Assembly (NCBI GenBank): GCA_965645245.1
Contig: OZ287071.1
Location: forward strand, 1,736,001 to 1,800,000
Source: Massalongia carnosa
Taxonomy: Eukaryota
Direction of reading: 5' to 3'
Length of the DNA: 64,000 bases
This document shows positions 1-64,000 of the stretch, one piece after another. Within the stretch, counting starts at the first letter, position 1, and every line of letters begins with the position of its first letter. A program made the translations under genes and the position numbers. A model generated the notes under the pieces. That model worked only from the letters and a program-made list of their open reading frames with translations, did not search any database and was not told the DNA's origin.

Positions 1-3000
1 TTCTAGACACTTTAGCTGCCTCCGAATAGCTGATCTCTAAAAACATTAATGCCGTTTTGAACATGGAGCATCGATTGGCTGCTTCGGCAGCGAGCCTATA
101 GTCGATTTCGAGCCATCGAGACCGATCGGATTTTGCAGTTTCACGAGCTAATGGTTGCTTTCTTAGATAGAGTATAGCATTAAGGAGTATCTTCACATGC
201 GGTATCGTTTCTATCTCCAAGCTTTTGAACCACTGCGAACACACCTGGGAAATTGTTTGCCTGGCCGTGAGAAGCCCATCGAGCTCCTTCTGAAGCACTA
301 GATGAAGGACATATGGAAAAGCTTGCTCTGCGAAATGTGTTATTTTTTCTAAAATTGGCGGAAGCTCTGACAAGATGGGATCATCCGGAGCTACGCGAGC
401 GAGCGCAATACATAATTCTTGTATCCACTGGGGCGCAGACTTGTTTTTTTCAAATTTAGCTTTCTCTAGCACACTTCCTTCCCCTAGAATCCTTGATACA
501 GTCGATGGGCATATGTACTGCTTCCAAATCATGGCTTTCATAAGAGAATTTGGCAAAGTCTGCTCGCATTCTGTAGCGTACTCAGTTTCATCGGCTTTGG
601 TGGCGATGGATCTTAGGATCGCCTCTGCCAGCCCAACTTGGAGAGGATTTTCTACTAATGTGATGTTGCAGAGAAGCTTTAGAATTAGGGACCTTGAGCT
701 CTGTGGTAGCGGACTAGAATGGGTGGATGTAAAAACATCGTTAAAATTCGAAGACGTCTCTAACGTTATCTCAGAATCTATGAGACCTGTGCCTGCGTAA
801 GCGCGCCCAAGTACTCGTCCTACCCAAAGAAGGTAGCTTGGCCCATAATGGCTACGTTGGCAAATCTTCCAAAGGACTGGAGCGTAGAGTGCGGCTTGCT
901 GATCCGAGCCAAGAATGTCATCTCGGAAACTTGCTGGCAACTCAAATGTGGTACAAAGCAAGCCTAGTATAAGATCCTGGGACGTTTGGCTTAGAATGTT
1001 TCTTCTCGTACGTTCATCCTCAAAGATTTCCAGCAATAACTCACTCTCATATGTTCCCCTCTTCGGGTTTCCTTTTCCTTGAATGTTGCGCGCCGCGCTC
1101 ACAAGTGCTTTAAATGATGTTTCCAACTTCCCGGAAAGTTTGGGAGAGGTATAATCATCTAGCAACGTAGCGAACCAGCGGTGGAAAGTCTGAGCTTTTG
1201 ACATAGTCGCACGGAATTGGCTTTCCTGGGTGGTGCTCTCCTGGGTAGAGCCAAGAAACGTCCTCAATGATGCCATAGTAGAGACTGCCATTCCTGCGAG
1301 GAATGACGGAACCAATTTCAAGTAATTAACGCCATGTCCCACAAGATACTGAACCATGCCTATAGCATCTTCCGCACAATGCGTGTTGGTGATGTATGGC
1401 CGCAAAGCATGGAGCGCCATTTCAATGGGATAAAACTCTAAGGCGGTTGGGCCAGCCATGGAGATTAATACCCGGATTCGTCGAAGAACCGAACACGCAT
1501 GGAGAGATCCTAGTGCAGGATGGATTGTGTTTAGTAACTCTCGAAAAACAAAAACATATAACTCTGGTGACCACATTGACTCTGCATCATAGCGTGTACG
1601 GCGACACAGGTATTCTACCTCATCAATAAGGTATTTCGCTTTGAACAATGGCTGCTGATTGACTGGGAGAGCCGTTTCTGAAGCACTATTAGAGATTATT
1701 TCGTGGTAGGACTTTAAAACTTTTGCGTATAGAGGGCGCTTCTGAAGACCTTTCTCGATGTGCTCGATCTCATCCATAGTTTTGAAGAAAGTTGCTAAGA
1801 TATCAGGGAAAAACGTGTTAACAAGCGTCGCATGTAGCTCTTTCCCAAGTGTCTTTCGTAGGCGTACCTCAGCTCCTGGACCTTGGGTATTCTGCGAAGG
1901 GGGAACTGTAACATCTCGCGCCATGCTATAAGCCGCAGCTTTCCCGAAGGAGAGCTTTAGCAACTCCTCATACGGCTTGCCCAGATCTTCAGCTAACTGT
2001 GCGGCTTCATCATCTTTTCCACGCATAACGATTTGACCCATGACCTCGTCCTGTACATCCTGTAGAAGCTCTAAAAGGGTGGAATAACCAAAGATTGTGT
2101 ATGGTATAGAACCTAGCGGCTCAGTCTCAAGCCAAGTGTAAATTATCTGTGATACAAAAAGTTTGAATAATTCCTGCAAATTCTGCAGTTGTAAAGCCTC
2201 TGATATAAGTGTCAAGCAGTATCTTGCATGTCTACCCGACTCAGGGACATGCCCAGGAGTTTCAAATATAGCGTATACACATCGACGAAGCAATGTTGGC
2301 CAAGAAGCTGCTAGATGTGCCAAAATATACAGCCGTAAAGCGATGCCCTCTTGCCAATCCATTGCGCTTGGGAGATTGCTAATAACATCTTCAAGAATAT
2401 TGTCATGTTCCTTCAAAATGAATAGCCCAAATATTTCCGAAACGTTTTGGCCCACATGGAACTTGACCCTGATATTACCCTCTTTCAACACCTCGAATAA
2501 ACTTGTTCGCGTAGACGGAAGTGAACCACTTCTACTCCTTGCATATTCAGGCCGAACCTTGATCACCTTCTGAAGCATCGAGGAAATGCTTTGGTGAACT
2601 TGAGGAGATGAGATCCCTCGAGTCAAAGCAACATTAACAAACCATTCGTACAAAGATCCGCCCAGGTCCGAAACATTATTGCTCACGGTACTCGTCCACA
2701 TTTCTGTCAAACCTGTCAATATGTCTAAGCATACCCCCATTGAGACTTCGGATCGCTCAACTTCGTAAGGCTTCAGTATCTTCTTTCCCAAATACTCAAA
2801 AAGTTGCGCTGCAGCTTGAGGATTGATGGTTGCCTTTAGATCGAGCATTTCGCGTAAGAAAGCCCTGCAAGCAAGGAATTCATGAGCCGGCAAAGAAGTT
2901 AGGTATTGCATAAATAACGTTATGCCCCCAGAATCGGTAAAATTGTCTTCCTCCACAGATTTCCTTACACCTGATAGAAAACACAGCTTCGATTTAACGC

Positions 3001-5970
3001 TATGGCGAAAAGCCATGGCGTCGGTAGCAGCGGTGATATAGTTGTGGGAAATTTCTGAAGCATTTGGCTCTGTTCTTCCAAGGCTTCCTTGAGAGTCGAA
3101 ATCATCCTCAAGGTCCATTGCATTTTCCGCATCGGCAGAATATTGACTTTCAGAATCACGAAGACTCTCCCAGAACTCCGGACCAAAACTCTCCGCCATA
3201 GAAATGACACCACTAGAAATTGGAGTTTTATCTGGGATTACCTGCTGAAGCGTTCCCATAAAAGGCTCAAGTGATTCAAACACACCATAAATCAGATCAC
3301 GTGTTTGTGGATGACGGAGAATACAACGAAAGATCTGTCCTTTCAATTTGTCGAGGACGATTTGAAGATCTTTACTTTTCCGTGTTTCTTGAACAACTCC
3401 GTGACCTAGTATCGCATACCCAATGAGGCTCAATGACGAGGCAGCGAAAACAAGATCTCTCCCGATTCTTGACCCGCTTTCAGCTAAATCACCGAAATCA
3501 TCACGCAAAATGGCACCGGACTCAGCTAAAAGGAGATCAAGAACAACTCCCCTAAGAGTTTGAAGCTGAAATTTTGAAAGACTAATTTCCCAGGCTCGGA
3601 GAATTACGCTTGGCTTCTTTAACACTGATGGACCTGGGACAGCATCTTTCAATAACAAATACTCTATTAGCCCTTTCTCGTCGAGGCATCGAAGGTGTGC
3701 CTGAGAGAGTAAGCCAAGATCCAAAGCCGACCGAAGGCAGGGGGGAGGATGTTGAATTCCAAGGCAGACTGAAATAAGGCGAAAGATATGGTGGGTAGGA
3801 CGATTCTGAGGATGGAGTATACCATGATCCCGACCAAATAGCTTTGCTACTCTATAAATGAGCCCAATCTTGATCATATCATAAATGAGCTACTCACACG
3901 GGCTCCATCGGTTGCACAACCACCGAAGAATATGCTCGGAAGTCTCAAAGACATTGCCAAGGCTTTCCCGGCCTCTGAGAAGAAGAATAACTGACCATAA
4001 TGTGCTGGCAGAATCCACACAATCAACCGGTCCATTGAGATCAACCGATGAGATCATATTATCCACTACGTCTGAGATTTCGCTGTATAGAACGAGTCCA
4101 AGGTTCAAGAGGACTGCCATTAGTTGGCAGGCAGCTCTGCAGGTTATAGCGGCTGTTATATGTCTCGCTGCTAGCCGCCAAGTCTGAAGCCAGAAACGTT
4201 CGAATTGAGATGACCGTGAAGCGTCTTGTCCGGCAGCGCTGCAAAGACATTAATCAGTATCATCCCCCCCCTTTCCCCCTTAGTAGGCTGAAGAGCTAAT
4301 ACCTTGTCAACGCAAGCATTCCCCACGACACGATATTTGCCTGATCATCTGACAGACATAGTTGCATCACTTCCAGATATCGTTGTAGGCTGTCAACGTC
4401 AACTACCATCCTATCGAAGACAAAGCCCAATACCTGTAAAGCAAACAGTTTCTCCTGTGTCTCTGGCGATTTTGTGAGCTCAAAAATCTCATCCAGAGGC
4501 TTGATCAACTTTTGACGCTTCGGCGAATTTTCATCCTCATCGCATTCAAGAGATTGTCCACGTGTACGGGTGTCATCGCTTAGAACAATAGCAATTGAAG
4601 CACTTATGTACAACAAAGTCCATGGCTGTTCTGCCCTTAAAGCTGCCGCACGTACTCGAAAGACTTTTATACTTAGGGGCGCCTCGCTACCGAAAGGATG
4701 ATCTGGAAGCTCAAGGTCCTCAAGCTGCAGCTGTTCACGTTCCGGCCGTTTACAGTATTCCAGACGAAATGTCTCGAGAAGGCGTTGTAAATCTGCTTTG
4801 CAGTTACCTGTCCTGTCGGAAGATATCAAACGATCAAAGAAAACTTCCCCGAGCAACAGAGATATCAACATGTGATCTTTTACAGTGCTAGACTTTGGTT
4901 CCCAGAAGCGCCGGATATGTGGTAAAAGTTTTTGTACAGTTTTTAGCGTCAGATTAACATCATCAGTCATGACATGAGTGACAATAGCATTGATGGACTC
5001 AAAAATAACTTGCTGTACAGGCCCTGGGCTCGATGATGATGCAAGCAAATCAAAAAAATTAGAAAGCATTTCTTGCGCTCTATCATATACTGGTGCATTT
5101 GATGCTGCAATTAGATGTCTCATGCAAAGAACAAGGTCTTTCGTACTGCTCTTCAGTACCGACTGGACAGCGCGCCGGGATATGCGACTACCAACCTCAA
5201 GGTTACTTTCTCTAGTATCAATTGGGGTCACTGATCGGTTAAAGCTCTCCCAAGGGTTGTTTTTCTCCGAGTCGCTCAGAGAATTCTTTGGGGGGTTTCC
5301 GCTTGAGGCAGAATTTAAGTTATATAAGGTTTCGTTACAAAAGTCCACAGCTTCAAACCAGTCCTCTCTAAGCAGATGTTCCGGATGAGGCGGGTATTCC
5401 AGTAATGTCCTAAGCGCCTTGAAGTAGTCGGCAACCAGGGGCTCACAATAGCCATGATTCGAAATAGGCAACGTCTGACGTATGTGGTCGACAATAGCTT
5501 TCATTGTCTTAGAACGGAACTTCCTTACACCTAGCTCCACGGCGATCCGCACAACACTCGCGCATGCTGATAACCGCGAAGTAGCCTGACTCTTTACACT
5601 CGGTTTAGATGTCCTAGCATATGTAGAGCACTCAATTGTAGCAACCCGAAACAAAGCCTCCAAAATTTTGTGATACGATTTATCGGATAGAATCTCTCTA
5701 AAGGCAACTCATGAGCTTATTCCTTTCTATCGGTTTGTGAAGGGTGTGTACATTTTGGGGCTGCGACGATTTTGGGAAAGGACGTGCTTTAGGTCTTGAC
5801 TTGATTCAGCTCCGCGCAACACGGTTCTTAGACCTAATATACCTGCAATGCCTTCACCACGATCCTTCACCCTCTCAGACTGTATCCTGCCTAATAATTC
5901 TCAGAAGTTATACGTCAGAGATCAGCATTGGTCACGTACCAAGAGCATCATTTAGATTCACTTCACCCAT
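1..5970 (-). CDS. TEL1: Serine/threonine kinase Tel1/ATM, N-terminal and HEAT-repeat part (3' end outside window)
   Basis: Spliced start MGEVNLNDAL-GRIQSERVKDRGEGIA-DLKHVLSQ...IEILSDKSYHKILEALFR matches the Tel1/ATM N-terminal (TAN) region. Three short 5' introns, the 4296-5663 ORF, an intron near 4300-4240, then a long reading frame apparently open to position 1. Kinase domain not in window. Confidence 0.9.
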
Positions 5971-6246
5971 TTTGAGATTTGAGCATCGGCCTCATGGGAA
6001 AACATTGAGGTGAAAACCACCATCCCAGGTGTCACCACTCATCGGTTCCTCAGCTATTCACTGTGAAAACCCGTGAGCTGAATGGTATAATAGGTATCCA
6101 GTTGGAAAGATTTCATCCGAAAGAGGCATATCAACACCTACTCGTGTTGCGCTTGCGGCGCGCTTAACGTTACGGGCCGAATCGCTTCAGTCGCGTTAGA
6201 TTTTCAAGATCCAGGCCTGCTAACTTTCAAATCCAAATACTATCTA
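5971..6246. promoter_or_regulatory. Short bidirectional promoter shared by TEL1 and NUP192
   Basis: Start codons are head-to-head and only 276 bp apart. CGCG-containing MCB-like words: GGCGCGC 6157-6163 and TCGCGT 6191-6196. Confidence 0.55.
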
Positions 6247-9200
6247 ATGACAGATCGCAACAGTTTGGAAGGCCTTCGTGGCTTGCACCAAGACTTGATT
6301 GCTTTGGAGGACTCGCAGCTACGTAATATTGAGAGGTTATGGGCTGAGTTAGAAGCCCGGATCGATGAGTTCAGGAAGCTTCTGGACAAGCCTCCTAAGA
6401 AGGAGAACAGCCGGAATACAGTCCTTTCGGGTATGGTTGTTGCAAAAAGCCGCTGGACGATCTTCATTTCCTAAGATTGCTAATTGACTCTCCTTCAGGT
6501 AAATTTCAACTTGACGAGGAGGAGTACTCTATCAATTCTGAATTCATTGAAAATACTCTACAGCTTTCCGACACCCTGGGTTTAGATGAGATAGAATCCG
6601 CTCGGTTTATCCTAGATGCACAACAAGATGTTGAAGTGCTTGACAGGTCGAATTTTGTTTCTGCGGTAATTCGATTTCATGAGCGAAGGCAATTCTTGTT
6701 GGAATGTTTACGTCTTGTGTTAAAATGCTGCATCGACCTAGAAACCGAAGAAGGTACACGAGAAGTCCTGCACCAGGTTGTGGCTCTGATACTGGAGACA
6801 AAGGACGGACCTGCCCGCAACGGTTCCTTTTATGTTCAAAAATGCCTAAGCGCGATGGCAGAAGCAGAAAAATGGCTCCAGGCTCTTGGAGAGCGGTATC
6901 AAGGCACTCTGACACTCGGTCAGTCATCAATGCCTGAGTATGATGAGGTTATGGGGTTTCAGCAGATTAGTCTTGGACAACAACACGAGTCAATAGGGGC
7001 TGTGCTTGCGTACTTAGTCAAGGCAAGCTACACCGGAGTTGAGGATTTCTATAAACTTCTAGACCATTTGCCGAAGCTTGATAGATGGAATAGCCTTGCT
7101 GTGCATTATGTACCGCTTATTATAGCATTCACGGCACAGTTCGGCTCTCCTGATGGAAACGGTAGTCTTCGTGAGGCAAGATTACTCAATAGTGCAATAA
7201 TGGACAGGGGGAATTCTGCGCCTTGGGCATTACGAAACCTTCAGGCTGCAACAATTTCTTGGTGGCTTGCTGAGTATAGCGGATGGTATATTGATCAACC
7301 CCTTTCCAGCCCTCTTCGTGGGGTCGATCTTGAAGCCGAAGCTTCAGGCAGATCAGAAGCTTTCCTTCGAGCCCTCCAGGATGGAGCTTTCCAGTGCACC
7401 CTGTCTATATGCTCTCAAACCCGACCTGATGATTGGGCTGACCAGATGAGGAGTGGGCTGACGCAGCATCTTCTACGAGAGACCCCAGGCCTTGTTAATG
7501 GCGCAACCGGGATATCAAATTATTTCCAGGATCTAGTCATGGAGCAAGTAGAAATATTTACAGATGCTTTCATCGGCAACATGCCTGATACCCTACGGAG
7601 ATTCAGATCCAAAGAAGATGATCAACGAAAAAGAATTAACTCTAGGCTTCAATCAGATGCTCATAAAGGCGTACTGGAGCAAGACTTCCACCTAGAAAGA
7701 TTTCTACTTATCATTGCTTACGCATTCGAAAATCGCATTGAAGCTGCGCAATCTTTTTGGGGTGATACCGATAGCAACCTGTATGGGTTTCTGCAGTGGG
7801 CCTCTAAGAGGCAATCGACGCCACGAGTGGGTGCTTTCTCTGAAATGCTTCGTTCCATCTCAAAAGGTGAAGAATGTGCTACTGCTGCTCATAAATTCTT
7901 ACTCGAGGAAAGCAACACCTCCTCCGCCAGAATACGACGATCAAGTTCAATAAGCTGGGCTCAGATCATTGCGGAGCTGAATCTTTACACCTCAAAAATC
8001 GGGGATCATTCAGCTAACGTTCGGCCCACGAATCAGTATATCTCGAGGCCAAGTCCAGACGACATCGATGAGCCAGAGAGTGCGCTAATGCTGGAATGTT
8101 ACCTTCGACTAATCTCACATATATGTTACCAGAGTGCAGTGGCACGGTCTTGGCTCTTGTCACATCCAACTTTCCGCATATTAGATGCTTTGTTCCTGCT
8201 CTGCAGCAGTACAGTTCCATCTCGTCTACACGCTTGTGCGTTTAATACTGGACGAGCATTGTTGGCTGGCAAGTCAACAGCAAATGGCACGCTCATTTGG
8301 ACAGTGCTTGATCAATGGGCTTCGGGAGGGCTTGCACTATCTCTAAATGTGCCAAGAGTTTCTAAAATCACCAATGTCTCCGTGTCGGCAGAGGCCCTTA
8401 CGTTTGAGGGTATTGCAAATGATGTCGAGGAATCAAGCGAATTCGTTGGTTTGTTACAGAGCCTCATTTCTCCTGCAATTGACGAGTCTGGTCTTAATGA
8501 CTCGTTGCCTTTTCCAGAACATCTTGGCTCCGCATACCGTATGCCAGGGATAGATCCATACATAGATTTTGTGATGGGCAAAATTTTCGCTGTTCAAGCG
8601 CATCAGTACGAGAGCTTTTCCCAGCACAAGATCTTGAGGCTAAACATTCTAAACTTCATCGCAGCTTGCTTGGAAAGTTTTAATGAAGATCTAGTGATTT
8701 TAGCTAACAGATCAAACGTGCCTGTGGATGAGGCAATGAATGCTTCCTCCTTGTCGGCGTATGTCCGGTTACATCCTTTTAGCCGCGTGATGGAGTGGAT
8801 GTTCAACGAACGTGTGCTAATTGCACTTTTTGCTGCTGCGCATCAGGACATAGAGGAGGTATCTTCTGCTTCCTCGGATGGACCTCTGGTTTTAGGCCTC
8901 TTACGCAGTCTCGACGTCATGAGTCTGATAATGGATCTACAATCTACTTATTTAGACATAGTCCGACCGTTGATCAAGCTCGAGTCCAGCGAACGTAGCC
9001 AGTCAGTGCATAATCCATCTTTGGCATCTTTTGAAGATAGTGTGGCCACCCACCTCGATCTCGTTGTTGATTTAGGGTTATACTGCGGGGCTGGTATGCA
9101 GCTACTTACAGTTTCGTCTCTCAGGCTTTTGGAAAAGCTTGCAAGCTCACGAAAACTCAACTATCAACCGGTCCCTGGATTAAATAAACGACTAAATGGC

Positions 9201-11512
9201 AATCGTCTTATTGGGGTTCTTGAGCAGCAAAATGATCTCGAGCGTATTGAAAGGTCTTTGACTTTAGCCATGCAGTTTGATTTTCGAGAGCTCAGCCAAG
9301 GTACAAGTGCTCCTGGCTGGACGATCAAGTCTGTGATACTGGATTTTCTGATCCACTGCCTTGCTGTCTCGCCTGACAAGCCATCCTTGGCGCATGCTCT
9401 TCTTGGCTTTAATTGCAACGGTTTGGATGTAGATATAGGAAGCGACAGTCTATTTGCGCGAGGAAATTCCCTCTTTCATGCGATACTACGTTTAGTTATC
9501 GAATATCCAAATGGCACGGAAGGAATGATGCAGTCATGGTCGCTGAGTGTTAAACAAAAGGGGTTACAAATCTTATCCACCCTATGGGCTTCGCCCCTTA
9601 CGTCTATTTTCACTCTCTGTGAACTGCAGACAAGGGACTTTCTTTTCGCACTTTTTTTAAATCAAGCCCCTGTGGAAGCCACCACGATCTGGGATGGCCG
9701 CTTAATTAAGGACCCGGATTTTTGGTTTATTGATGCTGCGTTGGCATTCGAACAGTACCTTAGACAACGTTGCTATATATGCGAGTACACAAGCGCACAA
9801 TTAAGGCTTCTCGAAATTCAGGGCATACCCTCACTTAAGGCACGCATCCTTTCCACCCTGCTTGGGTCAACATCCATGCCAGATGGGCAAAAACTGGCCA
9901 ACCTGACCATTTTTGATCTTCTTGACTTCGCCGAGTTAGACTTCTTTGGTTTCCCTGCAGCCCCTGACTCCATATATTTTGCAGAGTTGGATTTTGCAAT
10001 AACCACAGAACCGGATTCCGAGACTGGCGGCGGTGAATACAACTTGAAGATAGTAGAAGAAATGATGGCATTGCACATTAACAAACTGCGAAAAAATAAC
10101 GGCCTGGACGATCAGACTAAGGGACAAAGAGCTCTAGATGAGGCTCAAAGTATTCTGCTCTATCTCCACGGCGCAAACAACCATCGCAGCCTGTACTTGG
10201 CAAGATCTCAAACCTTGAAAGCCTGGGTTGATCTGCTGACGCTTGTCATTCAACACTGCGATCTTAATGATGATGGCATATCAACCTTAGTATTGCAGGC
10301 ATTTCAATTCCTAGGGCCCAAACTTGAGAAGTATGTTGTAGAGAGCACAACTGAAGCCATCAACCTAGCGAACCTAATATACTTTCTCTTGCTTCGGTTC
10401 GATTTCAAATCGTCAATATCGAATGGAGCCCGAGTAGGTGACGTTGCAAGCGACAGGTTGTTTCAGGTATTTCGTACTGCTTTACGAGCGATACACATGC
10501 CCGAAGGGGAAGCGCTACTCCGGGAGATCTTGTACAATATTTGTTATCGGTACCTGACCGGCACAGCTAAGGTTTCGAGCACCCCTGTCCGCCGTCGGCA
10601 CAGCACGCAGGTGGTCAAGGCAGCTGGCGAGAAGCTGATAGATATTATCTGTGACGATGCTCATGGAGGGTCTGGGACTTGCAGAATCTCTGCTCTTTTG
10701 CTGCTTGACTCACTAGTAGCGTTGGCAAAGGAAGAAAAGTCAAACTACATGGTTGATTCATTGGTGCGGACGAATTTCATCGTGGTACTCGTCGAAACGA
10801 TCCAAGATATTCCTCAGGAGCTTCGAGAGACTGATTCCAACGGTAAATACCTCTCCGACGCTAATCTTCTTACCTCTGCTAACCGACCTGGCGGCATAGA
10901 AATCCCACTCCTCCTTTCTTACTATGAAAGTAAATTCTTACTACTTCTCAGCGTTGCTCAAAGCAGGGCAGGCGCGGTCAGTCTCATGAATTCGGGACTG
11001 TTCTCAGCCGTACGCGCCTCTGGCTTGTTCTCGCTTGATCCCGATGTTGGTGTTGGTAGGTTTCCCCACCTAAGTCCTTGACGCCGATCGAAGCTAAGCT
11101 CATCAATACCAGAAACTGGCAATCCGGATGCCTTAACCAAGTACTACAAATTAGTACTGTCCATCACCCGTGTCATTACCGCCGTGGTTCTTAGCCGCGG
11201 GTCCCAAAACGAGCAAACTATCGAGCAGGCCAAGTCATTCCTCATCGAGAACAGAGCCTCGGTGGTAGCTATCTTCAAGCGGCAAGCGAAGATTGGCGCG
11301 AGTCTATCGAGCGATGCGAGCGAGCTCATCGATGAGTTGGTGGAACTGTTTGTAGTGCTTTTTACGATGACTAGGTTTTTGGAGGTAAGTTTTCGACTTG
11401 TTTTCACGTACACATAATGCTTTTTAAGTTGCTCGTTGCTGATTGAAGTGGGGTTATGTAGTACGAAGAGGATCGAGATGGCCGGAAATTTCGAAAGTCG
11501 GGGTTTACTTAG
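6247..11512 (+). CDS. NUP192: Inner-ring nucleoporin Nup192/Nup205
   Basis: N-terminus LEGLRGLHQDL...IERLWAELE...FRKLLDKP and LGLDEIESARF...RFHERRQFLLECLRL; internal FPEHLGSAYRMPGIDPYIDFV; 1534-aa core ORF. GT-AG introns near 6431, 10843, 11056 and 11386; last exon YEEDRDGRKFRKSGFT* ends at 11512. Confidence 0.9.
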
Positions 11513-11652
11513 CGACCACCCTTACAAATTCCGACAGCCTGAAAGGAGAGATCTCGTGGCGCCATCACCTGGCTCTTCTTATCACCACTTCATCTTCTTA
11601 CTTACTTGTACCATCGTCCCATACATCCTCTGCCCCTTTACCCCTACCTCCC

Positions 11653-11712
11653 TACCTCTCTCCTTACCTCTCTCCTTACCTCTCTCCTTACCTCTCTCCT
11701 TACCTATCTCCC
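11653..11712 (+). repeat. 12-bp minisatellite (TACCTCTCTCCT) x~5
   Basis: Four perfect units plus one variant unit read directly. Confidence 0.9.
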
Positions 11713-13537
11713 TTCTCAACCCCTATAACAAAATGAGAAGTACACCAGATATCACAAGAATGATATAGATAAGGTTATGACTGAGTCGATGGGTCTGGGC
11801 TGGGAGCGAGTGTGCGCGGTAAGAGAGTTCCAAAACGAACAGCTCGCAATGGTTAAACTTTTGAGAGTATTTATGTCTTGATGGATTCTGGGTGCTTATT
11901 TAAACTCAACCCAAATGAAACAAAGTACTTGTCCTCCCCCAAAACTGAAGACATGAGGCATTTCCCATACACTCATCGCCCTCGGGCCCCCCTTCCCCCC
12001 TTCCTGTAACTCCGATATCTTTCTTTTTGCCTCTTTCCTTTACTTCACTGCCCCCTTAATCGATTGATCCTTTCATAACTGATCAAAGCATGGCATTTTA
12101 AACATGACTAATTTTGCTAATGAATGAAGACACATACTCGTGTCAGGAAACGGCGTTGCCTCCGCTGGAGGTGAATTGCTGGTTTTTACACCGGTCCTGT
12201 CTGCAACTTCATACTGGTGTTTGCAGCCCCTGTGACGGTAGGTACATTCTACAAGAAAGCGCCTGGAGACCCTATAGGTGGAGCTACTGCCTGAAGTTTT
12301 GTCATTGAGGTTTAATCCCCGCTTCCCCAGAAATAGAAATTAGAAATTAGCTAATCAGTTGTACTATTACTAGCTTCGCAGTTTAAATATTCGAAAACCT
12401 CCTCCAAGTGGAAACTAGAAGAGTTTCTTGTAGGTGTTTATTTTCTTTCGAACTACGCATCAACACATAGTTCAGTTATCTTCATTGCAAGTACCTGGTC
12501 CGTGGCAAGACACATACTCTCGACGCACTCCTCCACTTACAAATACTCTCTGCCTGGAAGCACAGGGTATGGCGATGCAACTTGAGTTAACGTCCAACAG
12601 GTTCCGCCTCTTAGTGAGTATATTCAAGCTCCCTGTTTCCGCCCATGTAGCATCATCAGATATATTCGAACCCGTGAGCTTATTACAAGGAGGAGAGACA
12701 ACGGCTGTATCGGCGAAGTTGAGGTCGCTCAAAGCCACCACAGCGCTTGGGACAGCCAAAGGTTCTCACTCTGAATATCAAACATACTCAAGTCCCATGA
12801 AGCATCTGGCGTGTCACCAACAGTGTTTTCTAAAGTGTAGGGAAGGATGCAGGTCATAAGATATGAACAATTTAAATACATCACGAGACCTTCCAGCTAT
12901 AGCTTTATTTAAAAAAGGAAGGGGGCATTGGCTCCATATGTAGACGAATGTCCAGTGGGACAGAATGCTTTAGCTAACCTTCCTCGGGGCGTTTCAGACC
13001 CTCTGCGAGCGCTTAGAGCCTCGGTGCGATCAACATAATCAACCTTCATGTTGAATAAAGCCAGTTTCACACGTGAACATGATGGATCCGCTAGGAAGGT
13101 CAGGCGTTTCGAAGCCTCTTCGACGCTCAGTTGTAAGAACAGAGAATACCCCTGAAGTTTACATTGATTTCGTGTCGTCGCTGCCTACTTAGCACGTAAT
13201 TCGAGCTTTGTTCCATATATTGAACACTCACACATGAAAGTGGTGTTGATACAACATATACGAAGTAGGTAGAGAGAATATTCATACTGATTAACGTCCA
13301 TGCAGCCAATCAATCCTCCTACCCCTTAACTATCGTTATCTCCGATTATCACCGATCATCGTGTCATTCCCCATTGAGCTCATCGATTAATCCACACGGT
13401 AACTCGGCTTCCATTCGGTTTGATAGGTAGGTAGGTAATTCGTTAGTAAAGAGTTTCTCGCCTGCTAGATGATCGTCTCAGCATTCTACATTCTCAGGAC
13501 TGTAAACAGCTTCAGCTAATATCTACCATAAAGCTAG

Positions 13538-16499
13538 ATGAATGATTCCAAGCTCGCCACCGAGCACAGCGGTATTAAGCATGCTGACCGGAAACTGAAG
13601 AAGTCACCTTCCATCTGCTCTACTGGCGATCCAAAGACGCAGAAGAGTATCTCGGATCATTTTGCCCCTTCGAAGCAAAGATCTGTGTCTCACGAAGCTC
13701 AAGCCACGACCCCAAATAAACGGCTCAAGCTTAATCATTCCCCGCCAAGCCCTGATTCCAGCAACGCTTTATCCGGGATCAAATCGCCAGGGGATATGTC
13801 TGGGGGGAATCCTGGGGAGAATCCCAAATACATAAGAGCACAAGAGACCTCTCTAGCCACGCCCAATACTCTCGTCAATGGTCGGGCACCCTTGCCGTCT
13901 GCCAATATCGTGCAATCCCCCCCACGCAAAGGCGCGATTCAGGCACCACCAAAGTTGCCGAGAAATCTAGTGGTGAAGAATTTAAGGAGATCATCTAGGG
14001 CTGACCGTGATCAATACCTTGATCAATTATGGGAGCAACTAGACTCGGGGCTGTCAGCCCTCCTCCGAGATAATGCGATACCGAAATCCAAGGAGGAGTT
14101 ATACAAAGGGGTGGAAACACTCTGTCGGCAAGATCGTGCTCCTTCTCTCTACAAGAAACTGTGTTCGAAATGCAGGCATGAGGTCTCAGTCTTATTGAGG
14201 GAGCCTCTACTAGAGCAGGTATCATCGTTGGTGGATGCGGATGCACTGCGAGTGGTGATTGAAGCTTGGTCAAGCTGGAGCTCTCATCTGGTGAGTAAAT
14301 TCACACCGGTTTATCTCTACTAAAAACATATATACTTACTCTTTCAGGCTACTATTCGATCGATATTTTTTTACTTGGATCGATCGTACTTGCTCCACAC
14401 GGCTTCGTTAGCATCAATCGAGGAGATGGGGGTTGCCGAGTTTCGAAGTCAAGTATACGCAGATGCTGTACTTAACCGGAAAATATTACAGGGAGCATGT
14501 GACCTCTTAAGTGAGGCTCGGCAAGGACACGCACAGAACGAAAGGGATGACTTGCTTCAGGCTGCCATTAGGATGTTTCACACACTTGCGGTATACAGCA
14601 AGGAATTTGAACCAAAATTGATGAGCGAGTCCGAACACTTTTTTATCGCTTGGGGTCATGAGAGCGACAAAGGAAGCCTGGCAGATTATGTCAAGGAATG
14701 TCAAGCCCTCATTGATTGTGAACTTCGACAATGCGAACTCTATGGCCTGGATACTTCCACAAGGAAGGGGATAGAATCGTATATGGAAGACGTTCTTATC
14801 CAACAAAAGCAAACTATGCTCTCCAGCATCGAAGACGTCTCAAAACTCTTGGTGCAAAACAATGTGGATGCACTGAATCAGCTCTTCTCTCTACTGCAGC
14901 GGAGAGGTCTTGGCGAAAAGCTAAAGCCTGCGTTTGAATCGTTCATTATCGAACAAGGATCGAATATTGTGTTTGACGAAAAGCGCGAGCAGGAAATGGT
15001 GGTACGGTTACTAGAATTCAAGAAACGTCTTGACTATCTGCTGGAGCACGCCTTTCATATGCATGAAGGCTTAGGCCATACTTTGCGAGAAGCATTCGAG
15101 TCTTTTATCAACAAGGCTCGGAGGGGCCAGATGACCTGGGGAACTGATAACCCTAAACCTGGGGAAATGATTGCAAAGTACGTCGATGTGATTCTTAAAG
15201 GAGGGGTAAAAGCCATTCCCGCATCTTTTTCATCTATAGGCGACCTAAAAAGGGTGCGAAACGATGAAGATCAGAATGGCTCGAGTGAGGATGAGGATGT
15301 AGAGATTACCAAGCAGCTGGATCAGGTCCTAGATATGTTCCGGTTTGTTCACGGCAAAGCTGTCTTTGAAGCATTCTACAAGCGAGATCTTGCCCGTCGA
15401 CTACTCCTGCAGAGGAGCGCCAGCGCGGACGCCGAGAAAAGCATGCTCACTCGGCTTAAATCTGGTGAGTTTCTCATTCTAAAGTGTCCCTTAATGTTAA
15501 CGCCAAGTAGAGTGCGGTTCGGGCTTCACCCATAACCTGGAGCAAATGTTCAAAGATATCGAGCTGGCCAGGGAAGAAATCTCGGCTTACAAGTCTCTTC
15601 TCTATGAGACCAAAGCCACGAGTCCTATTGACCTAAATGTCAACGTTCTTTCTGCATCCGCATGGCCATCTTATCCCGATGTCGCGCTGGAGATCCCAAG
15701 AGACATACAAAACGCAATCGCCGGGTTCGAAGCGTACTATAAGCTAAAGCACTCGGGGCGGAAGTTGACTTGGAAGCATTCTTTGGCTCACTGCCAACTA
15801 AAAGCAATGTTTCCCAGAGGCAACAAGGAGATTGTAGTCAGCTCGTTCCAGGCCATTGTTCTGCTTCTTTTCAACGAGAAGGCGCCAAACGAAAACATTC
15901 CGTATACTGAAATCCAAGCAGCCTCCAATCTCGGTAATACCCCTTTTCCCTTTTCACCAGCAGCCTTTCACAGACTAACTCAAGCCTTAGATGACACGGA
16001 ACTCAAGCGAACGCTCCAATCGCTTGCCTGCGCCAAATATCGAGTTCTCACCAAGACACCCAAAGGCAAAGACGTCAACGACACGGACACCTTCGCGGTG
16101 AACCTGCACTTTGCCGACCCGAAGTACCGCATCAAGATCAACCAGATCCAGGCGAAGGAAACCAAGGAGGAGAACAAGGAGACGCACGAGCGGGTCGCGG
16201 CCGACCGCAACTACGAGACGCAGGCGGCGATCGTGCGCATCATGAAGACACGTAAGACGATTTCGCACGCGGAGTTGGTTTCGGAGGTTATCGTTGCGAC
16301 GAAGAGTCGGGGGGTACTGGACCCGGCTGATATCAAGAAGAATATCGAGAAGTGGGTTTTTCTCCATCGCCTAGGCCAATACATGAAACGCTTTTGAGAT
16401 AACTAGCTAATGGTCGTTGTGTATAGACTAATCGAAAAGGACTATATGGAGCGCGACGAAAGCCAGGACAATCGCAACGTTTACAATTACCTCGCATAA
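13538..16499 (+). CDS. CUL4: Cullin-4 (CRL4 scaffold)
   Basis: EELYKGVETLCRQ, KPGEMIAKYVD, FRFVHGKAVFEAFYKRDLARRLL, SGRKLTWKHSLAHCQLKA and the neddylation domain ETQAAIVRIMKTRK...LIEKDYMERDE...YNYLA*. Introns near 14291, 15465, 15934 and 16352. Confidence 0.95.
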
Positions 16500-17131
16500 C
16501 GGAGAAGCAGCTAGGTGTACAAGTGAAAATGGGCTAGAGTAGGTAGGAAAGTACCTCGAGCAGGATACGATCGATAGAAACAAGGCATGCATGAGTCATG
16601 TAGTTTGAAGCGTTTGGAATCCATTAGAAACTCACATTTATCGTGGATACACCATACAGTTGAGAACCCAACCCATTTTCTCGTTTCCTATCTCGCAAAG
16701 CATACTAAACCAAAGTCCTCAAGGTACATTGCTCCATCCATCTGCTATTCACCTACCTGTCGAGATCCTGCAGCCACTTTCAAGGTTCGGGTTCCTTTCT
16801 TCCTTTCTTCCATCCTTTCGCTCGCTCGTGATAAGTGGCAGATGGTTAGTTGGCTATTCGTTCACCACCACCAAGTAGGTAGATAGGTAGATAAGAGAAT
16901 TTTAGAGGGCCAATGTCCCTTTCCATATCTCGTTTCAATCCGATCCGTTGTGTCCCGTTGCGTTGCACCGCATTCTTCCCATTTCAACTCGGTCTTGAGA
17001 GGGCTTTGGATAAAGAGGCAAAGGCGACGTTTTTGCTATGTATGTTACCCCAACTACAGCTAGGGGCGCTTTCAAATTCAAGGGAGGAAAGGGGGGATTC
17101 GTGAGGTCGGGTTGGTAAGGACCAACGGACC

Positions 17132-17163
17132 GATGGATGGATGGATGGATGGATGGATGGATG
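17132..17163 (+). repeat. (GATG)8 microsatellite
   Basis: Read directly. Confidence 0.9.
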
Positions 17164-17670
17164 AGGGAATTGACAACGATGCTCCATCTATGGAAATAGA
17201 AGAAAGCCCTCGCCGAAGAGGTCACATACGACACAGCAATTACAAACAAACTAACCAACCAAATCGAACACCTAACTAGTCGTTTTAAGTCATCTTCTCG
17301 TTAACGTCGCTTGTTTCGCCCTTTTTGCATTTTATGCTTCTCGCATCGTTCGCCCTTGAGTAAATATCCCGCAGTTTATGGTGGCTCCCGTGGTGGTTGG
17401 TTGGTTATACATACTGGTCCTAGGTGTTGGCCGAAACCGAGGAATTAGCAAACCTATCGCGCGAGAGTTTTTTGTGGGGGGGGGTTGGAGAAGCTTGGTT
17501 TAAAATTACCTGGATCTCCCACTTGAGTAATGGAGAACGTCCTCAACAGAAACTTAACTGGATCACACAACTAGCTATGCCAAACCGGACAATCCAGCCA
17601 GGGCATCGGTCCCAAATCCCTTCCGCCCCCCCTCCCCCCTTCCCCCCCCCTCCCCCCCACACCAATTATC

Positions 17671-18288
17671 CTACATACTCACCTCCCACTCCTTGCGCTC
17701 AAAGGTCCTTTTCCGGCGCCTCCAATCCGGCGCCTCCCCCCCAACGGGCGTCTCCATGCACTCCTCCAGCCAGTTCGCGCGCGCGCGCTCCAAACTCCCC
17801 CACACCCACGCCTTCCCCACGCCCCTCACCTCCGCCCACGCCTCCAGCACCTTGTCCTCCCCCTGCCGGAAACTGGCGCGGAAGACCTCGACCTCCAAGC
17901 TCGCGGCGCCGCCAAAGACCCTCGCGATCGTGCCCTTTTCGCAAAAGGGCTCGCACTCCAGCCGGACCTGGATGCGAAAGTGGCGCACGTGCGCGAGGCA
18001 CCGCAGGGTGCGGATGGGCCGCGAGGGGTGGGCGTGGAAGAACAGGGCGGCGAGGAAGGTCGGGTGCGCGTTGAAGACGTTGAGGCTGTACAGGAGAGGG
18101 TACGCTTCGGCGTGGATGGCGCGGTTGGCGAGGAGGATGGCGGGGTAGATGTTCGTCAGCGGGAGCGGGGGGGAGGCGTTGTGGCGCTGGGGTGGGGAGG
18201 ACCCGGGCGTGGGCGACTGGTAACTGAGGAGGATGGCGTAGATTTGATTGCGGATTTCCGGAGGGAGATTGAGGAAGAGGAAAGTCAT
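17671..18288 (-). CDS. Fungal F-box-like hypothetical protein
   Basis: MTFLFLNLPPEIRNQIY motif followed by AILLANRAIHAEAYPLLYSLNVF, typical of a large Pezizomycotina family. A GTGAGT donor near 17682 may mean the true stop lies in a further small exon. Confidence 0.75.
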   Translation of the reverse strand: MTFLFLNLPPEIRNQIYAILLSYQSPTPGSSPPQRHNASPPLPLTNIYPAILLANRAIHAEAYPLLYSLNVFNAHPTFLAALFFHAHPSRPIRTLRCLAHVRHFRIQVRLECEPFCEKGTIARVFGGAASLEVEVFRASFRQGEDKVLEAWAEVRGVGKAWVWGSLERARANWLEECMETPVGGEAPDWRRRKRTFERKEWEVSM

Positions 18289-18778
18289 CGTGGGATGGGG
18301 GGGACTGGACGGTGGAGGTTCGTTTGTAACGGATTTCGTATCGAATTGATTCAGCGACGATGTGGTTTTACCTGTGAGCATATCCTCGATTGCAAAACGG
18401 TGGTTGGTGAACACCAGACGCTGCGCGGGTAAAAAGCAAAGTAAATTTCACAAACATCCAATAGGCCCGCTACACGTCACAATCAATGAGAAAACGTAAT
18501 GTTCAGGAAAAGAACGTGGAAAATCTGTATAGGGGAAGAGGTAAAGTTCACGATCAATTTGTCAATTAAAGCGCATCCTGACTTAAGAGTTCCTGGGATA
18601 TCATGCTGGTGGCGGGGACATGGTAATGTCTGGCACCAGATCCCCCTGTTATCGCAAACTCCTGTTCCGACCCATTCCAAGGAAACCCCCGTGCCACAAA
18701 AAATGTCCCAGGGTATCAGTCTCTTTTCTCCAGACACGCCTTATCGTCTCACCTCCACCACCACCAGGAAGCCATCTT

Positions 18779-20096
18779 TCAGACCTCCCTTAGACCATTC
18801 ACTCTTGTCTTCCTAATAAACATTTCCCCCTTTTCGCCCTCTACCCTCTTCCACTCTTCCAACAAGACAGCAATTTCATTTCTAATATCCTCCACAATGA
18901 AATCCATCTTGATATCGTTACGATCGTGACCGAAAGGATCCTCAAGTTGACTCCCAATGCCATCGATACCGTAGAGCGTAAAGGTGATCAGCACGACAAG
19001 AGGGACCGCCCACCAGCCCATGTCATCCACAAGTGCAAACGGGAGGATGCAGCCGAAGAGGGCAAGTACCTGTTTTTGATGAATTCTGCGACGGCGTCAG
19101 GCCGCTGAGGGAAAATGGAGAAAGTAAGAAGGCTTACAGATGAGCCACGGGGATCGGAGTCAGCCTTATGGTCTCCATCCGCCCATACGCATCTACGAGC
19201 GTGTTCAATTGTACCTGCATCTGACTCGCCTGAGGAGCGTGGAACATCCCCTTGTCATAACATCGCCTAACATACTGCTCCACATAAAACGTTAATTGGA
19301 GAGGTAAACCCAAACCCCGGTTGTCAAAGCCCTCGAGTCCTTTTGGGAGTAGATCGCTGTACTCGGGCTGAAGGGTTGTATTGCCGTTGTTTGAGTTGAT
19401 GGCAGTGCCAGGGACAATGGTAGCGCCCCACTCGGCTCTGAGGTGGTTTTTAGTCGAGCAGAGGATTGCGATCAGGATCCTGACGACTCTTTCTGTATCT
19501 GCCCTCTCCGCCGCCAGGGTGAACGAGGTAGCAGGGGTCTGCGCGTTGTAGCTGCAGACAAGGAAAGAACGTGTGAGATTGCGCACCGAGGTTATGATGA
19601 TCGAGAGGTAGTTACGGCCGTCCCAGAATCGGTTGTAAGATGTTTGGTTCCGGAACACCTTTATAGAGAATACATCAATTAGGGTCTCAATGAGGTGGAA
19701 GAATCGCCAAACCAGCATGAGGCCAACCACAATGGACAAGCTCGGGATCTAGCACTTTGGCGTTAAACCACATAAGATTGTAGCGGTAGGCGTTTCGTAC
19801 AATACTGGTGGGTAGACCAAGATTTCGATCGAGGTTTTGATCGATGAAAGCCACCAGCGCCGCAAAGGCTGCGTGTAGAACTACGGGTAGGATAATGACC
19901 CCATGAATTGCGCCTTTGATGAAGCGAAGGACCAACGGCCATCTGTAGCACGAATCAACCTTTGCGTTGCGTAAGAGCTTTGATAACTAGCCCACCTTCG
20001 AGGCTTATGACAGGTGCTACGAGCAAACGGAAATGTAGGTTTTCGATGATGATGTTTGGACGACTCGACCCCGTTGCCGTTGTGATGATTAGCCAT
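18779..20096 (-). CDS. Bestrophin-like / UPF0187 (YneE-type) anion channel
   Basis: Spliced product has SLSIVVGLMLVFRNQTSYNRFWDGR, MET-IRLTPIPVAH and GIDGIGSQLEDPFGHDRNDIKMD. Four GT-AG introns reconstruct in frame. Confidence 0.88.
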
Positions 20097-20907
20097 TAGG
20101 CCGAGCGATGCAGAGGGTCGACTTGTCAATAGATGCACGCGTGACTATAAGCTGATGTCGATGCATTTTTCAGAGAGGTTGCTTTTCCGAGGTTGGTCAA
20201 TGCTGTACAGAGCACATGTTTGAGACGGGAGTGATGTGGAAACGCTGAAGGCGCCGTCGCCTCAGTCCTACCAGGAAGGAGTAACTACGGATACAGGGCT
20301 AGGCCGTATTGCTAACAGCACGTGACTGGGGTATTACCCAAACTTAGGGATCGATACTTCTTCAGCCATTGTCAAAGTTAATTGGTTCATGAAACAAAGT
20401 GACGGAATGTACTTGTAGCGGTTGACCAGTTGGCGTCAGTCGAAGTCTCGGACCCATCGGACTAGTTTCCACAATCTTGGTGCAAAGCCGCTCTCCTCAC
20501 TCGAGTTCCCAAAAAAAAGGGCCATGAGATATACCAGAAGATATTGATTGGTAGTTAGATCAAAGCACCAGCATCCATCATAATTAATACACCCATCACT
20601 AAGGGAGAGAAAGAGAGAAAGAGAGAGAGATTTATATATCCTTCCTCGCCTGTCCTCTCCCCCTCTAAAAATGAAATACATACCTATCCCACTCACTCAC
20701 TCACTCACCCAGAGAACCCTGTCGAGAGAAGAAAAGATTTAAAAAAAAAGATGAAAACCTAGATCACTCGGAGAAATGCAAGAGTGGATAAACGCCCGGG
20801 GAGAGTGGTCGATAGACATGTTTGGTCCGTAGCTAGTTGACTATGAAAGACAGGAATGTATAGACTTGATCTAGGGCGCTAAGGTGATATATACATACAT
20901 ACAGACC

Positions 20908-20935
20908 TAGGTAGGTAGGTAGGTAGGTAGGTAGG
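20908..20935 (+). repeat. (TAGG)7 microsatellite in a low-complexity intergenic tract
   Basis: Read directly. Confidence 0.9.
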
Positions 20936-21453
20936 CACGTAGGCCAGACAGACGGAAAAAAGAAAGAACATAAAGGAAAGAAAGAAAAGAAAGGTGAGGA
21001 CGTAAAAAATAAAACACCTGCCTAGATCTGCGTATCCGATCCGATTCTATCTATTCCTACGATTGCGTACATACATACACAAAAACATATACAACATACA
21101 CAAACAAATATCCAAAAGAATCCAACACATTGTTTGACCCCCCCCTCCCAGATGGAATCGATCGATAGATGTGTAACTAAGAGTAAATAGGAGGCGGCGA
21201 TATGAGATGGGTAGATGAGTAGATGGATTCGTAACTAAATACCCAAACTACCTAACCACGACAAGGTTTGTCGTTTCGGGGTCGCATGGCAGGTAAACAT
21301 GACTTGAAATAATTAACTATAGCACAAGCACTTTTTCTTTTTTAAAAAAAAAAAAAAAAGAGAATAGACACATAGGGATAAGGACGAACAAGAATAAAGA
21401 AACAAAGTCGAGAATCAAACTTTTCCCAAGAAAAAAAAATTGAATCCAACACT

Positions 21454-23598
21454 TCAAATCCCATACCCAAACGCTCCCTGTAACTCATTATCAACCCGTC
21501 TCGATCTCGGGATGTCGCCGAACCGGCCGCTTCTTCCCCCCCCGCCAGCAGCCATGCGCATCCTTCCCCTAGTCCCGTCGCCCATCATGCCCGGGTCGAG
21601 CCGATGGCTGTAGCGCAGTTGTTCGTCGTTGACCGAATCCTGCATCAGGCGCTCCCGCTCGCGGCGGACTCCCTGGTCCATGAACTCCGCCTCGCGACGG
21701 CGCTCAAAACCCGACATCTCCATGCGCGCACGGAGACGGTCATGCTCGTCGTAGTTGATGTCGATAGGATGGTGGTGGTAGCCGTGGTTGGAGGAGAAGC
21801 GGCGGCCGAAGGAACGGCGGCGGGCGGGCGGGGAGGTGGGCGAGGCGCCGTAACCGAAGGGGAATTCGTCGTGGCTGGTCGTGCGGGAGTGGAAGGCGGG
21901 ACGCTGCCCATCGGAGGAGAGGTCCGAGCCGCGGCGGGCTCGCGCATGGGAGCGCTGGTCGCGATCACGGGCGCTGCTGCTATGAGGGACGTACACGAAG
22001 TCGTCATACAGGTAATGGGACCCGCTGCTCTGGGAGGAGGTGGGCGAGCTGGGCCGGGAGCGGCGGCGCCACTGGCGGAAGCAGGTGCCGTGCGCGTCGT
22101 TGTCCAAGTCGCGGCTGCTGCGGCGGGAGCTGCGCTGGCTGTCTTTGCTGTGGAAACCATTGTCGTGGAAGCCGCGGGAAGTGCGCCGGTCACGGGAGCT
22201 TCGACGGGGTTCGCCGTAATAGCGCTTCTCCTTGCGGGAGTCGCGCGAAGAGAACTCGGTATCGCCGGTTCCGTTGGTGCCAGCGCGGGAGAATCCGCTG
22301 GCGTCGGAAACGTAATCAGAGATGTCGGACTCGAAGACATCGGATGGCGGCGTTGCTTTCTTGTCTTTCTTGCCTGAGTATGGCGCTTCGAACTCGAATA
22401 CGCCCGAGGCTCGCCTTTCGTTCGTGTCTTTCTTATCCTTTGCGTTTTTCGGGCCTTTCTGGTCCCCCGGGTTGCTGTTGTTCTTTTGGTTGGTCGCCTT
22501 GTTTGGGGGTGGTTTACCGTGCTCAGCACGGGGGTCACCAATAAACTCCTCTTGCCTGTTGAAAGGTGGGCCCGGCTCGTTACGGTATGGCTCCGGAAAT
22601 GGGCGATCACCTTCCGGGCGCGCTGGACGATTTGGCTGGGGCGCAAAATGATCCTGAGGAGGCATCAAGTGATCGAGTGGAGGCATCGGAGGGTTTGGTG
22701 GAGGGATGAACCGATCCTGTTCCGGGGTTGACTGCCTGTGCGGAGGGGCGAAGCCGACGCTAGGACCTGGATGATGCGGCGGAATTGGAATGCCTTGATG
22801 ATCCCATCCCACTTCAGGACCCGCATGCTGCGGCGGGATTGGGATTCCTGGTCGTTCCTGATGACCCCCTAGGCCCGGTGGGTGTGCGTCAAACGGTTGT
22901 TGGCCGGGGTATGCGTGGGGCGATGGCGGTACCGGATACGCAAAGCGGTCGGGCAGGGATCCCGGAAAGGAGTTCTGATCTCGTCTGCTGCTGATATCCA
23001 CGAACTCACTGTCGTCGTCTTGAGGTCGAGCCCGCGAAACGGCGGGAGCGGGTTCTCGCTTCAAGATGATCTGCATCGACATCGTGACTCTAGCGCCTCG
23101 ACCATTCCTCCCCTCCTCACGCTTCAAGGATGCCAGTTTGTACTCGTATCGGGGGTCGCTGGCGTTCTGAGCTTTGATGAGCTGATCCACCTGCAACCGC
23201 TTGGCGCCCTTCATGTCCGGATGGGTCAACGAGGCCAAGGCCGAGACGCCCTTCTTCTTGTCCTTTGCCACCCGGGCCTTGAGCTCCTCCTGCGTCACTT
23301 GCAACTTTTTTTTCGTGATCTGCTCCCATGTCTCGGTCCTCCCGGGGTTTTTGGCCTTGGTCAGGATGTACCCTTCGTACCGGGGGAGGGGATCAACCGA
23401 TCCATCGAGGCCGAGGTTGTGATTGCCATAGCCGTGCGGATCGTCGAATGGCGCATATTGTTCATGGCCGCCACGGTGCAATGGTGGGCTTCGGCGGGAA
23501 TCGAGGTTCAAGCGGTCAAAGTCTTGTGCTAGGTGCTGCATTCCCGGATACATTTGGGCGTGGGGCGGAGGCGATTGGCGGGAGGGAACGTTGATCAT
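21454..23598 (-). CDS. Hypothetical Pro/Arg/Ser-rich protein with a small globular N-terminal domain
   Basis: Uninterrupted ORF of >700 codons with strong codon bias; first ATG (MINVPSRQ) at 23598. Ordered segment YEGYILTKA...ETWEQ...YEYKLASL...MQIILKR. Confidence 0.75.
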   Translation of the reverse strand: MINVPSRQSPPPHAQMYPGMQHLAQDFDRLNLDSRRSPPLHRGGHEQYAPFDDPHGYGNHNLGLDGSVDPLPRYEGYILTKAKNPGRTETWEQITKKKLQVTQEELKARVAKDKKKGVSALASLTHPDMKGAKRLQVDQLIKAQNASDPRYEYKLASLKREEGRNGRGARVTMSMQIILKREPAPAVSRARPQDDDSEFVDISSRRDQNSFPGSLPDRFAYPVPPSPHAYPGQQPFDAHPPGLGGHQERPGIPIPPQHAGPEVGWDHQGIPIPPHHPGPSVGFAPPHRQSTPEQDRFIPPPNPPMPPLDHLMPPQDHFAPQPNRPARPEGDRPFPEPYRNEPGPPFNRQEEFIGDPRAEHGKPPPNKATNQKNNSNPGDQKGPKNAKDKKDTNERRASGVFEFEAPYSGKKDKKATPPSDVFESDISDYVSDASGFSRAGTNGTGDTEFSSRDSRKEKRYYGEPRRSSRDRRTSRGFHDNGFHSKDSQRSSRRSSRDLDNDAHGTCFRQWRRRSRPSSPTSSQSSGSHYLYDDFVYVPHSSSARDRDQRSHARARRGSDLSSDGQRPAFHSRTTSHDEFPFGYGASPTSPPARRRSFGRRFSSNHGYHHHPIDINYDEHDRLRARMEMSGFERRREAEFMDQGVRRERERLMQDSVNDEQLRYSHRLDPGMMGDGTRGRMRMAAGGGGRSGRFGDIPRSRRVDNELQGAFGYGI

Positions 23599-25497
23599 GA
23601 TGACAGTAGATATCTCTGGTTGCCCGCTAAGCGTGCTGGAGAGCGATGGAGAAGAGTCCCGTCGGTGTGGGAGAACAGGGCAAAAGACGGATGATGAAGT
23701 AAAAGAAAACGGAGAGCAATTGATCCCAGGGACAGCCCGGTATATGAGTTGATGGTGGACCTCGTGATACACAGAAATGTTTGCCCGGGTGAGTCGATGA
23801 GGCTGGGGTGGGTACAGTGCAAACCGATGAGGACGAAAAGTGAGGCGACAAGGATACGTTTTGCCTTGGCCTCGCTACACCCATCGGGCACGGTCAAGGA
23901 AGGGCAATTAGAGGGAAACAGAGTGATCTCGGGGCGTGAAATCGTGACTCGACGAGGGTGGTTTTCAACGCCCGGCTATCACATCGCGTCAGTAGGGTGA
24001 GTACCTAGTCAGGATGAATGCTGGGGAGCATATGCATCCTTATGCACCAACGAGATGCTGTCAGCCCAGCCCAGACGAGCGTCGGAATCAATCCGCAGAC
24101 AACATGCATGATCTGCCACTAAGTTCACTACCGCCAAGCACGATGATATGCTTGACGGGTCGATGCGACGAAGAATTCAACCAAGGAACGCTCCCTTCCA
24201 ATTGGTGTATTTCCGTCATTGGCCAACAGAACTCTACAGACGGAGAAAATAACAGACTTCATCCGAACTCTGGGGGGGACAGCCGAGGGGAGTCTGCGCT
24301 GGGGGAAGGGGGAAGGGGGAGAGAGGGGAGGACGGGTTGAACTGCTTGATCGAGCCCACGCTGAATACACCAGACAGGCTGTGTGCTACGAATGGCATGT
24401 TCCTTTTCCGGTGAGTCGACTTGGAGTGCTTTTCTGAAGCTGCTCTCCGCAAACGCCTTTTCCCCACCAGCGTCCGGATGACTGGATATAACGTAGCCAG
24501 TTCCGCAGCTGAGATGTGGTGTGGCTCGATAGGCACTTGTGTGCCTATCACGGCTGTTTGCTCCTCTCAGCGCCTCAGTGCTTCGCACCCTCGTCGTGAA
24601 TCGGCGCAGCAGGGCGCACCAGGAAAACCGAGAATTGAAGGGTTCGAGGGGAGAATAAGTGGCTGTGCTGCCGTGTACCGAGGATACAGTCAGTCGTTGG
24701 TGCTACTTTCCACTCGATCCCTCATCCAGAGCATGTATTTTGCAGGGTGCAGAGTAGACAGATGCCTCCTCTAGCCATTGTCCAGTCAATCTGTCCACAT
24801 ACCCCCCGATCCCTTGTTCAGGTCGCTTTCCCTTCCCCGTGCTTAGATCCTGCACCCCATACGGAGTAGAGTATGTATCACGTATGCTGTCTGTAAATCG
24901 TAATTCGTTCGGCAACCGACACCTTCTTTAAAGGTGCAGCTTGGACGAATCGGACCCGACACTAAAGCCTTCACCTTTCCAGAAAACGCCCCGATGTGAA
25001 AGAATCGTGATGCTTCCACTGCATACTGTGACTGGCCCCAATTCTCCGCTAGCTCCCAAATCAAAGCATTGCGAGAGCGTCGGAACCCGTTTTTTCTTCA
25101 CTGCTCGAAATAAACATCCACCTCATTGCTTCCTCCCATGATGAATGGTGCGCATCCGAATCTGCATGAAACTCGAACGCCCTTCAGGGCGTGTGGAAAA
25201 TCGTTCGTCTCATGGCTCCAAGGGTGTATGTACTCCAACCTATACGGTCGCGTCGTATGAAGCTTCAGCGTAAACTCGTAAACATCTATCCCGCTGCCCA
25301 TCCCTCTTTTGTCTCTCCGTCATTCTGGTCAATTTGCATTCACCGTAAATTCAAAGGCATCGATGCACGTTGCTACAAGATGACAAACCCCCTAATTCAG
25401 GGCGTCAACAACGTGCTCATCCATTCCACGGCACCAAGCCAAACCAACCCACAGCAAAGCTCAGCATAGCTTCCTCACGTGACAGTACTCCGAAGCA

Positions 25498-25546
25498 TAA
25501 CATGCACACTTTAACATGCACACTTTAACATGCACACTTTAACATG
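25498..25546 (+). repeat. 14-bp tandem repeat (TAACATGCACACTT) x3.5
   Basis: Three perfect units plus TAACATG. Confidence 0.9.
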
Positions 25547-27308
25547 GAGTTCTTCACAATGTGACCGCCCCTTTTCATGTCCGTATTTCATCCAAATTCC
25601 CTCACCGGAACTTCAGACTCTGATTGCCTTCTTTCCAATTCCGCGTCACGCGCCCCTTACTGTTTTTTTCTTCAGCTCTTCAGTTCTCCAGCCTAAGCCA
25701 AGTCGTGCTAGGCTGGCCCTGCTTAGCTATCTAAGTCACTTGTGATTGGGGGCTGGGCCCGAATATGTATCTATCCTCTACAAAGTACAGCCTTTTCCTT
25801 TCTTCATTCGTAAGCTAGGCTATTTCAAGGCGGGTCAAAACGAAAAGCAGCAAGCTCTGTTCTGGAAATCCTTTCCTTTTAGAGCTCCCGGGCGTTTCCC
25901 TCCACGTGCCCATTTCTCCCCTTGCCTTTCCACTTCCCCAGCTGGCAAAAAAAAAAACAAAAAACAACCCTTTATGCCAGGCAGCCCAGTTTGATATGTT
26001 CGTCTGAACAATCATTCGTAACCAAGGCGAGTCAGCGCGCGGGCTGCATGGGAAATGATTTCCCTTGTTGCCATTCTCTAGCAAAGTAGAGTAGCACTTC
26101 CAACCCACTGAAGCCTTGCATCGCATACACCCACTCGCTCACTTAATTAGTCATCATTATATGACTCACCTTTGTTTGTCCCCTTTCCTTCCTCAGTTCC
26201 TCATGAGGGAAGCGTCCACTTCGGCAACGCCGGCTGCCTACCTAGCAACAAGAGAAGAAGCTTGGCAAAACCCCTGCGAAGGTAATCTTGGTTTAATAAA
26301 CTTACACCACGCTGGACCTCTCTTGTTTCATACCCAGTCAATCCTGCCCAGTGTCTCACCAGCCTCGTCAGAAAATTCGCTCAACGAGCCAGCTTGCGCG
26401 TCATTGTCCCTTCCCCTGTCCCTTACTCCTCCCTTGCTCTCCCTTGCTCGCTCTCTCGCTCTCTCTCGCTCGCTCTCTCTCTCTCTCCCTCTCCCTCTCT
26501 CTCTCCCCTGTCATGTAAGTATTCATACCATACCACGTGAGTTATCATCTCATTAAAATCGATAGGTTGCTTCTAAATAGTTAATTTGGTGGACAGATGG
26601 GATAAGAAACAACCAAATCACCTCGTCAAATCCCACATTCATATATATTACGCATCCCCATTTCACCCTTTTTTGTGCCGGGGAGGGTTTAAGGGGTGAG
26701 TGGAGCTTCAAGGTTTTTCTCCTCTTCTTTCCAAAGGAAGAGGAGAAAAAGGGAAGAAAATGGGGGGGGTTTCTAGAAAACGAACAAAAGGAGGGGGAGG
26801 GGGGGAATATAACGTAGTACATAGTAGTTACTATCAACCTACCTTCCTACCTACCTATCTATCTATGTAACAGCTAAGTGAAACCAACCAACCAACCAAC
26901 CAGTCAACTAAACTACCTAGATAGGTAAATAGATTAGTTGAAATATATAGGAAACTTCCCCCCTCCCAAAACCCCTTCCTCATGTTGATAAGAAGGCTAT
27001 CCTAAATATAGTCGATAAAAAAAAACGTCTTTTTGAGTTCGGGGTAGAATGAATTGGATTGGATTGAATTGAACGGAAAAGGGGTTCTGGAACGAAGCAA
27101 TTCTGGTGAATCTACTATACTACACGTGACTATGTAAATGGTTGGCGCTCAAGGAATTTCCTATTATCTAATCTATTCTGATTCATACGACTAAGTGTGT
27201 GTTACATAACATAACATGCTATCACATGGCAGGATATGTATGTATGTAAGAAAAGAAAAGGACGGATAGATGAATGAATAGAGAGAAGGAAATTGCTTAA
27301 CCAGAGAA

Positions 27309-27344
27309 AAGAAGAAGAAGAAGAAGAAGAAGAAGAAGAAGAAG
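27309..27344 (+). repeat. (AAG)12 microsatellite
   Basis: Read directly. Confidence 0.9.
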
Positions 27345-27700
27345 GATAACAAAAGCAATCCCTGGAAGTGACAGGCTACCTATGTAGGATCGAAAAGCGT
27401 TCGTTACACGCATATACGCATATACACATATACGCATGCATACATACATATACATGCATATAAGTATTGACGGAGAGATAGAGGGAGTGACAAAAACACA
27501 AGGGATGGATGGATGGATGGATGGACAATGCCCCTTATTTCCGCACCTGTGCACAGTCTAGGCTGCTTAGGTAAGAAAAGTCAAGATTGCTTGCGAACGT
27601 GAACGAAGAGACAAGGCACATGGATCGGCGGAAGAAGAGGTAGGTGGATAGGTAGTTTTGAACGTAAGCCAATAACTGCAGAATCTAATTTAACCCCCTC

Positions 27701-29758
27701 CTATCGCAACGGAAGTTTGACATCCTGCACCCCCCTCTTAATTACATCCTCAAGTCGCCACCTCGGCGGCACCACCACCGCCTCTCCCTGCCTCTCCCCT
27801 CCCTTCTCCGTGCGTTTCCACTCCCGCTCCATCTCGGCCGTGACGCCCTCCAGTAAGGGTTCCGCACCGCCCGCCACGCCGGACGCGAATTTGAGCTGCA
27901 GCACGTCGCCCACGACGTCGCAGGCCGCGAGCAAGCGGTCCAGATCGTCCTTGGTGTGCGCGGCCGAGACGCAGAAGCGGGCGCGGGACGACACAAGAGG
28001 CGTGGCCGGGTATCCGACAACAACGACAGAGATCTTGCGCCTGAGCATCTCGTGGGAGAAGGCGGGCATTTTAGCGGGGTTGTAGAGCAGGAGAGGAATG
28101 ATGGGCGAGTCATCGTTGCCGTAAACGATAAAGCCGAGACGCTTCAATCCTAAACGCAGGTAACGAGAGTTGAACGCTAACCGTTGGAGTCGCTCTTCAC
28201 CCTGGCCAGGCACGAGTTCGCCCGTGATGATCCTCAGCGCAACCGAGATTTGGCTGAGAACGGGAGGAGAAGGAGTTTCTGCATAGAGGGATCCAGCGTT
28301 GGTGACTCGAAGCTTGTCAATGAGTGCTTTGTCACCCGCAATGTACCCACCATTGGCGCCGAAGGATTTCGTCAAGGTACCCATGAGAATGTCCACTTCA
28401 GAAGTATCAACGCCAAAATAGTCGCAGACCCCCCGACCGTTAGGACCGAGCGCCCCGACTGAGTGAGCTTCATCGACGAAAAGGCCGAACTTGTACTTTT
28501 TCTTCAACTTAAGGATCCCCGGCAGATTGCACATCGAACCCTCCATTGAATACAGCCCCTCGACAACCACCAAGATCTTCTTCCATGGCCTGTGCGTTCT
28601 CGGCTGCCCTTGCGAAATGACCTCGCGTAGAACTCTCTCGAGGTCGCTGACGTCATTGTGCTTGAACATCTCAATCATGGCTCCCGACAAGCGAGAGCCG
28701 AACCGGATCGATGCATGATTGAGTTCATCGGAGATGATGAGGCAGCCTTTTCCCACGAGTGCGGGGAATGCGGATGCGTTTGTGCCGAATCCCATGGAGA
28801 AGACGATGGCGGATGCTTTACCCACAAACCTGGCCACCAGCTCCTCCACTTCAACGTGGAGATCCGAAGTCCCCACGTCGCCGCGCGAGCTGGCAAAACT
28901 CAGGCCGTACTTTTTCACCGTCTCTTCGACCGCATCAGCACAAGGGCCTTCGGATTGGGCAAACCCAAGATAATTGTACGAGCTCATGTTCAACGTTTCC
29001 GTGGTCGTGCCGGTAAATTTGAAGTGCAGGTTGTTGTCGTCCGAGCGGCGATCCAACAGAGTAATGTACCTCCCAGGCACTCCAGTCACCGGTCTGGAGA
29101 AGCAGTCGTTAATTCTTATCTTGAGCCGTCTCACGTAGAAATTGTCGAAATCGCTGTTCAAGGGTGCGTAGCCGTTCCGTGCCTGCAGATGCCGATAACG
29201 CTCCTCCCGAAAGCGTTTGCCAAAAAAGTCCCTTACGTGCCCAAATATTATTAAGATTAAATAACTAATGTACGTTGTAAGGAGGTAGTAGTAAGGTGGT
29301 TCATCTTGAACCGGCTCGGGAAACTCTCCGCCTTGATGGCGACTGGTGTATCGATGCGTCTGATGACCCAATGGACCGAACTGCGCATGCTGCTTTGCTC
29401 GTCGTCGTGCCTCTGCCGGAGAGGGTGGTTGAAATAGCGTAGTCGGTGGCTCGTCGGTATTTGCGCTATCCGCTCTTGCGGTCGATAACGAAATGGTGGG
29501 CAATGACAGCGATGGAGAGCTGATTTGGGCCAAAGGATGGCCAGGGAAGGATTGCTGCTGGGCGGCCGCGAGGAGAGCGGCAGTTGCTGTTTGTGTTTCA
29601 CCCCTCGACTTGGGAGCTGTGAAGAATTGAGCCAAACGGTTTGGCCTTGATGCAGACAACCGACGAGGCATCTCGCTCTTTTCGTTAAGCATCGGCGCGA
29701 TGGTGGTGGTGGATTGGGGGCTAGCGCTCGCAAACGGATTTATCGGTCTTCGAGGCAT
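27701..29758 (-). CDS. LCB2: Serine palmitoyltransferase subunit 2
   Basis: LNMSSYNYLGFA, SDELNHASIRFG, VVEGLYSMEG, DEAHS and the PLP-lysine motif GTLTKSFGANGGY. Intronless; ATG (MPRRPINPF) at 29758. Confidence 0.96.
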   Translation of the reverse strand: MPRRPINPFASASPQSTTTIAPMLNEKSEMPRRLSASRPNRLAQFFTAPKSRGETQTATAALLAAAQQQSFPGHPLAQISSPSLSLPTISLSTARADSANTDEPPTTLFQPPSPAEARRRAKQHAQFGPLGHQTHRYTSRHQGGEFPEPVQDEPPYYYLLTTYISYLILIIFGHVRDFFGKRFREERYRHLQARNGYAPLNSDFDNFYVRRLKIRINDCFSRPVTGVPGRYITLLDRRSDDNNLHFKFTGTTTETLNMSSYNYLGFAQSEGPCADAVEETVKKYGLSFASSRGDVGTSDLHVEVEELVARFVGKASAIVFSMGFGTNASAFPALVGKGCLIISDELNHASIRFGSRLSGAMIEMFKHNDVSDLERVLREVISQGQPRTHRPWKKILVVVEGLYSMEGSMCNLPGILKLKKKYKFGLFVDEAHSVGALGPNGRGVCDYFGVDTSEVDILMGTLTKSFGANGGYIAGDKALIDKLRVTNAGSLYAETPSPPVLSQISVALRIITGELVPGQGEERLQRLAFNSRYLRLGLKRLGFIVYGNDDSPIIPLLLYNPAKMPAFSHEMLRRKISVVVVGYPATPLVSSRARFCVSAAHTKDDLDRLLAACDVVGDVLQLKFASGVAGGAEPLLEGVTAEMEREWKRTEKGGERQGEAVVVPPRWRLEDVIKRGVQDVKLPLR

Positions 29759-31106
29759 ATTAAAAATCGAGAGGTTTTCGAGCAGAAAGGATGACCGGAA
29801 AGTTGACTGAGATGTGACGCAGTTGACAATGACAAGTTTGAGGTACACCTAAGTGATGGAAATGTGTGCCGTCGATAGGACGAGACTTTTTTAGTCCTGG
29901 GAGGCAGTGTGCCGCGGCGAAGCACAAGGTATTATTATAGACGAATTTAGTCTAACGGACTGTATGAAGTCTAATAACAAAGGAAAAATTGCCCGCGTTC
30001 GAAAGTTTTGAACGCACGACGTAGCTGTCAAGGAAATTCACCAGAACGTCGGCATCGAAAGTTTCCTGGAGCGCGGGCGGAGATCGATGCTAAACCCGTG
30101 CTCCGGGGCTAACTACCTAACGCAATGACGGCAGGGTGGGGAAGAGGCCTCCTCAAGTCCTGAATGACGGTTCAATAACTCTGTACTTTGTATGTATGCG
30201 ATAAGTGATGGATGGTGGACTCCTGCTTCGATTGGCTCGAAATCCCAAACCGTTGATCCGAATCTTCCGGTTGTTGGGGGGATTTGTTGTTACAGGTGCG
30301 AATCGAATTATGCGGTTTCTGTTTGAGCAACGAATGCGGCGAGACTCGGGTGCAGCGGACACCACGTTCGGGCTAACAATGCAGTGGCAGTGGCAATGGC
30401 AATGGCAGTGGCAGCGGAAAAGTCATAACGTTGGTGAGAAGAGGAAAAAGGGAAAGGCAAAGGAACTGGAAAAAAGAAAGGGAAGAAAAAGGCGAATAAT
30501 GAAGGTGAATGTGGGATGAGTGTGAGGAAATTAACAATCTTAACGAAGGGAAAGGGACAATCAACTCGAGTTGCAGGAGATTACCGATTAGTCATGCAAT
30601 GATCATGGATGGGACTTTACCAGATACGGAAAGGCGTACGGAGGGAAAGGCAATTCATCTTCCAAGCCAATCAGACGGCAGAAAGCGAATAAACCATCCT
30701 TTTTACGGAGTAGTTGAAGTAGAGCCCGTTGAGGGACGTTTGAGGCTGTTAGCGGCGACTTCGGTTCAACATCCCGAAAAGCAAATAAGCAAGCGAGCAA
30801 GCAAAGCCTGCGTAAACAAGCTCCCTTTGTCTATGTCGTTAGATATATACCTATCATCTCGGTGTCGTCTTGATCTCCACCGCTACTTGCTTTTTCCAAG
30901 AGCATTAAACAAACTCTCCCCAGTATGCGCATCAATCCTTTTTGTTAGTCTAAAGTCATCTCTTCGTTTTCATGGCCAACTGCCCTTTCTTGCGTTGCTT
31001 CTGTGAGCGATTCGGTTCCATTCCATGCTGCCTACGACAAACCTTTAAATCCAGTCCCATTTGAATGGTAGATAATACTCCCGAAAACAAGGTTCATAAG
31101 GCTAAC

Positions 31107-33306
31107 TTAACGGCGAATTTGCCTTAACCGATTTTGAAGTTCCTCTTTCTTCGCTGCACGTAAATATTTGCCTTCAGTATAGAAATGTTGGACTAATAAG
31201 GAAAGGGTTCTAAATGGGAGAAGAAGCAGAAACACGAAGCGTTTGATTTTGTTAATGAGCCCCATATATGTGGTTGGTTCTGCGGCAGCTGCAATTCTTT
31301 GACGTTCATACCAAACACCGAACTCACGGTGGAAATTGGGAGGTAGAAGAAGGCCAAAATGGTGAGTTTTCTAATCATTGCGTTCTGCTCGATTGCCTTG
31401 CGGCTCTCCTCGAGCTGAACTATGGTAAGCTCTCGCTGCAAGTCTACTGCCGTATCGTTTAGTTCCCTTTGAATCAATATGAGAAAGTCTGTCATTCGTT
31501 TCGTCAGACGGGTAAAGCCTCCTAACGCTGTTTCTTGACGAGTATCTTGTCGGTACTCAGTTTCTATTCCATCATCTCTTTTCGAGGAGTTTGGTTCATG
31601 TTCGAGTTGTATCTGTAGCTGCTTGATAACATTGAGCTTGTCTAAAGTTTTGGTCTGAAGTATCCCAATGTCATATGTGAGGTTGTAGCTTCGCTCCGAA
31701 TTCTCTAACGGCGGATTTTTCTGATGACGCACACGCCTTTGGTTGAAATACAGAAGCCTTTTCTTATCATTTTGAACAAGTTTATCAAATGCGGTTAGAA
31801 CTCTTCCGCTAACCCATTGAATTGAGGTCATGTAGAACTTTGAACGATCTAAGCGCGATTCGCAGAAAGATATAATGATATTGTTGTAAGAATGAAAACG
31901 ATCAGCCGTAGTCTCCGAGTCTGGACAAGACTCCGTCGTCCCGGAAGTTTGCAGGAAGGGATTTTCTGAAAATGTCCGTTTCACTGTGTAGCGATCGCGC
32001 CATCCTACACTGGCTTCGGTCTCACTGACCTCATAGGTCACATTACTCAAAGGTGACAGCAAAATTAATACTGAATTCCAATCAGCCATAAATTGCCACC
32101 ATCAAATCTTTGACATACTCGTTGGAGTTATCTGCGACGAGGGCAAGTGATGTACAGTAATCCTACTAGTTCCATAAAACTGCATCTCGGGTGTGTTGAC
32201 ACGTGAAGGGCTTGATAGCCAGTCTGGCCATTCAGTAAGATGTGGGCGAAGAACGTGGCCCTGGCATTCTTTTCTGTAGGCAATTCTGTACGCGAAGGAT
32301 TCGTCTTTGAGATTTTGGACGTAGCCCTTCGTGTTGACGCAGACATTGACGTCGCAATCGACTGTAAACGTATCGGCCGGCGATTGCAGGCTGGTATGTA
32401 AGCTGTATGCATAATTATTCCTCAGGGCAAATGGGTCGCCGTCTTGAGTCCACAAGTGATTTAAAAATACTCGATAATCAATTTCAAGCTCGTGGCCAAG
32501 AAGCTTGAGTGTGACAGGTGACACATCTGGCACTATGAGAAGTTGAACAGCTATCGAAGACGGTGCCTCATCCGGGTTGATCATTAAGCGTAATTGCTCA
32601 ACCTGATCCTGTTGCTGACAGTTTAGTTCGTGACATATGGCTTCGCCGTTGTGAGGAACCTGGATCACATGGATAAATCCTTCGATTTGTCTAGGGTAAT
32701 ACTGGAATCGAGGTTCCCGATGATGTCGATCTCTGGATGGCGCACTCTCATTTTACCCAGCCTTTGATGATATGGAAATAATGCAGATGACCATCTAGCA
32801 GCTATCCCTGGTTGAGAGAGGAGTTTATCCATTTGCCTGAGTTCCTCCCATATATTACTCCTTGAAGGGATATTGTTTTGTGTAGACTTGTGATCTCCAT
32901 CGTTCTCGAGAGTAATGCTAGGTAGCCTGAAAGCCTGCTCGGGCTTGATATCCACCACCGCATCCCGGTCATGGGCAAGTGGTGAAATCGGATGTAAGCG
33001 TTGGTTGGATGCTTTTGCATAATTTGCTTGCCTCCGAACGACGTTACCTATTAACTGTAAGTAAGGCTAGATGTATGAAGCTAGTATAAGGAAATACTCA
33101 CAATGAATCCATCCACACTCTGTGTTGCATCATCAACATCCACGACGAGGAATGGATGATGGAAACAGCCTTCGTTGATGCTGCACCCCCGAAGTAGATA
33201 GTTGGGGATATCTCTTCTTCGAGGCAGCCAGCATATCAAGCCGGGACGCAAAATTGTCGGGTCCGCTCGAGGACCCAAGGCCGGACCATCCCAAAAAACT
33301 CGACAT
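31107..33306 (-). pseudogene. Disrupted gene: N-terminal G-x-I-x-WLP...HP domain fused to a fungal CorA-like C-terminal domain
   Basis: C-terminal LEESRKAIEQNAMIRKLTILAFFYLPISTVSSVFGMNV carries the CorA GMN motif. Introns at 33101-33055 and ~32117-32071 splice in frame. Frameshift between 32754 and 32665; second TM helix missing, with a frameshift near 31262. The start is uncertain. Confidence 0.7.
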
Positions 33307-34215
33307 CTCGTCCAGTTGTCTTTATATTCCAGGCTAACAGCTGTTGCTGAATGCCCTGCTCCGGTTCGATTGACTGATTCGTAGGAAGGGATGATTGACC
33401 CTAAATATTTTGGTCCGACGGATTCGCAGGAAGAGATGACAGCAGAGAATGCGTTGTTGGGGAGGTTCGTTCCGGCAGTGAAACATGAAATATGGGGAGG
33501 AAGCGGTGTAGTAAGGGTAATTAATGCCTTCGACGCTGGGATTATGGAGTTGAGTAGATAGAAGGAATATGAAGTAATTCGAAATTCGTGGTGAAAGGCG
33601 CAAGCCTTTTAATTGGTTGTATATATGGAAGGGAAAGAGAAGAAGACAAGACGAACTAAGAAAGAAAGGAGAAGACGAGACGAAGAACTGGGCTATATAA
33701 TATAGAACTCCATATTGAAGAAAGATGTGATCCATGGTGTGGCTTGCACCGCATGTGAAAATGAAGGAAATCGCTTCCCAATGACCGTAAGACGGGAAGA
33801 GATTCTGTAGAACGGTTTTGGTGGAACTTCTCACATGTGAAAAGCGACGCGGGGGAAGGAGCTACTTCTGATAAGATGATTCAGAAACAGAAAGTTAACT
33901 TGGGACTAAGCTTGCATGGTTCTCCATGGCTCTAAAGACTTTGATTCAAAGGACATTGTGCTCTATGTTTCGGTTGATACGAACATGATCGGCGCAACCA
34001 GTCGCCTAGAAATCGCTCAAGTCGTGATGGTAAACGTAGATGGTTATGTCCACAAGGCTAGGTCCTGGGTGGTAAAAAGCTGCTAAATCGTGCCTACCAG
34101 TTAAGCGAAGCGATTCTCTCAAGCTCATGATCTTTTGTTGACTCGGATAACATTTGATGATCACTGCCAGCGATTCTCTGTCGGCACGAAGTTTTGACTG
34201 TAGAGATCGACTTTC

Positions 34216-36363
34216 ATGTCTCGGAAGGACGGACCTGCGCATAAGCTACTATGGCAGCACAAAGATCCCCCCTCGACTCGCATGTACGAGTTCAAAACGA
34301 TGATTGAGAACAAGTACAACGTGAAGCTAGAAACATACGAGAGCTTACATCAATGGAGTATCACCAGTCTACCTGCATTCTGGGAACAAGTATGGCACTT
34401 CACGCAAGTACGAGCGTCAAAGCCTTTCGTCCGAGTAAGAAGCCGCCACATCCGCTCATTTGAAGACGCTGGATCAGTTGATCACAATTTAGGCCCTGAA
34501 AGAGGATGCACCAATGTTTCCACGACCAGAGTTCTTCACAGGTGCCCGTTTGAATTTTGCTGAAAACTTACTGTTCCCAGTGTGTAACCTGGACGAGAAC
34601 TCAGTGGCCATCATCGAAGCAACTGAAGACTCTCGGAATCACGTGACGTGGCATGAACTACGAGAGCGAGTCCATCAATGTACTGCTGCCATGAGAGCCC
34701 TTGGTGTTGATCAGGGAGACCGGGTGGCGGGATTCGTGGCAAATCATTGCAACTCTGTAGTAACCATGCTAGCAGCCACGTCAATTGGGGCTTTGTGGAC
34801 AGCCGTTTCACCAGACACTGGCGTTCATGCCGTTCTAGAGAGAATACAGCAGATTGGACCAGTTGTCCTATTCGCTGATAATGCTGTTAAATACAACGGG
34901 AAAGTGCATCAGGTACATGATAAATTAGTCGAAATTTCCAAGCATCTTCCAAGACTGAAGGCTGTCATCGTTTTTGAAACCATCCCAGATCACCGAATCA
35001 ATCTCCAAGAAATCATAGTTGGACATGGAAAGGCCTGGCTGTATAGAGACTTTTTGCAAACAGGTTCTCCCAAGCCAGAACTCGAATTCGTACAGCTACC
35101 ACCAGATCATCCAGTATACATCTTATACTCTTCAGGAACTACAGGGAAGCCGAAATGCATTGTCCATGGAGCCATCGGAACTTTGGTTCAACACAAAAAA
35201 GAACATAACATTCATTGCAACATTCGCCCCGGAGATGTCTTTTTCTACTTCACCACCTGTACGTGGATGATGTGGCATTGGCTCGTGTCAGGTCTTGCCT
35301 CGGGGGCTACCATTGTTCTCTATGATGGCTCCCCCTTTAGACCATTTGACGCTGATGGTGCTGGTGAATTGGCGATGCCGCGCATGATCGACGAGCTCGG
35401 TATTACCCACTTTGGCACCTCAGCCAAATACCTATCCATTCTGGAGCAGAAGAATATAGCGCCAAAAGACACGCTAGCTTTGAAATCCTTAAAAGCGATC
35501 TACAGCACAGGGAGCCCGCTTGCCCCTTCGACCTTTGAGTATGTTTACCGAGTATTTGGACCGGATATTAATCTTGGGAGCATTACCGGAGGCACAGATA
35601 TCATTTCTCTCTTTGGTGCGCCTTCCCTCCTATCGCCCGTCTATGCCGGGGAGATTCAAGTTCGAGGGCTTGGCATGGCGGTTGAAGCATGGGACTACGA
35701 GGGCAAAGATGTTACAGGTACCGGTGAACCTGGAGATCTCGTATGTGTAAAGCCATTCCCTTGCCAGCCTGTCATGTTCTGGGGCCCAGATGGCGACAAG
35801 ATATACAAGAAAAGCTACTTCGAGGTCTTTCCTGGGATCTGGCATCATGGAGATTTCGTCTGCTTCAGCCCTAAAACTGGCGGGTTGGTCATGCTTGGAC
35901 GTAGTGATGGTGTTCTGAAGCCTGCAGGTGTTCGATTTGGTAGTTCTGAGATTTATAACATACTGCTCAAGCATTTCCCCGAGGTCGAGGATGGGTTGTG
36001 TATTGGTCGACGACGGGAGACCGATGTGGATGAGACCGTGGTTCTTTTTTTGAAGATGGTTAGCAAAGGGGCATTTTCGACAGATCTAGCTCGAAGCATT
36101 CAGTCGGTGGTGAGGAAAGAGTTAAGTGCTCGGCATGTTCCTGGGATCGTTGATGAGTGCCCGGAAATCCCTGTGACGATCAATGGAAAGAAGTAAGTCG
36201 AGGAAGGAGACCTTAGTTTCCAGGAAGCGCCACTGATGTTTGAAGCAGAGTTGAAATTGCGGTCAAACAGATCCTTTGTGGATTAAACGTCAAGACATCT
36301 GCTTCGGTTGCTAACGTAGATTGTCTTCACTGGTATCGGCAGTGGAACGATGACCACATTTGA
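34216..36363 (+). CDS. Acetoacetyl-CoA synthetase (AMP-dependent ligase)
   Basis: FPRPEFFTGARLNFAENLL, AMP-binding YILYSSGTTGKPKCIVH, TTCTWMMWHWL, GRSDGVLKPAGVRFGSSEIY, PVTINGKKVE. Introns at ~34435-34491 and 36193-36248. Confidence 0.93.
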
Positions 36364-37560
36364 TAAAGATTATAGCTAAAACCAGATCATCAACATTGTT
36401 AAGCCGGTGTTAGTTCTAGCAGTGATTCACAGGGGTTTTGCGTCTGCGGAAGTCGCGCTCCGTTGTTGCAATGAAATCCTCGTCCCGGTGCGTATACTAT
36501 CAACCGCTCAACCTAGATTATTTTTTAATAAGCCAAGCTAGTACTCTGGCAATGCCATCGGCTCACTGGTATGATATATGGAATAGTAGTCCTCTGCAAG
36601 AATCATTGGCACGACATGAGCCCACTCCAGCACTAAGTTTAGGGACGTTCTTTCAACGGCAGTTTTGCCAATGATGCCATGTCTGCACGAAAGATTGCAG
36701 GATTGTATAAGCACTTAATCAACCATGATTCAACAACCCTGTGTAACGCTCTTAACGCCATGTTTTATATCCAGGATGCAAACCTGATCTGAGAACTCAT
36801 TGATTGAGTCTTTGGAAATTCTACTACTCCTGTAGCTGCTCAGCTGTCGGGGAGCCTCATGATGAGATCTGAAATCTATTCGTTGCATATTCCGCAGAAG
36901 CTTGCAGATCTTTGCCCTCGTCGTTTTTAGCAATTCGCAAGGCTCGCTGGTATTTTCTCTGTTTTTAATCTCGTCTGGCATCCTTTTCTCCTTACGCGAT
37001 TCCTTTGGTTTTATATATCTCATTCCGGCAGATTGCAGCCTTCTTAAATTCTCGACTGGACTTCCTCCTTTTCCCCCCGAAACACCGTCTGTCGCTCATT
37101 CAACCAATCGTCGCCATGGAACACCTAGTTTCACGATCGTGTTCTTTCCCCCCAATCGCAAATCGCAAAGCCATAAGAACAGCCCTTCCATCCCTGAAGC
37201 GGCACCCAGTGCATCAGAGAAGTAGCAATGAAGTTTTTGTGTCGGGGGGAGGGCTTGAGGAGGGTTGTAAAGGGGACGCGGCGTGTATTAGGACTAGAGG
37301 AGGGTGGAGAGGGGGTTTAAAAGAGGAGGGTAAGGTTGAGGCCAGGGGGTGGTGATGGGAACGGTAACAAACTTCGGGTTTTGCGAGATTATTAGATTAT
37401 TGGAGTTATTTACAGACCTATGTACCTATCATTAAAAATTTATTAATTGACCAATTGCGGTCCTAAATCCCAGCTCGCAGCGGGCCAGAAACAGCAGATA
37501 ATACCTAACTTTTTTCCCTTCACACATTAAAAAATCCCCACCCCCAAAGAACCCGGTGCT

Positions 37561-38649
37561 TCACCCTTCCTCCCCCCCCATCTTTGCATGCCGAAAATAC
37601 TTCATGCCCACCCATGCCACGACCACCCACACCCATGCCATCACGCCCGTCAGGATGATGAGCGCGGGATAATACCCAACGATTGGCAGCGTAGGGTCAT
37701 CCTCTAGCTCCGGCGGCGCGTATGGTGTCTCGCCCACGTCCCACGCCCAGCTCCACACGCCTAGGCAGGAGCCCATGCCGACAACGAACACGATCCAGGT
37801 GCCGACCAGCAGCGCCCAGCCCCATGCGGCCGTTTCGGCGTAGTCCCATTCCAGAGGCTGTTGTTGTGTTTGTTGTGCTTGTTGAATTTGTTGCGTTTGT
37901 TGTTGCTGGGGGGGAAGGGGAAGAGGAACGGAGGACGTGGAGGAGGATGGGGGGAGGGAGCCGAGGGGGGATTTTGCCGCGTGGGCGAGTGGGCGCGGAT
38001 GAGGGTGAGGGTCTTTGGAGGAGGAGGAGGAGGAAGAGGAGGAAGAGGAAGGGGCTGGTTTTGGGGGGGAGAGCTCGTCTTCGTCGGTTGTAGAGGCGGA
38101 GTTGGGAAGCGTGAAGGGGGGCGGGTGGGTGTTGCTGAGCGAGGGTGGATCTAATAATGAGTGCGGTGTTTTGGACGTCGGGAAGTATGCCTGCGTGGTG
38201 GCTGCAGGTAACGAGAGTTTTTCCTTGATAGGCTGGGGACTTTGGACTTCCTCCGCGCTGGCAGCTCCCTCCTCTTTGCCTTCTATACGCGCTTTTCCGG
38301 TGCCTAGTAGCGCCGTTTTTCGCAGCGAGCCTTTGCGGTTCCGGACCTTTTTGTGCTGCATCGCAGACGCCATGGCGCCTCCCGCCACTGCTCGAGGACT
38401 GCTGGGTTGAGGGTTGTCCGAGCCGGCCTGGGGTTTCGGCCGTGAGGGGGACTTGGGGGCATATTGGTAAGGTTGGCTTCTGCCGAAGAAGGGAAATGCG
38501 AGTATGCTTCCGGAAAGAGTCCTTTTGTGGCCGGCTGGCGAGGTGCCATTAGCGGAAGGATTTGACTTGATGGAGGTAGTGGATTCTTTGCCATCTTGAG
38601 GAGGCTTGATGCTTGAATGATTGGGTGGTGAGATGTGTCCATTCTCCAT
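37561..38649 (-). CDS. PIG-Y/Eri1-domain protein (GPI-GlcNAc transferase subunit) with long disordered N-terminus
   Basis: C-terminal two-TM module WGWALLVGTWIVFVVGMGS...YYPALIILTGVMAWVWVVVAWVGMKYFRH. The true start may lie in an upstream exon. Confidence 0.75.
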   Translation of the reverse strand: MENGHISPPNHSSIKPPQDGKESTTSIKSNPSANGTSPAGHKRTLSGSILAFPFFGRSQPYQYAPKSPSRPKPQAGSDNPQPSSPRAVAGGAMASAMQHKKVRNRKGSLRKTALLGTGKARIEGKEEGAASAEEVQSPQPIKEKLSLPAATTQAYFPTSKTPHSLLDPPSLSNTHPPPFTLPNSASTTDEDELSPPKPAPSSSSSSSSSSSKDPHPHPRPLAHAAKSPLGSLPPSSSTSSVPLPLPPQQQQTQQIQQAQQTQQQPLEWDYAETAAWGWALLVGTWIVFVVGMGSCLGVWSWAWDVGETPYAPPELEDDPTLPIVGYYPALIILTGVMAWVWVVVAWVGMKYFRHAKMGGEEG

Positions 38650-39143
38650 CGTACGGCCAGGGTTTGACCATCCAGCGTTATTATCTTGCTAATCGGTGCT
38701 GCCGCTGGTGTCGCCTGGTCTTTTGCTCTTCCATTCTTGCGCTTAGTTGGGAGGCTGGTTTCGCGAGATGTGCAGGGCACCTTCACAGACCAAACTTATG
38801 GTTTGCGCCGGTGGAAAACAACATAAGTACAAACATGAAAAGAAATCGGCAATTTGATGATGACATACAGGTTATGAAATGCATGTTGTGACTTTCCTTC
38901 CAAGGCACGAAGACAGGGTCAAAGCCGCCCTAACTAATGGCGCCGACGGAACCGAAAGCTGCCGTGCCTGCCTCGACTGACTCTGCTTCAGATCAATGCT
39001 TTCTTCGTCCAATTCAAGTGTTTTGAGGCACTTCACCAACTTAGACTATCATTCGTTATATCTGTTCAATCGCATCTTTCTTAACATTTCCACACTACAA
39101 TGAGTATTTTCATTCCTTGGTAAAACCCACCCGCGCCATAGCT

Positions 39144-40628
39144 ATGGCTTCGAGTCTTCCCATCCCCGCTCCTCCCCGAACGCCTACTCCGCCCCTTGAC
39201 GATCAGCCAGCGGGTGAAAACCTTGCTGGCTTAGGCTTGGATGGGTTCCTCAATTCTCCTGCGCAGTCGGTCTTTGATCCTCAATCCTTATCACCAATGG
39301 ACGAGCATTTCCCGGGGAGCCGTTATGGCTCGATTGCTGGAACTTCGCCGAACCCCTTGAGCCCGGCGGACTCTGTTTCTCTATATAGTCCAATGTCAGT
39401 CGATAGTGCGGGAAGCCAAGGCAATACGTTGATGGAGAATGGGAAGGGGGGGTTCAGTTTCCAGCCAACCACCTTGGCAAAATCTCCAGTCTCGAAATCT
39501 GTACGTTTAGCCCCTCCACATAACATACGCTGGCTAACATGATGCTTTTAATAGAGCGTAGGTCAAAGAAGAGGGCATAAATACAAGCACAGCAGCGTCT
39601 CCCACCAAATTTTCCTCGAGCCCTCTCCCCGCGCGCCTCTCTCTCTTCCCAACTCCCTCCCTATCCCTACCCTAACGGAATGCAAACGGAGCATGTCCCG
39701 GGAGCAAAACACGCGCTTCTGGTGGAGCATCAGTCACATGGCGGTAGCCGCCTACACGCTTTGGAGCGCGCAAGGCTCTCTCGCCACGACCGCGCTCTCG
39801 CACCTCATCCTCTTCGACTCCCTGGGCGCTATGCTGTGCGTCGCCGTCGACGTGCTCGGTAACTTCGACGTGTGGGCCCGCAGCAGCGTGCGGCATCCTT
39901 TCGGGCTCGAGCGCGCCGAGGTGCTCGCAGGCTTCGCCATGGCCGTGCTCCTCCTCTTCATGGGCCTGGATCTCCTCTCCCACAACCTACAGCACCTGCT
40001 CGAAGGCCTGAGCAAGCATGACCCACATCTGCCGCACCAGCACCACGTACGCCCAGGTGAAATCGATGCCGCGGCCCTGCTCGCCATTATCTCGACGTTG
40101 GTATCGGCCTCGCTGCTAGGAAACCACGCGCGCATTGCCAAAGCTGTTCGGTTCGCCTATATCAACTCCCTTCCCTCCATCCTTGCCAACCCATCCCACT
40201 TCCTCACTCTCTCCTGCTCCTTCGTCCTGCTACTCCTCCCTCTCCTCAGCCTCCCCGTCTCCACCGCAGTCGACCGCACCCTTAGCCTTAGCGTCGCAAC
40301 CGCCATGTGCGCCCTCGGCGCCGGCCTTGTCAAAGCTCTCGGCTTCATGCTACTGATGTCCTACTCCGCCGGCAACGGCGTGGCGGACCTGATGCGCGAC
40401 GTGGAGGCCGACCCCGCCGTTGCGGCCATCGCCAGCGCCCGCTTCTGGCAGGTGCATTACGGGCTATGCATGGCGAACTTGCAGCTGCGCGCGCGTGGTA
40501 CCGATGAGGGCATTGTGCTGCTGCGGGAGCGAGTGGCGAGTTTGGTGAGAGGCCGGCTAGGCGGGGGGTATGGGGTTGGGGGGCAGCGGTGGGAGGTATC
40601 GACCCAGGTAGATCTTGATCGATTTTGA
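39144..40628 (+). CDS. ZRG17: Cation diffusion facilitator, Zrg17-like ER zinc transporter
   Basis: RRGHKYKHSSVSHQIFLEP...SLPIPT, HPFGLERAEVLAGF and FWQVHYGLCMANL. Intron 39501-39555. Confidence 0.8.
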
Positions 40629-40971
40629 ACAGGGGTTTGGGGGGTTATGGTTTGCGTAAAGGGGTGGAAAGGGCGGGGGCGGGGAAATAAATTGTATATA
40701 TGCGTCTGCAACATGATACCAGATGCGCGGTGAAGGGTTGGGGGATCGGCAAAGTCAGGAAGCATATGGAAGAATCACCCATTGTCTTTGCTTTTATCGT
40801 TTGGAAGGCGAGGCTGCTGGATCAGTCTTCATCCTTTTAACAAGACGAGAAACCATGCCGAACTAGGCTTTAATATCCGTCAAATGTGTTGCGATTTCTC
40901 GCTTATGATCCGCAACGAATAGAGTTTGAAATCTGATCATTCTTTGGAAACATGACCTTCCATTGCATTCC

Positions 40972-42454
40972 CTACTCATATCCATCATCCCCATCCTTTT
41001 CATTTCTTTCCCCACCCCGAGTTCCCTCCCCTTCCTCTTCCCCTTCCCCTTCCCCTTCCCCTTCAACCGACCCAGCACCGACGCCTAATCCCTTAGAGAC
41101 GGCGAACCCGGTCGAACGCACGTACGAGGGCGTGTGGTTGTAGTATTCGTCGACGATTGGATGGATCATCACGGTTTGCTTGTGGATTGTGATGGTCGAG
41201 TTGGTGGGGACTGTTACCCAGTTGTCTGGTTTCGGGATGGGGAAGAGGTTAGCTAAGGACCAGAGGGGGTTTGTTGAGGGGGGAGAGGAAATTAGAAGAC
41301 AGGGGGAGAGTTAGATGATAGAATGAGCAGTGCAGTTCTAGTGAATATATAGGGATTGTCTTTTTTCTTTCTTTCTTTTTCTCTAAAAAAAACCCCACAT
41401 GTATGTAAAAAATAGGATGAGAGGTGAGCTAGGGTGGAAATGGATGCAAGTATTCAAGATTGATGGATATACTGTGAAATCTTGGTACGCACCCCGTTCG
41501 AAAGTCAGAGGCTCGCTAGCCACTAACACAATATCGGCTCCCTTGTCTCGTCTTTCCATCTTGTAGTTTCCCTTGCCACCTTCTTCCTTCCAACTTGTCC
41601 CGGAGGAGAAATACAAACTCGCCGCTTCGTCGGTCGCGCTATTCACGTACCGCGTGCACACTACACTATGACCATCAGCAACCGCGAAATTGAGCAAGCT
41701 CCGTGTATCGAGCCCTGCGCGGAGCTCGCCGGGAATACCGGCAATGAGCTGGTTGATACGTTTGATGGTCTGCAGCATGGCTTTGCGTAGCACTGCATGC
41801 CCGAAGCCTCCATGGTTCGAGACGTCGGTGTCTGGGTTGTAGCCATTGCGCTGCATAACGTCGAGGAATAGCGCAAAGGCCCATTCACTGTCCGTACTGC
41901 CTTGCACGCCATTGAACCAGGCGGCATCGACGGAGAGGGCTAGGGAGCGCTTAACATGCTTCCAGCCACCTATGTTGCCGTTGTGCATGAACATAAGGCA
42001 GCCACGACGGAATGGATGGCAATTGCTGTCGGAGAGGGAGCCTTCGGTAGTGGCACGCACATGAGCAAAGATCAGCGACGAGGTAGTTTTCGATGCAAGA
42101 CGCTCCAGGTTGATGCAGTTCCATGCAGGAATTGTAGAAGTGAAGATGCAAGGTTCGGGGCCCAGGGAAGGGTGCGTGTAGTATCCAACACCAAACCCAT
42201 CCCCATTGTGAGGTCTTCTTGTATCCTGATGCACAGTTAGTAAGGAGAAATACGATGAACGAACAGGAGACCCTAGAGAAAGTACCAAGCGGAGACGACA
42301 ATCATAGGACTGAGTCAGGATGGAATGTTGAGGTTCAAGGATCAGCTTGGACAGAAGGATTTCATCCTTTCCTTTGTAGACCTAGATATGCCGTTGGTTA
42401 TCCTAGCTGCCATATGATTGAATGAACCCCGAATATTACCAGGAATCGACACAT
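40972..42454 (-). CDS. DUG3: Class II glutamine amidotransferase Dug3 (glutathione degradation)
   Basis: Spliced N-terminus MCRFLVYKG (Cys nucleophile), NGDGFGVGYY, FAHVRATT, NCHPF, FMHNG, GSTDSEWAFALF, VASEPLTFER-DNWVTVPTNS. Three introns. Confidence 0.93.
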
Positions 42455-43662
42455 AGTCTGGATGATACTGTGTCAAATGCTCAGATGTTTTTGATGCACC
42501 ACCTCGTTGAGGAAGTTTAGCTTTTAGAGCTTTCAGCTAGTCGATGAGTGGCATATGTACGAGTAGTATACGACGATCACGCCATCGTCATCAATACCTT
42601 ATACAACGTGCTTGTCTGAAGAAAACTGAAAGAGATCTGGAAAAGGTGATATCTGCCTATCGATAAAGAAATCGCGATCTTGCAGAGGATTGGAGGCCAG
42701 AAAAGGTATTGCGGTTGCCAGCCGAATGGGTGGCAAACATCCAAATACGGAATCGATAGCTTTTTGACTGACATCTTGACTTCATAAAAGCACCCAAAAA
42801 CAGAGGCGTGGGCGAGCATTGAAGCATGTTGTCTTGATATTCGCTAGGCGCCGTTCTGCTTTCACAAGTTGCAGCTTGTTTGAAGGTTGAGCAATGCGGC
42901 AAACAGGTTGAGCCAAAAATTGTCCGTTGTCATTAGCAAGCAGCTCTCGTCTGAAAGACGGGAACTACTGAGCCTGATATCGTGCTTTAAAGTAATTGAA
43001 CTTCCGAAGGTATCAAGGATAACTGAACCTAGCTTGTTGCCAAATTCTCCTACGATAGAGGTAGCTACGGTTACGTGACTTTGAACGACGAGGACAAATG
43101 AACGGTAATGATGGATACCACAGGTACGTAGTTGTACTTCCATACAGAGTATAGGTTACGGTAGGCTATGATCAGAGATCTGCTCGCCCTCGAATGTTTC
43201 CACCTTCGATGTTCTATCTTCCACCTTTCCCATCTATTGGTCCAAGTACATACCGTATTGATGTATGTATCTTACATCTAGCATCAATACCAGGCAAAAT
43301 GCAGCCCGCTTCCTCCATCCTCCAGTTATTTTTGGTGCATGCCACCTCGTGTTCAGCGAAGAAGACGTCAACGCTCTTCTGTACACAACGTTAATTAGCC
43401 CGACACTTCATGCAGATCTGGTGTATATCCCACAGCATGTCACTCGTTTCATTCCTGCCTTGACAGACTGTCAATGGATCGAGACGCCTGGAGTCAACCA
43501 GGTCTCATCTCCACCCAAGAAGGCTTCCCAACCCCGTTGCTTATATGATTGAAAGTTTGGGTAACACGAGAAGCTAGAGAAGCTAGTCTTTCATACGGAT
43601 TTATCAAATCGCCTTTCTAATCTGCGGTTTCCTTTGGGAAACCATTAGCAGTTTGTTGAATA

Positions 43663-45485
43663 ATGTCAACAGTAATCAATAATGAAGTCGAGGATGAGAA
43701 TGAAGGCGATCAAAGAAGCCTGTTGCTGGACACCAATAGCACTCAGCCGTCAGTTAATATACTATACCTTTTACTTCTAACCTGCGGAATTGGAGGGTAC
43801 GTAATAACTCTGACATATATGTTCTGGTTTCATATATTGATTCTCAATCCAGCTTGCAAGTCGTTTGGTCTGTGGTATTATCAAATGGTTCAGTGAGTGC
43901 TCTGCGCTGCTTCGAACACCGTCTGTGCTATGTACGCTACGGCTCCTATCAGTTTCTGACTATCACTCAGCCATTTCTTGTATCCCTAGGCCTTTCAAAG
44001 TCCCTTACTGCACTTATCTGGATAGCAGCGCCCCTTTGTGGGGTGGTTGTCCAACCTGTAATGGGATTTTTAAGTGATCAAAGTCACAATCGTTGGGGAC
44101 GACGAAGACCCTTCATCATTTGGGGTGCGCTGGGAACCATTATCTCCATGCTCGCCCTTGCCTGGGTTGAAAATATCTTCTACGTATCTACAAATTCCGT
44201 TGGTGGACACCTTAAACAAAGCACCCTGCAGTCTTTGGTCGTGGTACTTGCAACTTTCTGGATCTATGCTCTCAACATCTCCATTCAACCTCTTCAGGCA
44301 GGCATTCGTGCACTCATCGTGGAAAATTGTCCTACACATCAACAAAATCAGGCTAGCGCATGGGCCAGTAGGATGATTGGAGCTGGAAATGTGGTTGGCT
44401 ATCTCTCTGGATCAGTCTCGCTGCCCGAAATATTCCTGTCGTTCCATTTGGCGCAATTTCAAGGCTTATGCCTGATTGCTAGTTTATCATTGGTCGCTAC
44501 GGTCATCATCACTTGCTTCTCAATCGTTGAAACAAACCCAAGAAAGAAATCTCCGGTCTCGCTCAATAGCGCCAGCTTAGCAACGATGCTGCGGAGGCTG
44601 ATTCGCACTTACAACTTGATGCCGACCCGAATTCGAAAAGTGTGCCACATACAGTTTTTTGCCTGGATGGGTTGGTTTCCTTTTATGTTCTATTCAACCA
44701 CGTAAGTCGACCTACAAAAGGTATTATATGGCACCCTCAAGCTGATTGCTTTCTTTCTTTCGCGTAGTTATGTAGCAGAGCGCTGTGAGTAATAGCTCCA
44801 GAAATGATCAACATAGCGCTGACAGCAACTAGGTGCTGCTCCTCCAACGATTAGAGGTTCCATTCCAAGCCAACGCCAAATAGACCAAGATGCAATCCGG
44901 CGTGGAACATTCGCTAGCCTCCTCTTCGCAATCGTCGCGCTATTAGCCAACATTGCCCTTCCTTTCCTTATCGATTCTCCCAGGAAGGACTTTAACAATA
45001 CATCACAAGACTATGCCTCCGATTTCCTTTCACGCATCGCCCGATTCAATATTCCCCGCGCATGGACCTGCGGGCATCTTATCTTCGCCCTAGCCATGTT
45101 TGCTACCTTCTTCGTAACCTCCATAGCCGGCGCCACCCTTCTCGTCGCGTCCGCCGGCCTCTCCTGGGCGCTCACTCTCTGGGCCCCTTTCGCCATCATC
45201 GGCACCGAAATCGCCGCCCGTCAGTGTCGTAGTCGCCCTCTTGGCGAATTCAACATGGGCGAGGACGCGGAGGAAGACTTAACGACACGAGATCAAGCAG
45301 GGGCTATCATCGGATTGCATAATGTTGCCGTTTCCGCGCCGCAGATCTTGGCCGCGTTTTGGTGCAGCGGGATTTTCTGGGCGGCACAGGCGTTTGGGAG
45401 TCGTGAAGGGACGGCGTGGGTGCTGAGAGCGGGGGGCGGGATGGCGTTGGTGGCTGCATGGTTGACGAGGAGGTTTGAGGAGTGA
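43663..45485 (+). CDS. GPH/MFS general alpha-glucoside/sucrose-H+ symporter (S. pombe Sut1-like)
   Basis: IWIAAPLCGVVVQP..G..SD...RWGRRRPFI, QPLQAGIRALI, VCHIQFFAWMGWFPFMFY, GAIIGLHNVAVSAPQ. Four introns, including a 17-nt micro-exon at 44768-44784. Confidence 0.88.
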
Positions 45486-45993
45486 GATTGGTAGGTCGTG
45501 AGCTTGGGGGTATAACTTTTTGGGGGGTTCCTGGGATTTATTTTCATGGTGGATAGATCTAGAGACCGATCACCTTGGGATCTTTAAAGGTCTACAAGGC
45601 TTGTCGACATTCATATCTCACTATGTATTTGATATATGTTATCGACTAATGCATTTAAGTATTCATGCAATTCTTTAGTCTCATTCCTTCTCGTTCGATC
45701 TCACCTCGTCATATTGAAATATTTGCTGGTGAGATTTGATCAATTACCGTCAACAAGCAAACGACTAGGAGAGAATATAACTTTCTTAAAAGGGCGTTCA
45801 CCGGTACACGTTAACGATCACGAGAGATTTAACCCCCCCAAAAACCACAGTGTTTTGGAAGCTTCGCTAGCAAAGGGAATATGGCAGGCTAGAGGCATCA
45901 TACTACGATTGATGCCGCAATACCAAGCCTGTGGATTGATATTTTCACGTGACCGTATGACTGATTAGTCAGGACAATCGTACTCCGTACATA

Positions 45994-46011
45994 TCAGTAC
46001 CTCAGACGTGC
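45994..46011 (+). repeat. Left terminal inverted repeat
   Basis: Reverse complement of 48795-48812 with one mismatch. Confidence 0.85.
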
Positions 46012-46488
46012 TGTGGCTCAGCCTTCGCCTTTATAACCTTTTCCGGTTAACTTGGCGCTAACTTATTTAGCCTTCAAGTCTAACTTTTTATAGTTAGACT
46101 TTACTTACTAAGTTCGCTGTGTGTGAGGGCAAAACTCAATAATACAGGCAGGTTTGCCTTATAATGAGAAAATGTTAAAATACCAAACCGCCTTACCCGA
46201 TTAAGCGTAAAATATCAACTCGATTGTGTTATACCATCCCATCGTTTCTATGAGTGTTATTTATGTGTTTTCCAACTACACGACAGACTATGCGTGCTGT
46301 AGAACGCCATCAAGGAACAATGAGCGCGCTTTTTAACCTCGATGCAAGTTAGACAAAAGGCCCAGATCTCAGTCTAAAATGGACATCTAGCTGAGTCACG
46401 AAAATAGTAAGAGAATGATAGCTGCAAGCGGTCATTGATTCATAATTAACTTGTCATCTTATAGCTAGACTATGTACGGCAAAGCTAG

Positions 46489-47438
46489 GATCGAGCGGCA
46501 ATCATCCTTCATGAACAGGGTTGGACCTGGGTCGCGGAGGCCCTTCGAGCGGAGCTCAATGCACTGGTTGCAACGGCTGCATTTGGGGTTTTCCACCCAC
46601 CGTCGGAGACTGACGAGCTGGGCACCTTAAATAGCTTCAAGGGTGCCGCATCGGTCATCATGAGTAAGGCGCCACGATGGCTAGATCCTATTCAGCGCGT
46701 CTGTTGTGATACCCACCGAGACGAGTCCACTCATCCTCAGCGCGCCACTCCGGTCGGGCGGCAGTTAACTATATTGTCCCTCTTTTGTCACATATTGCGC
46801 CCGAATACGTCAACAAATTTTCAGAGCGTCATGGGCCTTTATATCTATCAGGGTGGCGCCAGGCGCAGAGTTCTGGATACTCTATGTCAACTTGGCTTGA
46901 CAATGTCGTATTCCACTCTTCAACGGCGCATGTCAAGCTTAAGTGACGAAGCGAGGCGAAAAATAAGGACGATAGGACGAGCTTCAACTACTGTTGTAAC
47001 CTATGATAATTTTGTTTTTGCAGAAGGCCGAAGAGGCGAGAGAATCGGTGACGTAAGAGAGTTTCGATCAATTACGACCGCTTTGATATTTGAAGGACAG
47101 GGCCTTGGGATAACGGTCTTGAGACAAAATATGTGGCAACCTGAGAATTATCCTTTGTCCGCCATATGACTCGCACTAAGATTGAAACCAGATGACATAG
47201 ACGCACAGGTAAGCATCGACCACTTTTCCAAGCGGCTTACTTGAAACTGATGAAATGTGGACGAAGATTCAAATTCATCATGTCGAGTCGGCAATCCAAG
47301 CCCTTTACAATGCTAAATTCAGCGACTTCAACTTTCCTCGGGTTACATCCATGCCTGTGTTGAAAAGACTGAATCGCCTTCGAACGAAGTATCATCCGTT
47401 GAAGCCGGTTATGAAAGACGAAAGCACAACTGTTGAAG
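46489..47438 (+). pseudogene. Truncated Academ/DUF6589-type transposase
   Basis: ELNALV..FG.F...APRWL, GARRRVLDTLCQLGLTMSYSTL, VVTYDNF and HPLKPVMKDESTTVE, then cut. In-frame TAGs at 46462 and 46486, TGA at 47167, intron ~47209-47266. Confidence 0.7.
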
Positions 47439-48198
47439 ATCAAGCATTTCAGCTTGTGATTTCAACAAATAACTGACTTGAATGTAAATCTCTGGTCAAT
47501 CAAGAGGTGTTTTGATAAGTCGAGTTTCATCATGAAACCCACATTGACTTCTAACGCAGTTCAAGCTTTCTCCATCCAATGTTGCAGAAACTCCCAAAAA
47601 GGGTATTCCATCTGGCAATCATGTTCGAAGCACCCCAAGATTGAAGTATTCAGGTCGAAAATCACGCCATTCCGATACCAGATGCAGCCCGTCGATAGCC
47701 AACAGACAAAGATTTGAGAAATAAGATGAATGACTGAGAACCATTTCGTTAAACAATTTCGACGTTGCTATTTCTGGACTCATGAATACTGTAAGTAACA
47801 ATTAGAGCGCTGACTTGTATACAAACAGATTTATTCGACTTATCATGAGTGTAACGACTATGACGAATAGCAGTCAAGGTAGACGAGTTGTTATTATCTC
47901 CGTTCAACACTATGGGTCGACAGTTGTCGATGAGTATAAGTTTTTCACATTGCTCTTCTTCCAGTGCAATCAAAGGCATGATTATCAACACTGACTTGCA
48001 AGGCGAAAACATCAAAGGAGCACCTTGAAATAGTATGCTTTTTCCGAAGCCTGTTTTTGCTATCAAAATCAAATCCATCTTATCGCACAACAGATGATGA
48101 AGAGCATCCACCTGCGCCCTCTTTAGACGAAACCCGAAATAACGATCAACAACGCTCTCGATCTTCTCAAGAGTCAACGCCTGTATCGCGTCGTTCAT
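47433..48198 (-). pseudogene. Truncated RecQ-like SF2 helicase (first RecA domain only)
   Basis: Motif I DLILIAKTGFGKS, Ia IIMPLIALEEEQ, Ib VFMSPE, II LLAIDGLH (DExH degenerate), RecQ aromatic loop SEWRDFRPEY, III GVSAT, then LD*PEI. TGA stops at 47621-47619 and 47498-47496; intron 47843-47789 with donor mutated to AT. Confidence 0.85.
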
Positions 48199-48794
48199 AT
48201 TGATGTAATAGCGCTACAATCTTGATCGAGTTTCGAACTGTCAAAAAGCACGCTAGCAAGGACGACGACTAGATTTTCGAGTTCGGAGCCCTGAAGGACT
48301 ATAATAACTTGATCCGTCAAGGCAATATGATGGATATAAGCGCCGACCGTTGATTTGAAGAGCAAGACTCAGTTTGATATTGTCGTGCTGTTGTCGGGAT
48401 TTGAGAAACAATTTGAGTCGATGTTGCTCGACGAGGAAGATATTCGCGCAACGCATGCAGGGCGTTTAAATTTTAGGACATTCAATAAAGCATATCTGAA
48501 AGTAGCGGCGAAAATGAAGTATTATATAACAATTATCATGTGTTGTTGTTGATCCTGTCCTGAACGTGAAAAACGATGATTTTTTATCTTAAGCACGAAA
48601 TTTACATGTGTTGTCACCAAAATAACGCGAACCTGGCAAAATTACAGAGTTTTGAACTCAGACCTGCCGCCCGAAGCATACGTAGTAAGCTAAACAGAGT
48701 CTTAACCCAAAACAATTAAACTATTCACTAAACTAGCTTAGCTTTAGACTAATAATATACTAATCTGAATAGGTTTAGCTGTGGCGAGGGCAAG

Positions 48795-48812
48795 GCAGGT
48801 CTGAGGTACTGA
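48795..48812 (-). repeat. Right terminal inverted repeat
   Basis: Reverse complement of 45994-46011 with one mismatch. Confidence 0.85.
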
Positions 48813-49498
48813 GGCAACATACGAAGTACAAGCTCTTCCATCGGCTGGGGAGATGAGGTGGTTGGTTCACCACGTCCAAACATACTGTCGCTCTTCAACT
48901 CTTCAGGTTACTCGTCATCCGCCAAACGGATGATGCTTTGCATTGGCTTTCCGCATGGCTCCTGTACGCGTGTCGTAACCTTTGCCATGGAGTGCTTTGG
49001 GAGCAGAAAACCTTTTGGAATGCGAGGAGTTGTGGCGTAACACTGACCGCAAAGGCGATGTGGCTTGTCCGGTATTCTTTTGCGTTAACCCATCAACCGG
49101 GCGCTTGATGTAATTTTGCCCTAGTGCCCCCTAGTGCCATGAAAGACGACCTGATCGATTCATGTACAGAGTTAGATGATGACGGCATGGCTGGGCTGTC
49201 AAGAGTCCAATTTGCGATTTTGCCATGACCCCCCCACCCATTTTGTAATAGCTTCATAGGTTCATTTCTCGGTCTTGGCTCTATTTACCACAGGACTACA
49301 GTACCATTGGCATTTGAGGAACACGCTCAAATGAAACGAAGGGACAGGTGCTCTGCAAAGTCAAAATCAACGGCAAGGCCCGAATGAGTGGTAGGATCAA
49401 TGGTGGGAATCAATGATATCCGAAGATATTCCTCCTTGCGTAATCAATACCGTGATACAGGGTAGCTTGCGCCAAAGACGGGTCTGTTGCACTCTGCG

Positions 49499-49685
49499 CC
49501 AATGGTCGAAGCCCGAAAAGGTCAAGTTTACGTATATGATACCGAATACCTGCGCCATCGGTACTCAATCACAGCCAATCGAGACGGCTTAATACAAAGG
49601 GAGGGGGATGGGAAATGAACCAATGGCACTGACCAATCGGCTCGAGTGGTGACGTAAGGGTTGGCAGGTATGGCCCTCTCCCAAT
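49499..49685 (+). promoter_or_regulatory. Cluster of five CCAAT boxes plus an ATF/CRE site upstream of the DUF4449-type gene
   Basis: CCAAT at 49499, 49575, 49620, 49633 and 49681; TGACGTAA at 49650-49657. Confidence 0.5.
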
Positions 49686-50020
49686 CGCGCTTTCTTTTCT
49701 GTGATCCTGTTTTCCCGAATGACCCACTCACAATTTAAATTAAACTCCAACCTCCCCCCCTCCCCATCCGTCTAACACCTCTAACAACCTCAACATCCGA
49801 ACTCACTTCCTTCCTCATCTACAGAGGTACAATTGCTATCATCATCCTTCTCTTTCTTCTTTTCAGTGATACCCTTTGCATCATTTTCGCATTCAGTGCT
49901 AATTGACTGTAACCCGTCAAAGAAAGAGGACTTGTACTTGCATTTGATACCCTCTGATCTGATCTTACGTCAACATTGTCAAAAACAACATCGCATCAAC
50001 CACCCCAAATTCCCGCCGCC

Positions 50021-53000
50021 ATGGCCTCAGTCAATCGTCCGACCAACGTGAAGCAAAAGGAAGCTGATGTCAATCAGAAACTCCAGCTTTACGGTATTTA
50101 CTCAGGTATGGTCTACGCTATGTGCTTTCTACCGTGTCATCCATTCGTGCCGATTTAGCGCTTGCCAGTTATGAAGAAGCTAGGATAGTTATTATGACGA
50201 GCAAGGCTGATGGTGTCATATTCGCAGCTTTCGCGAACGGCAAATTTCCATCGGTAAGTAAGTCCACGTGACATTTCCAGCTTTTCATTCTGACAACTCT
50301 TCGCGCAGAACAAACAAATCGACATTGCGCTGAACTCCGCACTTAATTCTAAGCCACTCACCCAGCCTTCTGCTAAACTCTCACCCGAGGGCAAGCGTCT
50401 TGTCGCTGATCTTCGAGACGTGGTTGAGCAAGCAAAGATCTTGCTCTTGACAAAGAATGAGGGCAACTTACTTCAGGATTTTCTCTGGCAAACAGGCAAC
50501 ATATCGGGTGACAACGCTAGACTACCAGGCGCTCCGATCGACAAGAGTACCGCTCAGCAACATGGCAATCAAGCGCTCGATGGATTAAGGACACTTGGGA
50601 CTTTGTTGATCTCAAATGGTCAATTCCGAAAACTTTGTTTGTTCTTCATCCCCGAATTTCAAGTCTTTACCTAATATCTGGTTTAGTGAACGATGCAACA
50701 ATTCTGCTTCGAGATATTGCCGGCGATGCTGCCCAAAATGCTGCCACTCGCGTGAATCCGTCGCAAGATCAACTGGCCCAGATCGACCATGCTGCAGATG
50801 ACAACACGTGGCATGATACTCCTGATCTGTCTCGTGGTAACTTGAAAAACCAGGTCAAGGGTCAATACAACCAACAAAAACCATTCTCACGAAACGATGT
50901 AAAGAACGCCGCTGGTGATGCCACGCAAGCTGCGCACCCTTCAGGTTCACGCGACCCGGCAGATGCAGCAAATCTCGCGGCACACGACCATCAGCATGGA
51001 ACCGATTCTGGGGTTGATCCCAGAGCCGGTGCAAACACCGCTGCTCAAAATCTGCGTGATCAAGCATCCCAAAATGTTCCGGACGAGACTAAAGATCGCG
51101 CACGTAATATTGGGAACCGCACGAAAGACTATGCTAGGGAGAAATTACCTCAGGAGCGACGCGATCAAACTGTATATCGGTTGAAGAAAATGATCGTCGA
51201 GATTCAGGGTCATCAAGATTGTTAGTATATTTGGCGTTAATCTCTGCTTCCAATTCATGGCCAAAGCTAACATATACCAGATCAACAAGCTGTGGAGACC
51301 CTTCTTGGTCTTGCGGAGGAATATGCCGGTCACGGAAGGAATATCAGCCAACAAGGAGCCGGGACTGTCAAAGGTGCCCATGGCGATTCCGCCCTAACCA
51401 CTGCGGAAGCTGACTTGAAGGTTGGTTCTAGGCTTTGTTTCTGAGAATGGAACAATGCTAACTCAGTTAAAGACACTTCTTGAACGCTTTGCAAATTCAA
51501 CCTCTGCTGACGATCTAATTGACGCTGTCAACGCCATCTATAATGATGCTGACAAAGACCCCGAACTCAAGGGATGGTTCCGCCAAATCAACTCGTACGT
51601 TCGAAAATGCTTGAATGAGCAGGGTTTCGTTATGCAAGATGCTGCTACTCACGAATGGAACCAACTCTCGGACAAGGGTCACTTCCTTCTCCGAGACCGT
51701 TATCGTGACCACACGAACCGCATCATTGATGAAGTTAAGTTCATCGCCGATCAGTTTGACAAGGATCCCCAGAACAAACACTTCGCCGAGTCGGTGAACA
51801 AGCTTTTCCTTGAGCTTGGTAATGATGAGAATGGAAAGCCTGTATTCAAAAAGCATTTGGTGAAAGACTTGAGCCAAGTCATCATTCCAGGTATTTTCGA
51901 GAGTGTACGCTATGTTCCTGTACCTCGTATCGAGTACACCGATCCGATGATTGATGCCATCGTGGAGAACTTGGTTATTGAGAGCGATAACCTCATGCCA
52001 AATTCCTTCGAATTTTCGAGCGATAATTACTTCCGTTGGGGACGTAAGACGGTCACTAATAAGAACAAGAATAAAGTCATGGTCTCTGTCTCTGGTGTGC
52101 AGATGGACTTGAAGGATGTGAGCTACTACGTCAATAGGAAACAAGGATTCCCCAAGCTTAAGGATACCGGCGTAATGGATATCCACATGGGCGGAACTGG
52201 ATTCAGCTTCAAGATTGCCATGGAGACAGCCGACAAATCCGATGGCCAGCACTTTTTCAAGATTAATACCGTTACCGTTGATATCAAGAGTCTCAACATC
52301 AAACTAAAGCAGTCTAAGCATAAGACCTTGTTTAATATTTTCAAGCCTCTCCTGTTCGCTATCATACGTCCTGCCGTTGGCAAGGTCCTCGAGAAACTTA
52401 TTAGAGACCAAGTGCACGAACTTGATAGCAAGGCCTATGCTATTTATACAGAGGCCGAGCGTGCTAAGAATGCTGCCAAAAACAACCCAGAACAGGCTCC
52501 CAATATTTACAATCGCTATGTCACCGCTGCGCAGAAGAAATTCACTGAAGGAAAGCAGAAGGCGGAGGAAGCCACAGCAGGCAAGAAGGCTAATGTTGCG
52601 ATGACTCAGCACGATTCCATTTTCCCTGACATCAAGCTCCCGGGCGGTATTTCGACTAAGGCAACGGAGTACAAGAATCTTGCCGCCAAAGGCGATAAAT
52701 GGGAGTCTCCAATCTTCGGCATCGGGTCTGCATCGGAGACCTCTCCCTTCCCAAAAGTCACCCCAGTTTCTCGCAAGCCTCACAATGCTGCGTCTGGAGG
52801 TGTAAGGGGACCCCAGAACATTGAGCCTGGCCAATCCACCTTCGGTCAAGCGGAGCCACGGCATGAGACTGGTTATGGGCAAGGATCTGGATACGACCAG
52901 AATGCTGGATATGGGCAGAGCGCCGGCTATGGGCAAAATACCGGCTATGGTCACAGCAACGGATCCTCTGGCTTCTCTAACCAGGTCAACCAGGCTTTCG

Positions 53001-53128
53001 GCAGCGACGGTTCCCAGGACTACTCTTTGAAAAACAATACTGGCGGTCCCAATGGCGGATATACCGACAGCTCAACTGGTGGTACTCTCCTCGGCCGCAA
53101 CAACCCAGTGTTGAGCGGTAATGCTTGA
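50021..53128 (+). CDS. Conserved fungal DUF4449/DUF5923-type (BPI-like) protein
   Basis: Spliced MASVNRPTNVKQKEADVNQKLQLYGIYSAFANGKFPSNKQID; RYVPVPRIEYTDPMIDAIVENL; IKLPGGISTKATEY. Five introns reconstruct in frame. Confidence 0.85.
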
Positions 53129-54225
53129 AGCCAGAGCGCTACTTGGGCAAGAGTTTTTTGACCGTGCACTTTTTCCTGGAAAGTTGACTACCCTGTTTTT
53201 GCTTGATGATACCACTATCGCGCACGATGCACATTAACTACTGGGAATGAAACAGTAATGGCAAGGTGGAAGGCGGCTTGAGGTGGAAGGTTCCCTTGCG
53301 AAGGGGAAGGAAAGGATGTGTGCACTCGGTTTTTGCTGCGTGTTTTACTAGAAACTGTGGTTCAATCCACCACTTATTCTCTCCTGTTTTAAAGAAAAAA
53401 TTGAAGACTTTCTCATTTGTTGGCTCTGTCTTCAGGTTATGGGTGTATACTGCGGACACCCACCTTGAGCCGTGATTAGACCTAGGTACCCTGTGGTCAA
53501 GACTTGGGCAGCAGAACTTTTTTCACTTTGATTTCAATTTTTTGGAAACTCCAGTCGTTCTATTTGACTACATGCACAGAGGAAATATTTCCGAATGCTA
53601 AACATGAAAACGTAGGTAGGTATAATGTTCTCTCTTAACCAATTCCCTCCATCACAATCCTCTATGCCCACAGCTTCTATTCTCCATCAGTCCCCTTCAA
53701 AAACTTTTGGGAAATCTATCAACCACCACCGTCAGATTTACACGGAAGTACAACCATATGGGTAGATATGCATGTTACAAATTAAATAGATGAGTAAAAA
53801 AGAAACCCAAACATATAAAGTGCACACTTTGAGGAAGTATGCGCGATATTGGAAGGGTACCAACTTGCCAATCTATCAATCTACCAACCAATTAATCAAT
53901 ACAACGATTTTTTTTTACGTATGGTATAAATAACACTGTGCGATGAAAAGGGATGTCTGTACGTATATATTTGATTTATCTATACCTGTCTACCGATCTA
54001 CTGAAGCTAACCAAACGACGAGAAGAAGGAGAAGGAGAAGGGAACGAGGAAACTCGGAGCGCTGAATGCATTGTATTTGTGCGCCCCTTTTACGGATCGA
54101 GGTGGGTGGGTATGAAAGCGATGGAGAGATGGATAGGTAGATGGAAAGATAATAGAGGACCTTTTAGTTAACCCGAAAGAAACCAGCAGTGAGTGAGTGG
54201 TATCATCAACCCATCCACCTGTAAA

Positions 54226-55769
54226 TCAACTCGAGTACCCCACCTCCACGCCCACGCCCCTCACCAGGCCCTCCCCCCGCCGGAAATCAACCCGCACCCC
54301 GCACCCGTACACGAGCTCCTTGACGCGGCCTTCCCACACCAGCGCCATTTCGCCGGAGCGGTCAAGGGAGGCTTTCAGCACGCCTGCCGGGGGGGGGATC
54401 GTGGTCGTGGTCGTGGTCGTGGTGGTAGTGTCCGAGGGTTTCCAGTGGTGTGCTTCCCATGGGGTAGCTGTAGAACGGATGGGCTCGATCGCTGTGTTCC
54501 TGGACTTTTCCGGCTCCTCATTTGGTGGGTCCGTCGTCACCGGTAGGAACGTCTTCAGTCGCCATAGCTCCCCACCCACCCGCAGCCCGCTCTCGTAGCT
54601 GTAGAAATTGAAGTCGAAGCGCGCGCTCAGGGCTAGAAGTCGAGAGGCACGTACGCTGTACGTGGAGCTGAGGTTGCCCATCAGCGGGTTGAGAGTTAGG
54701 GTCATGGTATAGGGAAATCCTGGATGGGCTGGGAGGGTGGCGAAGCGTAAGCCTGCGGACGCGCCGCTGGATTTGTTGAGGGGGCTGTAGTAGAGCTCGC
54801 AGCCGGCGGAGAAGCGGCCCTGAGGGGTTTTGAGGGGGGTATGTGTAGATGTTGTGGTTGTCGTGATGGCTGTAGAGATGGATGAAGGAAGGGGAGAAGG
54901 GGGAGAAGTGGTGGTGGGTTGGGGATCGGAACCGAAGTTATAGAGACCGCGGATACCGAGGAGCGCGCTGTCGGTGCTGTAGATATACTCGGAGCTATAG
55001 CGCGCAGTGTCGTGCTGAAGGAGGGCAAGAATAGAGCCGCCGTTAGGGAGGCGTGGATCAGAAACGCAGGAGAGTTTTAGTTGGGTGCGCGGGGTGAGGC
55101 GGCGAAGGTAGAGGGCTTCGAGGGTGGGGTGGGGGAGATAGAGGCGGCCGTAGAGAAGAGCATCTGGGTGTTGTGGTTGTCAGCCGGGAAAAGTCAAAAG
55201 GGAAGGACGGGCCACTAATGCAGTAAGGATTGTGCAGTAATAGAGCCATTGAAAGAAGCAACAGCATAGGAACAGTGGCGCCATACCTCTTCGATCCACC
55301 CTCCTCCCTTGCTGCCAAACCTCCCACCACCAAGGCTCGTCCGGCTGGCGCAAATCCTGCAGCTGCCGATATCCGGGAACAAGATGTCGTAGCGGGATCT
55401 CACGGCTCTGGGAGACCGTCGCGCTCAACGGGAGGGAGCTATAGAGATACGATAGCGAGCCGTCGACGAGACCGATGCTGCCGAGGGTGTACGAGCTTGC
55501 GAAGTTGGGTGAGGAGAGCGAGGAGACGTGAAGGCGGAGGCCATGAGGGGAGGGGAAATCGAGGAGACCTGTAGATATTTTAATGATTAAGGCAATATAT
55601 TGGGCAGGTGAAGATAGAGGAGGGGAGCAGAAGAAGAATGGGGATATGTGAATTTGGGGGAGGAGGGGTTACAGCGGGCAGTTTCTGTTAGAGAACCATA
55701 AGAGTTGTCGCGGTTCCAGTGGGAGGCTTCGTAGAAAGCATTCTGGACGTAGTCCATAAACCCTAGCAT
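54226..55769 (-). CDS. MDM10: Mitochondrial outer-membrane beta-barrel Mdm10 (ERMES/SAM)
   Basis: [81 protein letters not shown]. Two introns. Confidence 0.93.
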
Positions 55770-55986
55770 CTTCGCGCGCAGAGATCTTCTCCTATGGTCC
55801 TGACAAAGTCTGACTTCTTCTCTTCCATCTTGAACTCGTGCAATTCTTTTGATCGTTTGCGCCTGCTAGCAGCGGGAAATCTTAGCGTTCACACATCCCA
55901 TTCAGCCTTATGAAAGTTATAAATCCATCAATTCTCTCGAGCTCCCAAAACAATTATTCGAGAACCACGATAGACAACTCTTCAAC

Positions 55987-56813
55987 ATGCCGAAATCCAA
56001 GCGCGCAAAAGTCGTGCACCTGTCCAAGACGACGAAAAAGGGCAAGGAGCTTACCATTAAGCTCTACGCCAATATCCGCGACTGCATTCCCAACTATACC
56101 TACCTCTACGTCTTCAGCGTGGAGAACATGCGCAACACCTTCCTCAAAGATGTACGCGCTCAAGTGGTGGATAGTAGGTATGCATGCGCAACCATGATCC
56201 CAGCATTGGGCAAAGCGGCCGCCAATTGAACTCCGCATGCTTGTTAGAGCCCACTTAACAAATCTCATTTAGACTCTTCTTCGGCAAGACAAAGGTCATG
56301 GCGAAAGCGCTCGGGGATTCCCCCGCCACGGAGCCATACCCAGGAACCTCCCTTCTTTCGCCGTATCTCACCGGAGCCGTCGGCCTCCTCTTCACCCCGC
56401 GGGACCCCGCGTCCGTACTTGAATACTTCAGCTCTTTCTGCCCGGTCGATTTCGCGCGCGCGGGCACCATCGCATCGCGCTCATTTACTCTGCCTTCGGG
56501 CACACTATACAGCCGGGGAGGAGAGGTTCCGCAGGATGAGGACGTTCCTATCGGTCATTCGGTTGAACCAGGGTTAAGAAAGCTGGGGGTGCCGACGAGG
56601 TTAGTCAAGGGACGGGTAGAGCTGGAGCGAGAGTTTGAGGTGTGCAAGGAAGGCGATGTGCTGGGGAGCGGACAAACAACGCTGTTGAAGATGTTCGGGG
56701 TGGCAATTTCGGAATTCAGAGTTGGGATCAGAGCGTATTGGACAGCCGAAACTGGGGAGGTCACATTGGTGGAGGAGAACGAAGATGGTAGGATGGACGT
56801 GGGAGGATCGTAG
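55987..56813 (+). CDS. MRT4: Ribosome assembly factor Mrt4 (uL10 paralog)
   Basis: MPKSKRAKVVHLSKT.KK, FSVENMRN..LK, LFFGKTKVMAKALG, DFARAG, SVEPGLRKLGVPTRL. Intron 56176-56272. Confidence 0.95.
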
Positions 56814-57452
56814 GGGTGTTTAGCATAAGAGGATCTATGAATTTCGGAGTGGATGGCGTTTTGCAATGGGAGTATGGGAGCGTGTGAACTTGCTTGGAGG
56901 ATATTGCGAAGAAAAAGCTTGGGGCTAGCTCCGTGCGTCCGACTACATAAGAAGCAAAGAAAATCGCCGATAATACAAACTTCGAAAGTAAAGTACCTAG
57001 GTCAGCGAGAAAGAGGTCTGAAGCAGACCATCTTACCTGACCTTACCTGGAGCCTCCTCCCGACCTCATAGCTTTAGTTACATACCTACCGCCTGATATA
57101 AAAACAAGATTGAGAAGAAAGAATACCATGCCGATCCAGCCATTCAACTTGCCAATCCCTTGTGATCCTGGGACATAATACCTTGAGTTTGGCGATATTA
57201 GAGTCTTTTTCTGCCTGGCGGCAGCCACCATATCAACCCCTGAAACTAACATGTTCCGCTGAAACCGTACGAGAAACGCAGAGAGAATGTGGCGAAAACT
57301 TGCTGCAGGGTCGATGGTGAAGAGCTTACCAATGACGATGATTCTTTTAGCACAAGACAGCGACTTCGAGGCGATTCTTACCCTGAGGGCAAAAGAAAAG
57401 ACGGTGAGAAATCGAGAGAACCCACCCAACAAACCGATGCAGTCTTGCAAGA

Positions 57453-59050
57453 CTAGTACCTCCGTTTGCTGCGCGGATCTTCATATCCATCGCCGTCGTG
57501 GTATCTCTTTCGGCTGCTGTGATCTTCTTCTTTGATGCGGCTGCTGTATCGGTCACGGTCTCCGCTTCCACGATCTCTGTCATTATATCCTCCAGCATCT
57601 CTTGATCTTACCGGCTCACGATTACTACCGGTGAAGCCTCCTGACCGGCTATCACTCCTGTCACCATATCCGCCACCGTTGCTACCTCCACGGTAAGAGG
57701 ATCTGTCATCATATGCACCATTGCGTCTTGCATCGCCATACCCACCACGCGCGCCATTAGGTCCGTCCAACGCAGAAGTTGAGCCGTTTGCACTGCCATT
57801 AATAGGTGAACCAACATAGCCACCGGAGCCAGCGCCGAAGCCACCTCGATTTCCGCCAGGACCAGAAGGAGCATTAGGGGGAGGCACTGGACCATTACCA
57901 AATCCATTAGGGGCACCGCCATATCCGCCTCTTCCACCAAATCCTCCACCGCCTTGGTAACCAATTCCTCCTCTTCCGCCACCAAAACCCCCTCTATCGC
58001 CTCCGCGGAATCCTCCGCGGAATCCGCCACTTGGGCCACCGCCGCGTACACCTCCAAACCCACCGCGAAATCCACCACCTTGAAAACTACCAGGTCCGGC
58101 TGGAGCAGCAAAACCGCCAGGTGCTGCTGGTCGAGCTGGCATGGCCTTTGTATAACCACGGCCACCAAGTCCTCCACCTAAGCGGCGAGGCCTCCATCCT
58201 TTGACAGTGCGACCTCTCTCAACATCAACGAGCACACGGCGATCTTTAATGCGGATTCCATCTGTCTCTTTGTAGGCCGCTAAGAATGTACAAAGATGTA
58301 GCTCAAGTGTCAGTCAAGCACATCTGAAAATAAAGAAACCTGAAGAACAGACGTGATGAAGAAGTGAATAAAAGCTTGAGAATGTAATGATTTAGTTAAG
58401 GATTGGATGCTATACCCTTCATATCCTTCTCTCGCTCGTATACCACAAAAGCGTAACCTCGGTGAGCTTTCTTTTTCTTCGGCTTGGCCTCTGTTGATTG
58501 TGTATCATGAGTATCTGTGACGATGCGTATCTGAATCCATGACTGTTAGCACAACTGTTATCTATGTGTAAGCCTTGGGGATCCAACCCGCTCAATTGGG
58601 CCGAATCTTTCAAATTCTCTCCTTAGGTCATGTTCCGTGGTGTCGTAGCTCAGACGCGCCACAAAAAGAGTCTTGAAGGCATCACCCCTTACTTGTGGAT
58701 CATCAGCTTTATCTATATCATATTGAATTAGCATTCACCATCATACCAACCAAAGGCCAGTGACAATAATAAATAGGGTGATTTCGCATACTCTGCGACA
58801 AACCTTCACTGAGCAACTTCTCCTGTCGCTCATTTTTCTCTAGCTTCAATCTATCCTTTCGTTGCAGCCAGCTCTCAGTCGGCTCATATGGAATCTCTTC
58901 ATATTCTTCTAAAGCGCTTAGATATTGAGCTACACCACTAATATTATGAGTTTTGCGCTCTTCTGGTGCGTGATCGCTAGGGGGAAGGTATCGCAAGGCT
59001 GGACGGGCTGCGAAGAGCGCAAGCAGGTTAGGAGGAAGCTTGTGAGTCAT
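57453..59050 (-). CDS. SNP1: U1 snRNP 70K protein
   Basis: [30 protein letters not shown]...[47 protein letters not shown] and an RGG/RD tail. Three introns. Confidence 0.95.
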
Positions 59051-59282
59051 TCTTGGAGTTTTTTGACATGGATTAGGACACTGTGGACTTTGGAGTCGAA
59101 AGATAAAACATTGGCAAAGGAGTTGTCCAACCGTGATCACGTTGAAAATGTTGTGCTCTGTTACACGGCAAGGGATGTAAGATACCGAGCTAGTGGTAGA
59201 GTCACTGTATTATATACGCATGTCGACTTGGATGCTAGAGTTCTTTCACTTCATTAACAATGCTGCAGAGATTATCATAGCA

Positions 59283-59816
59283 ATGCCAATAAGGGCCATT
59301 CAAGCGATTTCAACCAGTCGAGTGAGTCTCGAAGGAGGTCGTTGTAATACTCTCTAATCTGAACTGACAAACTATCTAGAATGGCGTGGGCGCATTTATC
59401 CTACAATGCAAGCGGCTCGACTTCCACTACTGCGACTGGGCTGGCAGTTCTAAAGGCATGAAGTACGGCCTTCCTTGCTACTCTTAATTTAAAACCTTTT
59501 TCTAACTGGACGTTCCAGCTCGTTCCTCAAATACCTCCTGCGGCCTTTCGCAGCTACACACCCCCAAATCGAGATACACATCTCCCCTCGCCCATCACGG
59601 CATCCTATCGTTCGCGGCATGTATATTAATGGGAGAGAGAAGACAATCTGCGTGAGGAATTTGGAAAAGGAACAGATACTAAAAAAAGTCGAGCTTTTAA
59701 GGGATGCGAGCGGCGAAAAGCTAAGGAGGGTGAAGGGTGGAAGGGTTGTAACCAGCGACAACGAATCTGTAAGGGGCATATGGAGCCCGATGCATGGAGC
59801 AAAGGCGCCAATATAG
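59283..59816 (+). CDS. MRPL51: Mitochondrial ribosomal protein mL43 (MRPL51)
   Basis: Spliced RNGVGAFILQCKRLDFHYCDWAGSSKGMN...HPIVRGMYINGREKTICVRNL...SVRGIWSPMH. Two introns. Confidence 0.93.
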
Positions 59817-60031
59817 ATGGTGAAGAGCAAAATACGGAATGGAAATTGGGTTAATAGGACATATAGCAACATGCTGGGCCGACTTGCTAGCTCGGCCTTG
59901 GTTCCATGCATGTTTTTGAAAGGGCAATAACTCTGTGACTCTATCATAATCCACCGACTTCATTTTCATCTTCAAGTGGGTTCGGATAAGATATTCTACA
60001 AATTCCATCTTTGGCCACACCCTCGTGCAAT

Positions 60032-61181
<1,150 letters not shown>

Positions 61182-62028
61182 TATGTCGGTTCTCCTTGAG
61201 GGTTTGGATTAAGAAACAAAGGTTAAACCTCGCAGATTTTAGATTCAGGAACGGTTGAAGGGTGCTTGTTTGGTTATAGAAGAGAAAGATGGACGGGGTT
61301 AAGAGGGTTCGAAAGTTGCTTGGGATGAGGTAAGTATATTATTTGCCTTTGTGGGGATGGATGTGGGGAAGAGAATGAAGCTTGGCAATGCTGGCGGGGT
61401 TTAATTCGGAGATTTTCCATGCGTTAGCTAAATATATTTCCCATTACTCCGAACGTGGAAATATAACCTTCATTGTCAATTCTTATTGAATGCACTTATG
61501 ACCTAATGCGTTATTATTTTCTATGTGCTAATAGATCGCTTTGGGCTTTGAAACCAAGGAGATATCGCTCATACATCATGTATGGCTTTAATTGATCATA
61601 TTTCATTATTACTCCATCGGCCTGACTCAATTACCCCCCCAGGAAGAAACACAGGGCTGTGATTGTTTTTGATTGACATAAGAGAGAGTACAACCTCCCT
61701 GTGTTGGTCAAGCAAGGAAGGATTAGGCTGTCATGTATAAGACAATGGGCTTCCTGACTCTAATCCTTGATTCTCATCGATATATTAGCATCTGGAAGAA
61801 AGTCTTGGGGTGGGAAAATACAGTTGACAGAAGGGGCCGAAGTTGGTATATTAGTCCATTGGGGGCTATTGATCCGATGATATAAAACGGTCAGACCATC
61901 CGGATTGATAAGAGCCATTAGTGGTATTCAGAGGTGGCTAAAACAACAAACCCTCAATCGAACGAGGGGCAGCGGCTTTTGTTTATTGGAATACTGCCTG
62001 AAGACTAGTATTTCCAAGTGCCTTTTGC

Positions 62029-64000
62029 TTATAAAGGCACTTCTACAGTGGCAAGTACCTCTTCAATGACCTGCTCAGCCGTCACGCCATCGAGAAGTGC
62101 TGTCACGGCTGCCAAATGGCTACCGTATTGCATACTTCTTTCATTTTCGGGTTTAGTTATGTTAACCCTGTGGGAGTAAATTTTTCTTGCAGCCAGAGTA
62201 ACAAGAGAAGGTGTGACAAAATCAAGATGATGGAGAGGAGCAAGGGATCTAAGCGAATCTTTCAACTTTTGATCAACAAAAAATGTAGGTAATAAACCTA
62301 CCTGACGAGGAGGTTGAAATGTCTGGTTGCACGGGGAGTTATGCCACCATCGACGGCACGATGAAGTCGGAGGAACGTGATGATGTTATGGAGGTAGCCC
62401 ATCACTTCTCCAGCAACGGTGACATCTTTGCTGAGATCCGTCAACGTACGGATGTCCTGGGAATTTATAAGCATGTATCCTCAAATAAGCGCTTTACCGC
62501 TAACCTCGTGGCTGAAAACGGGGCTTTCGCCGGATTTTAGGGAGGCTTGTACTGGGGAATGATGCAGCACGGAGGTCAAGGATTCCCGGTCATCGTCAAA
62601 CCACCCAGACCCTTCCTCGAGATTTGCAAACCCGTCATCTAGCTGGTGATAATGAGAGATAAACAAGTGATCATTCTAGCATGCATCAGTTCATAATATT
62701 ATGCAAAGCAAGACTAAACCTACAAGATGATTTACCAACGCGGCTCCAGAGGTAGTCTTCAGCACGACAATGAGAAATACCTTTGGGGCTGAATAGAAAG
62801 CCGTACGAGTGAATATTCGCTTTGTCCTTAAAATCTAGGCTCGAGTCTTAGCGTTGATAGTAAATGTTGTTGCATAGACCGCACCTCGAGGACTTGGATT
62901 TGAACTTGTGGGTCAGCTAAGTTAAGATTTTTGAGCAGCACGACATTCGCTATCTTGCGATCATCTTCATGATTTTTTGACCCGACCAAGGGAGCTGATG
63001 GATCAGCGAAAGAAGAAGTTGGCTTGGGTTTGCGAAAAGAACCCTGTATCGAGAGAGGCTTCAGCTGGCGTACAAAACATAATATGGAGCGGCAGGTTAT
63101 ATAATAAAATTCTAAATGGGTTAAAGGAGATGATTAGGAGGACCATTGAACGCATGCTAAACAACTGCCAAGCAAAAAAAGGCAAAATAAATCATGGGAG
63201 CAAGCTCTTGTTGATGAGCGAACCGAACAAATCGTGGTCAAAAACTCCTCCCTCTAGACTGAGTAAAGCTTGCAAGAGATTGAGGTGTTTAGGTAACTAA
63301 ATGATATGAGTTCCAAGCGCTAATAAACATCAAATTTAAACTCTTCTATGATTAATTTAATACTACAGCCAGTCTAGAGTATAATGCTTCAGCTATATTA
63401 AGAAACGAAAAGCTTCAGCTCGCAATAAGGATCGTAGTACTAGCCGTCGATCTCCTTTAGCCTTGTCATATGTCCATTGAACTGAAGACGCTTTATGGAG
63501 TCCTAGGAATTTGTATTCTTGGTTATGCATACTTTGCCATCTTCGTTATGCCCATGTCGGCCGCCGTGTACATAGCTTTTTCTAAAGTTCGCAGGAGTAC
63601 AAAATAGGAACGTGGGAAAGGAGAGTTAGAATCAAGACTTGTGTTGATGATTATAAAAATAGCATCTTATAAATAGTCTATGATTTTGAATGACCTAGTC
63701 TAAAAGACCATTAAGCAAATAGTATATAGCTTACCTGGTTTGATTTTGGCTTGTCTCCGTTCTCGGGCCCTCGGTTAAAATCACCTTCTATTAGAACCCC
63801 ATTGCTAAAGTCATCCAAAGACATGGAGGTGGTGCATTGGATTACAGTGTGTGAGAGACCAAAGACGTTGGAGGCAATCTATGAGTGGTTTCAGTGAAGC
63901 CGGTGATCATCATTCAGAAGGTGAGCCGCACAAGTTCGAGCTCATCCTCGAGCGAATCCAAAGCCTCTTCTTCGGTTTGAACTATACAATGCTCGCCAGC
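62029..64000 (-). CDS. Mtc2-like / Mg-chelatase-like AAA-related protein (5' end outside window)
   Basis: Spliced AGEHCIVQT...IASNVFGL...KIANVVLLKNL...QVQIQVLEILRTKRIFTRT...YLHNIITFLRLHRAVDGG...FVTPSLVTLAARKIYSHR...ERSMQYGS...VEVPL*. Confidence 0.75.

Follow-up and report, generated by a model that had tools for sequence, protein, structure and literature searches.

What is the stretch at 45994-48812 of the window, in which short terminal inverted repeats (TIRs) bracket two gene-like frames on opposite strands? By the window we mean the whole stretch of DNA that was analysed, 64,000 nt in length. The original prediction saw a TIR-bounded DNA transposon of the AcademH kind, with a transposase-like gene on the plus strand and a RecQ-like helicase on the minus strand, and considered it a candidate for an undescribed system. 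According to our analysis, 45994-48818 is probably one decayed member of a multi-copy family of cut-and-paste transposons in a lichen-associated ascomycete. The copy is non-autonomous and carries internal deletions, and we infer that the family is akin to AcademH. The features of this copy are collected in Table 1.

Table 1. Features of the window copy and of its immediate flanks.
Feature	Position	Strand	Remarks
ACATA, left copy of possible 3-5-bp target-site duplication	45989-45993		same 5 nt at 48817-48821
Left TIR	45994-46011	+	TCAGTACCTCAGACGTGC; without the outer (G)TTGCC present at the right end, in L001 and in other copies
Left subterminal non-coding region	46012-46485	+	stops at deletion breakpoint 1
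Transposase exon 1, 3' part	46487-47208	+	matches residues 166-408 of P0001; tblastn E 1e-73 to 2e-63, one frame
Transposase intron	47209-47266	+	GT..AG, 58 nt
Transposase exon 2, first 54 codons (start of Pfam DUF6589 region)	47267-47430	+	ends at deletion junction 2
RecQ-like helicase, 5' part only	47431-48198	-	start codon 48198-48196; reaches RPEIYIQV
Helicase-upstream and right subterminal region	48199-48794	-	inner inverted end-motif copy CTCAGACCTGC at 48657-48667 (+ strand)
Right TIR	48795-48818	-	18 nt plus outer GGCAAC; last base anywhere in 48816-48818
ACATA, right copy of possible target-site duplication	48817-48821		shares positions with the element's last bases, which are uncertain

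Boundaries, ends and target site

The 18-nt TIRs at 45994-46011 and 48795-48812 are 94% complementary (17/18) and do enclose the plus-strand gene and the minus-strand helicase, as originally proposed. Taken by itself, the pair lies within chance for a search of the 64-kb window (blastn E 0.64), and the 13-nt TIR core, with up to two mismatches allowed, gives 4 matches in the window versus 1.23 expected, a count reached in 6 of 100 shuffles. We accept the TIR as real because of outside data, namely the contigs of public runs and the end match in a second organism described below, and not because of window statistics. No second copy of the element was found in the window by blastn. Two TIR-like 13-mers at 9329-9341(-) and 9753-9765(+) were considered as further ends and rejected, being outward-pointing and within chance.

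The repeated unit extends rightward past position 48812, where the original prediction had closed it, to about 48816-48818, and includes the bases GGCAAC, for which the left end has no counterpart. In other copies position 45994 is preceded by ...GTTGCC, as seen at a loose contig end of one public run (X5), and the left tip of the window copy is missing its outer 4-6 nt. The window has the end motif CTCAGAC(G/C)TGC at 46001(+), 48657(+) and 48795(-); L001, a contig of the second organism, has it at 4162(+) and 4252(-). In the layout that we propose, each end would comprise some 100-150 nt, with this motif at the tip and a second, inverted one 90-140 nt inward, and the 11-nt motifs are putative binding sites of the transposase. 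Hairpin folds of the ends give z values of -4.11, -3.74 and -2.86, of which the first belongs to the right end, a hairpin closed by two motif copies, and the last to the left subterminal region, where a local palindrome (about 46056-46116) is followed by a degraded inner motif copy near 46117-46131. An intact inner motif and extra DNA are present in other copies, at the loose ends 46121, 46485 and 46487 (X1, X2 and X5).

The element has an MFS transporter gene as its neighbour on one side and a HAM1-like gene on the other. G+C content is lower, about 0.40-0.43, across much of the element. RIP was considered as the cause of the decay and rejected, as the TpA/ApT ratio of 0.78 and the (CpA+TpG)/(ApC+GpT) ratio of 1.18 resemble those of the flanks, and the 32 listed differences from other copies are without CpA bias.

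A close examination of the flanks identified the 5-nt repeat ACATA as a possible target-site duplication. Flank repeats of at least 5 nt within ±3 nt are found for 0.76% of random position pairs. Joined with a single ACATA, the flanks give an 18/22 palindrome, which is equalled at 14 of 20,000 random places, and because the rebuilt site is palindromic to this degree the flanks look intact. The longest flank repeat being 5 nt, the duplication would measure 3-5 bp depending on the true last base, as judged from one copy with an abnormal left tip; a duplication of 9-10 bp was not found at any offset within ±3 nt of the ends of the window copy. The repeat adjoins the left tip although this tip misses 4-6 outer bases.

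Multi-copy family in public runs

Contigs from four public runs (X1, X2, X4 and X5) were compared with the window. In all four, the flanks are single copy, their contigs break off about 30 nt inside each end, and depth rises at the repeat arms, in agreement with the idea of a multi-copy TIR transposon put forward originally. Left-flank contigs stop at 46023 in X2 and X4 (that is, 45993 + 30), while right-flank contigs start at 48789 in X2 (48819 - 30), 48811 in X4 and 48778 in X1. Flank contigs have depths of 28.2/26.7 (X1), 154.2/139.9 (X2) and 876.3/873.8 (X4), and single internal contigs have depths of 244.7-307.7 (X1), 1157.6-1323.3 (X2) and up to 7796 (X4), which makes the latter about 7-11 times deeper, with the reservation that contig depth is not copy number and that such ratios are rough.

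The internal contigs differ from the window in about 1-2% of letters. One of them, X2 record 10 (46875-47569, depth 1157.6), bridges the junction between transposase and helicase, so that the deleted form itself is multi-copy. Shorter forms consisting of ends only also occur, with 46102 joined to 48686 in X1 (108 nt on the shorter side), 46119 to 48664 in X5 and 46121 to 48695 in X4. Longer copies exist as well, as the loose ends at 46485/46487 and 47430 lead into additional sequence; an X1 contig diverges from the window at 47430 and continues in the transposase frame, where the next 30 letters, read by eye, give ..TNNLHILEHL versus ..SNNIQILEDI in L001. No empty site was seen among these contigs, none of which, in X1, X2, X4 or X5, connects both flanks.

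Transposase gene and predicted fold

On the plus strand, LGLTMSY and TYDNF are encoded in the frame 46489-47169 and KDESTTVE in the one that follows, 47213-47476. The motifs LGLTMSY, YDN and DESTT were rightly assigned to one gene by the original prediction, whereas the "VE" that it had added to the last of them was not: DESTT alone is transposase, and everything from "VE" onward, past the 47430/47431 junction, is antisense helicase. The codon of the first catalytic Asp, in YDN, lies at 47005-47007. Exon 1 is interrupted by an in-frame TGA at 47167-47169, and its T at 47167 is a G in all other contigs of X1 (2), X2 (2) and X5 (1) and in part of those of X4. Each of the two genes had been given an intron; the one in the transposase is confirmed by the spliced, annotated homologue P0081, which matches 46528-47142 and 47249-47428 in two frames on either side of it, and L001 has a splice donor at the same codon, while the one in the helicase is unconfirmed.

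Homology to exon 2 of L001 and to P0081 ceases at 47428-47430. The window piece matches Pfam DUF6589 with an E of 0.013 and 14.7 bits against a cut-off of 27 (model positions 15-83 of 410), and in view of this weak direct match the gene is assigned to DUF6589 because of its homologues. Only the first D of the D-D-E triad is kept, the second Asp and the Glu being deleted.

An exhaustive profile search returned 929 cluster representatives at E <= 0.001, all of them named "hypothetical". DUF6589 was found in 8 of the 10 longer family members scanned (E 1.3e-13 to 1.8e-65, 50.9-222 bits), and exon 2 of L001 matches it (PF20231) with an E of 1.5e-60 and 205.5 bits. Four paralogues, 76-100% identical, are present in a single fungal assembly. 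Clusters with DUF6589 are encountered most often in Basidiomycota, Mucoromycota, Cnidaria and Mollusca, and the named ascomycete members of the family come from Sclerophora, Geoglossum and Ilyonectria. In the literature searched for DUF6589, the domain is interpreted as a rust-fungus factor with a possible role in virulence or epigenetics.

The predicted structure of P0081 (pLDDT 73.4, pTM 0.71) was aligned by VIA-align to the P element with Z = 9.7 (rmsd 5.6, 346 aligned) and to Hermes of the hAT superfamily with Z = 8.0-8.6 (for 8.6: rmsd 7.0, 290 aligned), at 8-10% sequence identity in either case, and further to Transib (7.2), ISCth4 (7.0) and RAG1 (4.4-6.8), with unrelated entries at 3.4 or below. 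In a structure search that covered 48,161 chains, almost every match listed is an RNase H-like protein; Foldseek alone gave nothing at E <= 0.001, with Hermes as its best match at 0.013. Three acidic residues are conserved, namely D261 (32/33 sequences), which is on strand 1 of the P0081 model, the Asp at column 421 (11/12), which follows strand 4, and E665 (14/15), which is in a late helix; P0081, the modelled protein, has Asn at column 421. The family motifs are YDNFEF, GDQKT, LFHLxMN and ETDRxxELxN, and there is no C/DxxH among them. On this model and these residues, the DUF6589-family protein is predicted to be a DDE transposase with an RNase H-like fold and a conserved D-D-E triad, and the earlier view of the plus-strand protein as transposase-like agrees with the predicted fold.

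Link of the ends to the gene in a second organism

Positions 4150-4172 of L001 match the right end of the window copy at 22/23 and the left end at 18/18. Downstream of this end sequence, at a distance of 5.8 kb, comes a full-length gene with a 48%-identical protein product, and sequence comparison across the two species thereby links the ends to the DUF6589-family gene, as the original prediction would lead one to expect. Between the end and the transposase gene lie a PhyH-like oxygenase ORF and a 516-aa ORF, and the contig finishes 264 nt past the transposase stop. No helicase match was obtained in L001-L004, the last three of which are distant (24-27% identical), truncated relatives, and an inverted-repeat search of L003 gave nothing useful. 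Searched as an 18-22-mer, the end gave 5 matches in the prokaryote collection and 1 in the viral collection, all isolated chance matches sharing only the mer.

Helicase gene

The helicase fragment holds motif I (AKTGFGKS), motif Ia, a degenerate motif II (LLAIDGLH, with DGLH instead of DEAH), the WRDFRPEY loop (SEWRDFRPEY) and motif III (SAT, in GVSATLD). It is recognised by Pfam DEAD above the cut-off (E 6.1e-07), and its best match among PDB sequences is WRN (2.9e-07), followed by RECQ5 (0.022) and E. coli RecQ (0.027); with a threshold of E <= 1 the PDB search gives 31 sequences, WRN filling the first 13 places ahead of RECQ5, RecQ and RECQ4. The minus-strand frame was thus correctly identified at the outset as RecQ-like, with motifs I to III and the WRDFRPEY loop. 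The second RecA-like domain and the RQC region are deleted from the window copy. Two in-frame stops and a one-base change of frame at about 47790-47830 are present in what is left, where the GT..AG intervals measure 34-38 nt and just one of them restores the frame, as would fit a frameshift or, alternatively, a very short intron. The original prediction was therefore right about the families of the two genes, and not about their state: both are 3'-truncated fragments with in-frame stops.

A word-based search of longer proteins yielded no close cellular homologue of the helicase (0 of 195 candidates at E <= 0.001), and an Atlas search with it returned generic DEAD-domain clusters only. Multi-copy contigs that extend into the right subterminal DNA contain the helicase (records 5 and 6 of X1). 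All such contigs may derive from copies of one deleted form. A full-length element with both genes was not seen in the four runs or in L001-L004. That the family has the helicase as a gene of its own is suggested by the position of the fragment in the element and by its divergence from cellular RecQ.

Proposed origin and significance

Full-length members of the family would encode a DDE transposase of about 900 aa, made up of an N-terminal helical region, an RNase H-like core and a large helical insertion, with DUF6589 as the Pfam name for the RNase H-like core part. They would also encode, on the opposite strand and facing inward from the other end, a RecQ-like SF2 helicase. The window copy arose through two or more internal deletions, located at 46486 and 47430/47431, in which the transposase gene lost its 5' part together with the codons of the second Asp and the Glu, and the helicase its second half. 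Afterwards the deleted form may have been copied to some 7-10 places, presumably with transposase provided in trans by full-length copies. The window copy itself is probably immobile now, because of its private stop codons and its shortened left tip. What the run contigs and the homologues demonstrate is where the element begins and ends, that it is multi-copy, how the deletions are arranged and that its ends go with the same gene in another species.

Fold-level and context evidence indicates that DUF6589, a large eukaryotic family, is a DDE transposase core, and DUF6589 genes should be masked as transposon genes by genome annotators. The ends of the family are defined by a terminal motif, an inner inverted copy and hairpin-like arms, which are common to organisms with 48%-identical transposases, and they provide handles for finding more copies as well as for designing a mini-element with which transposition could be assayed. 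That copies differ by about 1-2%, and that deletion derivatives exist, suggests recent activity of the family in the lichen-associated fungus. The general picture of how a DNA transposon works is unchanged by this finding.

Alternative explanations and comparison with known systems

Could the locus be no mobile element at all, and the repeat a chance one around two decayed host genes? The statistics of the repeat within the window would allow it, but depth steps exactly at the repeat arms in four runs, the end-only contigs and the same terminal sequence beside the homologous gene in L001 refute this reading, whose probability we consider negligible. A second alternative accepts the element and takes the helicase for a fragment of a host or foreign gene, captured by one non-autonomous element (transduplication) and amplified along with it. 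All helicase-holding multi-copy contigs could indeed trace to one deleted form, and the passenger ORFs of L001 imply that such elements carry extra genes; however, the fragment has its own start codon and upstream region beside the right end and faces inward, and the absence of any hit among the 195 cellular candidates would be unexpected after recent capture of a host RecQ, and we regard capture as quite unlikely. The element might also be thought to be a KolobokH. Kolobok transposons duplicate TTAA, and no TTAA is found at the element flanks. KolobokH, that is, the Kolobok superfamily with a RecQ helicase, is reported only from fungi in passages of PMC9587614 and PMC10989895, and the likeness is that of a fungal DDE transposon carrying a RecQ-like helicase. 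Compared by eye with rows of the supplement to PMC9587614, all four motif regions of the catalytic region are unlike, with YDNFEF, GDQKT, LFHLxMN and ETDRxxELxN here versus FDCSWSH, DGDLDSNKT, DLKH and NEAFNR there, and here no C/D stands three residues before the conserved His. In the present element the helicase has a gene of its own, opposite in strand and convergent, whereas that of KolobokH lies downstream of the transposase domain according to a passage of PMC9587614. Identity with KolobokH is rejected on these motifs, as compared by eye, and is very improbable overall.

There is finally the reading in which the same element belongs to an uncatalogued lineage or superfamily in the hAT/P/Transib/Mutator structural class and gained its helicase independently, as KolobokH did, which we hold to be unlikely. 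Its nearest solved folds are those of the P element and Hermes. As in these, a large helical insertion splits the RNase H-like DDE core after strand 5 and ahead of the Glu helix; unlike them, the DUF6589 family has no C/DxxH motif. The P-element and hAT superfamilies make 8-bp duplications and, to our knowledge, carry no helicase. A flank repeat of at most 5 nt and an 18/22 palindromic target speak for a non-Academ origin when set against the target-site duplication of 9 or 10 bp given for AcademH in a passage of PMC10045372. No link between DUF6589 and Academ was found in the literature searched, and DUF6589, PF20231 and Academ are all absent from three supplementary files of PMC10799480. Nevertheless, the duplication length comes from one copy with an abnormal left tip, a DDE transposase with a separate SF2 helicase agrees with AcademH as described in passages of citing papers, and the taxon range of DUF6589 (Basidiomycota, Mucoromycota, Cnidaria, Mollusca and Ascomycota) fits AcademH. 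As a tentative proposal, which we think will probably not hold, elements with foldback ends (the 11-nt tip motif recurring in inverted form about 100 nt inward), a helicase, DUF6589 and a 3-5-bp duplication of a palindromic target may, apart from catalogued AcademH, constitute a third Academ lineage or a separate hAT/P-class superfamily, still active in lichen-forming fungi. If true, a distinct lineage would still be spawning deletion derivatives and MITE-like forms in these fungi.

Returning to the preferred reading of a deleted transposon putatively akin to AcademH, the state of the window copy has familiar parallels. In internally deleted elements and MITEs (e.g., Ds relative to Ac), the ends are retained and the coding middle is lost. 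The window copy resembles them in its kept ends, its lost middle, the amplification of the deleted form and the occurrence of shorter end-only forms, and only its shortened left tip is unusual. With respect to the family, Kojima is said to have described AcademH in 2020, in Mob DNA 11:15, as a helicase-encoding lineage of the Academ superfamily. Set beside our element by published description, AcademH is the closest catalogued kind. Both are TIR-bounded and have a DDE-type transposase plus a separate SF2 helicase (DEAD/Helicase_C type), and here the helicase fragment lies between the same ends as the transposase fragment, convergent with it, in multi-copy contigs. AcademH families are low-copy and occur in Ascomycota, Basidiomycota, Mucoromycota and animals, which is the range of the DUF6589 clusters and a matter of consistency only, and the difference lies in the flank repeat of 3-5 bp in the window copy versus 9-10 bp. 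Passages of PMC10799480, PMC10045372 and PMC12210899 describe AcademH, with its transposase and helicase, from fungi and animals, Ascomycota included; the original prediction had placed it mainly in animals and non-ascomycete fungi, and the passage of PMC10799480, which reports Ascomycota as well, corrects this. Its phrase "undescribed system" was too strong, as the pairing of helicase and transposase in fungal DNA transposons is already in print, and the transposon is of a kind already described.

Copy number and terminal structure

The element at about 45994-48818 is a multi-copy mobile element. Contigs of four public sequencing runs (X1, X2, X4 and X5) from three studies (sources 'lichen metagenome', A and B) were mapped to 44500-50300. 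Flank contigs have depths of 28.2/26.7 (X1), 154.2/139.9 (X2) and 876.3/873.8 (X4), against 244.7-307.7 (X1), 1157.6-1323.3 (X2) and up to 7796 (X4) for single short contigs between the arms, about 1-2% divergent from the window. As a rough ratio, contig depth not being equal to copy number, this suggests about 7-11 collapsed copies. In X2 and X4 the long contigs of the left flank stop at 46023, 30 nt inside the left arm, as expected of 31-mer contigs at a repeat edge, and the right-flank contigs start at 48789 (X2), 48811 (X4) and 48778 (X1). Contigs with end-to-end joins, from 46102 to 48686 (X1; the shorter side spanning 108 nt, with 32 letters of other sequence at the joint), 46119 to 48664 (X5) and 46121 to 48695 (X4), are short forms of the two ends, and loose ends at 46485/46487 (X1, X2, X5) and 47430 (X1) show copies carrying more sequence. 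No empty site was seen, as none of the contigs in the four runs joins both flanks. The depth steps, contig stops and short forms bear out the original reading of a transposon bounded by terminal inverted repeats and show it to be multi-copy.

The 18-nt repeats proposed there (17/18) are present, the inverted repeat alone being insignificant within the window (E 0.64), where no second copy of the element region was found. The motif CTCAGAC(G/C)TGC marks the tip and recurs in inverted orientation 90-140 nt further in; the inner motif of the window's left end is decayed and is intact in other copies (loose end at 46121). Each end folds into a hairpin closed by the two motif copies (z -4.11, -3.74 and -2.86). 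Outside TCAGTACC, (G)TTGCC is present at the X5 loose left end, at the window's right end and in L001, a metagenome locus carrying a relative of the transposase gene; the window's left end is without it. We also noticed an imperfect local palindrome in the left subterminal region (46056-46116; 72% over 64 nt, core AAGTCTAAC..GTTAGACTT), which is the best inner stem in the folded left end.

Features of the element and of metagenome locus L001
Feature	Position	Strand	Remarks
ACATA, left copy	45989-45993		abuts left end
Left inverted-repeat arm	45994-46011		18 nt, 17 complementary to right arm
CTCAGAC(G/C)TGC, window left end	46001	+	tip copy only
Frame with LGLTMSY and TYDNF	46489-47169	+
Intron of plus-strand gene	47209-47266	+	GT..AG; L001 donor at same codon
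Frame with KDESTTVE	47213-47476	+
Helicase reading	47431 (RPEIYIQV) back to start codon at 48198	-	one frame
Helicase motifs		-	AKTGFGKS, LLAIDGLH, SEWRDFRPEY, GVSATLD, RPEIYIQV
CTCAGAC(G/C)TGC, window right end	48795 (tip), 48657 (inner)	-, +
Right inverted-repeat arm	48795-48812		18 nt, 17 complementary to left arm
ACATA, right copy	48817-48821
CTCAGAC(G/C)TGC, L001	4162, 4252	+, -
P0001 gene, L001	exon 1 from 10001; exon 2 11286-12797		exon 2 DUF6589, E 1.5e-60

Two gene fragments

The transposase and helicase genes are both fragments. Four homologues of the plus-strand gene (400-434 aa, 48-49% identical) align to the window in a single frame, starting at 46465/46492 and ending near 47220, across a TGA at 47167 unique to the window copy (other X1, X2 and X5 contigs read G), and only residues 166-408 of the homologue P0001 are covered. 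P0081, an annotated and spliced homologue of 945 aa, aligns in two frames, to 46528-47142 and to 47249-47428; together with the L001 donor, this upholds the predicted intron, placed at 47209-47266. Pfam gives no match for the first frame and DUF6589 below threshold for the second (E 0.013). LGLTMSY and YDN lie in the plus-strand gene, as first noted; of DESTTVE, DESTT belongs to the transposase and VE does not. The first Asp, at 47005-47007, is the sole predicted catalytic residue left.

Since the transposase homology ends at 47428-47430 and the minus-strand helicase reading breaks off at 47431, the two pieces abut tail to tail at 47430/47431. Past 47430 in X1 the transposase frame goes on (..TNNLHILEHL, read by eye; ..SNNIQILEDI in L001). 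Record 10 of X2 (46875-47569, depth 1157.6) crosses the junction, and therefore the deleted form is itself repeated. The RecQ-like character of the convergent minus-strand gene is confirmed by its motifs, by a DEAD match of its first frame (Pfam, E 6.1e-07) and by its closest solved relatives, all of the RecQ family (WRN, 2.9e-07, then RECQ5, RecQ and RECQ4). Its reading is broken by two in-frame stops and shifts by one base near 47790-47830; the intron proposed for it is unconfirmed, since the GT..AG intervals in this stretch are all 34-38 nt long.

Transposase family and predicted fold

An exhaustive profile search with the exon-1 region returned 929 cluster representatives at E <= 0.001 (83 at 1e-30 or better), most of them about 300-450 aa and matching this region only. 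DUF6589 was found in 8 of the 10 longer members scanned, located after the part kept by the window. The named members, from Sclerophora amabilis, Geoglossum umbratile and Ilyonectria destructans, are all 'hypothetical proteins'. Four DUF6589 paralogues (P0081, P0154, P0155 and P0156; 76-100% identical) lie on separate long contigs of one assembly, Sclerophora amabilis per its source. This looks like recent activity of a family whose copies are decaying.

P0081 was modelled with AlphaFold2 from a 34-row alignment (pLDDT 73.4, pTM 0.71). Foldseek gave weak matches only, with Hermes at the top (E 0.013). VIA-align on these matches scored P element transposase highest (Z 9.7, rmsd 5.6, 346 aligned), followed by Hermes (8.0-8.6), Transib (7.2), ISCth4 (7.0) and RAG1 (4.4-6.8), with unrelated rows at 3.4 or less; an independent search of 48,161 chains returned almost exclusively RNase H-like proteins. 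D261, the D of YDN, is on strand 1 and kept in 32/33 sequences; column 421, just after strand 4, is Asp in 11/12 and Asn in P0081 itself; E665 (14/15) is in a helix, and a helical insertion separates conserved acidic residues. The predicted layout is that of a DDE transposase, so that the transposase homology proposed for the plus-strand protein is supported by a P element/Hermes-like model and a conserved D-D-E.

In stripe rust, DUF6589 and a Tet-like oxygenase domain are listed as candidates for a virulence factor or epigenetic regulator (bioRxiv 10.1101/2025.10.24.684071), the only mention of DUF6589 found in the literature searched. Our analysis suggests that the genes concerned are transposon genes. 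The main use is in annotation, where DUF6589 can be read as a transposase core and one family now has defined ends.

Terminal sequence shared with a second organism

Searching metagenome contigs by protein alignment yielded four loci, the 4 confirmed out of 176 pattern matches. In L001, 4150-4172 matches the window's right end at 22/23 positions, including five bases past the 18-nt arm, and the left arm at 18/18. This match is not due to chance, because the 18-mer turns up at just five sites in the prokaryote collection and at one in the viral collection, without further similarity. The terminal site lies 5.8 kb upstream of the P0001 gene, which ties the repeat to a homologous transposase gene elsewhere; the locus stops 264 nt past the transposase stop, leaving the far end outside.

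Two open frames lie between terminal site and gene, and may be passenger genes: one of 879 aa (7264-9903, plus strand), with a C-terminal match to PhyH-type 2OG-Fe(II) oxygenases (E 6.5e-05), and one of 516 aa (4774-6324, minus strand) without Pfam match. A 21-nt GC-rich palindrome, AAAGCCGCGC NN CGCGGCTTT, occurs inside the putative element at 4621-4641, near the 3' end of the 516-aa frame, and at 9955-9975 and 12800-12820, one on either side of the transposase gene, shortly ahead of its start and right at its stop. It is absent from the nine other loci and from the window, and may act as a terminator-like hairpin or mark the boundary of a cassette. Another locus, L003, holds a distant transposase relative (5957-7045; 24% identical, exon 1 only) followed by unrelated opposite-strand frames, including one of 268 aa that is Cys/His-rich by eye, and is probably another decayed element.

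Target site, decay and relationship to known elements

A flank repeat of at least 5 nt within ±3 nt, such as ACATA, is found for 0.76% of random position pairs. Joined with a single ACATA copy, the flanks give a palindrome of 18/22, a level reached by 14 of 20000 random places, and therefore look intact. The putative target duplication is 3-5 bp, its exact length being set by the true element end, and no 9-10-bp flank repeat exists at this copy. The left tip is shortened, yet the duplication directly adjoins it. The neighbours are an MFS transporter gene on one side and a HAM1-like gene on the other. In X1, 285 nt of the left flank are left out of a 4703-nt contig at single-copy depth, which joins 45649 to 45935; such a gap close beside the element would be a difference between strains.

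RIP was considered as the cause of decay; the element's indices are similar to those of its flanks, and no CpA bias is seen among the listed positions where it differs from other copies. Ordinary mutation and deletion are enough to account for the damage. KolobokH (PMC9587614), a second fungal DDE lineage that carries a RecQ helicase, was set aside, having other catalytic motifs (compared by eye) and another gene layout.

Calling it the best candidate for an undescribed system goes too far: this is a real transposon copy, rightly spotted, and a dead deletion derivative in a family of described kind. The closest known kind is AcademH, which citing papers describe as Academ transposons that encode a helicase and occur in animals and fungi; in Basidiomycota, Ascomycota and Mucoromycota it is reported at low copy (PMC10799480). 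This range fits that of the DUF6589 clusters, commonest in Basidiomycota, Mucoromycota, Cnidaria and Mollusca. However, AcademH duplications are reported as 9-10 bp, those of AcademX being 3-4 bp (PMC10045372), against 3-5 bp here, in the one AcademH feature open to a strict comparison; given this mismatch, and a comparison drawn from published descriptions, we do not file the element as AcademH. The short duplication, foldback ends and shortened left tip keep alive a modest chance that it represents a distinct lineage beside AcademH.
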